This document shows, piece by piece, positions 1-64,000 of a stretch of 64,000 bases of DNA. This DNA is from Candidatus Poribacteria bacterium (GTDB taxonomy: Bacteria; Poribacteria; WGA-4E; PCPOR2b). The stretch is from positions 3,232,001-3,296,000 of the forward strand of contig OZ244587.1 of the NCBI GenBank assembly GCA_965218095.1. Direction: 5' to 3'. The stretch's first letter is position 1. Every line of letters starts with the position of its first letter. The translations under genes were made by a program, and so were the position numbers. Under the pieces are notes generated by a model, which was given only the letters and a program-made list of their open reading frames with translations, was not told the DNA's origin and made no database searches.

Positions 1-1713
1 TTGACCCATCAGATTTCTTTGGCTGATATCAACGAATGACAGCGAGGCTTCATCTGTGCTGCGGTTGCCAGCGATGTCATGAACCATGAGCATGCAGTGG
101 TAGTCAGCGTTCGGGTTCATAGGCAATGGATGTCCATGCCAGTTGTTCCAGACAATGGTATCTGGTGGTTCTCCATTTTCACGGATCTGATCGATGCGCT
201 CCCCCGCACCGTCGAAGAACTGGAGTTCCCAATGTGCAATTGGATTAAGGTCTGAAGCCTGCACATGCACCGTTGGTACATTGACGATCACATCCCCACT
301 GGACTGCATGCCATCGGAGGGAGCCAGGATGAGCGGTTCCGCAGAGATCTTAAGATCTACAGGCATCGTGTCGACGGTAATTACCGTTTTACTCTGCAAG
401 TGGCGATCGCTCCCCTCATTAAGGAAGAATAACTGTGCGGTGTACGTTCCATCGCTCACCAGGTTTCCTTCGACATCTTGTCCGTCCCACACCACTTCCT
501 CCGATGGCAACCCGGTCCCAAAATAGGTCTGTACAATCTTACTACAGTCATCTCGAATCTCCAGGTGCCACGCACCCTCTTCGGCAATCTCGAAATCGAA
601 AACTGTTTCCTCCCTCACGCCATCGCCGTTCGGTGAGATCGCTTCTTCAGAGACCGTTAGTACAGATACAATCTGTTTGGGCATGACAATCGGCGACGGC
701 TGAGTCGGTGGAGGCGTTGGTATGTTGGTGATTGGCGGCTGTGTCATCGGCGGCTCGCCCGGGCTGCCTCCCCAACGCAGCGTCGCTGAGATCCAGTGTA
801 CATCCCTATCCAACTCGCTGCCTCTCACATAAGCGTAATCAAGCTGTCCAGACTCGCTGCGAAGACTAAATCCTGTCGACCACTCGCCTGCTGTAAATTG
901 ATCGGCGTTAGCGATTGCCGTGTATCCAAGGCGGAGACCGAACCGTGTAGCCAAGAACCACCTTTCGACGCCTAAGTGTGTGCGCAGACGATCTTGAAAG
1001 TCAGATCGCTTATCATTGTGCAGGACAAAATCCCCAGATAAGATGGTATCCCGCTTAAGATAGTAAGCTGCCCCAAGTCGCGTCACCGGCGGCATCTTCT
1101 CGATCAGCCGACCATTTTCCCAGATGTGCCCACCGAGATCTTCAAAGGTCAAACCAAGTGCAATCCGATCGGCAGGGCGTTTCAGTTTACGAGAGAATAG
1201 AACACCGAGATCAAAGCTCCAACCGAACTGCCTGCTGACTGAGCGATTCCGGCGGTGGTGACGGATACTTGCACCCGCAGCAATCTCCTTTCCCAAAGGA
1301 ATACCATATCCCACAAGCACCAGTCGGTTCGTTTCATCATCATTCCCCCAGCCATCGAACCAGGAGGAGATTGAGAAATTACCAACATTTTTCGTGGCAA
1401 TTCGCAACTGCTGTGGATTAAACGCCAGCGAAAACGCCCCTTCCCGATCATCAGATTCTTCGGCGAAAGGGAGTCCAACGAGAGAGAGTTCTGTCGCCTT
1501 CAGAAACCCCAGTGATGAAGGATTCCAGAATGAGCTGTCACTCGATGGGGGGCCTGCCGTGAACGCGCTCCCCATGCCCAGTGCTCTTGCGCTTGTCCCA
1601 ACAAAAATCTTCCGATTGCTGATACCTGATTCCGCTGCTGCAATCGATAAACCGAAAAAGATGAGTATGAGTGTACTCAACCCAATGCCCGTGAGATCCC
1701 TTTGGATTTTCAT
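1..1713 (-). CDS. PorV/FadL-like beta-barrel outer-membrane protein with FlgD-Ig-like domains (partial, runs off window start)
   Basis: Not in the ORF track because it is open at the edge. Manual translation from ATG 1713: signal peptide, 'GTRARALGMGSAFTA...FWNPSSL' (PorV/FadL-type N-terminus), Pro-rich linker, then 'AISPNGDGVRE...VVWDGQDVEGNLVSDGTY' (FlgD-Ig/CHU_C-like). Confidence 0.75.
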   Translation of the reverse strand, partial: MKIQRDLTGIGLSTLILIFFGLSIAAAESGISNRKIFVGTSARALGMGSAFTAGPPSSDSSFWNPSSLGFLKATELSLVGLPFAEESDDREGAFSLAFNPQQLRIATKNVGNFSISSWFDGWGNDDETNRLVLVGYGIPLGKEIAAGASIRHHRRNRSVSRQFGWSFDLGVLFSRKLKRPADRIALGLTFEDLGGHIWENGRLIEKMPPVTRLGAAYYLKRDTILSGDFVLHNDKRSDFQDRLRTHLGVERWFLATRFGLRLGYTAIANADQFTAGEWSTGFSLRSESGQLDYAYVRGSELDRDVHWISATLRWGGSPGEPPMTQPPITNIPTPPPTQPSPIVMPKQIVSVLTVSEEAISPNGDGVREETVFDFEIAEEGAWHLEIRDDCSKIVQTYFGTGLPSEEVVWDGQDVEGNLVSDGTYTAQLFFLNEGSDRHLQSKTVITVDTMPVDLKISAEPLILAPSDGMQSSGDVIVNVPTVHVQASDLNPIAHWELQFFDGAGERIDQIRENGEPPDTIVWNNWHGHPLPMNPNADYHCMLMVHDIAGNRSTDEASLSFVDISQRNLMGQ

Positions 1714-1885
1714 GTGATAGCACTCCGTTTTGGTTTTGTTGACAGGCGGCGGATTGTTTCTCAACTGAACGTTTATCTGCCAACTAGGATTACAGCGTCA
1801 TAAAACGCCCCTCGGTCAACAATAGATACAGAAAACAGGGGGATGGTATTCTATCACGATGGGCATTTTACCCTTCCGGGCTGTT

Positions 1886-3322
1886 TTATTCTCCATCCGT
1901 TACATAAAAGACAAGTCCGTTAAGGAACCAGAAAATCAACAACGGGCGTTGATGCAGAATGTGGTCTGCGAGCCCGTAGACAAGGGCAGAAATCAGAAAG
2001 CCACTGCCTCCGATAAACAAGCCAGAACGCCAGAGATCGCTGTTCTTACGCAATGCAAACAGTTGACGGAAGATTAAAAAGAGTATCCATAAAAACAGAA
2101 TCAGCGATGGGATGCCCTGCTCAACAGCGACTTGCAGGTAAATGTTATGGGCATGATACGGCTTGTGATACATGCCCGGCGGTCCGTGCAACTGATACTC
2201 ATGGCGAAATCTGCCCAAACCGATGCCGGTAATTGGATACTTCGCGATTAATTGAACGGAGGTTTTCCACCATTGGGGACGTTCGCTCATAAAGCCCGGC
2301 GGATGCTTACGGATTGTCTCGAATCGTTCCCTGGTGGATTGGGGCATCAAGATGGAGAACAGAACTGCGAGGACAAGCAATCCCCATAGTAACCGTCGTT
2401 CAAAATAGATCGCGATATAAATCATCGCCACGAACACCCCAATCCATGCGCCCCGCGTAAGTGTGAGGACGAGGTTCGCAATCATCACGCATAAGAGTGC
2501 CCCTAAAATGGTGATGAGCTTCCAGTTTTGGCGTGTGCGCCAGCTTGCGACAAGATAGCCTGCTGTCATTGGCAGAATGATGACAAGGTAAGCTCCCAAG
2601 TCGTTGGGCATCTTAAAGGTGCCGGCAAGGCGAGGTTCAATCATGTAAATGTTGAGTTGATGCTCACTTTTCCTGATGGCGTACTTTCGGACCTTCTGCC
2701 TATCTATTATCAGCCAATCGCCGTATTTTTTTGAGGTGGAAATGGTCGCGTTTTGAGAGAGGTGTCTGCCATTATTCTCAAAGGCGCGCCGCAAATCTTC
2801 CGAAACCTTGTCCCCATCGTTGAGGTGATTTTGAGACGTTAATTCCATGCTAAACATATAGGCAATCCCCAAGTGTGTACCGTTCGCATAGTACCACAAA
2901 CCAAGGGCGGAAGAAAAACCACCCGCAAACATAAAGGCGATAACAAGATTCCGCCAACGTCTACCCAAACGACTGTAAACGACCGCATAAAACAACAACA
3001 CGGCTCGGAGCAGCTTCCAGAAATACCCAAGACTGCTGGTCGATCGATGTGGTGCAAAAAACCAAGCGGCGAGTGCAAGGACGAGAAAAATCGCAATCGG
3101 AATATCTAAAGGTGTTTTTTTCCACTCAAACTGGCGTTCGCAGCAGATACGCCCTATCCACCCCAACAGGACCAGCAGCAGTCCTGCGTTGAGAATTTCC
3201 GTTGCATAACCGAACGGCAGCACAAGAACGAAAATAAGGAAGCCAGCGTAGATCGCCAGATCGAAATACTCGCTTGGTGAACGATGGTGTTGGAGTGCAG
3301 TTAGCCGAATTTTATTTAACAT
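1886..3322 (-). CDS. O-antigen ligase (Wzy_C/WaaL) family membrane protein
   Basis: Multiple TM helices; motifs 'LTLTRGAWIG', 'PITGIGLG', 'HAHNIYLQVAVEQG'. Start placed at the MLNK ATG rather than 3394. Confidence 0.85.
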   Translation of the reverse strand: MLNKIRLTALQHHRSPSEYFDLAIYAGFLIFVLVLPFGYATEILNAGLLLVLLGWIGRICCERQFEWKKTPLDIPIAIFLVLALAAWFFAPHRSTSSLGYFWKLLRAVLLFYAVVYSRLGRRWRNLVIAFMFAGGFSSALGLWYYANGTHLGIAYMFSMELTSQNHLNDGDKVSEDLRRAFENNGRHLSQNATISTSKKYGDWLIIDRQKVRKYAIRKSEHQLNIYMIEPRLAGTFKMPNDLGAYLVIILPMTAGYLVASWRTRQNWKLITILGALLCVMIANLVLTLTRGAWIGVFVAMIYIAIYFERRLLWGLLVLAVLFSILMPQSTRERFETIRKHPPGFMSERPQWWKTSVQLIAKYPITGIGLGRFRHEYQLHGPPGMYHKPYHAHNIYLQVAVEQGIPSLILFLWILFLIFRQLFALRKNSDLWRSGLFIGGSGFLISALVYGLADHILHQRPLLIFWFLNGLVFYVTDGE

Positions 3323-3499
3323 GATACGTAATGCGTAAAACGTAATGCGTGTTGCGTGAGACGCTCTTCCCTTCCTTCCCTTACGCTCTACCACATTACC
3401 TTTCCTATAACCCTTTATGGATGTTATAATTTGTCTCCGTAATAAACTTTGCGTTTCGCCATTGAGTCCAAGTAGAACAATAACTTTGAAAAGGAGTCT

Positions 3500-4693
3500 A
3501 TGACTATGTATCCCAAACGTTGGTTTTCGTTAATCTTATGCATCATTCTTGTTGGTGTACTGTTTTCCTCACAAGCCAGGGGGTTTATTGAGCGGGAATA
3601 TACGATCCGTGAGGTTTTAGAGGCCTGTACAAACATCGTCTTCGGGAAGGTCAAAAGCGCCGATTCCGTACGGCTGAGAGGCATCATCGCGGTAGAAGAA
3701 GATGTCAAAGGGGTAAGCAACTTGGAGGAGATTAAGATTAACTTCGCCTTCGGACAATATCGCCCTGAGAGTTCTCCTCCAAGGATAGTCAAACGTCTTA
3801 AAGTCGGCATGCCTGTCATTGTTTTTTACGAAAAAAATAATGGAATTCAGTGTCTCGGATATATTGATGGCACATGGTTTCAAACTCGTGCGACGGGCGG
3901 ACCCGCCGCCGGGTGGTGGGGGTTTACTCATATGGATCCATATATGTTGCGCACATTTAGTGGCCCAACAACAGAATTCCAGAAGGTCGTCCGCGCCATC
4001 CTCGCGGGCGGGAAGTGGTCCGGTATTCCCAAAGACGCCGTGAAGGTACTTGTCTTGACGGGCAACAGCACGCGACCTGTGCAGAGTCAGGTGTCTGCGC
4101 ATACGAACACCGTCAGCTATGAATATAATGCTATCAGGCTCATCCGTGAGGCTGGTGAACGGGTTCTGGCTTACGAGCCAACTCAGGATACCTCTCTTCC
4201 TAGCTTAGATAAGGCAGATATCTTGTGGCTGGGGCAAGGGGAGATTGCTAATAAGTACTACTTGCTCAACAAAAGCACAGAGGGAAAAATCAGGAAGTTT
4301 GTGCAAAATGGTGGCATTGTGATTGTTAGCGGGCAAAACAGCGCCCACGATCGTCCGTGCGAAACAGGCTGGCTGGCGGGAAAATTAGTGGGGGTTGAAC
4401 GCCCACCCACTCAGGATTTCGAGATCACCAAGCAGGGGAAGCAGCTATTTTCGGGGCCGAATCAGATCCAGCCGGAGGTCCTCCTCATTGATGATGCCTG
4501 GACAGGTTGGAACAAGAATTATGAGATTCTCGCCACAACGAACGGTGGAAAAGGCCTCGTTGTTGGCACACGAAAGCACGGCAAAGGTTTGTACATCATC
4601 ACAAGTCTGTGCAACGATGATGAAGGCCTCGTCGCGATGAATAAAAAACTGATAGAAAATATTCTCTATTATGCCGCCAACTGGCCGCACTAA
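3500..4693 (+). CDS. Secreted hypothetical protein with C-terminal class I glutamine-amidotransferase-like (ThuA-like) domain
   Basis: RBS AAGGAG, signal peptide, 'IRKFVQNGGIVIV' flavodoxin/GATase-like motif. Confidence 0.6.
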   Translation: MTMYPKRWFSLILCIILVGVLFSSQARGFIEREYTIREVLEACTNIVFGKVKSADSVRLRGIIAVEEDVKGVSNLEEIKINFAFGQYRPESSPPRIVKRLKVGMPVIVFYEKNNGIQCLGYIDGTWFQTRATGGPAAGWWGFTHMDPYMLRTFSGPTTEFQKVVRAILAGGKWSGIPKDAVKVLVLTGNSTRPVQSQVSAHTNTVSYEYNAIRLIREAGERVLAYEPTQDTSLPSLDKADILWLGQGEIANKYYLLNKSTEGKIRKFVQNGGIVIVSGQNSAHDRPCETGWLAGKLVGVERPPTQDFEITKQGKQLFSGPNQIQPEVLLIDDAWTGWNKNYEILATTNGGKGLVVGTRKHGKGLYIITSLCNDDEGLVAMNKKLIENILYYAANWPH

Positions 4694-4738
4694 TACAGGT
4701 CTTCGGACGCAGGTATTAGGGATGGCAGACACCTAAAT

Positions 4739-5428
4739 CTAATACCTACTTTGACTCGTCCATCGCAAAATTGCATGAACTCGTCTCTCTTTGTTACTCA
4801 TCATCCACTTGGCGACAACCGGTGTAACATCATCTTCCGCTGGTCTCCCTTGACGGTAGGCTTGGAGCTCTGCTAAAATTGCATCTTTAATTTTGGCTGG
4901 GGATAAGCCAGCGGAAGCCAAAATAATCTGTTTAAGCCGTTCGTCCCTATACATTTCCTCTTTCCGCATTGATCCTGCCGTGCAACTTCCTTCCGAATGG
5001 CGCTCACATGCACATTGAGGTCATTCCGCAGCTTCTCATTTCAGTACCCGAAACATCCCCCGAGCGATTGAAGGGTCGCCAGCCATTATTTGATAAAAAT
5101 CCTCACGGAAAATCTCTAGCAGCTTCGTGTCCCTGGTGATTTTTATCGTCGCGCTACGAGGTTCATCGCCCATTAGAGCCATCTCGCTGATGCAGGTACC
5201 GCTTTAATCCAATGTCAGGACCTGCATCTCATCCTTGGGGATGCCAACTTCTCCCCCTACGATTAGGTAGAGCGAATCGCCATCGTCCCCTTCATGAAAC
5301 AAGATATGCTCGGCAGGATAGTCTTGCTCCTGGGTAATCTTGCAAATCGACGCTAATGCTTCGCTCCTGGCGTCAGTAAACAGACTTGTCTCTTGTAAGA
5401 ATTTCAACTTCTGTTTTTCCGATAGCAT
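4739..5428 (-). pseudogene. Decayed cNMP-binding / SpoIIE(PP2C) phosphatase gene
   Basis: cNMP domain 'ILFHEGDDGDSLYLIVGGEV' is interrupted by TAA at 5204 and continues 'EMALMGDEPRSATI'. After further stops or frameshifts it joins a PP2C C-terminus, 'EMYRDERL...DAILAEL...AEDDVTPVVAK'. The middle is deleted. Confidence 0.75.
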
Positions 5429-5845
5429 TTGACAAATCTCATTTCTTGAAATGTTAGACAACTTTACTCGATTGGGTCTCGCTACGAGTGGAACGGAGTC
5501 AATTGAACTAATGGTTCCGAAGAAATCACGCAATTTACGAACTTCGGCGATCTATAGAGGCGTGGTGTGTCGAAGGAGATTCTCACGTTTACGCTACATT
5601 ATATCGCACAACAGAAATGAGTTCAACTATTATTCTATACAGTTAGAAATTTACAAGGCAGGTAGAGACCTGGTAGATGTCACCTCAATCGGTCCCTTTT
5701 CGGATCTATTGAGGAAATTCGCACAAATTTCAAATTTCCCATCAGTCCATTTGCACATTTTCTACCAACCATAAAGTTAAGGTTCTGGTATCAATTGAGT
5801 TTGGAACCGTGTTGCATTTGCACTGCTTAAAAAATAGCACTGAAT

Positions 5846-5862
5846 TGCCCAAAAAACAGGCA
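5846..5862 (+). promoter_or_regulatory. Putative NtrC-like enhancer site (TGC-N11-GCA)
   Basis: TGCCCAAAAAACAGGCA about 110 bp upstream of the sigma54 box; a similar weaker site lies at 5824-5839. Confidence 0.45.
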
Positions 5863-5969
5863 AATAGTTTGCAGTTCATCTAAGTGACTACAGTGCTTTA
5901 GCGTTGCAGGTGTCGTTCAAACTCTATGATTCATAGATTAAATCAGATTAGGATTCTCAAAATGATTTC

Positions 5970-5986
5970 TTGGCACTGGTTTTGCC
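5970..5986 (+). promoter_or_regulatory. sigma54 (-24/-12) promoter of amt1
   Basis: TTGGCAC-TGGTT-TTGCC, with the canonical GG-N10-GC spacing, upstream of an ammonium transporter. Confidence 0.8.
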
Positions 5987-6069
5987 TGCCTGCTTGTACC
6001 AAAATGCTTGGTGATCTGCAGTGGTCAGCAACAACAAAACACATGGAAAATAAAGGGAGAATTTCCATT

Positions 6070-7431
6070 ATGATAAAATTATCGCTGAAGGGCTACAAAG
6101 TTGCAGTAACTGTTATGATCCTCACGTTCTTTTTGAGCATAAACGTCTTCGCGCTGAACGGCGAAGTAGAGGGTGAAAAGATTGATAACTCAGCGTATGT
6201 TGCAGATACCCTCTGGGTATTGCTTGCCGCGTTTCTTGTTTTCTTTATGCAGGCGGGCTTTGCCATGGTCGAGGCAGGGTTTACACGCGCGAAGAATGCC
6301 GTGAATATCCTGATGAAAAATCTGCTGGATTTCTCAATGGGTTCCATCACCTTCTGGATGGTTGGGTTTGCCATTATGTTTGGCACAGGAAACGCTTTCC
6401 TCGGCTTGAGCGGTTGGTTTGTCCCGGCGGAGTCGAAAGCCTTTGGTTCATTGGAGTGGAGTTCTGTTCCAATATACGCGGCGTGGTTGTTCCAACTGGT
6501 TTTCGCCGCAACGGCAGCAACGATTGTCTCTGGTTCGATGGCTGAACGTACACAATTCAAGAGCTATCTGATTTATAGCATTTTCATCACTGGGCTGATT
6601 TATCCTATTGTCGGACACTGGATCTGGGGTGGTGGCTGGCTCAGCGGTCTGGGAATGGTAGACTTTGCAGGCTCAACCGTTGTTCATTCAACGGGGGGCT
6701 GGCTCGCTTTGACCGGCGCAATCGTCTTGGGACCGCGTGTCGGCAAGTTCGATGGAAACGGAAGATCTCGGCCGATTCCGGGACATAACCTTCCATTGGC
6801 GGCACTCGGCGTGTTTATCCTGTGGCTCGGTTGGTTCGGCTTTAATCCGGGGAGTGAAATGGGCGCACATCCGGTTGCCATTGCTTCAATTGCCGTCACA
6901 ACAAACATCGCAGCCGCAGCCGGTGCAATCGCCGCTATGTTTACAGCCTGGGTGATGCTGAAAAAGCCTGATGCGGGTATGGCACTCAACGGTGCGCTTG
7001 CTGGACTCGTGGCAATTACTGCACCCTGTGCAAACGTAACACCGTGGGCGGCCGCTGTCATTGGGCTACTTGGCGGTATTGTGGTTGTCTTTTCAGTGCT
7101 ATTCTTTGAAAGAATTAAGGTTGATGACCCTGTTGGCGCAATCTCTGTACACGGCACTTGTGGTGTGCTGGGAACGCTCCTGCTTGGCTTCTTCCACACC
7201 GAGCAGGGACTTTTCTACGGCGGCGGTGCCAAGTTACTCGGTGTTCAGTTCGTCGGTGTTGTGTCAGTCTTTGCGTGGTGCATGGTTACAGGTCTTATCC
7301 TGTTTTCCGCAATTAAAGCGATTGTCGGCCTGCGCGTCAGCGAAGAGGAAGAGGTTGAAGGGCTGGATTACGGTGAACATGGTGCGAGCGCATATCCAGA
7401 TTTCTCGATATCTTCCGTCGGTCGATTTTAG
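6070..7431 (+). CDS. amt: Ammonium transporter (Amt1-type)
   Basis: 'FFMQAGFAMVEAGFTRAKNAVNIL', 'DFAGSTVVH', 'GWFGFN', 'DDPVGAISVHG'. Start moved to ATG 6070, which follows RBS GGGAGA and lies downstream of the sigma54 box. Confidence 0.95.
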   Translation: MIKLSLKGYKVAVTVMILTFFLSINVFALNGEVEGEKIDNSAYVADTLWVLLAAFLVFFMQAGFAMVEAGFTRAKNAVNILMKNLLDFSMGSITFWMVGFAIMFGTGNAFLGLSGWFVPAESKAFGSLEWSSVPIYAAWLFQLVFAATAATIVSGSMAERTQFKSYLIYSIFITGLIYPIVGHWIWGGGWLSGLGMVDFAGSTVVHSTGGWLALTGAIVLGPRVGKFDGNGRSRPIPGHNLPLAALGVFILWLGWFGFNPGSEMGAHPVAIASIAVTTNIAAAAGAIAAMFTAWVMLKKPDAGMALNGALAGLVAITAPCANVTPWAAAVIGLLGGIVVVFSVLFFERIKVDDPVGAISVHGTCGVLGTLLLGFFHTEQGLFYGGGAKLLGVQFVGVVSVFAWCMVTGLILFSAIKAIVGLRVSEEEEVEGLDYGEHGASAYPDFSISSVGRF

Positions 7432-7594
7432 TAGCTGAAATGGTGAAGCCTCCTTATATTGATAACCAAGCATAACGCCTTTCATTCTGGATGCTGAGCC
7501 GGTTCTTCCCCACAACCATATCCCGGCAAAGCCTCCTATGGGTAATAATGCTTTATCATCATTCGGAAATGTATAAGTTATCAAAAAATAAATA

Positions 7595-7626
7595 AAGTAC
7601 CGGCTTAATGCGGGTGCTTTTTTTTA
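7595..7626 (+). terminator. Rho-independent terminator after amt1
   Basis: Imperfect hairpin AAGTACCGGC-TTAAT-GCGGGTGCTT followed by a T run. Confidence 0.55.
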
Positions 7627-7883
7627 ATGCGTGCTTGAGTTTAGTAAATTCGAGGCCGAAAACTAAATGACCCTATTACATGCGTTTGGTTGATTTATCT
7701 GGTTGCTTTTGGGTGATGGAGAGAGCCGGCTTTAAATCATAACTCATTTTCACAGTCGTGAACCCCACGGAGGCTAATAAGAGTGTGTCTGCTGTCCGGC
7801 GCGGAAAAAGAGGTGGATTTTTCTGTCCGCACGCGGGAGATTTTTCCCTTCAATTGAGAATTGCTAATTACATGTAATTAGGC

Positions 7884-7912
7884 TTGATCTTATCCTTATA
7901 TTATGCTAGAAT
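7884..7912 (+). promoter_or_regulatory. sigma70 promoter of amtB
   Basis: TTGATC-N17-TAGAAT with extended -10 TG. Confidence 0.6.
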
Positions 7913-7951
7913 GGGGTTTATTGATGTTTCTTTACTAATCTCTAACTCTAA

Positions 7952-9358
7952 ATGGAGGCTGAGATGCAACAACCACAGAATGCATGTAGATTTCAGAAAT
8001 ATACAAAGAAACCAGAAAGACTTTTAAGAAGCGGTAAGTCCAGATGCGTTTTGGGCATGCTATTAATCCTGATGTTTTTAGCACTGCCAAAACTGGTTCT
8101 GGCTCAAGACACACTTGATTCAGGCGACACGGCCTGGATGCTCACCTCGACTGCGTTGGTTCTGTTCATGACTATTCCTGGTCTAGCGCTTTTCTATGGG
8201 GGGCTAGTACGCACCAAAAATGTGCTGTCGGTGTTAATGCAGTGTTTTTCGCTGACCGGGCTGATAACCATCTTATGGGTCGTGATTGGTTACAGCTTCG
8301 TCTTTGATACAACAGGTATGGTTGCGAAAGCGACCACCTTTCATTCATTTGTGGGAGGGTTTGGCAAGATTTTCCTTCGTGGCGTGAATGTAGACAGTCT
8401 ATCGGGCACCATCCCGGAAACGGTATTTATCACATTCCAAATGACCTTTGCCATCATCACCCCGGCGCTTATCACGGGTGCCTTTGCCGAGCGGATGAAA
8501 TTTTCCGCCATGCTCTGGTTCATGGGGCTCTGGTCTCTCATTGTGTATGCGCCGATCTGCCACATGACGTGGAGTGGGGCTGGTTCATTCTTTGGAGATA
8601 TTCTGGGCGCTCTCGATTTTGCGGGCGGAACGGTGGTACATATCAATGCGGGTATTGCTGCGCTTGTTTCCGCATTGCTGATTGGCAAACGCCTGGGCTA
8701 TCCGGATTCACCCATGACGCCCCACAGCCTGACGCTGACAATTGTGGGTGCGTCCATGCTCTGGGTTGGCTGGTTCGGTTTCAACGCCGGTAGCGCCGTG
8801 GCTGCTGACGGTGCTGCGGGGATGGCCATGCTTGTAACCCAGATTTCGACAGCGACGGCTGCATTGGCATGGATGTTTGTCGAGTGGGTGAAGCATGGTA
8901 AGCCGAGCGTATTGGGCATCGTCACCGGTGCTGTGGCGGGTCTTGTGGCGATTACGCCAGCATCAGGCAGCGTTGGTCCCATGGGCGCGTTAGTCATCGG
9001 TTTGGCATCGGGCGTGCTCTGCTTTTGGGGTGCAACCAGTCTCAAACAGAGCATGGGCTACGATGATTCGCTGGATGCCTTTGGAGTGCATGGTATCGGT
9101 GGCATTGTTGGCTGTTTGCTAACTGGCGTATTTGTCGCTAAAGGATTGGGTGGTCAAGGTCTTGCTGATGGTATGACCATCGGAAAACAATTGGGAGCAC
9201 AGTTTATCAGTATCATCGTTACCGTAGTTTACTGTGGAGTGCTTTCTTTTATTATTCTTAAGATAGTCGACGCAACGGTTGGCTTGCGCGTTGAGCCGGA
9301 TGAAGAGCAGGATGGCTTGGACCTCGCACTACACGACGAACGGGGTTACAACTCGTAA
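7952..9358 (+). CDS. amtB: Ammonium transporter AmtB
   Basis: 'DSGDTAWML...PGLALFYGG', 'DFAGGTVVHINAG', 'DDSLDAFGVHG'. Exact start uncertain (7952/7964). Confidence 0.95.
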   Translation: MEAEMQQPQNACRFQKYTKKPERLLRSGKSRCVLGMLLILMFLALPKLVLAQDTLDSGDTAWMLTSTALVLFMTIPGLALFYGGLVRTKNVLSVLMQCFSLTGLITILWVVIGYSFVFDTTGMVAKATTFHSFVGGFGKIFLRGVNVDSLSGTIPETVFITFQMTFAIITPALITGAFAERMKFSAMLWFMGLWSLIVYAPICHMTWSGAGSFFGDILGALDFAGGTVVHINAGIAALVSALLIGKRLGYPDSPMTPHSLTLTIVGASMLWVGWFGFNAGSAVAADGAAGMAMLVTQISTATAALAWMFVEWVKHGKPSVLGIVTGAVAGLVAITPASGSVGPMGALVIGLASGVLCFWGATSLKQSMGYDDSLDAFGVHGIGGIVGCLLTGVFVAKGLGGQGLADGMTIGKQLGAQFISIIVTVVYCGVLSFIILKIVDATVGLRVEPDEEQDGLDLALHDERGYNS

Positions 9359-9581
9359 AGAAAGAAATGTTGGTTAAAGACCGTGGATTTCGTAGAAGAA
9401 CGCGGATCGATAATCTACGAAATCCGACAGCATCTGCAGTTCTATTTTTTTCAGTCACGGTAAAAGGATGGTACACGTTCAGCTATCTCTATCATCACCC
9501 CAGAACCGAGTTTTTGGCAAAAACTCGGTTTCTCGCCAAAGGTATCGTCCTTTTGCCATCATTGTTTTTTTCAAGTACGTT

Positions 9582-10454
9582 TCACCCCTCACGTTCCTGT
9601 GTTAGGCTTTTGTAAACGATTCCAATCCATCGTTCCGTGGAAATGAAACCCTGCCCCCAAGACTGCCATTTATCGGGAAGTCCTCTAGTTTTTATTTCTT
9701 CCAGACTTTTCCCTTCTTTTATCCGAGTCCGAATGAGATCCGTTGTTTCCACAAGCATCTGGTGATAAGTCTTCAGTTCATTGATGCCGGAAAGTGGACC
9801 GTGCCCCGGAATCAGCTTCACGTCAGGTGGAAGTTCGCTCAAGATCTTCTCAACATGCTTCGTCAATCCCTCCACGTCCCCGCCGCTGTCTAAATCGACA
9901 TAGGGAAAGCGACCCGAGAAAAAGAGATCGCCTGTATGTACGACGTTTGATTCAGTAAAGAAAATGACGCTGTCGCCATCGGTATGGCTATTCGGAAAGT
10001 GCATGACGCGGATCTCTTCATCGTTGAAGTGGACAGACATCGAAGTGTCAAATGTCAATACCGGCAGACCTTCCTTCGATGGGAACTTAACCGACAGTCG
10101 CTTGCGGACATTGGTATGGGCAATGATGGGCGCTTCTGCCCCGAAAACCGCATTGCCACCGGTATGATCGCCGTGGTGGTGGGTGTTGAGCACGAATTTT
10201 AATCTTCCGTCTCCCAGCTTTTTGAGGACGGCACGAATTTTCTCCGCCAGCGGCTCGAACTGATCATCAATAAGCAGAATACCGTCCGCTCCAACCGCCA
10301 CGCCGATATTCCCACCAGCCCCTTCAAGCATATAGATGGCGCCAGCAACATGGGTGGTCTTAATCTTAACGTTTGAAAAATCCCTCTGCGCCCAGATAGT
10401 GATGCAAAAGGCAGCTATGGCTATCGCAATTATTACGTAAGCAAAACGTCTCAT
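9582..10454 (-). CDS. Secreted MBL-fold metallo-hydrolase (cyclase-like)
   Basis: 'NTHHHGDHTGGN', 'HTDGD', 'IPGHG'; signal peptide MRRFAYV after RBS AAGGAG. Confidence 0.9.
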   Translation of the reverse strand: MRRFAYVIIAIAIAAFCITIWAQRDFSNVKIKTTHVAGAIYMLEGAGGNIGVAVGADGILLIDDQFEPLAEKIRAVLKKLGDGRLKFVLNTHHHGDHTGGNAVFGAEAPIIAHTNVRKRLSVKFPSKEGLPVLTFDTSMSVHFNDEEIRVMHFPNSHTDGDSVIFFTESNVVHTGDLFFSGRFPYVDLDSGGDVEGLTKHVEKILSELPPDVKLIPGHGPLSGINELKTYHQMLVETTDLIRTRIKEGKSLEEIKTRGLPDKWQSWGQGFISTERWIGIVYKSLTQEREG

Positions 10455-10605
10455 AGATTTGTTCTCCTTCCTCTGTCGAATGAGCTGAGAAGTGGTCATA
10501 ATTCGGATTCTGTGAAGTTTAGATTGATGGGCGGAACCGGAGGACGGAGAAACACCCCCTTCGATGCTCCGCACAGCCGTTCGCTTTCAACAATTCAGTT
10601 ACTGC

Positions 10606-11274
10606 TTATGAAGATGAACCCATCTGGTACACAGCACGATAGATCTTCCGTCCTTCAGCCCGGTATTTGATCTCAAAGCTCGTTGGAATATGCTCCACTT
10701 CAATTGAATCGGGTGTAACATAGACCAAAGGCGGGGTGTGAGTCAGTCTCTGGTGAATCTCGTAGAAATACTCTGCGTAGTCTGTGGCGAGATGAAGGCA
10801 TCCACCATTTGGATTAAGCGTCCGGATGAGCGCACGTAGCCAGATCTCGTTTCTAAAGAGCCGACGCTTGTGATGACGCTTCTTGGGCCACGGGTCGGGA
10901 AAGTAGACATGATACACTCTCACCGAGCCATCGGCGACATAGCAATCGACAAAGTAAGCAGCGTCGCTCCTAACGAGAAGAACGTTTGTGGCGTTCTGTT
11001 GCAGCAGCAGCTCCTTTGCCCGCTGAAGGTATTTCAGCGCCCGCTCAACGCCAACGTAATTAGCCTCCGGGCGCCGCTTCCAGACTTCAAGTAGAAAACG
11101 CCCCTTGCCGCAGCCAATCTCTATCTCAACGGGATTGTCATTCCCAAAGATCGCCTGCCAATCCATCGGGCGTTCAATGTTGGTTAGATTGGTCTTCGTG
11201 TCTTCCCTGAGATCGAACAGAGCAGATCTCCTCGCCATAATCTCAAAGAATTTCTCATAGTGTGATTCATCCAT
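10606..11274 (-). CDS. trmB: tRNA (guanine-N7)-methyltransferase
   Basis: 'EIGCGKGRFL', 'YFPDPWPKKRHHKRR', 'ATD', 'TSFEIKY'. Confidence 0.95.
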   Translation of the reverse strand: MDESHYEKFFEIMARRSALFDLREDTKTNLTNIERPMDWQAIFGNDNPVEIEIGCGKGRFLLEVWKRRPEANYVGVERALKYLQRAKELLLQQNATNVLLVRSDAAYFVDCYVADGSVRVYHVYFPDPWPKKRHHKRRLFRNEIWLRALIRTLNPNGGCLHLATDYAEYFYEIHQRLTHTPPLVYVTPDSIEVEHIPTSFEIKYRAEGRKIYRAVYQMGSSS

Positions 11275-11367
11275 TCCGTTTGTTTCCTCACCTATCGGGA
11301 TGATTCAGAAATGAATTGATACTTTAAACCCATTGCGGCTGAAGTCCGACAGATCACTGGAAACTGA

Positions 11368-11400
11368 TACAGGATACAGAATTCAATTGTATCCTGTATC
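11368..11400. repeat. Perfect 13-bp inverted repeat between holA and trmB
   Basis: GATACAGGATACA...TGTATCCTGTATC. Confidence 0.6.
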
Positions 11401-11556
11401 TGGCATTCCCGATTGCAAATCGGGGTTACCCTCGATCTCTGATCGGGGCTCAACTTGCATTTTGGTAAGGATTAACCTTGCGAAATTTCCCCATTTTTCG
11501 GTGTCAAAATTTGTTGAGTGGAGTACAAGCTAGGCTGCGTATAAAACGTACCAGCT

Positions 11557-12981
11557 TTACACGCTATTCCTCGCCGGCCTTCTAATGTTTGGTTTAACAC
11601 AAAGCTCATAGACCAGTTGCTCTAAGATACATTCCGGATCTAATTGGCTGCTTTTGAGTTGTATATCCGCATCCAGTGTTTTCTCTAATCCGTCGATCAA
11701 TTCCTCTGTACTAAAATAGGGAATCGCTTGGATCACTTTATAAGCAGCGTAAGGATTCTGCTTGAGGAGGTTGACTTGAGCCGATTTGGGGAGGAGATCT
11801 GCTGCCTTCGCAGCGACCGGCTTAAACACGGTATCTGCAAAACTCTGGTAATTCATTCGACCCGCCGTTGGCTTCAACTCCCCCTTCTCAGCAAGCAGTT
11901 TGGCCTGAAGCATGAGTCGGATCTGTCGGGTGATTAGGGCGTTGACTTTAATTGGTGGCTCACCGCTTTCCAATACGCTGTAAAGGCTAGACAATGCCTG
12001 CGAAATCGATCTTTTTCCAAGTGCGTCTGTAAGCGCGAAAATGTTCTCAAAACTGCTTTGGGCGACGAGGGTTTGGATATCTCTCTCGTCAATCCGCGTC
12101 TTCTCTCCAACGAAAGCGACCAGCTTTTCGATCGCTTCCGAAATCAGATACATATCGTTGCCGGTTCGCTTCTGAAGCAGATTAAAAGCGCCAGGCATTA
12201 TCTGCTTCCCAAACGCTTCAAGCCTTCTGAAAACGCTTTGGAAAACCCTATCCTGCTGGATGGATTTCCCAACCTCCAAAGGCGCAAAAGCGACATATCT
12301 GCCGACACGATTGATCGATTTGACAAGCCGACTCCGTCCATCAACATTCCCTTTGAAGGTAAAGATTAGAACACTCGTTTTGGGTAACTCCCCTTGTAGC
12401 CACTCAATTAGCAATTCGGTATCGTCAGTCGTCTCTGATATGTGTTGCAAATCATCGATCTGGGCAGCAATTTGGGGTAGGTTGTTGAGAAACTCAAGGT
12501 CTTCCGGACGCAAGGCTTCCCGGTGCTCCTCAATGAGTGCTCTGATTGCGCTCCCGAAGTCACCACTTTGATCAGCGATCTCCTGCGCCGAAACGCCCAG
12601 GACTTTAACCATCAGTGAGATCGCCTTCCGTGGATTTCCCTCTGCGGTGGCATCAGCGGCATTTTGTATCACATCCAGCGGTAATTCGCCTTTCTGCGTC
12701 TTGAACACCGTTGACTCATTCACGACAACGACGCGCCAATCCGCCATCACCGGATAGACTTCTACTGCGCTCAGAATGTCACGAACAGAAACTTCTATCC
12801 CATCAAGGAAAGTCAGGTTGAAATCGCGGGTACTCGGCTCCAAGATACTTTCAAGCATCTGCTTGAAGGTAGTCTCAATCAGAAAGCTTTCTTCGCCGCA
12901 CAACAAGTAGACAGGATAAACTTTGCCCCCTTGGATTTCTTTGATAATATTGGGTGGTGAGGTTTGTGATTGTTGTTTCAT
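11557..12981 (-). CDS. holA: DNA polymerase III delta subunit (with internal insertion)
   Basis: 'PVYLLCGEESFL', 'DFNLTFLDG', 'NIFALTDAL', 'DADIQLKSS'. At 474 aa it is longer than a typical HolA. Confidence 0.9.
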   Translation of the reverse strand: MKQQSQTSPPNIIKEIQGGKVYPVYLLCGEESFLIETTFKQMLESILEPSTRDFNLTFLDGIEVSVRDILSAVEVYPVMADWRVVVVNESTVFKTQKGELPLDVIQNAADATAEGNPRKAISLMVKVLGVSAQEIADQSGDFGSAIRALIEEHREALRPEDLEFLNNLPQIAAQIDDLQHISETTDDTELLIEWLQGELPKTSVLIFTFKGNVDGRSRLVKSINRVGRYVAFAPLEVGKSIQQDRVFQSVFRRLEAFGKQIMPGAFNLLQKRTGNDMYLISEAIEKLVAFVGEKTRIDERDIQTLVAQSSFENIFALTDALGKRSISQALSSLYSVLESGEPPIKVNALITRQIRLMLQAKLLAEKGELKPTAGRMNYQSFADTVFKPVAAKAADLLPKSAQVNLLKQNPYAAYKVIQAIPYFSTEELIDGLEKTLDADIQLKSSQLDPECILEQLVYELCVKPNIRRPARNSV

Positions 12982-13031
12982 AGATGCGTGAAACGTGAAG
13001 ATCTGACGTAATGATTTCGATGTATCCGGCC

Positions 13032-13277
13032 TTACCCGGTAAACTCGCTAGAATAGCGTATGGTAGACCAGTTGGGTTCACCAAGCCAGATCTTCCATTT
13101 CTGATCATATTCTAATTTGCTCTCGACTTCAAATTCTTCATCATGGAGCCAAACAAGCATACCTGTGTGGATTTTCTTTTCTCGCTTGAAAAGGTTACTC
13201 AGCGAACCATGGGTATTCAGCCTGACTTTGCCATTTTCTTCACAGTTGTTGATGTCAGCGTAGATACGAATCGCCAT
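13032..13277 (-). CDS. Small hypothetical protein, putative immunity/antitoxin partner
   Basis: RBS GAGGTG; 'RIYADINN...VRLNTHGSL...WKIWLGEPNWSTIR' directly follows a toxin-like remnant. Confidence 0.6.
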   Translation of the reverse strand: MAIRIYADINNCEENGKVRLNTHGSLSNLFKREKKIHTGMLVWLHDEEFEVESKLEYDQKWKIWLGEPNWSTIRYSSEFTG

Positions 13278-13289
13278 TTTTTCACCTCA

Positions 13290-13399
13290 CTAAAATGGGG
13301 ATGGATTGGGCATCTGCCGAAAAGTCTTACTCAATGCTGCAATTGCTGTGGAGTTGCGATACCACCACGAACGACAATATCAGATTCCGTTAGTCTCAT
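13290..13399 (-). pseudogene. Internally deleted toxin-like ORF (VVRGG...PNP type)
   Basis: N-terminus MRLTESDIVVRGGIATPQQL is joined out of frame to C-terminus ALSKTFRQMPNPSPF*. Confidence 0.45.
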
Positions 13400-13768
13400 A
13401 ATCTCTTACCCATCATAGGAGAGAAACTCATACGTCCATCATTTTAGCAAACTGTGTTTCGATTGTCAATCATCAAAAATACGCCGTATCCAACCCGCCG
13501 GCTAGAGTGGGTAATTTTGGTGTTGCATTCTCATTCCGTCTGATATAGAATTCATCGCGGGTAGTTTCTTGGAAGTCTAATAGAGCACAGCGAAGAATCT
13601 CCTCGTTAAGGTGCAAGAGATGCTTCACTTCGTTGAGGGTGACGGGAGAAGTGCGCGTTTTACTCGCTATAAGTTCATATTATAGATACTTGTACAAACC
13701 CCGATTTTACTCCGCAGTTGTTGTGACAAACCGGTTCTCAGCAGGATATACACCAAGAGGAGTCGTTT

Positions 13769-14566
13769 ATGAAAATTACTGTTCTCGGTTCAGGCACTTC
13801 GACAGGCGTTCCCGAATATAAGTGTGACTGTGACACCTGTGAAGATGCCCGGAAGTTCGGATCAAAAAATTATCGGACGCGCCCATCAATTCACATTGAG
13901 AAGGACGGAAAACACTTGCAGTTTGATCTCGGTCCCAACTTCATCGATCAGATCGACAGGAACAAGGTCGAATGGATCGACGCGGTTGTGTTTACCCATT
14001 GCCACGCCGATCATGTGAGTGGAACGAACGATATTGTGATGCCGTGCCGCAAACAGCAGATGGACATGCCGATCTACGGCTCGGAGGAGACGATTCGCAT
14101 CCTTCAACGCAATTTCGATTATATGTTCAGCAAGGAGACATTTGCGGGCGGTGGGGTCGGGCATCTACTACCTCATATCGTCGAGGAGAAATTTGAATTG
14201 CATGGGTACGAAATTACGCCGATTCCCGTTGAGCACGGCGCCGTCGTGACGTATGGCTATCGAATCGACAACTTCGGCTATGTCCCCGACGCAAAACGGA
14301 TGCCCGATTCTTCCAAAGCGTTGCTGCACGGCATCGATTTACTGATCATTGATGCGCTCAGTTTCAATCCACGCCATCCGACCCACCTCTCCGTCGGAGA
14401 AGCAATCGAGATTGCCGAGGAACTGCAACCCAAAGCAACCTACTTTACGCACATCATGCACCGACTCGATCATCGTTACTTGGCGGATCAGTGCCGGGAA
14501 CAGAATATTGATCTGCCTGAGAATGTCTATCTATCATACGACGGACAGGTATTTGAAATCTCATAG
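13769..14566 (+). CDS. PhnP/YycJ-like MBL-fold hydrolase
   Basis: 'VLGSGTSTGVP..CDCDTC', 'THCHADH', 'HPTH', 'THIMH', 'YDG'. Confidence 0.9.
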   Translation: MKITVLGSGTSTGVPEYKCDCDTCEDARKFGSKNYRTRPSIHIEKDGKHLQFDLGPNFIDQIDRNKVEWIDAVVFTHCHADHVSGTNDIVMPCRKQQMDMPIYGSEETIRILQRNFDYMFSKETFAGGGVGHLLPHIVEEKFELHGYEITPIPVEHGAVVTYGYRIDNFGYVPDAKRMPDSSKALLHGIDLLIIDALSFNPRHPTHLSVGEAIEIAEELQPKATYFTHIMHRLDHRYLADQCREQNIDLPENVYLSYDGQVFEIS

Positions 14567-14612
14567 CGTGCGTGGAAGATCGACCTGCAACTCTGCTCCC
14601 GGTAGGAGAAAT

Positions 14613-14643
14613 AAAAAAAGCGCCTCGGTCTAACGAGGCGCTT
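14613..14643 (-). terminator. Rho-independent terminator of the efflux operon
   Basis: AAGCGCCTCG-loop-CGAGGCGCTT with a T7 run on the minus strand. Confidence 0.8.
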
Positions 14644-14665
14644 GAATCTAAAATCGACAGAACGA

Positions 14666-16579
14666 TTAGCTTTTTTGCTCTTCTTCAGACTTCTCACGAG
14701 GCGGCAGAATCACCCGATCACCTTCGACCAGGCCGCCTTTGATGATGACGTCGGTTTCGTTCTGTTCCCCCGTTTCAACAGGGACTTTTTCCCCCTTCGG
14801 GGCGTCCTTGCCGTTTTCCGAGCCATCCCCCTTATCAAGGGTAACGAATTTCTCTTTTTTGATTTTAATCGTTGTAGAGACGCCATCAGCTTTCTGCTTA
14901 CCGTCCACAAGGAACGTGAAGGTGCGCTCGCCGTCACGCAAGCCGCGTTGCGAACTGTCAAGGCTAATCGTCAACTCGCCGCCATTGATGCCTGTTACCT
15001 TTCCGTTGAAACTCTTTCCACTCAGCGTCTTGAGTTCGATCTCCTGATTTTCTTTGAACCCATCCGTGTCATCACCGACTTTCGCCGTGGCGACCGCCGA
15101 TTTTTCCTCTTCGATAGCATCGATCGGTAGTATCAAGACATCTTTCTCCGTGTAGGTGATGACATCGACATCGGCGCTCATGCCCGGTCGCAGTTCAGGG
15201 GGTGAACCCACAACCTCAACTATCACCTCGAAGGTGATAATGTTATCGCGTTCCTCCCCGCTCGGAGAGATTTCGGCGACATGGCCCTCATATTCTTTGT
15301 CCTTATAGGCGTCAACTTTGATTTCAGCCTCCTGATCTAAATTCAGCCTTTCCATATCCACTTCGTTGATATAGGTCTTTACCACCATCTTTGAGAGGTC
15401 TGCAATCGTCATCAACGGAGGGCTCTGGGAGAACGCAGATCTACCAGAAGTCACAATTTCACCCTCTTCAATTTCAAGCAGGATGACAGTACCCGCCATC
15501 GGCGCCTTAATTGTTGTCCATCCCAAACGCTCTTCCTGGTTTTTCAAGTTGCTCTGGTTCCGCAGCAGATTCGCTTTCGCGCTTGCTTTCGATTGTTCCG
15601 TCACCAGTTTCTCATTTTCAAGGGTCCGTTGAATCTCCTGAAGGCGGGTTGTAGCAATCTGCAGTTGGAGTCGCTTCTCCTCCTCTTCAGCCTGTCTCAT
15701 CTCAATCAGTTTTTCTCGATTCAACCGCTGATACTCCATGGTTAATTCCCGGGTTGCGATTGCGCTTTTTCTGGCATTAATGGTTTTGTCCTGAGAATCT
15801 TCAGTTTTCTTTTGAGATTCGAGCCGTTTCTCCGCACTCTTGTATTGGGACTGCGAACTTGCATATCTCGATTCCGCCTCCTCCAGGGATTTCTTAGAAA
15901 CGAGTTTCTTCTCAAACAGTTCCTTGTTCCGTTCCCACTCAGATGTAGCGTTATCACGCGCCACTTTCGCCGATTCAAGTTCTGTTTCAAGCTCTGAGCG
16001 CCTTATTTGCGCACGGCTGAGTTCGATTTCCGCCTGTTCCAGCGCGATTCTATCCTCTGCTAGGTCATTCTTTGTCGTTTGAATCTGTGTCTCAGCTTGC
16101 GTAATCTGTGTTTGAGAACCCGCCAATGTTGTTTTCAAATTTGCTTTAGCGATTTCAACATTGTCCAATGCTTGCCGCAATTTGCTCTCAAGCTCCTCCG
16201 CTTTGAGGTCGATGTTGAGTTTCGCTTGCTCAAGCTGCGCTGTCGCAGCATCGACGTTGGCTGCGGCCTGCTTTTTGTCTTCTTGTATCTGCTCTGGGTC
16301 AATATCCAGTAGCACCTGACCAGCTTCAACATAATCCCCCTCATCGACATGAAGCTTGACAATTTCGCCTTCGACGTTCGACTTGACTTCAACGTCCACG
16401 AGCGGTTCGAGATTTCCTGTTGCGCTAATTCGCTTCTGGAAATCTCCGCGTTTGACAACTTCGACCTGTTTCTCAGCTTCGTCGTCTTTTTTGCTACGCC
16501 CTTTAATCCACCCCCATGATACGAAGGTTCCTCCCGCTAAGACGAGAATCACAACGATGCTAACGATGATTTTTTTCAT
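14666..16579 (-). CDS. MacA/HlyD-family periplasmic adaptor with very long coiled coil
   Basis: N-terminal TM, 'ISATGNLEP..VEVKSNVEGEI', about 250-aa coiled coil, 'TIKAPMAGTV', 'LRPGMSADV'. Confidence 0.9.
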   Translation of the reverse strand: MKKIIVSIVVILVLAGGTFVSWGWIKGRSKKDDEAEKQVEVVKRGDFQKRISATGNLEPLVDVEVKSNVEGEIVKLHVDEGDYVEAGQVLLDIDPEQIQEDKKQAAANVDAATAQLEQAKLNIDLKAEELESKLRQALDNVEIAKANLKTTLAGSQTQITQAETQIQTTKNDLAEDRIALEQAEIELSRAQIRRSELETELESAKVARDNATSEWERNKELFEKKLVSKKSLEEAESRYASSQSQYKSAEKRLESQKKTEDSQDKTINARKSAIATRELTMEYQRLNREKLIEMRQAEEEEKRLQLQIATTRLQEIQRTLENEKLVTEQSKASAKANLLRNQSNLKNQEERLGWTTIKAPMAGTVILLEIEEGEIVTSGRSAFSQSPPLMTIADLSKMVVKTYINEVDMERLNLDQEAEIKVDAYKDKEYEGHVAEISPSGEERDNIITFEVIVEVVGSPPELRPGMSADVDVITYTEKDVLILPIDAIEEEKSAVATAKVGDDTDGFKENQEIELKTLSGKSFNGKVTGINGGELTISLDSSQRGLRDGERTFTFLVDGKQKADGVSTTIKIKKEKFVTLDKGDGSENGKDAPKGEKVPVETGEQNETDVIIKGGLVEGDRVILPPREKSEEEQKS

Positions 16580-16602
16580 GGTTTGATAGCTCCTTTTCTA
16601 AT

Positions 16603-17901
16603 CTAATCCGATCTAAGTGCCTCTACAGGCGTTAGCTTCGCCGCTTTGTTTGCCGGGTACAACCCGAAGAAAACACCAACTGCCACAGAAACAGTCAGGG
16701 CAATAATCATGGTGGTAACGGAGATAACCGAGGGCCAATTGCTTCCTTCCCAAACGAATTTATTGATCAACCCCGCACTCGCCCTTCCCATAAAAACACC
16801 GAGGATTGCCCCAAGCACACCACCGCCGATACTCAACACGGAAGCCTCAACGAGGAACTGCATCAAAATATCACGCCGCTTTGCGCCAATCGCCTTCCGC
16901 AAACCGATCTCCTTTGTCCGTTCGGTGACCGAGACCAGCATAATATTCATGATGCCGACACCCGCTACAAAGAGCGTGATGCCGGCAATCCCTCCCATCA
17001 AGTATTTCATCGTCCGCCCAATCTTTTCCGCCGTTGCCAGTTCTTCCTGTGCCGTCCAGTATTGATATTCCTCGCCAGAATTTCGGTGTATTCTCCCTAA
17101 TATCCTTTTCGATTCTTCCTGGACAAGTTCAACCTTGTCCAGGCTTTCCGCTTCAACACGAATGCGCTCGACATCCTTCTTTCCCGTAAAACGCTGCTGC
17201 AATGTCGTGATTGGGATAATGAATCGGTCATCCCAGCCCTCGGTGTCCATCGCGTCGCCCTTCTCTTCCAATACGCCGATCACTGTTAAGCGCACGTCAT
17301 AGCGGGGCCCCCAACTCGTTGCTCGTGTTGCCTTCATTTCCCTGCCAATCGGATCTTCGCCCTTAAAAATATCTTCGTAAATTTTATGACCGATAACGGC
17401 GACAGTACTGGCGTTTTCGACTTCCTCATCATTGAAATGGCGCCCCATCACCGGATACCAGTTATGTGATCTTGCGTAACCCGTTGTTGATGCGATAATC
17501 GTCGACTCTTTGCTGACCCCCTGGTAATATACACTCCACTCCCTGTCATCTCTTTCAGCGATTGCATGGACAACCCCTCTGACTTTCTCAAGGATTTGGT
17601 ATGCATCTTCAGCCTCTAAGCGTTCTGCACGATTTCGTCGAAAACGCCGGAGCGTTCGTCCGGCCCTTCGGCTCAGCGTTCCCGAGACCTGATCCCACTC
17701 GTCAAAGGAAATCTCGATCATGTGCAGACCGCCGGTGCGCTCAATTTCGCCTAAAACCAGGGCGCGTGCGCCGTCACCGACTGAAACCATGCTCACCACG
17801 GCGCCAACCCCGATGACAATCCCCAAGATGGTCAATCCGGAGCGGAGTGGGCGCCGGCGTAAGCTAGCGAGTCCAAGCACAATACATTCTAAGAGATTCA
17901 T
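16603..17901 (-). CDS. MacB/FtsX-type ABC transporter permease
   Basis: 'RSGLTILGIVIGV', 'GIMNIMLVSVTERTKEIGLRKAIGA', 'PANKAAKLTPVEALR'. Confidence 0.93.
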   Translation of the reverse strand: MNLLECIVLGLASLRRRPLRSGLTILGIVIGVGAVVSMVSVGDGARALVLGEIERTGGLHMIEISFDEWDQVSGTLSRRAGRTLRRFRRNRAERLEAEDAYQILEKVRGVVHAIAERDDREWSVYYQGVSKESTIIASTTGYARSHNWYPVMGRHFNDEEVENASTVAVIGHKIYEDIFKGEDPIGREMKATRATSWGPRYDVRLTVIGVLEEKGDAMDTEGWDDRFIIPITTLQQRFTGKKDVERIRVEAESLDKVELVQEESKRILGRIHRNSGEEYQYWTAQEELATAEKIGRTMKYLMGGIAGITLFVAGVGIMNIMLVSVTERTKEIGLRKAIGAKRRDILMQFLVEASVLSIGGGVLGAILGVFMGRASAGLINKFVWEGSNWPSVISVTTMIIALTVSVAVGVFFGLYPANKAAKLTPVEALRSD

Positions 17902-18014
17902 GCCATCTCCCCATCTTCGTATGTCAAACCTTGTTAAAGACCTCTTCTAAAACGCTATGAAACGTAATGCGTGAGACGTAATCCGCAGATCTAAAACATT
18001 TGCGCATTGCATAT

Positions 18015-19310
18015 TTACTCTGTCCGAAGCGCTTCAATGGGCGAAAGTCGTGCGGCTTTCACCGCCGGATAAAGTCCGAAGGAAATGCCAATGGCTGCTG
18101 AAACGGCGACCGAGATAACCATCCACTGGGTGGAGATGACGGTAGGCCATTCAGGGACAACCTTAACAATATTTACCGCAATATTTGCCATGCCGTGACC
18201 TGCACCAATACCTAAGCCGATGCCGAGGGTTCCACCGATACTACATATCGCAACCGCTTCAACCAAAAACTGGAGGAGAATATCCCGCCGCTTGGCACCA
18301 ATCGCTTTTCGCAGCCCAATCTCTCTCGTGCGCTCCGTAACGGATACCAACATCATGTTCATGATGCCAATCCCGCCCACAAGCAGCGAAAACCCCGCAA
18401 TGCTGCCGAGCGTGATTTTGATAACCAGGCTAATCTTATGAAATTGCTCCATGCTCTCATTCAAAACCCGGATGTGAAAGAAATCGTCTTGATTCCGGTG
18501 TCGTTTTCTCATGACGGTTTTGACCTCTTCTTGAGCTTTGTCAACCAAATCTATGCTCTTTGCCTTGATGGTCAGCATCCTTAGATGATCATTTCCCGTA
18601 AATCTTTCTTGCGCCGTTGTTAACGGTACGAACAGGATGTTATCGAGGTTCCAGCCAAAGCGGAGGCTTCTCCCACGCGCCTTCATCACGCCAACAATGG
18701 TAAACCGCACCATAATTTTTTCTCGCCTGCGCCGTCTGATTTCCCAGTCAGTGCTACGTGACACCTTGATCTCTTTGCCGATGGGATTTTCATCGCCAAA
18801 CAGTTCGGTCGCCAGTTCTGATCCAACGACACAGACTTTATGCCGCATATCGAATTCAGTTTCCGTAAAAAAACGTCCCTGCTGCACCTTCCAATTCATC
18901 CCAATCGGAAAGTGAGAATCGACGCCGTTATATCCTGTGCGTTTTTCGGCGCCGCCTGCGGCTTGAACAAGAATTCCCCTCCACCGCGGAATGCGCGGTA
19001 TCACCAGTTCTACGGAAGGACATTCCGCTTCAATCGCTACGACATCATCGTACTTGAGATACTCGTTGCTACGATTACGGACCCATTTACCGTTTTTTCT
19101 AATCCAGCTACCACGCCACATACTAAATTGGCTTACACCGCCGAGCTTATCTGCATCTTGGAGTACAATCGTCTTTGCTCCATCCCCCACGGCGATCATC
19201 GCAAGCACAGAAGCCACGCCGACGATAATCCCTAACATTGTCAAGAGCGAGCGCATCTTATTCGTGCGAATTGCTGCGAACCCGACTGAAAATCCTTCGC
19301 CAATTTTCAA
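18015..19310 (-). CDS. MacB/FtsX-type ABC transporter permease
   Basis: 'RSLLTMLGIIVGV', 'VSVTERTREIGLRKAIGA', 'KAARLSPIEALR'; TTG start. Confidence 0.93.
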   Translation of the reverse strand: MKIGEGFSVGFAAIRTNKMRSLLTMLGIIVGVASVLAMIAVGDGAKTIVLQDADKLGGVSQFSMWRGSWIRKNGKWVRNRSNEYLKYDDVVAIEAECPSVELVIPRIPRWRGILVQAAGGAEKRTGYNGVDSHFPIGMNWKVQQGRFFTETEFDMRHKVCVVGSELATELFGDENPIGKEIKVSRSTDWEIRRRRREKIMVRFTIVGVMKARGRSLRFGWNLDNILFVPLTTAQERFTGNDHLRMLTIKAKSIDLVDKAQEEVKTVMRKRHRNQDDFFHIRVLNESMEQFHKISLVIKITLGSIAGFSLLVGGIGIMNMMLVSVTERTREIGLRKAIGAKRRDILLQFLVEAVAICSIGGTLGIGLGIGAGHGMANIAVNIVKVVPEWPTVISTQWMVISVAVSAAIGISFGLYPAVKAARLSPIEALRTE

Positions 19311-19518
19311 TTGTCTTCCCTCCTTAATTATGGCTCACCCAATTTCCATCGCAGTGATTGGACGAAGCGTCATGGGATTGGTTTATTCATTTGACCAAAT
19401 GTGGCAGTGGTGGTAGAAATCTCCAACGGTAGAAATTTCCTTGACAATCCGACGCAACTGCTGATAATATTACCTGCCTAAATTTCAACTAAATCCAACA
19501 ACTGCGAGGTCACTCAGC

Positions 19519-19860
19519 ATGCCAATTATCTATCTCGAAGACATCCTCAAACAAGTTGACAGCAAGTATTTAGCTGTGAACATTGCCGCTCAACGGGCAC
19601 GTCAACTTAATGATGAGAGGAGTCTTCCAATGCTAATGAGTAATGCCGAAAAACCTGTATCGATTTCACTCGAAGCGCTGAACGAGGGCAAGATTAGCTA
19701 TAAGGAGTTAGATCAACCGGTTGATACCCCGGAAGATTCTCCATTTAGTTCCATCCACGGTGACGACGAGAAAGTAGAGGTGTTGGAAGAACTTCATCCC
19801 TCTCAAGAACGCGATGATAGCGATTCGGACGCCCCGGATGAACCGGAAGAGGGACTGTAA
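19519..19860 (+). CDS. rpoZ: RNA polymerase omega subunit with acidic C-terminal extension
   Basis: 'VDSKYLAVNIAAQRARQL', 'KPVSISLEAL..GKI'; TTGACA at 19441 upstream. Confidence 0.9.
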   Translation: MPIIYLEDILKQVDSKYLAVNIAAQRARQLNDERSLPMLMSNAEKPVSISLEALNEGKISYKELDQPVDTPEDSPFSSIHGDDEKVEVLEELHPSQERDDSDSDAPDEPEEGL

Positions 19861-20156
19861 ATCGGTTGTCGATGCAATTTATTAAAGATTGACGATGCGA
19901 TAACGACGAGTCGAAAAACTGTACATCACCCCAGCATGGTGTACTATCACTAAATCGTTGAGAGAATCCATTTGATTTCTCGAAAGAGCCTTACTGTGTA
20001 TTGCGTGATGAGTGAGAAGTGATGAATCATGGGGTAGTCACTCATCACTTGTTACGTCTTCATTTTCGTAAAGTTAAGCGAAATTTGTTGAGAGCGAAAA
20101 TAGTTGCATAAATAGCCTCCTGTTGTAGGCGATCACAGAAATAAACAAGGAATTAT

Positions 20157-21462
20157 ATGATGACGTCTGAACAATCCAAGAAGAATCAGAGGATCCAGGT
20201 CACAAAGGAGCTTTTCTGGGAGGCATCCAACGAGGGCTGTCGATTAAACGCCGCGATTATGGGTTATACCTCCGCTACGGGTGAGAGCCTTCTCGGCGTT
20301 ATCGGTGAACCTGTCTTTACCCAGGATGAAACAGGGACACAATCCAAACTTGAACGCTTGATTCGGTCGGATTTGGGGAGTAAACTCATCCACTCTTCAG
20401 ATAACGGCAGAACATGGAGGGAGGGTGAGTCCCTCGTTGCCACACGCGAGACTAGCGACGTGGTTACCGACGACTACCTTGATGTTGAGAATGATGTACA
20501 TATGTATTTCATTCTTCGCCGAGTGATGGACCTGGCCAAGCTCGCCGGCAGGCATGGCATGACGTACTCGCAGCAACTCTACCGTGATGTCCCGCGATGG
20601 CGGTCAGATCTGGGAGAAAGCGCAGGCGGTCGTCCAGAAAGGCGAGGAATATAGTGAATCGCACTACGCAAGAGGCATCTGGTACGGCAAGAACGGAGGT
20701 TATATCTACAATGACCCGATTAAACTCCGCAATGGAAGCATCCTGTTGCCGTTTCAAGTCTGGCCGTGGGATGAAAAGAACAACAAGCTGAGCACCTGTA
20801 AGTTCTCTACAGTCTTCATCGGGACGTGGGCGAAGGATTTGAGCCGGATCCAATGGGATTATGGGGACTATATCGAAGGATTGCCGGATTGCTACGGCAG
20901 CCTTTGCGAACCGACACTAGCTGAGTTGAAGAACGGAGATGTTTTGACAATCATGCGTGCCAGTCCAGCGGGCGCGTCCGCAAAGTTTTACTGTATTTCC
21001 AAGGATGGTGGCCGGACCTGGAGTGAGCCGAAGCGTTTCACCTATGACAATGGCGAACAGCTTCTCTCTCCACCTGCGATATCGCGACTGTACCGCTCAT
21101 CCCGGAATGGAAAACTCTACTGGATAGGCAATATCATGCCTTTTAGGGAAGACCTGTATGTAAACATGCCATACAATCTGCAACGGTTCGTATTACAAAT
21201 AGCGGAGGTGAACGAGGATAACTTTAGCATCAGGAAGGAGACCGTTACAACCATTGATGAGTCGAAGGCGGGTGAGATACCGCGTGAATATTCTAACTTC
21301 TACATCTATGAGGATAGACACAGCGGCAACATGATCCTCACGATGTGCGAAGCATGCGCCCTCCCATTGAAGGGTCCGATGGTTCCAGGATCGTATCAAG
21401 GGCCATATGCGACTAAGGAGAGCTTTACGGCCCATTCTTATAGGTATGAGATAAAAGTCTAA
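20157..21462 (+). pseudogene. BNR/Asp-box sialidase-like protein split by a frameshift near 20580
   Basis: ORF1 has Asp-box 'SSDNGRTW'; ORF2 begins 'TVMSRDGGQIW' and contains 'SKDGGRTW'. The two frames overlap at about 20580. Confidence 0.7.
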
Positions 21463-21469
21463 TTTGACA

Positions 21470-22525
21470 TCATGCTTCCTCGGCGCGGATTGCAATCTTG
21501 ATCGCCGTTTCATCACCGAGCCGGTATGTTCCATTGAGTGCGTTAAACCCTTCACGAACACGGGAAAGCGGCAGCACATGGCTCACCATATCGGCAAAAG
21601 GAAACTCGTTCTTCTCAAGGATTGGCAGTCCACGCACAAAATGCTCGTATCGGCTGCCCCAGATTGCTTCCACGCGGACGTTTTTACGCATCAGCAATTG
21701 ATTGACATTGAATTCAATCGAACCCATATCGACGAAGTGCCCAACCTCGACAAACGTCCCGCCAAACTTCATGTAGCCCAGGCCTTCGGGGGTAGCGGGC
21801 AGAAAACCCGCGCACTCAAAGACCACATCCGCACCCTCCTTTTTAGGGCTGTGTGATTTGACTAACTCGGTGCGCTCCTCAGCAGAGGTCACCTCCTCGA
21901 TGTTGATGGTGACGTCCGCTCCCATCCGTCTGGCGAGTTTTAAGCGATCCGCCGGTCCGCCCACCATAATTAGTTTCGCCGCCCCACTGATCTTCGCACA
22001 AACCAACGTCACCAACCCAATCGCCCCAGACCCCTGAACCACAACTGTATCGCCGATCTGCACGTTGGCGCGCATTACCGCATGCACCCCAATTGTGAAC
22101 GGTTCCGTCAACACAGCAATGTCCGGGGGGGTGTTCGTTTTGATGAAGCACGTGTTCGGATAGGAAAGATAGATGTAATCGGCAAATCCACCACGAAAGT
22201 AGGGCGGCCGATCTGGATTCCATTGAAAGCCGTAAGCGCCATAGTCTGTACCCGGCGCGAAGATGACGCGGTCCCCTTCGCGGATTGGGTTGCCCACATA
22301 GTCTGTCTCCACCCCTTTACCGATCGCGTCAATGACGCCGACGTTTTCATGACCGAGTAATACCTCCTCCTCAAACCCTTTTTGCCAGTTGTGGAGGTCT
22401 GTTCCGCAGATTCCTGCCAACTCCTGTCGTAGCAGTACTGTGTTCGGCTCCGGATCGGGTACAGGATATTCTCGAACATCAAAATCCTGTCCGTATGCAA
22501 TAACTGCTTTGCCTGTTCGGCCCAT
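21470..22525 (-). CDS. Zinc-binding (MDR) alcohol dehydrogenase
   Basis: 'GICGTDLH', 'LGHENVG', 'GSGAIGL'; start MGRTGK after RBS AAGGAG. Confidence 0.9.
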   Translation of the reverse strand: MGRTGKAVIAYGQDFDVREYPVPDPEPNTVLLRQELAGICGTDLHNWQKGFEEEVLLGHENVGVIDAIGKGVETDYVGNPIREGDRVIFAPGTDYGAYGFQWNPDRPPYFRGGFADYIYLSYPNTCFIKTNTPPDIAVLTEPFTIGVHAVMRANVQIGDTVVVQGSGAIGLVTLVCAKISGAAKLIMVGGPADRLKLARRMGADVTINIEEVTSAEERTELVKSHSPKKEGADVVFECAGFLPATPEGLGYMKFGGTFVEVGHFVDMGSIEFNVNQLLMRKNVRVEAIWGSRYEHFVRGLPILEKNEFPFADMVSHVLPLSRVREGFNALNGTYRLGDETAIKIAIRAEEA

Positions 22526-22651
22526 CGTTCTTTCTCCTTGTACGATTTCATGAAAAGGTTTATAATACCCATTGCCCAAACAATCACGATTATACAAGAA
22601 TTTACTTGGGAGAGCAACGGAAAAATGCTCTCACGATTGAGGAGGAACAAG

Positions 22652-23119
22652 ATGCAAACGATTGAAGTTGCTGAAAAAAGGTATGAGCTTGCCTCTCTTT
22701 GGGAGAGATGGTTTGGACAGTTTTTGGATGGGGTAATTTACTTCGTCATCATTGTTGTCTCATTGATATTGTTGATGTTCGCTGGGCTCGCAGAAATTGG
22801 CGTTGCGATCGCTATAATTTTGGCCCTTCTTTATTGCTTGTTTCAAGATGGGTTGAAAAATGGGCAAAGTTATGGCAAAAGAATTGTGAAAACAAAAGTG
22901 ATTGATTCGAGAAATGGCTCGCCTTGCACGTTTGGTCAGTCCTTTGTTCGCAATCTATTACTTTCGATATTAGGGCTCATCGACTGGCTCTTTATCTTCG
23001 GGGAAAAACGGCAACGGCTTGGCGACAAAGCGGCAACTACTCTCGTTGTCAAGGTTACGGAGAAATCAGCATCAGAATTGGCAGATTTATCGGACAACGG
23101 GGATGACCGCAGGCTTTAG
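22652..23119 (+). CDS. RDD family membrane protein
   Basis: 'ASLWERWFGQFLD', 'GQSYGKRI', 'RQRLGDKAATTLVVK'. Confidence 0.88.
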   Translation: MQTIEVAEKRYELASLWERWFGQFLDGVIYFVIIVVSLILLMFAGLAEIGVAIAIILALLYCLFQDGLKNGQSYGKRIVKTKVIDSRNGSPCTFGQSFVRNLLLSILGLIDWLFIFGEKRQRLGDKAATTLVVKVTEKSASELADLSDNGDDRRL

Positions 23120-23148
23120 GAATGGCTGCTAAATAACTTTCGCATCTC

Positions 23149-23188
23149 GTAGGGTGGGCACCGACCACCAGCGGAGTGCCCACCCTAC
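23149..23188. repeat. REP-like GTAG palindrome pair
   Basis: GTAGGGTGGGCAC...GTGCCCACCCTAC. Confidence 0.7.
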
Positions 23189-23206
23189 TTAGGAGAACTT
23201 GACACA

Positions 23207-24151
23207 ATGTACAGTGCTGAGAAGATCTTTGAACAGAACCCGAACTTCCCATCTTGCCACGGCTCGACGATCGCCGAATTGCCCAACGGCGATTTGTTGG
23301 CTGCATGGTACGGCGGCTCACGAGAAGGAGCGAAAGATGTCGCCATCTTCACGTCACGACGCTTTTACGGTAGTGAAGGGTGGATCGAGCCTGAGATTAT
23401 CGTCAACACGCTAGGCTGCTCGGAAGGCAATCCCGTCCTGTTTGTCGATGCGAATGATCAGATCTGGCTGTTCCACGTCACTATGTACGGCGACAGTTGG
23501 ACACAGTGCAAGGTGCGTTATCGGAAGTCAAATACGCTGGGATACAGTTGGGATGAGCCTGGCATTCTGCGTGAGGAATTGGGGTGGATGACGCGCAACA
23601 AACCGGTCTATCTCTCAAACGGTGAACTCTTGCTGCCCGTATATGATGAGCGCAACTGGCATTCGATGGTGATGAGCTCCCACGACGACGCCGAGACGTG
23701 GGAGACGTTCGGGGATTTGTCCAGCCCAAAGGGAGTCATCCAGCCAACGGTCGTCCAGCGATCTGACGGGAGTCTGTTGATGCTCATGCGAAGCCGGGAC
23801 GGGGAGATCTGGCGCTCTACATCCGAGGATTTCGGGAGGACGTGGACAGCGGCGAGCCCAACAGATCTGCCGAACCCCAATAGTGCGGTTGATATGGCCC
23901 GCATGCACAGCGGCAACATCGCGCTGGTTTACAACGACACGCCTCGTGGACGCACGCCGCTCACCGTCGCGTTATCGACGGACGAGGGGGAGACATGGGC
24001 GTACAAGCAGCATCTCGAAATTGAAGCGGGGGAGTATTCCTATCCCGCCATCATCCAGGCGCACGATGGCGGCAGCCATATCACCTATACCTACCGACGT
24101 ACCAGCATCATGCACGTCGAAATCAATGAGGCATGGATTCGGGAAGGGTGA
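23207..24151 (+). CDS. BNR_2 exo-alpha-sialidase-like protein
   Basis: 'CHGSTIAELPNGDLLAAWYGG..EG', Asp boxes, 'LPNPNSAVD', 'EYSYPAII'. Confidence 0.9.
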   Translation: MYSAEKIFEQNPNFPSCHGSTIAELPNGDLLAAWYGGSREGAKDVAIFTSRRFYGSEGWIEPEIIVNTLGCSEGNPVLFVDANDQIWLFHVTMYGDSWTQCKVRYRKSNTLGYSWDEPGILREELGWMTRNKPVYLSNGELLLPVYDERNWHSMVMSSHDDAETWETFGDLSSPKGVIQPTVVQRSDGSLLMLMRSRDGEIWRSTSEDFGRTWTAASPTDLPNPNSAVDMARMHSGNIALVYNDTPRGRTPLTVALSTDEGETWAYKQHLEIEAGEYSYPAIIQAHDGGSHITYTYRRTSIMHVEINEAWIREG

Positions 24152-24409
24152 ATAGAAGGACAGAAAAAATGAAAGGAGTGGAGAAAGTAGAAGGTAGCCC
24201 AATCTCTGATCGGGACGAGCACTGCCAGCTTGCTTGGGAAGGAGGGAAGAAAATGTAAAGGTCCATAGGGCTGGATAAGAATGCCCTCTATCGTCAACTT
24301 CACTCTTGGAGTGTCTACCAATTGAAGCGGATATAGTAAATCACAAACACCTCATTTTCACATCAGGATTGGTCGAATAGATTGGCGGGTTATTCACATG
24401 TTTCGCGCC

Positions 24410-25359
24410 TCACGAATCATTCAGCGAAATAACACCCTTCCGCCCTTCCAACACCGCTTCATACAGCTACATCGTCTTCAAGCAATCATAGATGCTCGCA
24501 ATCGGCTCACGATTTTCACGGATAGCGTTGGCAAATTCAGTTAGACTGTGACCATCACCCGTCAACTCACCGTTGCGTTGATCGCTGAAGTTATCTGTAA
24601 AAACATTCTGGGATTCGGCGTAGTGCGCGATCTCCCATAGCCCATCAAGGATGATGTGTTCCCCCTGCCCCGTGATCTCAATGCGATCATAGTTGCGTCC
24701 CCAGAGGCGTTGACTATTGAGTTGTAGATTTCCAACTGCACCATTCTCAAATTCCACTGCCACGGCAAAAGCGCCTTGACCACCGACCTCGTTCTGGAAT
24801 ACAGCAATCTCTTTCGCCGGCCCGGCGATGTACTGTGCGAGATCGAAATGGTGAATGGCAAAATCCAGGAGGTACCATTGTACTGACCGGTATGTGCCGC
24901 TACAGAAAGAGCAGGAGAGTTGAGTCAGTTGACCGAAGGACTCCTGCACCATGATTTCCTTTGCATGGCTGACCCCCAAGCTAAACCGTCGCTGAAAGTT
25001 GATCATTAGCGTTTTGCTTGCACGATCAGTGGTTTCCGCAAGTTCAACAGCATCCTTCAGAGACGGAGCAGGTGGCTTGGGAACAAAGACGTGATAGCCC
25101 GCTTCGAGGGCTTCACGGACTAAGGGCTGCCGAGGGTCTGGTGCCATGCAGATGATGAGTGCTTCCAGATCTTCCTTCTCCCACATCTCGTGTTGATCTG
25201 TGTACCAACGCTCTGTGCCAAACTTCCCAGCGGCATCTTTCGCCTTTGCTTCATCAATGTCGCAAACCGCCTGTAGCGCAACCGGGGCTAGATGTAACGC
25301 CGGATAGATAGTGTGTCTGGCCCGCCAGCACCGATAAATCCAATACGAAGTGGTCCCAT
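24410..25359 (-). pseudogene. Gfo/Idh/MocA oxidoreductase pseudogene
   Basis: True start MGPLRIGFIGAGG (25359) is out of frame with the body (frameshift near 25320). A premature TAG at 24467-24469 is followed in frame by LYEAVLEGRKGVISLNDS*. Confidence 0.8.
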
Positions 25360-25445
25360 AGGCAATGTTTCCTCTGTAAGATATGCGAATCAGCAAAGCA
25401 AGTTTTGCACTCCAGAGAACTCTATCACGTTTCACGCGTCACGAA

Positions 25446-26615
25446 TTACCTGACGCCTGTCAGGATTTCAAACGTCAACTGATCAAGTTTTTCGTATCGT
25501 AGACCTTTTGCGCCGAGTTCATTTGGCTTGAAATCTCTCGCTCTGAGCTGCTTTGCCTTGTCTGCGCTATACACCGACATGAGTCCTTCCAACTCAGCAT
25601 CTTGTGTACGGATTTCCGCCGAAAGTCCTTGAATTTCTGCATCCGCATTGAATCGACGAGCCTTCTCTTTGAAGATGAGATAGCTGCGCATACAGCCTGC
25701 CGCAAAATCCCACACGCCTTGTTCATCTTCGGTGCAATAGGCGTGGGCGTCAAAGTGCCGGGAGCCTTCCCATTTCACATCTTCCAGGAATTTCACCAAG
25801 AAGAACGCCCCCTTGATGTTTTCCGATCCAAACTGCAGGTCCTGATCAAACCGGCTCATCTTCTGATCGTTCAGATCAATATGGAACAACTTTCCAGCTT
25901 CGTAAGCCTGCGCAGCGCCGTGCATGAAATTCAGCCCTGCCATCGTTTCATGAGCAAACTCAGGGTTGACGCCCACCATCTCCGGGTGATCGAGGGTTTC
26001 AATGAAGTGAAGCATGTGTCCCGTCGTCGGAAGATAGATGTCTCCGCGCGGCTCATTCGGTTTCGCTTCCAGCGCAAAGCGCATGTTGTAGCCCTAGTCC
26101 TTGACATAATGGGTGAGAAAGTTGAGACCCTCACGATTCCACTTAATCGTGTCGGTCCCGTGCTTTGCAGCATCAACCTCTGCGCCTTCGCGTCCTCCCC
26201 AGAAGACGTAAATGGTTGCTCCCAGCTCAACGCCGAGATCGATGGCGTTCATCGTCTTCTGGAGGGCGAACCCACGGACTTTCGGATCATTTGATGTGAA
26301 CGCGCCATCTTTGAACACGGGGTGAAAAAACAGGTTTGTCGTTGCCATTGGCACTTTCATGCCGTAGTCATCCAACGCTTGCTTAAATTCTTTGACAATC
26401 TGATCGCGTTCACTTGCTAACGCATCGAAAGGTATGAGATCATTATCATGCAGATTGATTCCGTAAGTCCCCAATTTGCTGAGTTTCTGTACGGAATATG
26501 TCGGCTTGGGGAGTGGGCGCACCGCATCGCCAAAGGGATCTCGCCCCGGATTTCCAACTGTCCACAAGCCAAACGTAAATCGATGTTCCGGTTTTGGTTG
26601 ATATAAATCCGTCAT
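25446..26615 (-). pseudogene. xylA: Xylose isomerase with in-frame TAG
   Basis: '[15 protein letters not shown]', 'WGGREG', [11 protein letters not shown]'AKPNEPRGD', 'NPEFAHE'. The two ORFs are in the same frame, separated by TAG at 26094-26096. Confidence 0.9.
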
Positions 26616-26989
26616 TTACCTTTCTCCCATCTACAAAGTTTGCTCATGTTAGTACACCCATTAGTGAAATGCAAGCAAAAAGCGGTGATCTCAGTGACTC
26701 TCTTTATGGTCAATAAATTTGGTATAGGGTTTTAGGACACTATTATGTTATACTTTACTTCGCCGAAAAGAAGGTAAAGTCTTTGTTGTTAGTGAGAAAC
26801 CTGGGGGACATCAATTTGGCAGGAAGATGTTCTCTGGTCTGGCATCTGTGCAATGTTTGACTTCCACCAAGCAAAAGCGCATGTGGGGATAGATGTATGT
26901 ATCTTCCTCGTTTTCCTGATGGGGGATGATTTGATTACTACGCCCATCATTGTAAAAGATAGCTACGCTGATGTTCCAGAACGGCCAGG

Positions 26990-27400
26990 GTTGAGCCGCG
27001 GAACTTGATAACGATGCGGTGGAAAAGTGCCGAGTCAAAACATACTGTCTAACCTATTTTCATTTGTCCTCCGAGCAACAAGTCCAAATCCCTGATTTGC
27101 TGCGCCGATTGTTTCGTATCAAGGGCTTCCGCAGCATCCGAGAACGAATCACGTTAAGATTCAGATGCAAACGAGATCATATTGCCACTTCAACATTTCT
27201 GATGCCATTGCGTCCAATGGATTTGGAATTTTACAGAGGCATTCTTAAAAGAATCTCTGCAGATCTACAGATGGAGTGGAGGTGTAAAAGTATCTGAAAT
27301 ATCAGTTAAAGCTGTTTATAAAGGCGGTCATTTGATTCCCTTAGATGACTTAAATCTCAAAGAAGATAGCTAAATAATCATTAGTATGGTTGAATATCGT
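26990..27400 (+). pseudogene. Decayed toxin-antitoxin-like locus (PIN-like fragment + DUF104/AF2212-like antitoxin fragment)
   Basis: 'KTYCLTYF...LLRRLFRIKGFRSIRER' fragment; then, after GGAGGT, 'ISVKAVYKGGHLIPLDDLNLKEDS*' (27290-27373), which resembles DUF104 'IEAVYENGVLKPL'. Confidence 0.4.
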
Positions 27401-27476
27401 GTGAATAATCAAGTCAAATGCACTGGAAACAGCAGAAAAAGCGGAACTCATTTGCAAAATAAGGAGGTAAAAACGA

Positions 27477-30400
27477 ATGAAACAGACATTCCAACACATA
27501 TTCCGAACAACGTCAATCGTCTTAGCATTGACGGTCATACTGATTGGTTGTAAGCAAGAGGCGACCCGCAAAGCAGATTGGGAAACCCATTTCACAGATC
27601 TCCACTTCGTGGACACCAAGAATGGGTGGATTGTTGGGCTTGAAGGCTTAATCATCTACACAAAAGATGGCGGCAAAACGTGGCAACGCCAAGAGATTGA
27701 AACGGAAGGCGATTTTAAGTCCGTCTACTTCACAAATTCTCGATATGGCTGGGCAGTTGGCGACGAGGGCTTAATCGCCGTGACCGATGATGGCGGCAGG
27801 CATTGGCATCTTCAAAAGAGTGGCACATTAGCGATGCTCAATGATGTCTTCTTCGCCAATTCCAAAGAAGGGTGGATTATCGGAGAGGATGCCGATGTGC
27901 TGTACACGCAAAACGGCGGAAAGACGTGGAAACCCCATCAGGCTGTCAGTGATTTCCCACTCAAAGGTGTTTGGTTTGCAACTAATCGTCGTGGCTGGGT
28001 TGTCGGCGGAAACGATCTGATCCTCTACACACAAGACGGTGGAAAGCAGTGGCGACAGCAGAGCAATCGCTTTGAAGGGGAAAGGGATCGGCTGATTAAC
28101 GACAACAAGAACGTCTTTTTCATCAACGAAAACGAAGGCTGGCTAGTTGGGACTGATGGCTCGATCTTTCACACGACAAACGGTGGTGCCAAATGGACTC
28201 GTCAGGACAGCCGCATTCCACTCATCAACGGTCATGTCCGCGATACGGTGAACGGCATCCACTTCCATGATACGGAACACGGCGTAGCGGTTGCTGATGT
28301 CGGTTTTATCACCTTCACCGAAGATGGTGGAGAGAACTGGCGATTATTGGAAAGCGGTACGGAGAATAACCTGACCGGTGTCCAATTTACAAGTGAGAAG
28401 GAGGCGTGGGCGGTTGGTTGGTACGGCTCGATCTTGCACTCAGCAGATGGCGGCTCGACTTGGGAAATGGCCAGCGGAACCACCGCCAACGACCTTGAGG
28501 AGGTCCAGTTTGCCGATTCAAATCGGGCAATCGCTGTCGGCAAGCGTGGTACCATTGCGATGAGCCAGGATGGTGGGCAGACATGGACGGAAATCAAGAC
28601 GGATATCTGGGACAACATCCGAAGTATCTATTTTGCCTCGGATCAGGAAGGGTGGGCGGTCGGCGACCGTGGCATGATTGTCCATACCACCGATGGAGGG
28701 CAAAACTGGGAATACCAAAGAAGCGGCTGGTGGTATACGCTCAGAGGTATCTACTTCATTAATCCGAAAAAAGGATGGATCGTTGGCGATATCGGGACAG
28801 TGCTGCACACGGCTGACGGTGGTCAATCGTGGGTGCAGCAGACGCCGGGCGAATTTCATATGCTCAAAGGGGTTTTCTTCCTTGATGAGAAAGAGGGGTG
28901 GGCTGTCGGTTGGCCCGGCATCGTGATTCACACAACCAACGGTGGATTGACATGGACACAGCAAACAACAAACACGTACAATGAACTGTACGCGCTCTAC
29001 TTCGTCGATAGCAACACGGGTTGGGTTGTTGGTCAGTTTGGAGAGATCTTGCACACAAAAGATGGTGGCAAGACGTGGAAATTCCAGCGAAGCGGCACCG
29101 ATGCGAATCTGAATAAGGTTTTCCTTGCCGACGCAAATCACGGGTTGATCGTCGGAGACAATGGCGTAATCTTGACCACCACCAACGGTGGCGCAACGTG
29201 GGAAACACAGGAGAGCAGCACAGAGAATGATTTACTCGGATTTGCCCTCTCACCAGAAGGGATGGTCGCTGTCGGCAATGGTGGCGTTGCTATGCGTTAC
29301 TCCGTTGATGCGGTAGAACTTCCAGCCGAACTGCCACCTGTCGCATCAGAGATAGAGGCCGCCGAAGAACAACCGACTGTTGAGGAGGTTACCTATCACT
29401 GGAAACTCGTGCGTCAGGCAACCTGGCAAACGGACTTCGCCGATACCTATTTTCTCAATAATCTGGTAGGTTGGGCGGTTGGATCCGGTGGGGCGATTGC
29501 ACACACCATGGATGGTGGAAAAACGTGGATGCCTCAACACAGCAGCGTGACAACAGATCTACGTCGCATCACTTTCGCTGATGAATTTCACGGGTGGATT
29601 ACCGGACGTGGTATGCTGCTTCGGACGGAGAACGGCGGAAAGACATGGCAAGTGATTAAAGGTGTTCTGCAAAACTTCCGCCGTATCAATGCCATACAGT
29701 TTATCAACACCCAAGAGGGATGGCTTGGTGTCGATCAAGGGCAAACGCTCCACACGACGGATGGCGGCTTGACATGGAAACTCCAGAAGACTGGAACAAC
29801 TACCGCCGCAATAACAGATCTCCACTTTATCAACAGCAATGAAGGATGGGCGATTGCTCCCCAACGCCGCGATGGCGGGTTTATTCTGCACACTGTCAAT
29901 GGGGGCGACTACTGGGAGATCCAGGCAAAACCCAATCAACCCGGTGTTGCAATCCATTTTGCGGACGCGAAATCTGGGTGGGTCGTGATGGGGAATAGCA
30001 GATCCCTCATTACGAGCGATGGTGGCGTGACATGGAAACAACTCATCCCGGAAATGACAGTGGCTGGGCTTCGTCGAGTAAAATTCCGTAATCACAAAGA
30101 AGCATGGGGAATCAGCAGAGACGCGGCTATTCTCATAACAACCGACCAGGGCGAAAGTTGGCTGCCGATCTATATCGGGCTGGAAACAAAATCCGAATTG
30201 GTGGCAGCCAGAGAAAAAAGAGTAAAAGAAGAAGCAAACGAGACAAAACAGGATATTGTTCCCCCAGTGATACTGGACGACGAAAATTTCGCCGAAGCTT
30301 TCCAGAATCGTTTAAGCGATCGTCGATCCCGCTCCGGCCGCTTCACCCCAGAGGGCAACATCCCCGGTGATGAGGACACAACAGAGGTGCAGACGCTCCA

Positions 30401-31499
30401 ACAGACAGCGCGTCAAGAAAAACCTGTGGTTCGCCAACGCGCAATCCGTAGCCTCCGTCAATCCGGGTTGCCAATCACGAACATCTATTTTGTCGACGAT
30501 CGGCGTGCGTGGGGTGCCGGTGATGCGGGGCACATCTATCATACCGCGGACGGTGGTGAAACGTGGGAACGCCAGCTTGGTGAGCAACTTGATCATTTCC
30601 GCGATGTGCTGTTCTTCAGCAGCACGGAAGGTTGGATTGCTGGGGATAATGGGCTGTTGCTGGAAACTCAAGATGGTGGGCGGACTTGGAAACCCCTGAA
30701 AAGTGGGACACAACAGCGCATTGTCGGCGTTCACTTTGCTGATGTATCGGGGTTTGATCCGGAAACATCAGAGAAGTGGGGTTGGGCGATGAGACGCGAT
30801 GGAACGGTGCTTTATACGACCGATGGGGTGAAGTGGTCAGCAGGGCAAACCCCCATGCGTCCAGCCCTATTTGAGGAAGAACCACCGATACCATTTGTCA
30901 TGAACGATGTTGCGTTTGGCAAATTCTCAGAAGGTTGGGCTGTCGGGGCGGGTGGACAGATTATTCACAATCAGGACGGTGGCCCTATCTGGACGCCGCA
31001 ACGGACGTCTACGGAGAGTGATCTCTTGGGCATGGAAATGAAATACGCGCCCCTTGGTTGGGGTGCCGGTCATAGTGGGATTATTCAGCGGACAATCAAC
31101 GGCGGCGAGTATTGGAAATTCCACGAAACCGGCACCGGCTACAATCTCCATGCCATTTCATTTATCACCAAACGGAAGGGCTGGGCAGTTGGACAGTACG
31201 GCATGATTCTCAGCACCACCGGTGGCGGATTTCAATGGGAAGCAGTATCCAGCGGCATCATCCAAGATCTCTACGGTATCTTAGCGTTGTCTGAGGATGA
31301 GATCTACGCTGTCGGTGCCGCAGGCACCATCCTCCACTCAACAGATGGTGGCGTGACATGGGAACGGGAACACACGGATATTGCCAACGATCTCTACACT
31401 ATCGTCCGTGCGAAGAACGACAATACGCTGTGGGTCGTTGGTCAATGGGGCATCGTCCTGCGTCGAAGGATCGATGCTGCGGAGATGTCAATGCGATAG
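27477..31499 (+). CDS. YCF48-like multi-beta-propeller (BNR repeat) lipoprotein
   Basis: Lipobox LIGC; more than 20 repeats of 'F.D...GWAVG..G.ILHT.DGG.TW' with two low-complexity linkers. Confidence 0.9.
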   Translation: MKQTFQHIFRTTSIVLALTVILIGCKQEATRKADWETHFTDLHFVDTKNGWIVGLEGLIIYTKDGGKTWQRQEIETEGDFKSVYFTNSRYGWAVGDEGLIAVTDDGGRHWHLQKSGTLAMLNDVFFANSKEGWIIGEDADVLYTQNGGKTWKPHQAVSDFPLKGVWFATNRRGWVVGGNDLILYTQDGGKQWRQQSNRFEGERDRLINDNKNVFFINENEGWLVGTDGSIFHTTNGGAKWTRQDSRIPLINGHVRDTVNGIHFHDTEHGVAVADVGFITFTEDGGENWRLLESGTENNLTGVQFTSEKEAWAVGWYGSILHSADGGSTWEMASGTTANDLEEVQFADSNRAIAVGKRGTIAMSQDGGQTWTEIKTDIWDNIRSIYFASDQEGWAVGDRGMIVHTTDGGQNWEYQRSGWWYTLRGIYFINPKKGWIVGDIGTVLHTADGGQSWVQQTPGEFHMLKGVFFLDEKEGWAVGWPGIVIHTTNGGLTWTQQTTNTYNELYALYFVDSNTGWVVGQFGEILHTKDGGKTWKFQRSGTDANLNKVFLADANHGLIVGDNGVILTTTNGGATWETQESSTENDLLGFALSPEGMVAVGNGGVAMRYSVDAVELPAELPPVASEIEAAEEQPTVEEVTYHWKLVRQATWQTDFADTYFLNNLVGWAVGSGGAIAHTMDGGKTWMPQHSSVTTDLRRITFADEFHGWITGRGMLLRTENGGKTWQVIKGVLQNFRRINAIQFINTQEGWLGVDQGQTLHTTDGGLTWKLQKTGTTTAAITDLHFINSNEGWAIAPQRRDGGFILHTVNGGDYWEIQAKPNQPGVAIHFADAKSGWVVMGNSRSLITSDGGVTWKQLIPEMTVAGLRRVKFRNHKEAWGISRDAAILITTDQGESWLPIYIGLETKSELVAAREKRVKEEANETKQDIVPPVILDDENFAEAFQNRLSDRRSRSGRFTPEGNIPGDEDTTEVQTLQQTARQEKPVVRQRAIRSLRQSGLPITNIYFVDDRRAWGAGDAGHIYHTADGGETWERQLGEQLDHFRDVLFFSSTEGWIAGDNGLLLETQDGGRTWKPLKSGTQQRIVGVHFADVSGFDPETSEKWGWAMRRDGTVLYTTDGVKWSAGQTPMRPALFEEEPPIPFVMNDVAFGKFSEGWAVGAGGQIIHNQDGGPIWTPQRTSTESDLLGMEMKYAPLGWGAGHSGIIQRTINGGEYWKFHETGTGYNLHAISFITKRKGWAVGQYGMILSTTGGGFQWEAVSSGIIQDLYGILALSEDEIYAVGAAGTILHSTDGGVTWEREHTDIANDLYTIVRAKNDNTLWVVGQWGIVLRRRIDAAEMSMR

Positions 31500-31752
31500 C
31501 TCAGGAATTCAGAGATGCAAGATTCAGATGCCGGGCATCTTGAATTTTGTGTTTCTGTCTGCTTGTAAAGGATGTGTGGAAATGGACGTAGCATCTACGG
31601 AATCTATTGATGAGGCCGCAAAAGTAAAAGCTGATGCTGCCGACGCCAAAGCTATCGCAGCGGCTCAAGTTCCAATTATTGCTGAATTGCGGGCGGAGAT
31701 GGCGCGTATGCAAGAAGCACTTGAACGACAAAACCGTTCATGATTATCCCTT

Positions 31753-32748
31753 ATGGGAGTTTTCAAAATGAAATCGAAGTACAGATCAAGCAAAGCACTT
31801 ATCGTTTCGTTCGCGTTACACCTCATCGTTGGCGTGGTGGGGTTTTTCTTTTGGCCCATGCAGAGACCAAGTTTAGAGCAGGAAGCCATTGACGCAGTGC
31901 TGATGCACGTTGAGAGACCAAAAGTGAAACGGTTGAATCGTCCCAAGCGGGTTCAAATACGAAAGCAGAAAGCGACGATGCAAACCAACCAACCAAGGCT
32001 GAAAATCCTGACAAGCAACGCTCCAGCCACTGAACGGGGAATTGTTTCAGCAGCCGAGCCGACGCAGTTTCGCGCCTTAGATTCATTGGATCTGAGCGAC
32101 GGAATTGGTTTATCGACGGGTGGTGTAACGCCTCATGCGATGCCACAAATGGAGCGGGTGATAACAATCCCCGTCAAGCCAGACCCCGATGAGGCAGAAC
32201 GACCAAAAAGCCGCCTAGTAAAATTCATCGAAAGGCAGGAAGGACCGCAACGGATCATTTACTGCGTGGATCTCTCGTCTAGCATGCTAGGCTTGAACCC
32301 GCGAAAACTTCGGAAGATTCTCGCCATCATGAAAGATTCACTCGAGTTTCTTGCCCCCCACGATCTATTTAACATTCTGACTTTCAGCGGAGAGATTAAA
32401 TTTTATCGAACGAATTTCCTTAGCGTCAATGATGTGAATATCTCCGATGCAATTGCCTACCTTGATCTCGCAAAGCCAACGAAAAGCACCCGCTATTCAG
32501 ACAAAGATATGCTTGAAGCATTACAAGCCGCGCACAAAAAGCAACCAACAATCATTGTGCTATTCAGCGATGGCATTCTGACATCAGGCTTCCCCGACCC
32601 GAAGGTAATCCAGCAACATACGGCTGGTAATACCGGAATCTTCACAATGGCGATTGATATGGCTGAAGATTTCCCCGGCGCTGTGTTGCTGCACATGCTG
32701 GCAGATCGCAGCGGAGGCGAATTTTGGCTCGTTAAAACAGGGCGATAG
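31753..32748 (+). CDS. Membrane-anchored VWA-domain protein
   Basis: N-terminal TM 'IVSFALHLIVG', MIDAS 'DLSSSM', 'FNILTFS', 'LFSDG'. Confidence 0.85.
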   Translation: MGVFKMKSKYRSSKALIVSFALHLIVGVVGFFFWPMQRPSLEQEAIDAVLMHVERPKVKRLNRPKRVQIRKQKATMQTNQPRLKILTSNAPATERGIVSAAEPTQFRALDSLDLSDGIGLSTGGVTPHAMPQMERVITIPVKPDPDEAERPKSRLVKFIERQEGPQRIIYCVDLSSSMLGLNPRKLRKILAIMKDSLEFLAPHDLFNILTFSGEIKFYRTNFLSVNDVNISDAIAYLDLAKPTKSTRYSDKDMLEALQAAHKKQPTIIVLFSDGILTSGFPDPKVIQQHTAGNTGIFTMAIDMAEDFPGAVLLHMLADRSGGEFWLVKTGR

Positions 32749-33076
32749 GGGAAAGAAATCCGAACATATACTTCAGGTACTCCACTGTATCGTCGGATCT
32801 ATTCAACAATATAATCATCGGTTGTTTGTCCCCGCTTTGTATACACAATTTCGATTCCATCTTGCTTTTTACGTACTGTCTGGCGTAAGTTCTGTCCCTA
32901 CCTGCTAATTGTTGAGATTTCAAGTCTTGAATATTTCCATTGACACAACTTATTGTACTCCATCCTCCTGATGCTTACAAGGGGCAACATCTGTAAAATC
33001 TGTTTGTTTGTCATCTCCTCACCTTCGCTCACGTTTCAATGGTTTACTGTCCCAGTCTGGTCAAGGAGACCTTGCG

Positions 33077-34078
33077 ATGTTTTTACTCAATCGATTGAAC
33101 CGATTTCCTCTGTTTATGGGGACATTTCTTTTTCTAATTTTTGGGTGCGGTGAAGGCAATCGCGATGAGAATTTCGCGCCGCGGATCTCTGCCTTTGAAG
33201 CGGAATCCGACATCGTTGAACCCGGCACGCGAGTCAACATTACAGTCAAAGCCACTGACATTGATGGTGATGAACTCACTTTCGAGTGGTTTGCGACCGG
33301 AGGCACGATTCGCGGCGACGATTCCGGTGCAATTTGGACCGCCCCGGAAGAGGAACAAAAATACCTGATCCAGATCACGGTGAGCGATGGGAGTAAATCG
33401 ACCACAAGCACCATCGATCTCCAGGTGTGGCGAACGCGTCCAGGGGACTATTATCCGCTTGCTGTCGGGAATATATGGAAGTACCGTGATGATGAAGGGA
33501 ACCAGGTTATCTTTGAAATTGTTGACACAATTGATATTCAAATCACCAGGGATAAGACAATAAAAAGCTATGTATTGCAGAAGTCCAGTTCCGCCGAAGA
33601 GTTAGAGGGCATCGTCAATTTTTCCTACTTGGGCAAAAAAACCGAAAACGGCGTCGTCAAGGGTATTCTCCAGCACGCGCAGAATGTTACATCCGGCACA
33701 GAAGATACCATTCTTTTTTCACCCTTTCTACCCCTTTACAATTTCCCTCTGATTCCAGAGAATAAATGGAAGACGAATTTTCAGGCAAAGTTGACCCCCG
33801 AACTTTTTCCGATCGGCGGCGGCGTTGATGAATTTGAGGTAATTTCGGAGGAGATAGTGACTGTCCCGGCAGGTACGTTTGAGCACGTATTTCAGGTGCA
33901 AGAGTCGTTCAGGTGGCAGATTTTTGAGCAAGACCTCGACATAACGGTGGTGCAGAAGTGGCTCGCTCCTCACGTGGGCATCATTAAATTTACCCAATCT
34001 CAGATTCGTGCAGATGTGACTGTTGAGGTTGTGTTTGAACTAGAATCTTTTGAACTGGTGGGGGAAGAGGGGCTATAG
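33077..34078 (+). CDS. Lipoprotein with Ig/PKD-like domain and DUF3108/TapB-like C-terminal domain
   Basis: Lipobox IFGC, 'ATDIDGDELTFEW', 'YYPLAVGNIWKY', 'VTVPAGTF', 'WLAPHVGIIK'. Confidence 0.75.
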   Translation: MFLLNRLNRFPLFMGTFLFLIFGCGEGNRDENFAPRISAFEAESDIVEPGTRVNITVKATDIDGDELTFEWFATGGTIRGDDSGAIWTAPEEEQKYLIQITVSDGSKSTTSTIDLQVWRTRPGDYYPLAVGNIWKYRDDEGNQVIFEIVDTIDIQITRDKTIKSYVLQKSSSAEELEGIVNFSYLGKKTENGVVKGILQHAQNVTSGTEDTILFSPFLPLYNFPLIPENKWKTNFQAKLTPELFPIGGGVDEFEVISEEIVTVPAGTFEHVFQVQESFRWQIFEQDLDITVVQKWLAPHVGIIKFTQSQIRADVTVEVVFELESFELVGEEGL

Positions 34079-34150
34079 GACAAGGAGAAGGAGAAAGGGA
34101 AAGATGGGGGAATGGAAGAAAAGGAAGGGTTGCATCGGGATTGACCCGAT

Positions 34151-34681
34151 ATGAGCAAATATGTGTTGACCGGACTGCTGAAATGCGCCGAGTGCGATTC
34201 CAACTTCGTAATCAAGAGCGACCTCAAGCGCGGGTATGCCTACTATATGTGCGGGACCCGATCCCGCAGTCGCGGGTGTTTCAACGATACCTACCTCCCG
34301 CAAGAGAAGCTGGAGACGGCAATCTTCGACCGCATGCAGGCGTCCGTTCTGCAGCCCGACTTTATTGAGGCTTATTTTCGCAAAGTATTAGAAGCGAGTT
34401 TGACACAAACACGCCGCAGCAAAGATGAGTTAAAGCGGCTCGAAGCGCAACTCGCCCACCATTGAGATACCCTTCCTAAAATCCCCACCCCCCTCGCTAT
34501 TGAGACCTTCCGCGACGAACTCGGGGCTGCACTCGTCGAGGATGAAGGCATAAAAAAAGCCGCGTTGCATGGGCTGGTGAAGCAAATCACCGTCCACACA
34601 GACGCGACTATAGAGATTGATTATATTGTGCCGTTAGCGCGTAACGGAGATAGCGCTACGGGGAATCGAACCCCGGTTTGA
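34151..34681 (+). pseudogene. Large serine recombinase C-terminal remnant (zinc ribbon + coiled coil)
   Basis: 'YVLTGLLKCAECDS...YYMC...C..LPQEKLETAI'. After TGA at 34463 it continues in frame 'KAALHGLVKQITV...IEIDY' into the antisense of tRNA-Glu. No catalytic domain. Confidence 0.8.
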
Positions 34682-34722
34682 TGGCTGAGAACCACCCGTC
34701 CTAACCCCTAGACGATAGCGCC
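34651..34722 (-). tRNA. tRNA-Glu(CTC), CCA not encoded
   Basis: GGCGCTATCGTCTAGGGGTTAGGACGGGTGGTT-CTC-AGCCATCAAACCGGGGTTCGATTCCCCGTAGCGCTA cloverleaf. Confidence 0.95.
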
Positions 34723-34733
34723 ATGAAAAAAGC

Positions 34734-34807
34734 TGGCTGCCGGGGAAGGACTCGAACCCTCGTAACATGGGCCAGAACCATGCGTCCTACCACTAGACGA
34801 CCCGGCA
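34734..34807 (-). tRNA. tRNA-Gln(CTG)
   Basis: TGCCGGGTCGTCTAGTGGTAGGACGCATGGTT-CTG-GCCCATGTTACGAGGGTTCGAGTCCTTCCCCGGCAGCCA. Confidence 0.95.
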
Positions 34808-34822
34808 AAACCAGATGGCGGG

Positions 34823-34851
34823 ATTATAACAGGAGATCTTTTGTTTGTCAA
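34823..34851 (-). promoter_or_regulatory. Consensus sigma70 promoter of the tRNA operon
   Basis: TTGACA-N17-TATAAT with extended TG on the minus strand. Confidence 0.85.
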
Positions 34852-34931
34852 GAGTTTTTGTCGTCTTTTTTGTTTGACGGACGTTGATGGTTATGCTATC
34901 ATTTCCAGTATATCAAGGAGGTAATATATAC

Positions 34932-35756
34932 ATGGCTGACAGGAGAAAAGTTCTCGTAACCGGCGCATCAGGATATATTGCAGGGAGGATGTTACCCGCC
35001 TTTCGTGAACGCTATGAGCTCGTGTTGCTCGACGTTAAAACGACCAATCGGGAAGGCGAGGCAGTCAACGGGATTCAGATCGCTGACTTGACCGATCCAG
35101 TCCGGGATAAATACAGGGCTTATTTCAAAGGCGTTAATGCTGTCGTTCACTGCGCGTTTGTGAGGGGCGGCAACTTTGAGAACGAGTCGGCGAATGTTCA
35201 AATGGCGTACAATGTCTACCAGACCTGTCTTGAGGAGGACGTGCGTCGGGTAGTTGTCTGTAGTTCTAATCATGCAGCGGATTACTATGAGCAGTTAATC
35301 TGGGAAGATAAGTGGGATGTGGTGACGCCGGATATGCGTCCGTTATCCGACAATTTCTATGGTTGGGCGAAAGAGGCGTATGAGCATCTCGGCTTTGTGT
35401 TTGCAACAGGGCACGTTAGTGGGAAGAAACTGCAAAATGTGCAAGTCCGGATCGGTGCGCCGCGTGAGACGATTCTTGATGACGCCGATCCGAAGAATTT
35501 GAAGCCCATCCATCGTGGGCTTGGCGCCTACTTGAGCGCACGGGATCAGACCCAACTCTTTATCAAAAGCATCGAAACCGAAAACATCGCAGATGAAAAT
35601 GGGGTTCCGTTTCAGATTTTCTATGGGATTAGCGGCAATTCACACAGCTTCTGGAGCATCGTGAACGCTCGGAAAGTAATTGGCTATGAACCTGAAGATA
35701 ATAGCGCGGTCAAGTTTGCTGAACGGATCGCTGAGTTAATGAAGTCGCTGAGTTAA
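34932..35756 (+). CDS. NAD-dependent epimerase / uronate dehydrogenase-like SDR
   Basis: 'VLVTGASGYIA', 'SSNHA', 'YGWAK', 'RIGAPR', 'FYGISGN'; upstream TTGACG-N17-TATCAT at 34874-34902. Confidence 0.85.
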   Translation: MADRRKVLVTGASGYIAGRMLPAFRERYELVLLDVKTTNREGEAVNGIQIADLTDPVRDKYRAYFKGVNAVVHCAFVRGGNFENESANVQMAYNVYQTCLEEDVRRVVVCSSNHAADYYEQLIWEDKWDVVTPDMRPLSDNFYGWAKEAYEHLGFVFATGHVSGKKLQNVQVRIGAPRETILDDADPKNLKPIHRGLGAYLSARDQTQLFIKSIETENIADENGVPFQIFYGISGNSHSFWSIVNARKVIGYEPEDNSAVKFAERIAELMKSLS

Positions 35757-35778
35757 TGAAGTCGCTGAGTTAATGAAG
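35728..35778 (+). repeat. 3 x 17-bp perfect tandem repeat
   Basis: TCGCTGAGTTAATGAAG repeated three times across the stop codon. Confidence 0.95.
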
Positions 35779-35854
35779 GAGGCAAACGGTGATTGATTGG
35801 AACAGGCACACACTCGCATTACTTTTTAAAATCTCAATTATCGGGGGAATCCAG

Positions 35855-37243
35855 ATGAAGTTGATGAAACACACAATCCATTGCTTATGCTTGGGGGTTA
35901 TCGGGGTATGGCTCGCCATACCGATGAATAGCCAAGCAAATTCACCTTTTTTTGTGGTTAGAGGTCTTGTGACCGATACAAATGGCGCTTTGGTCGATGG
36001 ACTTGAGGTCACCGTGACGAACACCACCCAAAATCTATCTGAGACCGAACGCATAGGACCACCCGACTTTAATACCGGACTATACGCTGTTGCCTTCTCC
36101 GTCATCCGTGAAGAAGAACTCTTGGCAACGGCTGGGAAAGTTGGCGACGAAATCAAAATCGCTGTCAAACAGAGTGAACAAGTTATTGCGGAAGCTGCGC
36201 ATATCATCAATAATGACAACATCGCACAATTCCAAGCCATTATCAATGTGCAGCTTGTCGAGCAATCCGTCTCGCCAATTCTCACCAGTATTGACCCTGA
36301 CAGTGATTTGGTAACAGGCGGCGCAACTGTTCAGATTATCGGAGAAAATTTTCAGGATGGGGCAACAGTCACTATTGGCGGAAAGGCAGCAACCGACGTG
36401 TTCTTTGTTTCACCAACGGAGTTGACGGCTAAGGCGCCTGAAGGCGTTGCAGGAAGCACCGATGTCGTCCTCATCAACCCTGATGGGAAATTAGCGACGC
36501 TTGCAGGCGGATTCACATATATCGAGGAGCCGCAGTTCCCCCCATATGATGTCAACGAGGATGGCATAGTCAATATTTTCGACCTCGTCATCGTCGGCGG
36601 ACAGTTTGGGGACACTGGAGAAGGGCTATCAGGGGATGTTAACGGCGACAGCGTTGTCAACATCTTTGATCTGGTGACCGTCGGCAGCCACTTTGGTGAG
36701 ATAACCGTTCGAGCTGCACCATCACGGCATCGCATCGTTTCCTTCCCTGAAGTCAGCAAACGCACAGATCGGCGCGGGATCGCGCCAGAAACAGAAGCCG
36801 GCCGTCGTTTGCGGACTGCGTTGACCGAGCTAGAGCATCGAGCCAACGCTGACCCAGAAATCCGTTTCGTTGCCGATCTGCTGCGTCGGTGGCTGATTGA
36901 TAGTGGGGAAATTCCAGCGAAAACACAGTTGCTCCCCAATTACCCGAACCCGTTCAATCCGGAGACGTGGATACCTTATCAGCTTGCCCAGACCTCTGAA
37001 GTCCAGATTTTCATCTATAACATGATGGGGCAGCGCGTCCGGGAGTTGAAAGTCGGGTTCAGACACGCGGGCATCTACAGCAATCGCTCGGAAGCTGCAT
37101 ACTGGGATGGGCGGAATGATGCCGGCGAACGTGTCACCAGCGGTGTCTATTTCTACACACTTCAGGCCTCTAGCGAAGCGAGATCTCGATCCATCGGGGC
37201 GGATAACTTCTCGGCAACGCGAAAAATGATTATTTTGAAGTGA
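35855..37243 (+). CDS. Secreted protein: IPT/TIG + dockerin-like + FlgD-Ig/T9SS-like C-terminal sorting domain
   Basis: IPT 'LTSIDP..GGATVQIIGENFQDGATV', two 'DVNxDGxVNIFDLV' motifs, 'LLPNYPNPFNPETWIPYQLA...SATRKMIILK'. Confidence 0.88.
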   Translation: MKLMKHTIHCLCLGVIGVWLAIPMNSQANSPFFVVRGLVTDTNGALVDGLEVTVTNTTQNLSETERIGPPDFNTGLYAVAFSVIREEELLATAGKVGDEIKIAVKQSEQVIAEAAHIINNDNIAQFQAIINVQLVEQSVSPILTSIDPDSDLVTGGATVQIIGENFQDGATVTIGGKAATDVFFVSPTELTAKAPEGVAGSTDVVLINPDGKLATLAGGFTYIEEPQFPPYDVNEDGIVNIFDLVIVGGQFGDTGEGLSGDVNGDSVVNIFDLVTVGSHFGEITVRAAPSRHRIVSFPEVSKRTDRRGIAPETEAGRRLRTALTELEHRANADPEIRFVADLLRRWLIDSGEIPAKTQLLPNYPNPFNPETWIPYQLAQTSEVQIFIYNMMGQRVRELKVGFRHAGIYSNRSEAAYWDGRNDAGERVTSGVYFYTLQASSEARSRSIGADNFSATRKMIILK

Positions 37244-37361
37244 GGCGTAACGCGTGAAAAGTAAAATGAAATGTTTGATGGGTAAGTGGAAAGGAAGAAA
37301 AACAAATCGTAATCCGTATCACATATTACGTTTTACTTTGACAACGGAAGGCAGAAACTAA

Positions 37362-38132
37362 ATGGATCTTGGACTCAAAGATAAAGTTGTCATCGTCACC
37401 GGTGCAAGCCGCGGCATCGGGAAAGCGATTGCGCTCGGTTTTGGATCAGAAGAGGCACGCTTGAGCATCTGCGGCAGAACGCCGGAGACACTCGAAGCGA
37501 CTGCCCGCGAGATTCAGGCGCTTGGGGCGGAGGTGTTTGCCAAGCCTGCTGATGTCACAAAAGGCGCGGACGCGGAGGCGTTTGTGGAAGAAACGTTAGA
37601 CCGATATGGGCGGGTTGATGTGCTGATTAACAACGTCGGTGGGAGCAAGTGGACGCCAACCCCTGAAATTTCTGATGAGGAGTGGCACGAAATTCTCGAC
37701 CTGAATCTCGTTTCCGCCGCCCGGATGAGCCGAGCCGTCATCCCGATGATGCAGGCGCGAGGGAGCGGCGTCATTATCATGATCTCGTCAATTTACGGAC
37801 GGGAGGGCGGCGGACATATCACCTACAACGCGGCGAAGGCGGCAGAGATTAGCATGTCGAAGTCGTTGGCACATGAGCTCGCCCCGAACAACATCCGCGT
37901 CAACAGCGTTGCCCCCGGTTCGATTCTATTCCCCGGCGGCGGTTGGGCTCGACGGCAGGAAGCGGACCCGGAAGGGATGGCTGCATTTGTCAAAAGCGAT
38001 ATGCCGCTCAGACGGTTTGGGAGGCCAGAGGAGATTGCCAACGTTGTTGTGTTCCTTGCATCTGAACGTGCGAGTCTTGTGACCGGCACGTGTATCAATG
38101 TTGATGGCTGCCAGTCGAAGTCAAATATTTGA
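37362..38132 (+). CDS. Short-chain dehydrogenase/reductase
   Basis: 'TGASRGIG', 'NNVG', 'YNAAK', 'IRVNSVAPG'. Confidence 0.92.
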   Translation: MDLGLKDKVVIVTGASRGIGKAIALGFGSEEARLSICGRTPETLEATAREIQALGAEVFAKPADVTKGADAEAFVEETLDRYGRVDVLINNVGGSKWTPTPEISDEEWHEILDLNLVSAARMSRAVIPMMQARGSGVIIMISSIYGREGGGHITYNAAKAAEISMSKSLAHELAPNNIRVNSVAPGSILFPGGGWARRQEADPEGMAAFVKSDMPLRRFGRPEEIANVVVFLASERASLVTGTCINVDGCQSKSNI

Positions 38133-38317
38133 GGTTAGGTCCAGCGAGCATCTGCTTGCTGACCCACGTCAGAAGAACTCTCTGATCCCGATTTATTTGA
38201 GGGTGGTTCATAATTCGAGGCGCGTCATTGCTCAATTGGGGCGATTGGGAAATGGTCTGAATCGGGATTCACTGGATTATTTGATGCAGATCCTGCTTGA
38301 CTCTCACCTCCCTGTTC

Positions 38318-39212
38318 CTATCTGTCTTCGTGGGGTGGCATGCCGGTAACCCTTTCGAGAGGAAAACGCCGTTGTCGCCGCATCCCTTGCCGCACGGCTG
38401 GGTCAACGGGCGGTTCCTCTATGGCTTTTTCAATCTGCTGCTGCCGTTCAGCATTGAGTGGTGCCTGCTTATCCCGTTGCGACGTTTCCCCTTCCGCGGC
38501 GGTCCCCAGCAGTCTTTCAAATTCTGCCCACTCCTCATCTGAAAGTGAGGTGGGGCCTTCAGACGTTTCGGAGGGGGTGGTCGTGGACTCAACCGTCGGG
38601 TCGGACGGGGTTAATACAGAATGAGTGGGATTTGGCTGTGATTCTGTTGATGTAGATGGCGTGGGTCCTGCAATAGGTGGCAGGATGACAAATTCTCCAC
38701 TTGCGATTTTCTGCTTTAACTCCTCCTCTGTCAGTTGTGGGCCCTCTGTTATGTATAAAAGGCTTTTTCCGAGCCTGTGCTCGAATACCCGGGTAATTGT
38801 ATTGCCACTATTGTTTTCTAGCGCTTCTATTATCACTTGAAGAATCTCTTCTTCGTTTACTGCAACAGAATTCGATTCAAATGTGTGGTGATACACCACA
38901 CCGCCCAACAGTTTTTCGATTCGGCGGCGAACCTTCTGCTTTGCACGCTTGAGGCGGTTGGCAACCGCCGCATACGACAAACCGGACTCGACCCGCAACC
39001 GGTCATAGCTTGCCCCTTTGATGTAACGGGCTTCCATCAGCTTGCGATCGGTCCCCTGTAGAGTACCGATTGCCTGTCGGACAACCGTTTCGATTTCAGC
39101 CTTCAGCCCAATCTCTTCAGGGGATGGGACGGTTTCCGCGAAATCTGCTTCGTTCACCGCCTCAAAGCTGCTCGTCGAACCGTGCCGCTGCCGGAGCCAA
39201 TCCTTGCAGATT
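38318..39212 (-). pseudogene. 5'-truncated ECF sigma factor fused to an unrelated C-terminal fragment
   Basis: 'ICKDWLR' (end of region 2) and region 4 'ARYIKGASYDRL...SYAAVANRLKRAKQKVR'; abrupt change after 'LLGG' near 38905. Region 2 is otherwise missing. Confidence 0.7.
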
Positions 39213-39402
39213 GAGTGTAAAGAATTTCTTGACCCAAAGATTAAAAACCCTAAGCTTATCAGGGCATCTAGATTTAGAAAATTAAATAACTGATTTTAAT
39301 TTGTTTGGATAGGTCTTATCCTTGTCCAACTCGTTAAAATGGCTTGTAGAGCAAATTAGAGACATTTACGTTGATATTTGATATGAGGATGTTATAAAAA
39401 TA

Positions 39403-39966
39403 ATGAGGATTTGTATTTATTCTGATTTTGAACAAGATATTATTTTGAGAAGTCTTGAAATAGAAGGCGAAAAAAATGATATTGAAAGTTATGGTATTTC
39501 ATTTGGCAAAGAAGAAGATTCTATCTTTACAGAGTATGAGTCTTTGCCTGAAGAAAGGACGAAATTTTTTCGTTGTAACATTAAAAATTCTTGGGAATTT
39601 ATAAAGGAATGTGGTATATCAAAAGCTATAATTCCTTTTGATTTAGATTGTGATTTAATAAATATGTTTGATCACATAAATGTTTACGGTAATAATTACT
39701 TTATGATAGGTGTCAAAAAGGATTTTAGAAGTAAAAAATATAGAGATAAAATTAAGAAGAAGTTAGGGAAGAAGGGAGTTTTTATTCCCGGTAAAAGCTA
39801 TGGCAAACATAGCATGGAATTTATTGAGTTTTTATATCAATTTCCCGTAGAGAAACCTCTTAGCTGGAAAAAAACTCTTTTTTTGGGTGCTTTTATTTCA
39901 GTTTTAATTTCTATTCTTAATCCTATTGTTATTAATATTTTCAAGCTAATTCGCCAATGGTTTTGA
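39403..39966 (+). CDS. Low-GC hypothetical protein with C-terminal TM helix
   Basis: 187-aa ORF inside an AT-rich island; RBS GAGG. Confidence 0.6.
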   Translation: MRICIYSDFEQDIILRSLEIEGEKNDIESYGISFGKEEDSIFTEYESLPEERTKFFRCNIKNSWEFIKECGISKAIIPFDLDCDLINMFDHINVYGNNYFMIGVKKDFRSKKYRDKIKKKLGKKGVFIPGKSYGKHSMEFIEFLYQFPVEKPLSWKKTLFLGAFISVLISILNPIVINIFKLIRQWF

Positions 39967-39994
39967 ATTGTATGATATTTAACAAGGAGGCTAT

Positions 39995-40408
39995 AATGTC
40001 TGATATAACCTATGTAGAAGAAATGACGAGGGGTATTGCAACTTCCATTGAATACGATGGTGCTACGAAAACTTATATAGCCCGAAAGCCTGTTGATTCA
40101 TGGTCTGATGGGCAAAATAAACAAGAATCTCTTACGACTTTTTGTAGAAGTGTTTATAGTGATTTAATGGCTGTATTGATATTTTATGTATGATGGAAGA
40201 AGGAGACAACTATGGAAATAGTTTTATGGTTAAATTTCGTTGGAATGATGGGTATTGTAGCTATCAATCAAATTTAGCCAAAGCAGTTGCAAAATATGAG
40301 AAAATTATTTATAGAGAGGGTTATATGCCTTCTATTTCTGTTAGAGAACATCGTATTAGCAGGTTAGCTTTCAGTCCGCTTTTCATCGCGGCAGGGAGTG
40401 CAACTTGA
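39995..40408 (+). pseudogene. Low-GC hypothetical gene, probably frameshifted and 3'-disrupted
   Basis: RBS AAGGAGG before MSDITY. Two consecutive ORFs can be joined by one base near 'gatttaatggc' (about 40165). Confidence 0.4.
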
Positions 40409-40796
40409 ACGATACGTCGCAATGGTTAAGTTCTCACGGCTCGCCTGTTTCACCTCCTCAACTCGGCTTCGATCCTCCGTTCCGAGAGCAGGCCGATCGG
40501 ATCGGGGGCGGTCTACGCCCACGGCCTCTCCGGCGCTATCTCTATCCCTTCCGCTACGAGGTTTACCCTCACGATCTCCATCAACACGTGGGCTGCGTCC
40601 GACAGGTTCTCCGCCTGGCGTATCTGCGTCGCTGCTTCGGTCGGTTCGTTGTCTTCCAGGTAGTGTGTCAGATACCGCATCGCCTGTTTCGGTGGCATCT
40701 CCGACAGGTCCACGACCTGTTCCTGTATCGCTTCCTGTAGGCTGCTCGTCTGCTGCGCTTTCCTCGCCTGTTGGTCTAGCTCGTACTGTATCAGTA
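40372..40796 (-). other. High-GC fragment resembling a linker of a phage/ICE large polyvalent (methylase-helicase) protein, with an overlapping alternative-frame ORF
   Basis: One frame is G/D/R/S low-complexity and ends 'ASRENLTIA'; another frame is helical 'LQEAIQEQVVDL...APERPWA*'. The fragment is cut by the IS5. Confidence 0.35.
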
Positions 40797-40800
40797 CTAG

Positions 40801-41634
40801 GTGCTGTTGACATTTCAAGGGAGCCATATAAGAGTGGAGACAAAGCTGAGAAATCCAAAATAACGGACAGCTAACTTCTCGAACCGAGAGAAGATGCGGC
40901 GATACCATTTTATCTTGTTAATGAAACATTCAACCCGATGTCTCTCTTTGTACAGATGTTTGTCGTAATCTCTTTGATCCACACGATGACTTTTGGGCGG
41001 TATCACCGCAATCGCTCCATTTGCCTCAATAACGGCAATAAAATTGTCGGAGTCATATCCCTTGTCTCCAATCACATACTCGCTTTTATATCCAAGTATC
41101 AACGCTTCTGCTTCCGCTATGTCGTTTCTTTGACCGGGCGTCAGATGTATTCTTAGTGGATTACCCAGGACGTCAACGGTGATGTGAATTTTTGTACTGA
41201 ATCCCCCGCGAGAGCGACCTAACGCTTGGTTTTCAGTGCCACCCTTTTTTTTAAGGTGCCCGCTTTTTAAGGTGCCCGCCGCACACGGGTGCGCTCGAAT
41301 GATTGTACTGTCCACAATAAGCGACTCGATATCGGGGTCGGTGGCGAAGTGGGGATGCATCTGTGTGAAGACCCCTTTGTCGCACCACCGAGCAAACTGC
41401 TTATAGAGGGTGTTCGATTTACCATAGGTGTCTGGCAGAATCCGCCATTGAGCACTGCTACGGGTCGCCCAGAGAACCGCTTCGATAAAGCGGCGTGTTG
41501 TCGCTTCGTTGCCAACATAGATGGTGGGACAGCTAAGAAGAAACCGGTATATCTTATTCCATTGTTCATCAGGTAAGGTTATTGGCATCATTCTTCTATT
41601 ATGCCACAACCTTATACTCAAATGTCAACAGAAC
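40801..41634 (-). mobile_element. IS5-family insertion sequence (IS427-like), 834 bp
   Basis: TIRs GTGCTGTTGACATTT / AAATGTCAACAGAAC; CTAG on both flanks (40797-40800 and 41635-41638). Confidence 0.92.
40815..41591 (-). CDS. IS5-family DDE transposase (single open frame)
   Basis: 'IVDSTIIRAH', 'LGRSRGGFSTKIH', 'GDKGYDS', 'YKERHRVECFINKIKWYRRIFSRFEK'. Confidence 0.92.
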   Translation of the reverse strand: MMPITLPDEQWNKIYRFLLSCPTIYVGNEATTRRFIEAVLWATRSSAQWRILPDTYGKSNTLYKQFARWCDKGVFTQMHPHFATDPDIESLIVDSTIIRAHPCAAGTLKSGHLKKKGGTENQALGRSRGGFSTKIHITVDVLGNPLRIHLTPGQRNDIAEAEALILGYKSEYVIGDKGYDSDNFIAVIEANGAIAVIPPKSHRVDQRDYDKHLYKERHRVECFINKIKWYRRIFSRFEKLAVRYFGFLSFVSTLIWLP

Positions 41635-41653
41635 CTAGCACAAGTCGTTAATT

Positions 41654-42268
41654 ATGTCAGATGAATACAAAACTATCGTCGGAATCGCTGAGTCGAAACT
41701 CGTTATCAAAAAATCCCGGTTTATCGGGCTAGCCGCATCGGTCGATACGATAGAGGGGTCAAAAGCGTTCTTAGATCTTGCCAGGAAGAAGTACCCCAAT
41801 GCCTCGCACTACTGTTACGGATATAGTATCGGTTGGGGGCGTGAAAAGCGGGAATATGCAACCGATGCTGGCGAGCCGACAAACTCTGCAGGTCCCCCAA
41901 TCTTAGTTGCCGTGATTGCATCCGGGCTATTGAACGTGCTCTCTGTTGTTGTACGCTATTACGGTGGTATTAATCTTGGCGTTGGTGGCCTCATTCGGGC
42001 TTATGGGGGGTGTACGCGAGACTGTTTAGCGAGCGCAAAAATTGAAAATCGGATTTTTTACCAGACGTTACAGGTTCGGACGCCGAATGAACGGATTGGT
42101 TCAGTGCTCAATCTGTGTCACAGATTAGGAGGAAAAGTGATGAATGTCGAATATGATCAGTGTGCGACTGCCCATCTTCGGATACGTCAACGAGAGATTG
42201 AAAATTTTCAAGTAAATTTGCGAAGAATCAGCCCTGATATTGATGTGATTTGTCCTGTGATCGTCTAA
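41654..42268 (+). CDS. yigZ: IMPACT/YigZ family protein
   Basis: 'IKKSRFIG', 'ASHYCYGY', 'DAGEP..AG', 'VRYYGGINLGVGGLIRAY'. Confidence 0.92.
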   Translation: MSDEYKTIVGIAESKLVIKKSRFIGLAASVDTIEGSKAFLDLARKKYPNASHYCYGYSIGWGREKREYATDAGEPTNSAGPPILVAVIASGLLNVLSVVVRYYGGINLGVGGLIRAYGGCTRDCLASAKIENRIFYQTLQVRTPNERIGSVLNLCHRLGGKVMNVEYDQCATAHLRIRQREIENFQVNLRRISPDIDVICPVIV

Positions 42269-42325
42269 TCCATTGGTTTTGAATCCTGGGCATGTAAGAG
42301 GTTAGGAAATACAGGAGGACCAGTC

Positions 42326-42757
42326 TTGAGCGAGGTAAAATACACCACTACACATGAATGGATTGAGGTTGGTGGTTCAGAAGGAATCGTCGGAATCACT
42401 GAACGCGCCCAATTAACGTATGGTGAAATTGTCTATGTTGAACTCCCTGCGGTTGGTGACGAGTATGAGCAAGACGAGATAATCGGCAGGGTAGAGGTCG
42501 CTGATGGTAAGAGTTACCCTATCCATGCACCCGTAACCGGGGAGATTAAACGGTTCAACTTTGACCATGCGGATGATCCGGATTTGATTAATCAGTCACC
42601 GGAAGGGGATGGTTGGATTTGCCGGATAAGCATTGAAAGTCGCAGAGAACTTGACATATTGATGACTGCTGATGCGTACGACAAGTATGAGGCGGAGGCG
42701 CTTGACGAAGAATACATGGATGAGGAAAGTTTCTATGATGATGACGAGGAATATTAA
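42326..42757 (+). CDS. Glycine cleavage H-like protein (atypical lipoyl site)
   Basis: 'YTTTHEWI', 'VGIT..AQ...GEIVYVELP', 'APVTGEI', 'INQSPEGDGWI'. Confidence 0.85.
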   Translation: MSEVKYTTTHEWIEVGGSEGIVGITERAQLTYGEIVYVELPAVGDEYEQDEIIGRVEVADGKSYPIHAPVTGEIKRFNFDHADDPDLINQSPEGDGWICRISIESRRELDILMTADAYDKYEAEALDEEYMDEESFYDDDEEY

Positions 42758-43692
42758 TGGGCGCTGCCTGTGTCTGTTATAAAGATGCGGCGGAGGATGT
42801 TATGTTTCGGCACCTGGATAATCTGCCTCACATTGTAGCCCAAACCGATGAGGCGCCCGCTGAGATCTCGTATGTCGACAAAAGCGCATTTGGACGCGAT
42901 ATAGCGGATGTTCTGCAAAATTTCCTCGTCTCGTGAGATGTCACTGGTTAGCATGATGCCGTAAGGTAGATCTGTCGCCACGGCATCGAATCGTCCACGG
43001 ATTCGGCGTGCATCGCCAAGACAGACTTTGGCTGTCAAACTGTAGTAAGCTAGATTTGCCTGTGTCGCCTTGACCATGTTTGGGTTGATATCATATCCGA
43101 CAACATCCATCCCCATTTGTGCTGCTTCTAACACGATTGTCCCTGTGCCGCAACAAGGGTCAACAAGTCGATCATTTGGGGAAGCAATCAGATTCACTAT
43201 CGCCCTCGCAAGCCTTGTGGGGAGTGAGCTTGATGTAACACGGGGGCGTTTTCGGTGGGCAACCCACCTACCGTCTGACTCAGACAAAAGCCTTCCGAAC
43301 CAGATCTTTCTGCTTGTCACCACAGTTAAAAAAATGACGCGTGGCTGCGTCAAACGAGCCCTTCCGCCGATAACCCCCCCGACTGTGTGAGCCATTTTCA
43401 TTGTATCCACTCGCAGATTACGTGGAAGCCGAATAACAGATACACGAAAATCCTCTGCGTGTAATTCAGCGGATTTGATTTGTGCACATATCTCCGCCAC
43501 GCTTCCCCCCTCAAATAAGATCTCCATGCAGCTCTTGACATAAGCGCCCCGCTTGACATCAACGCACCTCTCCGAAATCGCAATTCCATAAGAATTTGGC
43601 GCATGGCCGGTTAATGCACGGGACTCTGCATTGATTAACTCTGTGTCTTGATTGGGGATCGCTGTCAGGTAGAGGTAGCTTCGGGTGGACAT
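42754..43692 (-). CDS. Trm11/UPF0020-like SAM-dependent RNA methyltransferase
   Basis: 'SSLPTRLARAIVNL', 'DPCCGTGTI', 'TDLPYG'; promoter TTGACA-N17-TACTAT at 43725-43753 (-). Confidence 0.85.
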   Translation of the reverse strand: MSTRSYLYLTAIPNQDTELINAESRALTGHAPNSYGIAISERCVDVKRGAYVKSCMEILFEGGSVAEICAQIKSAELHAEDFRVSVIRLPRNLRVDTMKMAHTVGGVIGGRARLTQPRVIFLTVVTSRKIWFGRLLSESDGRWVAHRKRPRVTSSSLPTRLARAIVNLIASPNDRLVDPCCGTGTIVLEAAQMGMDVVGYDINPNMVKATQANLAYYSLTAKVCLGDARRIRGRFDAVATDLPYGIMLTSDISRDEEILQNIRYIASKCAFVDIRDLSGRLIGLGYNVRQIIQVPKHNILRRIFITDTGSAH

Positions 43693-44137
43693 CTTTCCTA
43701 TCCTTATGAAGGGCTGATGCCGGGATAGTATCACAATTCCTCGAAGATGTCAATGAGGAGAAACACAGTCATTCTCCAGTACCCGAGCCGTTCAATAATC
43801 TCTCAGCCCGCCATCCGGGGCAATCAGCGCCGGACGGTCATAAGGTTGCGGCGGGTAATGTTTGAAGGCCTCTTCATTATCAATGATAAACTGACACTTT
43901 TGCCATCACGACGCAAATTTGGAGGAACTCGTAAACCGACTGAATTTAACCCGATTTAATATTGCGCGTTTTTCACCGATATGCTATAATCGGGTTTCCA
44001 ATTGCTTGGTTAAGTAATTTTCAGTATTAAGTATTTTATAAATAGTTTGTTTAACTTTCAGTCCAGGGACTCCGCTCCTGGCACGGATCCATGTAGATGA
44101 AAGAAATTATAACTTACTTAAACTATACATTCCGTTT

Positions 44138-44210
44138 GTAGTCGCGCAATTGATTGCGCGTTTGGGACAGCGATGAATCGTTTCACTACAAACCATTACT
44201 TTCTTTCTGA
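44138..44210 (+). repeat. REP-like element, left direct repeat of the RM island
   Basis: GTAGTCGCGCAATTGATTGCGCGTTTGGGA...TCACTACAAACCATTACTTTCTTT; matches 56494-56598. Confidence 0.8.
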
Positions 44211-44211
44211 T

Positions 44212-44368
44212 ATGGCGCGAAGGAAGCGCACATCCCAAGAAACAGAAATCCAAGATTACCGACACGAGGCCGCCACCCGAAAGAACAATCCACCTGTGGG
44301 CATCGCCTCACACGGCGTAATCCGCGAAACACCGAAGCAGAAATACGCCTACAACCCCACCTGCCGCC
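44212..44368 (+). pseudogene. Truncated 5' copy A of type III mod gene
   Basis: MARRK...QDYRHEAATRKNNPPVGIASHG.IRE.PKQ.YAYNP; homologous to 48339-48496, with a 1-nt deletion in the C run. Confidence 0.85.
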
Positions 44369-44461
44369 AAGTCTACCGCCCTGCAGCAGATGTTGAGAGC
44401 ATCTCCACGCTATGGTATAATCCGAAGCCGTGTGGAATGTGTAACAGACCGTTGCCGGTGA

Positions 44462-44734
44462 TCAGGTGTTTTTGACTTCGCTCAGTCTTTTTCCGGTGTG
44501 ATGGGCATCGGTAGGCCTGTCCTTGGATGCGAGTGGGTGTGCTAAGTTGTAATCCACACCTTGCGTGACGCGGACAACGCCCTTTGAAGTGGCAACAAGG
44601 CGGTCATATTCTGCTAAAAGCCGATGGTTGATCTTCGGATTGTTTTTGATGGTAATCATGTCAGTTCTCTCTGAAGTCTTCTTTCCGACATCCTCTGCTG
44701 GAGAGGGAATAAGGGATTGGCATGAGTTTCTCAT
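44462..44734 (-). CDS. Small hypothetical protein (copy A)
   Basis: RBS AAGGAGG; 'NNPKINHRLLAEYDRLV...DYNLAHPL'; paralog of 46906-47232. Confidence 0.7.
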   Translation of the reverse strand: MRNSCQSLIPSPAEDVGKKTSERTDMITIKNNPKINHRLLAEYDRLVATSKGVVRVTQGVDYNLAHPLASKDRPTDAHHTGKRLSEVKNT

Positions 44735-44759
44735 TGTAAACCTCCTTATAATTATATGA

Positions 44760-44871
44760 TAACCCAAGTTGCTACTCTTTGGTTAGTAGTAGCGCAATTC
44801 ATTGCGCGTTCTTCTGTTCTTCTTTGCGTCCTTGCGTTCTATTTTTCTTATCAAGGTAGCAACTCGGATTA
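44760..44871. mobile_element. MITE-like element containing a REP half
   Basis: Terminal IRs TAACCCAAGTTGCTAC / GTAGCAACTCGGATTA (14/16) enclose GTAGTAGCGCAATTCATTGCGCG. Confidence 0.5.
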
Positions 44872-44955
44872 TAATATCATGATTTTGCATTTAATACCAG
44901 CATTTTATGCTCACCACTAACGAATATGCTTGATTTTAATATCTGAGATAATCTC

Positions 44956-46113
44956 ATGGCTGAATACATTCAAGGGATTAATCCCACCATAGTCAAGTGG
45001 GCGAGAGAACGCTCAGGATACACCCTGCGAGAAGTCGCCAAATTCTTCAAGAAGAATGTCGAAACCATTGCCAATTGGGAGTCTGGGGCAGCTGCGCCGA
45101 CTTATGTTCAACTTGAAAAGCTGGCTGACAAATACAAACGACCCGTCGCCATGTTCTTCTTCCCGGAACCTCCCAATGAGACCGATTTTGTGGGACAACT
45201 TGCACTGCGAAGCTCCGAAATTGAGCAACTGGATCCAGGTATCCGTATTCTGTTGCGTCAGGCATACGCAAGGCAACTTTCATTGATGGAACTGAACATG
45301 GACGTGAATCCTGTAGAAACAAAAATTTTCCGCGATCTTCACCCCCAACTTGGCGACTCACCAACAGAGTTGGCACAACAAACCCGAGCGTACTTGGACA
45401 TAAGCGTTGACACGCAAGCAGGCTGGAATAGCGCGAAAGAAGCACTCGGAAATTGGCTAGAAAGTGTTGAGGAAAAAGGTATCTTCGTTTTTAAGGCTGC
45501 CTTCCAAAACGACTCCGTTGATGGCTTTTGTCTCGTCCACGAGCAGTTTCCTGTTATCTACCTCAACAATAGTAGATCGTCTGTCAGACAGATTTTCTCA
45601 CTCTTTCATGAGTTAGCTCATCTCTTACTCGGTGAGAATGGTATAACACGAGGCATCAACCCTGTAGGTGAGCAAATTGAGGTCTTTTGCAACCAATTTG
45701 CTGCTGAATTTCTGGTGCCGTCTGGCGATCTGGAACCCCGACTCAGCTATCCGGTTTACAATGACGCTGCAATAGAGGAGTTGGCAAGTTACTATAAGGT
45801 GAGTCGTCCTGTCATTCTGCTGAGACTGATTAATCAGGGCACCCTCAAACAAAACAGCTACAGGCGGAGGGCCGCCCGATGGACTGAAGAGTACGAATCC
45901 CGCCTAGAAGGAAGGGCAGGAGGTGAATCCCCAGGCGGAGGAAACTATTATAACACCCACGCAGTGTATTTAGGATACAAATTTATAGAACTTGCGTTCA
46001 GCAGATATCATCAGGGACAGTGTTCAATGGAAGAACTTGCAGAACATCTGAGCGTCAAGGCTAAAAACTTGCCTGGTCTCGAAGATTGCCTATTGAGGAA
46101 GATAACCCGCTAA
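44956..46113 (+). CDS. XRE-HTH + ImmA/IrrE metallopeptidase
   Basis: N-terminal HTH 'WARERSGYTLREVA...NWESG..PTYVQLEKLA'; HExxH 'RQIFSLFHELAHLL'; 'EVFCNQFAAEFLVP'. Confidence 0.92.
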   Translation: MAEYIQGINPTIVKWARERSGYTLREVAKFFKKNVETIANWESGAAAPTYVQLEKLADKYKRPVAMFFFPEPPNETDFVGQLALRSSEIEQLDPGIRILLRQAYARQLSLMELNMDVNPVETKIFRDLHPQLGDSPTELAQQTRAYLDISVDTQAGWNSAKEALGNWLESVEEKGIFVFKAAFQNDSVDGFCLVHEQFPVIYLNNSRSSVRQIFSLFHELAHLLLGENGITRGINPVGEQIEVFCNQFAAEFLVPSGDLEPRLSYPVYNDAAIEELASYYKVSRPVILLRLINQGTLKQNSYRRRAARWTEEYESRLEGRAGGESPGGGNYYNTHAVYLGYKFIELAFSRYHQGQCSMEELAEHLSVKAKNLPGLEDCLLRKITR

Positions 46114-46583
46114 TGGCTTACGTATTTGACACCAACAGTTTTAGGGTGCTTGGGAACTACTATCCTGAACAATTTCCAACTTTTTGGGAAAAATTCAATC
46201 AGGCAGTAACCTTTGGAAAGATAATCTCTGTGAGAGAGACCCGCAGGGAACTAGAGTTCCAAGTACATCATCCCCATTTATTTGATTGGGTGAAAGATTA
46301 CGGACATCTTTTTTTGTCCCCTCGACCAGCGGAAATGCAGTTCGTCAGTGATATTTTTTCTGTTTCACATTTCCAAACGTTAGTGAATGCGAAAACTCGT
46401 TTACTCGGCCAACCGTGTGCAGATCCGTTTATTATCGCAAAAGCGAAGTTCATAGATGGTTGTGTTGTCACAGAAGAAAAGTGGAAGCAAAACGCTGCGA
46501 AAATCCCGAACGTTTGTGAGCATTTTGAGGTGGACTGCACAAACCTCCAAGGGTTCATGGAAAGAGAGGGTTGGACGTTCTAA
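46113..46583 (+). CDS. DUF4411 family PIN-like nuclease
   Basis: 'YVFDTNSF...YYP..FPTFW', 'ADPFIIAKA', 'VVTEE', 'KIPNVC'; coupled to the upstream gene by TAATG. Confidence 0.88.
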   Translation: MAYVFDTNSFRVLGNYYPEQFPTFWEKFNQAVTFGKIISVRETRRELEFQVHHPHLFDWVKDYGHLFLSPRPAEMQFVSDIFSVSHFQTLVNAKTRLLGQPCADPFIIAKAKFIDGCVVTEEKWKQNAAKIPNVCEHFEVDCTNLQGFMEREGWTF

Positions 46584-46648
46584 CTTTGCTCGGTATTGAC
46601 AAGCAACAAATCCCTAACCCCGGAAACTCAGAAGAAGGAAAGAAAGAT

Positions 46649-46840
46649 ATGGCACGAACGAAACGCCCTGCCAAAAAGCAGGAAACCGAAACCCAAGATT
46701 ACCGGCACGACGACGCCACCCGAAAGAACAACCCGCCTGCGGGCATCGCCTCACACGGCGTAATCCGCGAAACACCGAAGCAGGAATACGCCTACAACCC
46801 CCACCTGCCGCCAAGTCTACCGCCCTGCAGCAGATGTTGA
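46649..46840 (+). pseudogene. Truncated 5' copy B of type III mod gene
   Basis: MARTK...QDYRHDDATRKNNPPAGIASHG.IRE.PKQEYAYNPHLPP, then diverges and stops. Confidence 0.85.
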
Positions 46841-46905
46841 GAGCATCTCCACGCTATGGTATAATCCGAAGCCATGTGGAATGTGTAACAGACCTTTGCC
46901 GGTGA

Positions 46906-47232
46906 TCAGGTGTTCTTAGCTTCGCTTAGGCTTTTTCCAATCTCACGGGGATCAGTGGACACGTCATTGGATCCAAGTGGATGTGACAGATGGTAATCTG
47001 CACCTTGTACGACGCGGACAATACCTTTTGAAGCAGCAACAAGGCGTTCATATTCCTCAGTCACACGGTAGAATTCTGATAAAAGTTCATGGTCAATCTT
47101 CGGATTGTTTTCGACAGTAATTGTGTTAACCCTTTGTTCGTGCGGTGTAGAAACCTCTACAGCTCTCTCAGAAGTCTTATCTCTGACATCCTCTGTTGAA
47201 AAGGAGATAAGGGATTGGCGTGAGTCCTTCAT
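46906..47232 (-). CDS. Small hypothetical protein (copy B)
   Basis: 'NNPKIDHELLSEF...YERLV...DYHLSHPL'; directly downstream of the ClpP-like protease. Confidence 0.7.
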   Translation of the reverse strand: MKDSRQSLISFSTEDVRDKTSERAVEVSTPHEQRVNTITVENNPKIDHELLSEFYRVTEEYERLVAASKGIVRVVQGADYHLSHPLGSNDVSTDPREIGKSLSEAKNT

Positions 47233-47253
47233 TGTGAACCCCCTTGTCTTTGA

Positions 47254-48108
47254 TCAGAAGTATTTGCAGGTGTGCACAAACGAGCCTCCTTGAATATAAT
47301 CTTTGAGCAGCCCAACGTAGTTATCAAGAACAAGGGAGAGGTTGGGGGTATCTTCCAACTTCTCGATTTTCAAGTTTATGTCCGGATCCGAGGTTAGTAT
47401 GTCTCTGGAAATCATGCGTCCATGAGAATGCCAACGTTCATTATCACTCAACATAGCTGCAATCTCTTTTGCTCTTTGCTTCTTTTCATCTTCCGTCACA
47501 GTTGCTCCAGTTGAACTGTGGGTCTTCCAGTTCTTGAACTTATAGGTGGAGAGCCATTGAGTCAAAAGATCGTGCGACAACTGGCGTGCTTGTTCAAATT
47601 GGTCAAGCTCACCCAAGTCAAGTTTGTTGAGAAGCACCAGTTCGGCAGTGTTCAACTCGCCAGCCTCCGCTTTTGCGTGCAGCCGCTGATACTGGTTTAA
47701 ATACGACAAGGCTGGAACAAGTTTTTCGTCCTTCACAATTTGGGGATCGATGGGCCCCAAACACGAAAAGTAGCCCATGAAGATCCGGTCGCCCGCCATC
47801 ACGAAAACTGTACCGGCGGACATGGCTCGGTCAGGGATCAGGAAGTCAACTGCAGCATAGTAGTGGCGAATAACAGACACGATACGTTCAACTACTTCGA
47901 CTATGCCACCAGGCGTGTCTAAGACAATCGCTATTCTGGACTTTCGTTTTTGGAACGACTCAACAGCACTCCTTACTCTATTCTCTAAACCGTACAATAT
48001 CGGACTGAAGATTGTAAGCGCGTCTGCTTTGAGAATTTTTTCAATCTTGCCGAGATACTTATTGAGTTGGGTATTTGTGTGATGATCGACCGGGCGGAGT
48101 GTTACCAT
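47254..48108 (-). CDS. ClpP/crotonase-like serine protease (SDH_sah / SppA-like)
   Basis: 'LDTPGGIVE', 'AMSAGT', 'LGPIDPQ', 'WHSHGRMI'. Start placed at MVTLRP. Confidence 0.88.
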   Translation of the reverse strand: MVTLRPVDHHTNTQLNKYLGKIEKILKADALTIFSPILYGLENRVRSAVESFQKRKSRIAIVLDTPGGIVEVVERIVSVIRHYYAAVDFLIPDRAMSAGTVFVMAGDRIFMGYFSCLGPIDPQIVKDEKLVPALSYLNQYQRLHAKAEAGELNTAELVLLNKLDLGELDQFEQARQLSHDLLTQWLSTYKFKNWKTHSSTGATVTEDEKKQRAKEIAAMLSDNERWHSHGRMISRDILTSDPDINLKIEKLEDTPNLSLVLDNYVGLLKDYIQGGSFVHTCKYF

Positions 48109-48166
48109 AGTTTTTCTGATTGGGCTAAATCGCCTCCTTAGTTTTAAAGGGTTTATATGGTATAAT

Positions 48167-48249
48167 GATATTATGATATCATAAGATATTATTATATCAT
48201 AATTTGGCACTATATGCCATAATTTGGCACTATATGCCGTAATTTGGCC
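48167..48249. repeat. Tandem 18-bp x2 and 20-bp x2.5 palindromic repeats in the divergent protease/mod promoter
   Basis: GATATTAT(G/T)ATATCATAA x2; CATAATTTGGCACTATATGC x2 plus a partial third copy. Confidence 0.85.
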
Positions 48250-48338
48250 CTTTGTACCAGCGAAAATTTTATACTCACCACCAGCATCCGAAACCACTTT
48301 AGGGGCGTGGACCCCTAGCCCTATAAGGAAACAATTTA

Positions 48339-51281
48339 ATGCCAAAAAATCCCCAAAAATCTAACGAGAAAGGCGTCGAAGATTACCGGCACGACGCTGC
48401 CACCCGAAAGAACAACCCGCCCGCGGGCATCGCCTCACATGCGAAAATCCGCGAAAAACCGAAGCAAGAATACGCCTACAACCCCCACCTGCCGCCGTGC
48501 CTGCAATTCGACGAAAACGGCGACGCCGACCAACTCCCCGAATTGCTCGAAAAGGCGCGACATAAACCGCTCTCCGCCGATGAGGTGCAAATCCTCGCAG
48601 AGGCACTGAGACACCACGGTCCATGGATCGAATGGGCGGGCAAACAGGAGGCGGAATCGTTCGCTGTCGATCCGGTTGCGTTGCACATCCACGAGCGGGT
48701 AAGTACGAAAGCCATTGTGAAAGTGGCAGAGCGGGAAAACGTCCAACGCGAGCTCTTTGCCGACCCGCAGCAAGAATACCGGGAGGCAGTGCAGTTTTAC
48801 CAACACGATGTGGATTGGACGAACCGCCTCATCTTGGGCGATAGCCTCACCGTGATGAGTTCTTTGGCACGACGTGAAGACCTCGCGGGCAAAGTCCAGA
48901 TGATTTACATCGATCCACCCTACGGCATCAAGTTCGCCTCAAACTTTCAACCCACTGTCTTCCAGCGTGATGTGAAGGAAAAACCGGCTGACCTGACCCG
49001 CGAACGGGAGCAGATTAAAGCCTACCGCGATACGTGGACCCTCGGCGTTCACTCCTACCTCGCCTACCTCCGCGACCGGCTGATTGTCGCCAAAGAGTTA
49101 TTGACCGATAGCGGTAGCATCTTTGTGCAGATCGGTGATGAGAATATTCATCGGGTGCGATGTCTAATGGATGAGGTATTTGGGGCAGAAAATTTTATAG
49201 CCCTCATTCCATTTCAGACAACAACCGGGCTTCAAAGTCGTTACCTTAAAGGTGTCTATGACCTTATTATTTGGTATGCAAGAGAAAAAGCAAATATGAA
49301 GTACAAGCAACTTTACTTAGAAAAACAAACAGGGGCGAATACATATTATGACTATATGAAGTTACCAAACGGATCAATTCAGAAAACGCAAGAGAGCGAA
49401 GAAATCCCTGATAACTGGCAGATATTCTCACCTCAACCTCTTGTTTCAGGTGCATACTCAGAAACGACAACTTTTGAGTTTCCTCATAACAATACTTTAT
49501 ATCATCCCGGTAGAAATAGGTGCTGGAAGACTACTCCTGAAGGAATGAAAAGATTATCAAAGTCTGAAAGAATATTTGCATCTACTAAAACATTGAAATT
49601 CATTCGCTATGCTAATGATTTCCTTGTTACAGAGATATCAAATCTTTGGACAGATGCGATGAGTCTCATTGGCAAAAAATATGTTGCTGAAACAGTCCCT
49701 AAAATTATTGAGCGTTGTATGTTAATGGTGACAGAGCCCGGCGATCTGGTTCTTGATCCGACTTGCGGTAGTGGTACGACTGCTTACGTTGCTGAACAAT
49801 GGGGTAGACGCTGGATTACTATTGATACTAGTCGCGTTGCTATCACATTAGCACGCCAAAAACTTCTTACCGCGAATTTCAATTACTATCAACTCAAAGA
49901 CGGATTAGAAGGAGTTTCAGGTGGCTTTGTCAACAAAACGGTCCCGCATATCACCCTCAAAAGCATTGCTCAAAATACTGCACTTGATCCGATATTCGCA
50001 AAATATGAGCCGATTCTCGCGGAAAAGTTAGAAACCCTCAATCTTGCCCTAGCAGAGGTTACGCCAGAGATTCGGACTAAACTCCGTTCCAAACTTGCGA
50101 CGAGGGAACGGAGCAAAGGGAAAAAGGCGGTCACGGATGTGGACCGACGGCGTTGGCAGCTCCCGAAAACGACGTGGCAGGAGTGGGAGGTGCCGTTTGA
50201 CACCGACCCCAATTGGCCCCTAGCGTTGAGTGAAGCATTAACCGATTATCGCGAGGCGTTCCGAGCAAAGATGAACGAAGTAAACGGCTGCATCGCCGCA
50301 TCTTCCGATGGCGAGGAATTGGTCGATCAGCCGGAGGTAGACAGAAAGAAGCTGCGGGTGAGTGGGCCCTTCACGGTGGAGGCGGTACAACCCGCTGAAG
50401 CATCACTCGACCCCGATTCACCCATCGGCGGTGAACCGGAAGAAGCACTGGACACATTCGAGTCTGACGACGTTGAGGGTGAACCCACTAACGCCGAAGC
50501 GTATCTTGATCAAATGATTCGTCTGCTGCGAAATGACGGTGTACGTTTTCCTGATAACCAGAAAATGAAATTCGCGGCACTCGATCCACTTGAGGATGAT
50601 ATTCTGCACGCCGAAGGGAGTTGGGAAGGTAACGATGCGGAGCGAAACGTAGCGGTAGTGTTTGGTCCACAGCACGGTCCCGTCACAGTGATGCAGGTTG
50701 AGGCGTGCTTGCCTATTGCGTCTCGGCGTGGATATGATGAACTAATCTTTGCTGGCTTCAGTTTCGACGGTGCGGCGCAAGCGGTTATCCGAGAGGACCC
50801 GCATCCAAGGGTCCGTATCCACATGGCACACATCAACCCCGACGTAACGATGGGCGACCTACTAAAGGAGACGCCTTCCAGTCAACTGTTCACTGTGTTT
50901 GGGGCGCCGCGCACAGCAATCGAAATGATAGGGAACGGTGAGTATATCGTCAAGATGGAGGGGGTGGATATTTACAACCCCGTAGAGAACACGGTGAGTT
51001 CTGCAGGCGGTGACAAGGTGGCGGCGTGGTTCCTTGACAGCGACTACGACGGTCGAACCTTCTGCATCACCCAAGCGTTTTTCCCCGACAAAAAGGCGTG
51101 GGACAAAATAGCGAGAGCACTCAAAGGCGTTATTGACCCAGAGCATTTTGAGAAGTTCAGTGGAACCGAATCGTTTCCGTTCCCTGCCGGGGAGCACCGG
51201 AGCGTCGCGGTCAAGGTGATTGACCCGCGGGGGAATGAGGTGATGCGGGTGCACGATTTGCGGGAGACAAGGTATGCTTGA
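48339..51281 (+). CDS. mod: Type III R-M DNA methyltransferase (Mod, beta class)
   Basis: 'NRLILGDSL', 'MIYIDPPYGI', 'LVLDPTCGSGTT'; AT-rich central TRD at about 49140-49920. Confidence 0.93.
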   Translation: MPKNPQKSNEKGVEDYRHDAATRKNNPPAGIASHAKIREKPKQEYAYNPHLPPCLQFDENGDADQLPELLEKARHKPLSADEVQILAEALRHHGPWIEWAGKQEAESFAVDPVALHIHERVSTKAIVKVAERENVQRELFADPQQEYREAVQFYQHDVDWTNRLILGDSLTVMSSLARREDLAGKVQMIYIDPPYGIKFASNFQPTVFQRDVKEKPADLTREREQIKAYRDTWTLGVHSYLAYLRDRLIVAKELLTDSGSIFVQIGDENIHRVRCLMDEVFGAENFIALIPFQTTTGLQSRYLKGVYDLIIWYAREKANMKYKQLYLEKQTGANTYYDYMKLPNGSIQKTQESEEIPDNWQIFSPQPLVSGAYSETTTFEFPHNNTLYHPGRNRCWKTTPEGMKRLSKSERIFASTKTLKFIRYANDFLVTEISNLWTDAMSLIGKKYVAETVPKIIERCMLMVTEPGDLVLDPTCGSGTTAYVAEQWGRRWITIDTSRVAITLARQKLLTANFNYYQLKDGLEGVSGGFVNKTVPHITLKSIAQNTALDPIFAKYEPILAEKLETLNLALAEVTPEIRTKLRSKLATRERSKGKKAVTDVDRRRWQLPKTTWQEWEVPFDTDPNWPLALSEALTDYREAFRAKMNEVNGCIAASSDGEELVDQPEVDRKKLRVSGPFTVEAVQPAEASLDPDSPIGGEPEEALDTFESDDVEGEPTNAEAYLDQMIRLLRNDGVRFPDNQKMKFAALDPLEDDILHAEGSWEGNDAERNVAVVFGPQHGPVTVMQVEACLPIASRRGYDELIFAGFSFDGAAQAVIREDPHPRVRIHMAHINPDVTMGDLLKETPSSQLFTVFGAPRTAIEMIGNGEYIVKMEGVDIYNPVENTVSSAGGDKVAAWFLDSDYDGRTFCITQAFFPDKKAWDKIARALKGVIDPEHFEKFSGTESFPFPAGEHRSVAVKVIDPRGNEVMRVHDLRETRYA

Positions 51282-51470
51282 TTCGTATCGGGTAACTCAA
51301 TGAGGGTTGTTCATTATTCTGTAGGAGGGACTCCCTATCCTGATTATCGGGGCGATAACTTCTCCGACACAGTGGGGTGGAAGGACGCTCGCGTGCCTCC
51401 TTGCTTGTCTGAATCACGGATTAAACAGATGACGCAGACGACACGGATTAAGAACCGATTGAACATTCGG

Positions 51471-51551
51471 ATAAAAAATCCGCGAAATCCAATAATCCGC
51501 GCAAATCCGCGATTCAGACACTCTCCAAGTTTGACAATTTCTCATACAATA
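51471..51551 (+). repeat. ~80-bp direct repeat, copy 1 (mod-res spacer)
   Basis: ATAAAAAATCCGCGAAATCCAATAATCCGCGC.AATCCGCGATTCAGAC....CCAAGT...CTCATACAATA; copy 2 at 52233-52313. Confidence 0.85.
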
Positions 51552-51967
51552 CAATCAGGAGGCAGAAAATGAATAAGAATCACGACAACCTTTGAGGGAG
51601 ACAATCTGCACCGTCAATCCTAACGACAACTGTTACGACGCCGCAAAATGGGATAAGCAATTCCGGGCTAATGCAGGCGAATTACCTCCGGGAACTGGAG
51701 AAGCGTTACCAACAACTGGCATCTAAGGCAGCGAGCGCATTGAACGCCGCGCATGACAGTCTGGAATCTACAATTCCATCCCTTAGCCCAAAAGAGCAAA
51801 TTTCACTTGTTCCAGGGGATTTGAGCGTTCAACTGCGTAAGTTCTACATATTAATCGTCAACGCAAATCTTTATCAGTTGTGCACGCCAACTTTTTTTTG
51901 CGTTGGCATTGTGTTGGCATTCTTTATGAAATACAACCCTAAATTCATAGGACTTACGCAGTTCAGC

Positions 51968-52167
51968 TTGTAGTAGCGTAATTCATTGCGCGTCCGGACA
52001 GGCGATAAATCATCCTACTACAAATCTCGATGCCGTTGTCTTGATGCTTTGATGTAGGAAACAACGATCGTTGTTCCCTACGGAATCGGGGGTTCTCGGT
52101 AAGAATTTATTGTAATTGCCCGATTCATCGGGCGTTGTAGTACGGCGATGAATCGCCGCACTACAAG
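51968..52167. repeat. Cluster of REP-like GTAG...CTAC palindromes
   Basis: GTAGTAGCGTAATTCATTGCGCG...CTACTAC; GTAGGAAACAACGATCGTTGTTCCCTAC; GTAGTACGGCGATGAATCGCCGCACTAC. Confidence 0.7.
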
Positions 52168-52232
52168 TTGCTTTGAATCCCGATCTCTGCATTGGGGGCT
52201 TTGAGCATTCGACTGCGTGAGTCCTAATTCTA

Positions 52233-52313
52233 ATAAAAAATCCGCGAAATCCAATAATCCGCGCGAATCCGCGATTCAGACAGTTTCCAAGTCCAACAAC
52301 TCCTCATACAATA
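52233..52313 (+). repeat. ~80-bp direct repeat, copy 2
   Basis: Near-identical to 51471-51551; directly upstream of the ATG at 52331. Confidence 0.85.
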
Positions 52314-52330
52314 TGATTGGGCAGCAGCAG

Positions 52331-53485
52331 ATGAGTAAGAACATGAAAAAATTTATAGCCTGCCTACTATTGGGGGCACTGCTAGGAATGATACCCCCTC
52401 TGTTGCCTGCACAGCAGAATCAAAACACGCAAAAGTCGAATCCGGAAATTGAAGCCCTTAAAAAACGGGTTTCGGAACTGGAACAACAGCTTCAGACTGT
52501 GGAAAATGTTGAGAAGATGGATCTTGCAAGAAACTACGCTGATGCAAAAGCGAAACTTATTAATGTGGATGTTGACAAGCTTAAGTGGGAATTGAGGGAT
52601 TCTAATCATAAATGGCTGACAGGATGGATTTTATTCTTCCTAGCGATTTTATCTGCTATTGGGGTAGGTGTTTGGTCTTGGCTTAAATCTAGAACTAATC
52701 AATTGATAGAGACTGAAGTTGAAAAGAATCTCAATGGGTTTAAGGAGGCTGTGGGCCAAGTAGACACACTGAAAAATCAACAAAAGGTATTAGAAAAAGA
52801 ACATGTAGCTGCTATGTTAGATAGTATTGCTGACAAACCCTATGGGCCCAGATATTCTTATCCTGAACGAATCAAAGCACTTTCTGAAGAAGCTCTTTTA
52901 TGGGTACTTGACGATGAAATATACGGTCGAGTAGTCAGATATCTGGCAGCAGAAGTTTTAGCTAATAGAAAATCTCCTCAATTGCCTTCTCTCTTGCTTA
53001 AATTCTTAAATTCAGTTGTTGATTGGGAAAAAGACCGACTTGAAACGTATACCTTTGCCCCACTTTCCCTGATACATTTTCTCGAAGAAATATACACGCA
53101 CGAGGTCTATCAAGGACTTAAAAGATTCCTCAACCGTTTATTGACAGAAAATCCAAAAAACAAGGATTTGTTCCTACCGGAGACAGTATCTTCACTCGCT
53201 GGAATTGGTGTTAAATTGAATATGGGAGACTCGGTTCCCATACTGAAAACAGCTATACCTCATTTGAAGAATCCAAGCCACAAGGTCCTAAGTGACTTAG
53301 CTAGGTATTTTGATATATTCAATGAACCAGCAGGTATAAAGGAAATCCTAATCAATCATGTAACAAGTGAGAGGTCTGGTATGGAGGAGGTAGAGAATAG
53401 ATGCTTAGAACTATTGCAAAAGTACGGTCCCGCGTTTGTAGCAGAATGGCGAGCAAGAGCAACAACAGATAACAGCAACGCATAA
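52331..53485 (+). CDS. Hypothetical membrane protein (signal peptide, coiled coil, TM, HEAT-like helical domain) inserted between mod and res
   Basis: 'MKKFIACLLLGALLG' signal, coiled coil, TM 'WLTGWILFFLAILSAIGVGVW', 'RYLAAEVLA'; lower GC. Confidence 0.75.
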   Translation: MSKNMKKFIACLLLGALLGMIPPLLPAQQNQNTQKSNPEIEALKKRVSELEQQLQTVENVEKMDLARNYADAKAKLINVDVDKLKWELRDSNHKWLTGWILFFLAILSAIGVGVWSWLKSRTNQLIETEVEKNLNGFKEAVGQVDTLKNQQKVLEKEHVAAMLDSIADKPYGPRYSYPERIKALSEEALLWVLDDEIYGRVVRYLAAEVLANRKSPQLPSLLLKFLNSVVDWEKDRLETYTFAPLSLIHFLEEIYTHEVYQGLKRFLNRLLTENPKNKDLFLPETVSSLAGIGVKLNMGDSVPILKTAIPHLKNPSHKVLSDLARYFDIFNEPAGIKEILINHVTSERSGMEEVENRCLELLQKYGPAFVAEWRARATTDNSNA

Positions 53486-53494
53486 GGATCCCTC

Positions 53495-56400
53495 ATGAAT
53501 CAAGACCAACTCGAAATCCCAATCCAACCCGTTGAACGTCCCATCCTGTGCAATCCCTATGAAGAACCGGACGCACATTGGGTTTACGATACTGAAACCG
53601 GCGAAGCGATCAAGCAGCCGGGCAGACGCGCTGCGGGGTACTGGTACAAAACACAACGCACAGGCAGTCAGCAACTCCAACTCTTTCAAGAAGAAGAGCG
53701 GGATGACCTGCCATTAGTCAATGCGCTGCGCGATGATGTCAGGAGATGGCGTGAATCAAATTACCGAAACGCAACGGTTGTGACGCGGGAATTGCTGCGC
53801 CACTGGACGCGAGAAGACAAGGAACGCCGCCTCTTTTTCTGTCAGTGTGAAGCGGTTGAAACGATCATATACATCGCCGAGATCCGGCAGGGGTGCAAAA
53901 AGACCGGCTTTAACCCGCAATTTACGAAGGCGGATCTCGCTAAATTGGTTGATTCTCCCAACACCCCTAACATCCCGGATCTAATCCGCTACGGCTGCAA
54001 AATGGCGACCGGCAGTGGCAAAACGGTGGTGATGGCGATGCTGATTGCGTGGGCGTTCTGCAATCGCGGGAAAGTGCCTTCCGATGAGCGTTTCCCCGCG
54101 GCGGCGTTGATCGTCTGTCCGAACCTGACAATCAAAGAACGGCTTCAGGTCTTGAGACCCGAATCCCCGGATAACTACTACGATGCGTTTGAACTCATCC
54201 CGACAAAACTCCGCCCCTTGCTCAACAAAGGGAAAGTGCTTGTGACCAACTGGCACCAATTCGCGCCGGAGTCCGCGCACAGCGAAGGTGGTCAAAGTTA
54301 CGCGGTCGTGAACAAAGGCGAAGAAACACCGGACGCCTTTGCAAAGCGCGTGTTGGGTGAACTACATGAACACGCTCCGATCATGGTGATGAATGATGAG
54401 GGACATCACGCCTACCGTCCCGCACCTACCGATGAAAAGCTATCCGCTAACGCCAAAAAGGGACGTCAAGATGCTACCGTCTGGATTAGCGGCTTGGACA
54501 CGATTAATCAAGCGTGCGGCATCCGTTTCTGTGTAGATCTCTCCGCCACGCCGTTTTATATTCAAAACAGTGGTCACCCGGAAGGCTCCCCCTTCCCGTG
54601 GCTCGTGAGCGATTTCGGGTTGGTGGACGCAATTGAGAGCGGCATCACGAAGATTCCCCGATTGCCGGTCAGCGATACGACGGGCAGACCTGAACCGAAA
54701 TTCTTCCGACTCTGGGAAGCAATTCAGGAAGAAATCCTGCCAGCGGATCGACTGCCGGGCAAAAAGCCGAAACCGGAGGCGGTCTATCGTGAGGCGGAAG
54801 ACGCACTTAACACCCTCGCCAGTCAGTGGAAAGAACGTTTTGAATACATCGAGCAGGCATCGGATGCCCAAGAGAAAACGCCCCCTGTAATGATCATTGT
54901 CTGCGACAACACCAATATCGCGGAGCACTTCTTTGAAAAAATCTCCGGCGAGGAGGTCGTTGAGTTTGATGTAGGGGCATCCCTTGTGGTTGCCCACAAC
55001 CAAGGAAAAGGAAAAAAGAAAAAACAGACCCAAACTGTCTACGGACAAGGGCAGGTATTTCCCGACATGCTATCAAACAGCGAAGGCATTTCACGAACCC
55101 TGCGAATTGATAGTAAAAAACTGGCTGAGGCGGAAAGCGAGAACCCACAAAAGAACAAGACGCAGGCAGCAGAGGACTTGCGTCGCGTGGTCGCAACAAT
55201 CGGAAAGCCGGGGCAGCCCGGGGAACAGATTCGATGCGTTGTGTCTGTGGCGATGCTGAACGAGGGGTGGGACGCGAATAACGTTACCCATATTCTGGGA
55301 CTACGCGCCTTCAGCAGCCAATTGCTCTGTGAGCAGGTGGTCGGGCGCGGATTGCGCCGCATGAATTACACGCCAGACCCGGAAACCGGGCTGTTGACCG
55401 AGGAATATGTCGATGTATACGGCATCCCGTTTTCTGTGATTCCATTCAAGGGACGCCCTAAGAACAAGCGTGAGCCCATTGACAAACCGAAAAACCACGT
55501 CCGGGCGATGCCAGAGCGGGAAAAGGACTTTGAGATAAGATTTCCCATTGTTGAAGGATACGTTTTCGCACTTCAAAAAGATGAAATCAAGGCAGATATT
55601 AAAGCGATTGAACCGCTGATCCTTGAACCGGAATACACACCGACCGCCGTTTTTGTCAAACCAACAGCCGGCTATGAAATCGGTTTGCCAACCACCTTAC
55701 GCCCCGGTCCAGCTATACTTCAAGACCGCGAAGAATATTACAAGGCAACACACATTCAAGCCATCAAGTTTGAGATCTCCCGCCGGATCATTACGGCATT
55801 AGTCGGTGATCGTGAAAACCAGCCAGATCCAAATAGCAATCCTAAACTTCGGCTGCAATCTCGACACCGGTTGTTCCCTCAAGTATTCAGGTTGGTTGAT
55901 AACTATGTGGAAACAAAGGTAGATCTTCGCTATTGTCATCCGTGCGAGCTCGGACAAGAAAAATATGTAATTCGTATCGTTGAACGGCTTATTGCTGCGA
56001 TTCAGCCCAATGAGACACAGGGTGAAATTCCACTAATGCCTATCTTGAACCGTTACAAACCGATTGGTTCATCATCAGAAGTAGACTTTATGACCGCGCG
56101 TCCTTGTCAGGGGACACAACGGAGTCATATTAATCAGGTTGCGCTGGACACTCAGACATGGGAACGCGCTGCTTGCTTTGGACTAGAGCAATCTGAGGTT
56201 GTGGCGTACTATGTTCGGAACGATCATCTGGGGTTCGGCATTCCGTATGAGTATACCGGCGCTTCTCACAGTTATGAACCGGATTTTATCGTCCACCTCA
56301 AGAACGGTGTCAACCTAATTTTGGAAATCAAGGGCTTTGAAACCGAGCAAGACCGTGCCAAACATACCGCTGCTAGACGGTGGGCATCCGCAGTCAGTAA

Positions 56401-56497
56401 CTGGGGAAGGCTTGGAAAATGGGAGTTTTATCCTTGCAAAGACCCTCAACGGATGCGGCACGAATTGGCGTTTTTAGGACGTAGTAGCGGTTCGTAG
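53495..56497 (+). CDS. res: Type III restriction endonuclease Res subunit (BPTD_3080-like)
   Basis: 'KMATGSGKT', 'NDEGHH', 'DLSATP', 'MLNEGWDA', 'EQVVGRGLRR', PD-(D/E)xK 'YEPDF...LEIKG'. Confidence 0.93.
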   Translation: MNQDQLEIPIQPVERPILCNPYEEPDAHWVYDTETGEAIKQPGRRAAGYWYKTQRTGSQQLQLFQEEERDDLPLVNALRDDVRRWRESNYRNATVVTRELLRHWTREDKERRLFFCQCEAVETIIYIAEIRQGCKKTGFNPQFTKADLAKLVDSPNTPNIPDLIRYGCKMATGSGKTVVMAMLIAWAFCNRGKVPSDERFPAAALIVCPNLTIKERLQVLRPESPDNYYDAFELIPTKLRPLLNKGKVLVTNWHQFAPESAHSEGGQSYAVVNKGEETPDAFAKRVLGELHEHAPIMVMNDEGHHAYRPAPTDEKLSANAKKGRQDATVWISGLDTINQACGIRFCVDLSATPFYIQNSGHPEGSPFPWLVSDFGLVDAIESGITKIPRLPVSDTTGRPEPKFFRLWEAIQEEILPADRLPGKKPKPEAVYREAEDALNTLASQWKERFEYIEQASDAQEKTPPVMIIVCDNTNIAEHFFEKISGEEVVEFDVGASLVVAHNQGKGKKKKQTQTVYGQGQVFPDMLSNSEGISRTLRIDSKKLAEAESENPQKNKTQAAEDLRRVVATIGKPGQPGEQIRCVVSVAMLNEGWDANNVTHILGLRAFSSQLLCEQVVGRGLRRMNYTPDPETGLLTEEYVDVYGIPFSVIPFKGRPKNKREPIDKPKNHVRAMPEREKDFEIRFPIVEGYVFALQKDEIKADIKAIEPLILEPEYTPTAVFVKPTAGYEIGLPTTLRPGPAILQDREEYYKATHIQAIKFEISRRIITALVGDRENQPDPNSNPKLRLQSRHRLFPQVFRLVDNYVETKVDLRYCHPCELGQEKYVIRIVERLIAAIQPNETQGEIPLMPILNRYKPIGSSSEVDFMTARPCQGTQRSHINQVALDTQTWERAACFGLEQSEVVAYYVRNDHLGFGIPYEYTGASHSYEPDFIVHLKNGVNLILEIKGFETEQDRAKHTAARRWASAVSNWGRLGKWEFYPCKDPQRMRHELAFLGRSSGS
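54971..54995 (+). repeat. REP-like palindrome inside the res coding sequence
   Basis: GTAG + GGGCATCC-CTTGT-GGTTGCCC, read in frame as VGASLVVA. Confidence 0.7.
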
Positions 56498-56598
56498 TAG
56501 CGCAATTGATTGCGCGTTTGGGATGGTGATGAATCATCCCGCTACACGGGATCTCGCTACGCTAGAGACCTCACTACAAACCATTACTTTCTTTTTGA
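56494..56598 (+). repeat. REP-like element, right direct repeat of the RM island
   Basis: GTAGTAGCGCAATTGATTGCGCGTTTGGGA...TCACTACAAACCATTACTTTCTTT; supplies the res stop codon. Confidence 0.8.
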
Positions 56599-56660
56599 AG
56601 ATTACTTGGGATTCCCTCACGTGATGGGGGCGCCTGTTCATTGGTTAGAAGGAGGAGCCC

Positions 56661-57473
56661 ATGAGAAAATTCTTAAGGCTTGCTACCTGTGTGGCAGTTA
56701 TTTACTTGGCGATTCTGCCGATAGTCTTTGCACGAGCCATCGTATCAATCCAACCACCGGAGATGAAGTCCCCAGCAGTTGGGAAGCAGTTCACAGTGAA
56801 TGTGAACATCGCAGGCGGGGTGAATGTCACTGGGTATCAAATCACTGTGAGGTTCGACCCAACGGTGCTTTCGTTGGTCGACTTAGAAAATGCCGATTAT
56901 CTGCCAGCCGGCGCCTTTGCCGTGCCGCCCGTCCTCACTGATGATAGCGCAACACTTGCGGCGGCCTCTCTGGGTGGCGCATCGAACGGAGACGGCGTCC
57001 TCGCAGCCGTCACGTTTGTGGTCGTCAAAGTTAAAAGTTCTACAATCGGGCTTGTAGATGTCGCGCTTTCAGATCCGGAAGTTGTCCAGTTAGACGTAAT
57101 AACCGCAAATGGTCGGATTGCCGGCCCGGTGGGTGTCAATGAGTTTCCTCTTGCCATCATTGAAGCAGCCCCTGCCAAAGCAGCAGCAGGTAAAGCGGTC
57201 GCGTTAAGCGGCGCCGGTTCGGTGGACAGCGGTCGAATCATGAGGTACGTGTGGAATTTTGGCGATGGATCTGGCGTCGGGCAAGGCGATATCGTCGAAC
57301 ATGTTTATGACAAGCCGGGCGAGTATACTGTCACTCTCACCGTTACTGACAATGGTAATCCCCCGCTAACAGATCAAGCGACTCTGTTCATCACAGTGGC
57401 TGATGAAGCATTTACTGTCCACCTACAAAGAAAAATGGTCACAACTTGGGGCGGTCTTAAAATCACAAGATAA
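56661..57473 (+). CDS. Secreted cohesin + PKD domain protein
   Basis: Cohesin 'FTVNVNI..VTGYQITVRFDPTVL', PKD 'YVWNFGDGS...HVYDKPGEYTVTLTVTD', tail 'KMVTTWGGLK'. Confidence 0.88.
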   Translation: MRKFLRLATCVAVIYLAILPIVFARAIVSIQPPEMKSPAVGKQFTVNVNIAGGVNVTGYQITVRFDPTVLSLVDLENADYLPAGAFAVPPVLTDDSATLAAASLGGASNGDGVLAAVTFVVVKVKSSTIGLVDVALSDPEVVQLDVITANGRIAGPVGVNEFPLAIIEAAPAKAAAGKAVALSGAGSVDSGRIMRYVWNFGDGSGVGQGDIVEHVYDKPGEYTVTLTVTDNGNPPLTDQATLFITVADEAFTVHLQRKMVTTWGGLKITR

Positions 57474-57506
57474 AAAGAGGTACTAAAACAAAAGGGAGAT
57501 CAGGGT

Positions 57507-58535
57507 ATGAGACTGATTCAGTTTCACTTGCCAGACAGGCGGATTGGATACATTGATGGTGAGCACGTTGTCGACTTGACCAGTGTCAACGCGGAGTGGA
57601 CGCAGACCTATTATCTCTTCTTTGAAGCTCGCAGAAGCGGCAAGACCATCAGCGCATACCTTGCCGATATTCCCACTGATAATGCGGATCGTGTGCCGTA
57701 TGATCAACTGTTAGCTGGGCGTCCGGGGGATGCGAGCGGATGGATTCTGCCTCCACTCGACCACCCAGATCCGGCGCACTGTTCAATTTCTGGAACGGGG
57801 CTAACGCATCTGGGAAGTATGGAAGCGCGCGACCAGATGCACACGATTGTCAACGCCGACGAAGCGACGAAGACAGATTCCCAGAAGATGTTTGAGATGG
57901 GGTTAAAGGATGGCAAACCGGAGCCCGGCGCGCGTGGGGTTCAACCGGAATGGTTTTACAAAGGGAGCGGCGCAAGTTTGCGGGGACACAACGACTTTCT
58001 GGATATACCCGACTTCACAGAAGATGGCGGTGAGGAGCCGGAAATCGTTGGTTGCTACGTGATCGACGACAATGGGATTCCCTGTCGGCTCGGCTTTGCG
58101 ATCGGCAACGAATGGGCAGACCATCCTATGGAGCGCGTGAACTACCTGTGGCTTGCCCCCTCGAAGATGCGCGTCTGCGCGGTTGGACCGGAGTTGGCAA
58201 CAGACCAAACGTTCACCGATGTCCGGGGAAGCTGCCGCATCGTGCGGGGAGCAGAGGAAATCTATCATTCCGGGGAGCTCCTCACGGGCGAAGCACACAT
58301 GAGTCATACGCTTGCCAATCTCGAAGACCATCACTTCAAGTACCCGCACTTTCGGGTGCCTGGCGATGTGCATTTGCATTACTTCGGAACGATGAAACTC
58401 TCCTTCCTGGATCGGCCGACCTATCAAACAGGCGATCAGATCGAGATCCGTTTTGATGGAATGGGGGCGCTGCTCGTCAACCATGTCCGTCAGATTCCGA
58501 TTTCTGAGAAGGCTGTGAGCGTGGAAAAGGGATGA
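57507..58535 (+). CDS. GguC/AraD1-like FAH-family protein
   Basis: 'PPLDHPDPAH', 'GTGLTHLGS', 'QPEWFYKG', 'EDGGEEPE', 'ANLEDHHFKY..FR.PGDVH.H.FGT'. Confidence 0.9.
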   Translation: MRLIQFHLPDRRIGYIDGEHVVDLTSVNAEWTQTYYLFFEARRSGKTISAYLADIPTDNADRVPYDQLLAGRPGDASGWILPPLDHPDPAHCSISGTGLTHLGSMEARDQMHTIVNADEATKTDSQKMFEMGLKDGKPEPGARGVQPEWFYKGSGASLRGHNDFLDIPDFTEDGGEEPEIVGCYVIDDNGIPCRLGFAIGNEWADHPMERVNYLWLAPSKMRVCAVGPELATDQTFTDVRGSCRIVRGAEEIYHSGELLTGEAHMSHTLANLEDHHFKYPHFRVPGDVHLHYFGTMKLSFLDRPTYQTGDQIEIRFDGMGALLVNHVRQIPISEKAVSVEKG

Positions 58536-58559
58536 AGTTTATCTCTAAATAAATCGTCA

Positions 58560-58589
58560 TTGACATCTGTTCTAAAATCCCAATATAAT
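58560..58589 (+). promoter_or_regulatory. sigma70 promoter of SDR-VOC operon
   Basis: TTGACA-N18-TATAAT. Confidence 0.7.
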
Positions 58590-58672
58590 TACCGATGGAC
58601 TTCCGCTTCGATAATGCGAAAGATGAGTTACATTCGAGAAAAGATTAAACGACTTCAAAGGGGGTAGCAAAG

Positions 58673-59491
58673 ATGGAAAGATTGGACCAACCGTCTGCTC
58701 CGGCGTCCCGCCGGCTGGCCGGCAAAGTCGCAGCGGTCACCGGGGCCGGACAGGGAATCGGCAGGGCAATCGTCTGCCGATTGACGCAGGAAGGGGCATC
58801 GCTTTTCGCCAGCGACATCAAAACAGATCTCCTGGAGAAACTGGAGCACGACGTCAAAGCGACCGGCGCCCAAATCACCACGGAGGTCTTCGATGCCGCC
58901 AAAGTGGCTGACGCCGCGCGTTTCGTCCAGGCCGTGGTCGAGCGGTGCGGACGCATCGATATCTTTGTCAACAATGCGGGGGGAATCCGGGCCCAGCCGT
59001 TCCCCGATGTCACCGAAGAGACATGGAACTGGACGTTAGACCTGAACCTCAAAGGTCCCTACTTTTACATGCAGGAAGCGGCCAGGCGAATGACGGTGCA
59101 AAAAAGTGGCACGATCATCAATTTGGCCTCGGTCGCTGGTATTGCTGGAGGGATGACCTATTCACCGCCTTATGCTGCCAGCAAGGCCGCGATTATTAAC
59201 CTCACCAAGGTGGCTGCCGCCAAGCTTGCTGAGTTTGGGGTAACAGTAAACGCCGTTGCCCCCGGCATTGTCGACACAGCTTTTAACTGGCGACTTGATG
59301 AGGAGATTGGCGTCAATCAGATGGGGCTGACGCCGGGGGAGTTGTTAAACCGTCGGCGTGCGTCTATCCCCATGGGGCGGCTCCAACAACCGGAAGACAT
59401 CGCCAACGTTGTGGCTTTTTTGGCGAGTGAAGATGCCGCTGAGATGACCGGCGAGACGATTGTGGTTTCCGGTGGTTTGGTGATGCGGTGA
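58673..59491 (+). CDS. Short-chain dehydrogenase/reductase
   Basis: 'TGAGQGIG', 'NNAG', 'YAASK', 'VNAVAPG'. Confidence 0.92.
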   Translation: MERLDQPSAPASRRLAGKVAAVTGAGQGIGRAIVCRLTQEGASLFASDIKTDLLEKLEHDVKATGAQITTEVFDAAKVADAARFVQAVVERCGRIDIFVNNAGGIRAQPFPDVTEETWNWTLDLNLKGPYFYMQEAARRMTVQKSGTIINLASVAGIAGGMTYSPPYAASKAAIINLTKVAAAKLAEFGVTVNAVAPGIVDTAFNWRLDEEIGVNQMGLTPGELLNRRRASIPMGRLQQPEDIANVVAFLASEDAAEMTGETIVVSGGLVMR

Positions 59492-59515
59492 ACAAGGAAA
59501 ACCCAGGAGGATTAG

Positions 59516-59890
59516 ATGGTACAGCGTATAGATCATATTGAGCTAATCGTCTCAGACGTCGAGCCGTATGTGCAGCTCTTTAAGCTGGGATTCAAGCTCC
59601 TGACCCGGACCTCGCACCATGGCGAATCGGTGGAGTTGCAGCTACCCGGTCCCAATCAACCAATCTTTGAAATCCACCAGGTCAGCGGGGAGGAGAACAT
59701 CGGCGTCAACCATATCGCCTTTCAGGTGGACGACGCGCACAAAGCTTATGAGACACTTAAGGGCGCTGGGGTGCCCTTTGAGGGGGGACCCACCTTTGTT
59801 GAAGCGAGCGGACGGATCGTGGTCAATTTCCGGGATCCCGATGGTTGGCGGCTTCAATTGGCGGATGCAAAAAGAAAAGCGCCTCAGTAG
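59516..59890 (+). CDS. VOC/glyoxalase family protein
   Basis: 'IDHIELIVSD', 'NHIAFQVDD', 'FRDPDGWRLQL'. Confidence 0.9.
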   Translation: MVQRIDHIELIVSDVEPYVQLFKLGFKLLTRTSHHGESVELQLPGPNQPIFEIHQVSGEENIGVNHIAFQVDDAHKAYETLKGAGVPFEGGPTFVEASGRIVVNFRDPDGWRLQLADAKRKAPQ

Positions 59891-60208
59891 CCACAGTTTG
59901 GGGAAGGTAAATTCACTCGTTGCGTTGGGTTGCATCCATCACTTTGCGCCTTGAGATTCAAAGCAAGAATCGTCAAGCGGTTTACGCTTGTTGATCTGAT
60001 TTTGCTCTCAGCGACACTCTCCTGAATGGCAATTACTTCGTCAAAGTTTTCGATAAACAGATCCACTAGTTTTGGATTGAACGATATTTGTAATTATACT
60101 TCAATAGGTCACAAATCATCTTAACGGAGACACGAGGCGGTTTTGAGCCACTCTTGTCCTCTTCGGAACTATACAGGATCGCGTATCTGTCTCTGGAAAG
60201 GTAATACC

Positions 60209-61633
60209 ATGAATTTGAACGTTCTACTCATATCCACCTACGAAATGGGACGTCAGCCTTTTGGTTTAGCCTCACCTGCTGCCTGGTTACGTGACGCGGG
60301 CGCCCATGTTCGATGTCTCGACCTATCGGTTGAATCTTTCTGCGAAGATGCAGTTACATCCGCAGACCTCATTGCCTTTTATGTGCCGATGCACATGGGG
60401 ACCCGGATGGCGGTAAGTATGTTAGATGGCGTTCGTCAAATCAACCCCGAGGCACACCTTTGCTTCTACGGACTGTACGCCTCGGAAAGCGAGTCTTATC
60501 TACGTTGCTCAGGTGTAGATACGATCCTTGGCGGAGAATTTGAAACAGGTCTGGTAGATTTGGCGAAGCGGCTCTCGAACTCAAATAACGGAAAGACCAC
60601 GACAGGCACCCAACCGGAAGCCATCGTGTCCCTGGCCCGCCAAAAATTCCTCGTGCCAGATCGCGTGGGGCTGCCAGACCTGACAAAGTACGCGCATTTG
60701 GTCACATGTGAAGGGCGGCATCTGACCGCTGGGTACGTGGAAGCCACCCGTGGGTGTAAACATCTCTGTCGTCACTGCCCCATCGTGCCAGTCTACAACG
60801 GAAACTTTCGCGTTGTTCAGCGGGAAGTCGTACTGGAAGACATCCGCCAACAGGTCGCCGCTGGTGCACAGCATATCACGTTTGGTGACCCCGATTTCTT
60901 TAACGGTGTCAGTCATGCGATCCGATTGGTCACTGCACTTCACGAAGAGCATCCCCATTTGACTTATGATGTGACCATCAAAGTGGAGCACCTTCTCAAA
61001 CATGCAAAACATCTTAAAACGCTCAAAGAAAGCGGCTGCCTGTTTATTACCTCAGCGGTGGAGTCGTTCGATGAGCACATCCTGACAATATTCGAGAAGC
61101 ATCATACGGTGCGGGACTTTGAAGCCGTATTGAGCCACTGTAGGCAGGCCGGCTTGTTGCTGGTTCCCACCTTTGTCGCCTTTACACCGTGGACGACCCT
61201 TGAGGGCTATCGCACTTTATTATGGGGGGTTGCCCGTCTCGGGCTGGTTGATGAGGTTTCCCCAATCCAATACGCGATCCGCCTCCTGATTCCGCCGGGC
61301 TCCAGACTGTTAGAAGTCCCGGAGGTACAGGAGATTGTTGGAAGTCTGGACGAGTCCATGTTGTCCTACACATGGACGAATCCCGATCCACGGATGGATA
61401 CCCTCCAAAAAGACTTGGAACGCCTGGTCCAAAAGTGTGCGGCTCAACAGCTTCCAAGGCGCGAAACCTTCCAGCAGATTTGGGAGCGGACCCACCAGGA
61501 AGTGACTGAATGCTCGGATGCAATTCCCCACCCATTTCTGGCTGATCATCCAAGTTTTGTTCCCTATCTGACAGAGCCATGGTATTGTTGAGCGGAGCCG
61601 ACTGAGGAGCAGTTTGCTTCTCTATATCTTTGA
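60209..61633 (+). CDS. CUAEP-tail B12-binding-like radical SAM (seleno)protein
   Basis: 'ISTYEMGRQPFGLASPAAWL', CxxxCxxC 'GCKHLCRHC'; after TGA (61589-61591) the frame reads WYC-U-AEPTEEQFASLYL*. Confidence 0.88.
61594..61620 (+). promoter_or_regulatory. Putative bacterial SECIS hairpin
   Basis: GGAGC-C-GACTG-[AGGAG]-CAGTT-T-GCTTC immediately 3' of the in-frame UGA. Confidence 0.65.
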
Positions 61634-61765
61634 ACCTCCACCAGTCATTAGTCAGATGCTCCAGCGACTGTTGATTTTTGATTTTCCTTTTTGGACAAAT
61701 CTATAATTACTTACGTAATGCGTATCGCGTATAACATTTCACATTTATGGAGAGGAGTATTCTTT

Positions 61766-64000: not shown

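Follow-up and report, generated by a model that had tools for sequence, protein, structure and literature searches.

The three repeated 5′ ends of a type III mod gene in the window (the whole 64,000-nt stretch of DNA analyzed here) probably form the composite head of a single BPTD_3080-family restriction–modification (R-M) locus, built by an illegitimate joint and then by homologous recombination that used a truncated mod start (a "stub") as homology arm. This locus has alternative forms in the order, in which mod is preceded either by a fused XRE-type HTH/M78 protein with a DUF4411 PIN protein, or by an SDH-type ClpP-fold protease that is paired with a disordered small protein—each form with a promoter region and first ~15 mod codons specific to it. 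The stubs look like recombination scars from the stacking of these two alternative versions, and not like products of a dedicated cassette machine.

Anatomy of the array

The features on which the argument draws are as follows.

44118–44211, no strand: dispersed MITE/REP-like repeat with a palindromic core, abutting the ATG of stub A
44212–44374, plus: stub A, mod codons 1 to ~55 (MARRKRTSQETEIQDYRH...YAYNP), ending after AAGTCT
44375–44461, plus: junction J, copy A, 87 nt, with a predicted promoter at 44393–44421
44462–44767, minus: small ORF A (listed length 101 aa); likely start ATG 44734, as in family members
44956–46113, plus: fused XRE-type HTH and M78 (ImmA/IrrE, DUF955) peptidase (Pfam HTH_3 3.9e-8, Peptidase_M78 3.7e-24)
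46086–46583, plus: DUF4411 PIN-like protein (Pfam DUF4411 4.9e-28)
46649–46818, plus: stub B, mod codons 1 to ~57, colinear with the DUF4411-linked mod 5′ end of relatives
46819–46905, plus: junction J, copy B, with a promoter-like site at 46837–46865
46906–47232, minus: small ORF B, 108 aa, 52% identical to small ORF A
47254–48108, minus: SDH-type ClpP-fold serine protease (Pfam SDH_protease 2.8e-14)
48153–48259, no strand: AT-rich iterated repeats in the divergent SDH–mod intergenic region, three 20-nt tandem units, TGGCA-N5-TGCCA
48339–51281, plus: intact mod, 980 aa (Pfam N6_N4_Mtase 9.6e-33; PADLOC MTase_III 1.3e-171)
52217–53485, plus: 422-aa ORF between mod and res, found at the same position in many relatives (tblastn)
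53495–56497, plus: res, 1000 aa (NCBIfam BPTD_3080 family restriction endonuclease, 958 bits against a cut-off of 800; Pfam ResIII)

The first-pass annotation had described a triplicate mod 5′ end that is intact only at its last copy, and both points hold. The mod 5′ end occurs as three direct copies (A, 44236–44358; B, 46679–46801; C, 48363–48485; starts at 44212, 46649, and 48339), one of which closes each unit, and only copy C continues into a full-length mod, A and B being truncated. With copy A as reference, identity is 92% for B and 81% for C, and the whole 6.35 Mb genome holds no mod 5′ copies beyond these three (E 5e-33 to 7e-134). The breakpoint common to A and B had been placed at CCACCTGCCGCC; one breakpoint does serve both stubs, but it lies 6 nt later, after AAGTCT, at 44374 (A) and 46818 (B). 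Relatives' Mod proteins read HLPPSLRFD at the stub end, and blastn alignments of stub B with relatives' mods extend to query position 172. Stub A is shifted in frame by a 1-nt deletion after 44354, and the C that it lacks is present in contigs of runs X5 and X7. The upstream region of stub B is the one native to mods linked to XRE/DUF4411, and the ORF of this stub terminates inside J (...HLPPSLPPCSRC, then stop). In themselves the stubs are presumably functionless.

The J copies that follow the two stubs differ at 2 of 87–88 aligned columns and are the only two in the genome (blastn); J had no match in the 158 other genomes of the order (i.e., 1 of 159 carries it) or in two exact-match collection scans. 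Each copy has a predicted sigma-70-like promoter (TTGAGA-17-TATAAT with TG; 11/12 matches), the top-scoring match of a promoter scan within 43700–48600, and the site in copy A is oriented toward the 3′ end of the small ORF. As the annotation had claimed, the stretch common to A and B extends past J, to about 44747 and 47245, and takes in a promoter-like site and a small reverse ORF in each. The small-ORF family shares a conserved core, ENNPKID...GADYNL[AS]HPL (alignment A1). Small ORF A has no match in Pfam, PADLOC, NCBIfam or PHROG, and AF2 models small ORF B as three helices, though with low confidence (mean pLDDT 59.6).

Different cargo lies behind the two stubs, as had been proposed: Pfam confirms XRE-M78 and DUF4411 in unit A and a ClpP-like SDH protease in unit B. 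In unit A, the DUF4411 gene directly follows the fused HTH-M78 gene, its ATG at 46113 agreeing with the start used in relatives, and the fusion has PADLOC matches to RmrA (2e-31) and capP (3e-17). The listed ORF of the SDH protease extends to 48345; a start at 48108 is likely and fits relatives of 287–290 aa (alignment A2). This protein matches phrog_11747 (5e-54) and scores below the cut-off of NCBIfam Clp_like_SDH. By eye, repeated ...CCATAA... motifs also occur in the SDH–mod intergenic region of relatives with the small–SDH–mod arrangement. The pair of small protein and SDH protease was also seen divergently upstream of two kinds of R-M methylase genes, and on a viral contig.

The core of the locus is a type III R-M system of the BPTD_3080 family, with an N6_N4 methyltransferase Mod followed by a helicase-domain Res; the 422-aa ORF between them has no convincing family match in Pfam, NCBIfam or PHROG. 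Given this gene neighborhood, the modules most likely serve the R-M system as accessories, for its control or as its back-up, in the manner of protease-based switches or TA-like elements. A 32-nt repeat near the array (44130, 44778, 51962) is not an array-specific element; it belongs to the dispersed MITE/REP-like element, which has further copies at 44778–44810, 51962–52024, and 56490–56546 and at least 30 copies genome-wide at 78–94% identity (blastn).

The locus in relatives

Both cargoes are the usual upstream partners of BPTD_3080-type type III R-M in the order, i.e., XRE-M78 with DUF4411 and small ORF with SDH-type protease, and the extreme N-terminus of each mod 5′ copy matches the module that precedes it. 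Specifically, KKQETE[IT]Q follows XRE/DUF4411 in genomes G014, G015, G018, and G019, in the mod of G021, and in stub B, while SNE[KR]GVE follows SDH in the G021 stub and in mod C of the window; the intact mod thus has the N-terminus (MPKNPQKSNEKGVE) found after SDH in relatives. The units are also colinear with single-module relatives: 44874–46812 (XRE–DUF4411–P1–stub B) with G008, G019, and G021 into mod 5′, to +158/+164 (for stub B, with the DUF4411-linked mod 5′ end of G008, G014, G019, and G021 to ~+166), and 46964–48938 (small B–SDH–P2–mod) with G027a, at 82%. The alternative heads share one chromosomal site in genus g4, where the flank of G021 is syntenic with those of G014, G015, G018, G019, and G027a.

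Stubs are rare among these relatives. Paired mod 5′ copies no more than 10 kb apart occur in 3 of the 77 mod-5′-bearing genomes of the order, and only the window genome (G000) and G021 among them have stacked modules, the pair in G090 being a tandem duplicate of mod with an internal deletion. Fragments of the mod 5′ end in G125 and G120 are deletion remnants. G021 carries both heads with one stub and the module order opposite to that of the window; its stub breaks at ~nt 102 vs. ~nt 171 in the window, and is followed by a local 76-nt duplicate and a dispersed repeat. Across genomes, mod 5′ breakpoints fall at ~nt 99, 102, 113, 171, and 195. Two further loci (L050 and G063) read XRE–DUF4411–small–SDH–mod, the module order of the window, without a stub. 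Relatives do not support an integron-like integration of units at mod, with 3 of 77 genomes paired, a different breakpoint in G021, and stubless loci with both modules.

The slot between small ORF and mod does vary, and its content was mapped at 36 loci: SDH, XRE-M78 with DUF4411, ORFs of 292 and 110 aa, a 448-aa ORF, a 7 kb PIN_4/BrxC-D-like/TGT/IS3 block, or nothing. With conserved flanks and content that differs among relatives, it is a variable-cargo hotspot. Swappable cargo, as first proposed, is thus found in this slot among relatives, but the cargoes of the window are two regular R-M partners and not arbitrary. In 16 full-length mods, synonymous codon identity is 0.70 in codons 1–30 vs. 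~0.5–0.6 elsewhere, a modest hint that the mod 5′ end may be homogenized at the DNA level.

Recombination traces and alternative histories

Identity between units A and B is mosaic. The two differ at 7 of 49 columns at 44249–44297, at 4 of 165 at 44298–44461, and at 57 of 171 in the adjoining small-ORF part (Fisher p 0.0035 and 5e-15 for these contrasts), with ~98% identity confined to the distal mod 5′ part and J. In the proximal mod 5′ part, B matches C at 41/44 and A at 38/44, the pattern that a crossover within mod 5′ homology predicts. The breakpoint common to A and B is thus explained by one recent ~98% patch, and not by two independent site-specific events. That J is nearly identical in both units while the small ORFs next to it share 52% identity requires at least two recombination steps, a point against the history proposed below, as are the diverse slot cargo of relatives and the higher codon identity at the mod 5′ end.

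We infer that a single illegitimate joint would first have connected mod at nt ~171 to foreign J, 3′ of a small ORF, leaving the truncated mod 5′ end behind as a stub; since the incoming DNA brings its own mod 5′ end, an intact mod would be kept. As the stub has homology to every mod 5′ end, it could then serve as the left arm, and mod as the right arm, of an ordinary homologous (unequal) recombination that would place a further unit, [J–small ORF–module–promoter–mod 5′], beside the first one instead of replacing it. The array would thus be a concrete case in which two alternative accessory modules of one defense locus were combined, not exchanged, and in which the truncated gene start from one illegitimate event is proposed to become a homology arm for later insertions. 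If such events are common, gene-start stubs may be markers of past module stacking in defense islands. The small protein and SDH-type protease form an uncharacterized two-gene module that alternates with, or joins, the HTH-metalloprotease module at the same position; with its R-M contexts and this alternation, it is a candidate for the protease-based control, or for the back-up, of restriction systems.

An active stacking platform without a recombinase seems unlikely. The mod 5′ segment and stubs would there be portable homology arms, which we doubt; it is similarly doubtful that [J–small ORF–cargo–promoter–mod 5′] units are gained, swapped, and lost again and again within the population, with selection maintaining this, or that J gives an outward promoter while defense or regulatory modules accumulate before mod. 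The architecture fits such a platform, as do the crossover signature within the stub, the differing small ORF–mod cargo among relatives, the two independent composites (G000 and G021), the near-consensus predicted promoter in J, and the presence of stub A–J–small A in contigs of two other studies. A third J-type stub, P0043 (63 aa, ending ...PPSLPPCSRC), comes from another public assembly and is a hybrid, with a B-type N-terminus and an A-type middle; this suggests that the stub–J element recombines repeatedly and leans toward the platform. Against it, J was detected in one of the 159 genomes of the order, only two cargo types lie behind stubs—both regular partners of the R-M family—the breakpoint and joint of G021 differ, and loci with both modules exist without a stub. 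Among the Logan contig matches listed there is no same-strain deletion or circle joint, though contigs cannot show rare forms. The P0043 hybrid and the stub–J contigs of other studies also lend support to the idea that the conserved start of mod (~170 nt) acts, together with the stubs, as a functional integron analog driven by homologous recombination, without a dedicated recombinase and active now in the symbiont population, through which promoter-bearing defense or regulatory modules would be added, swapped, and lost before the R-M operon; we consider this rather unlikely.

Distinctly unlikely is a tandem duplication of stub–J–small–cargo–mod within the lineage, by unequal crossing-over of stub and mod 5′ end, and just as unlikely its sequel, the replacement of small ORF and cargo of one copy via allelic homologous recombination. 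This history would yield the same hybrid stub B and identical J, and G090 has a tandem duplication at its mod locus; however, it takes one step more than a single unequal exchange between two stub–J alleles, a direct route from which it is indistinguishable in one genome.

Site-specific accretion of integrase-less islands (integron- or CIME-like), with a recombinase elsewhere and a core site at the stub end, is very improbable. While tandem units are divided by direct gene-end repeats and A and B break at one point, all 8 matches to PF00589 tyrosine recombinases that the genome has are outside the window (the nearest one starts from 3073338, ~159 kb from the window start), in line with the earlier remark that no dedicated integrase is in view. 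No inverted repeats were found at unit borders, and neither J nor stub with J has a significant ssDNA fold (z −0.86 to 0.01), attC-like or other. Breakpoints differ in G021, G120, G125, and G090, and the recent patch accounts for the one common to A and B. The integron-like system of the first-pass annotation is thus not supported, in view of two regular cargoes, rare stubs, varying breakpoints, stubless loci, a single patch, a window that has no tyrosine recombinase, and a J that shows no attC-like fold.

Finally, an assembly artifact that duplicated the mod 5′ end is hardly credible: repeats of 120–170 nt can mislead assemblers, but the copies differ (81–92%) and have different flanks, the small ORFs have diverged (as the annotation had argued), the genome was assembled as a single contig of 6.35 Mb, stub A–J–small ORF (44342–44835) is spanned in contigs of two other studies, contigs from three runs cover the stub A–J–small A or J–small B joints, and P0043 is an independent J-type stub.

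Comparison with known systems

Integrons consist of IntI and arrays of attI/attC cassettes. The array resembles them in its ordered units stacked upstream of a fixed point, with a repeated element at each boundary. It differs in that the window has neither IntI nor an attC-like folded site, and in that its repeated element is a 5′ coding fragment with two cargo types only; instead of promoterless, co-oriented cassettes, the units have their own promoters and native upstream regions, and genes on both strands. Tandem accretion at gene ends is known for integrative elements and for CIME-type islands that lack an integrase, and here too the units lie between direct repeats of the end of a target gene, with the intact copy at one end; yet there is no evident integrase or att core in the array, and breakpoints vary between genomes. 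The repeats of the array, 5′ ends of 81–98% identity that bear the signature of a crossover, speak for general homologous recombination.

Homology-facilitated illegitimate recombination combines one homologous anchor with one illegitimate joint. This process, a candidate one in this organism, would leave the resident mod 5′ end truncated and, behind it, foreign DNA that supplies another mod 5′ end, and G021 fits well; the window needs an extra homologous step that copies stub–J.

Through its PADLOC matches the unit A cargo resembles CapH/CapP-type protease regulators. Passages of PMC5499597 describe HTH-DUF955(M78) genes paired with DUF4411 as a three-component TA-like module, and the unit A cargo has exactly that domain set and gene order. 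Next to a type III R-M system, its role as such a module is putative. In defense and HGT hotspots (PMC10250203 and PMC5635113), content varies between conserved flanks and exchange is ascribed to flank recombination. The array shares with such hotspots the variable defense-related cargo between conserved flanks, but its flanks, the small ORF and the mod 5′ end, themselves belong to a defense system, and gene stubs remain after stacking.

Architecture of the array

The 5' end of mod, the methyltransferase gene of a type III-like R-M locus of the BPTD_3080 family (its res scores 958 bits against this NCBIfam model, cut-off 800), occurs three times in the window as copies A, B and C, and a whole-genome search returned these three copies only. 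Copies B and C share 92% and 81% identity with A, and both A and B, which are stubs, run on into a common stretch, so that window repeat comparison and genome search bear out the triplication described in the first-pass annotation. Pfam agrees with the cargo it proposed for each unit. The features are as follows.

44118-44211, 44778-44810, 51962-52024 and 56490-56546: dispersed repeat copies, lying between genes at several places in the R-M locus
44236-44358, 46679-46801 and 48363-48485: mod 5' ends A, B and C
44375-44461 and 46819-46905: junction J, 87 nt, following each stub, with two copies in the genome and no more
44462-44767, reverse: small ORF A, in the stretch common to A and B
44956-46113: HTH_3+Peptidase_M78 gene (XRE-M78), unit A cargo
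46086-46583: DUF4411 gene, unit A cargo
46906-47232, reverse: small ORF B, 52% identical to small ORF A as protein
47254-48345, minus strand: SDH-type ClpP-fold protease gene, unit B cargo (likely start 48108, from relatives of 287-290 aa)
48339-51281: intact mod (copy C), then a conserved 422-aa ORF, then res

Because the genome is one 6.35 Mb contig and contigs from sequencing runs cross the joints, misassembly is very unlikely, as the first-pass annotation had argued in setting aside an assembly duplication; the array structure is real and unusual. Specifically, Logan contigs of X5 and X7, runs from two other studies, show 4-5 differences across 44342-44835, which they span from the end of stub A through J and small ORF A, and X1, possibly the source sample, yields identical pieces across J-small A and J-small B-SDH. 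Contigs of X5 and X7 give little or no coverage of 46973-48141 in unit B, where contig gaps do not equate to absence. On one X7 contig of depth 4.4 and about 90% identity, 46812 is joined to 48502; this was considered as an excision product and is read instead as the XRE/DUF4411-type mod of a relative, and contig joints at 44161-44822 and nearby are due to the dispersed repeat. X17, an RNA run and the only one used among the small-share runs X9-X22, has contigs over parts of 44635-46805, which are no proof of transcription.

The array is flanked by housekeeping genes and one IS5-family transposase gene (IS4/IS5 family, DUF4096+DDE_Tnp_1; 40815-41621, minus strand), which lies 2.6 kb to the left and is the sole mobility gene seen nearby. 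The dispersed repeat is MITE/REP-like and about 93 nt long, has the palindromic core GCGCAAT..ATTGCGC and is present at least 30 times in the genome; it includes the 32-nt repeat found close to the array, which was weighed as a possible operator or att site and rejected for this reason. Between mod and the 422-aa ORF, a 277-nt segment (51621-51897) recurs at four other genome sites with 87-91% identity and is probably either another repeat family or the remnant of a small mobile element. Within the same region, 51467-51580 partially duplicates (83% nt) the 422-aa ORF's 5' end (52227-52341) about 650 nt upstream of it, and short repeats at other genome sites match part of this duplicate; two relatives (G027 and G018) retain a 5'-end fragment of this ORF and nothing more of it. 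The divergent SDH-mod intergenic region (48153-48259) holds AT-rich iterated repeats, among them three 20-nt tandem units and TGGCA-N5-TGCCA, and relatives with a small-SDH-mod order have other ...CCATAA... repeats at the equivalent place. These repeats are possible operator sites, though not through TGGCA-N5-TGCCA as a conserved operator, since among 26 upstream regions the exact motif occurs in the window only.

Both stubs end at a shared point, as had been claimed, but this point (44374 and 46818) follows AAGTCT, 6 nt past the CCGCC at which the break had been placed: Mod proteins of relatives read HLPPSLRFD at the border, and blastn matches of stub B extend to query position 172. Because Mod conservation continues past the border (...LRFDxxGDADQLPELL), the break lies inside conserved sequence and not at a homology end. 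By blastn, J itself was found in no other genome of the order (158 searched), and exact-match scans with a 23-nt piece of it gave 0 matches in metagenome_contigs and 0 in genome_contigs (from which own-genome records may have been left out). Nothing resembling J beyond about 10 nt was found in the native small-ORF 3' flanks of five relatives (G021, G027, G042, G033, G057). Within the region, the best match to a sigma-70-like promoter is TTGAGA-17-TATAAT with TG; it lies in J and is directed toward the 3' end of the small ORF. The single-strand fold of J showed nothing significant, and an Rfam search of 43000-53000 (E up to 1) gave no match to J and only a sub-threshold Yfr1 at 52114-52159, outside the array.

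Alternative heads of the locus among relatives

We mapped 36 loci including the window (20 + 6 + 6 from order genomes and 3 metagenome contigs), a non-random sample picked from best and double matches. Upstream of mod, XRE-M78 (whole or remnant) is found in 14 of the 36, the small ORF in 16 and the SDH protease in 11; a further 11 have none of the three, and two carry mere remnants. XRE-M78 and SDH occur together in four loci: the window, G021, G063 and the metagenome contig L050. G063 and L050 share the window's order, XRE-DUF4411-small-SDH-mod, without a stub (a weak tblastn match to Mod residues 18-37, E 0.18, between DUF4411 and the small ORF of G063 was rejected on inspection). The order is reversed in G021 (small-SDH-stub-XRE-DUF4411-mod). 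There the stub breaks off past GIASH, near nt 102; behind it come a 76-nt duplicate (93%) of sequence located 3 kb upstream and, next, a dispersed repeat.

An order-wide blastn scan detected mod 5' sequence in 77 of 159 genomes, and two matches within 10 kb in only three of these 77 (the window genome, G021 and G090). In G090 (L043, 9705-11716) the two matches come from a tandemly duplicated mod with an internal deletion (residues 66-885 missing); G125 (L044, 9808-10880) carries a mod(1-37)-res(669-994) fusion, and in G120 small-SDH-mod(1-33) is followed by housekeeping genes. L043 and L044 are decayed versions of the locus. From these structures and the scan, stubs are rare, their breakpoints are unlike and several are plain deletions.

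The XRE-DUF4411-P1-stub B segment of the window (P1 being the promoter region before stub B) is colinear with the XRE-DUF4411-mod 5' of G008, G019 and G021 to +158/+164, and small B-SDH-P2-mod (P2, the promoter region before mod) is colinear with G027a at 82%. Sequence comparison of relatives further indicates that the extreme N-terminus of Mod tracks the preceding module: KKQETE[IT]Q follows XRE/DUF4411 in G014, G015, G018, G019, the G021 mod and stub B, while SNE[KR]GVE follows SDH in the G021 stub and the window mod. In genus g4, alternative heads (a head being what lies just upstream of mod plus the mod 5' end) occupy one and the same chromosomal site. Judged by this colinearity, the N-termini and the g4 site, the window resembles a series of three heads fused end to end, the first two of them truncated. 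Further into mod, codons ~300-450 (window 49240-49690) show amino acid identities of 0.21-0.40 across 16 full-length orthologues vs 0.6-0.9 elsewhere, a pattern that suggests a swapped target-recognition domain.

The small protein and its protease partner

The small ORF, nearly always divergent from mod, belongs to a family present in 36 of 176 phylum genomes and restricted to three families of the order. Scanning metagenome_contigs with the family alignment (A1) yielded no more than 3 loci. Its protein had no match in Pfam, PADLOC, NCBIfam or PHROG, and shows a conserved core, ENNPKID..LL..YERL..SKGV.R..QGADYNL[AS]HPL[AG]S.D.PTD. The C-terminal GADYNL.HPL..PTD motif is doubled in four members of the family alignment (P0013, P0022, P0024, P0040), which recalls iterated core peptides or iterated protease sites. 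AF2 modelled the small protein with low confidence, no ESM Atlas match reached 0.9, a PDB sequence search with the protease gave 0 matches, and the predicted complex of the two proteins, run without controls, scored 0.00, which speaks neither for nor against binding.

The small-SDH pair is not tied to the type III system, because two genomes place it beside a different R-M methylase: in G093 (L059, 6480-10274) it lies divergently upstream of an HSDR_N_2+N6_Mtase+Eco57I methylase, and in G090 (L058, 9349-14285) it lies near a similar one, with a transposase gene between and DUF4145 and HsdS also there. A viral contig (L062, 5947-7022) carries an SDH homologue (52% identical, best segment) followed by a 79-aa ORF whose NN..[IV]D and NHPLES motifs, compared by eye, resemble the small-ORF core; the homologue adjoins IS3-type transposase genes and a gene for a long repeat-rich protein. 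From gene neighbourhood, we infer that the pair is a candidate portable, protease-based accessory module of R-M systems. In unit A, XRE-M78 and DUF4411 match the three-component TA-like arrangement set out in PMC5499597, and XRE-M78 has RmrA- and capP-like scores in PADLOC. The literature searched held no description of stub arrays of mod 5' ends, or of an SDH-protease/small-protein module beside an R-M system.

Probable recombination history of the stubs

Identity between A and B is mosaic. The first 37 nt have 8 mismatches and a 6-nt indel and 44249-44297 has 7 differences in 49 columns, followed by 4 in 165 columns at 44298-44461 and 57 in 171 columns in the 3' part of the small ORF (Fisher p for the contrasts, 0.0035 and 5e-15). 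In the proximal part of the mod 5' end B matches C at 41/44 positions and A at 38/44; over the distal part A agrees with B at 76/78, and both are about equally far from C and from all relatives. This pattern is typical of a recent exchange whose borders lie inside the mod 5' homology on one side and at the stop codon of the small ORF on the other. Given this patch, the A/B breakpoint was inherited from one joint and is not evidence of a site-specific cut.

We consider it fairly probable that the array consists of recombination scars left when two alternative heads of a single R-M locus were stacked. A single illegitimate joint would have made stub-J, and the G021 composite shows that one-sided events of this kind do happen at the locus. 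Once formed, the stub would be homologous to any mod 5' end, and an exchange between [stub-J-small B-SDH-P2-mod] and [stub-J-small A-XRE-DUF4411-P1-mod], with one crossover, on the left, joining stub to mod 5' end and another, on the right, within mod, could stack the units in one step; its expected leftover would be a hybrid stub B. Tandem duplication followed by cargo replacement is possible and would give the same product as the single exchange.

An active stacking platform driven by homologous recombination appears unlikely, although several observations favor it. Among 41 short proteins resembling the stub B peptide, mostly mod starts that are truncated or shifted in frame, P0043 (63 aa, on a 10.7 kb contig of another assembly) has the J-encoded tail ...PPSLPPCSRC and joins a B-type N-terminus to an A-type middle, so that stub-J exists in at least one further recombinant form. 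Three relatives carry other cargo in the slot that separates small ORF from mod: ORFs of 292+110 aa (G118) and of 448 aa (G033), all of no assigned family, and in G154 (L052, 9250-15576) a 7 kb block between SDH and mod, without a mod stub, that encodes PIN_4-like, BrxC/D-like ATPase and TGT-family (DpdA-like) proteins and an IS3 transposase. Synonymous codon identity among the 16 full-length mods is likewise highest in codons 1-30 (0.70). Many short public-assembly ORFs (P0044-P0083) are mod starts frameshifted a few dozen codons in, several sharing one out-of-frame tail, and could be genuine pseudogenes or artefacts of homopolymer errors in long-read assemblies.

The integron-like accretion proposed in the first-pass annotation is disfavored by the single joint behind the A/B breakpoint and by the rarity and unlike breakpoints of stubs in relatives, where the predicted variation was found in the cargo of the slot and not in recurrent stubs. 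As it had noted, no dedicated integrase is in view (no tyrosine recombinase was found in the window), and a dedicated integron-like or integrase-dependent system is highly improbable. The array is instead kin to known processes: exchange of cargo at hotspots, one-sided illegitimate recombination, and accretion in which gene ends become duplicated.
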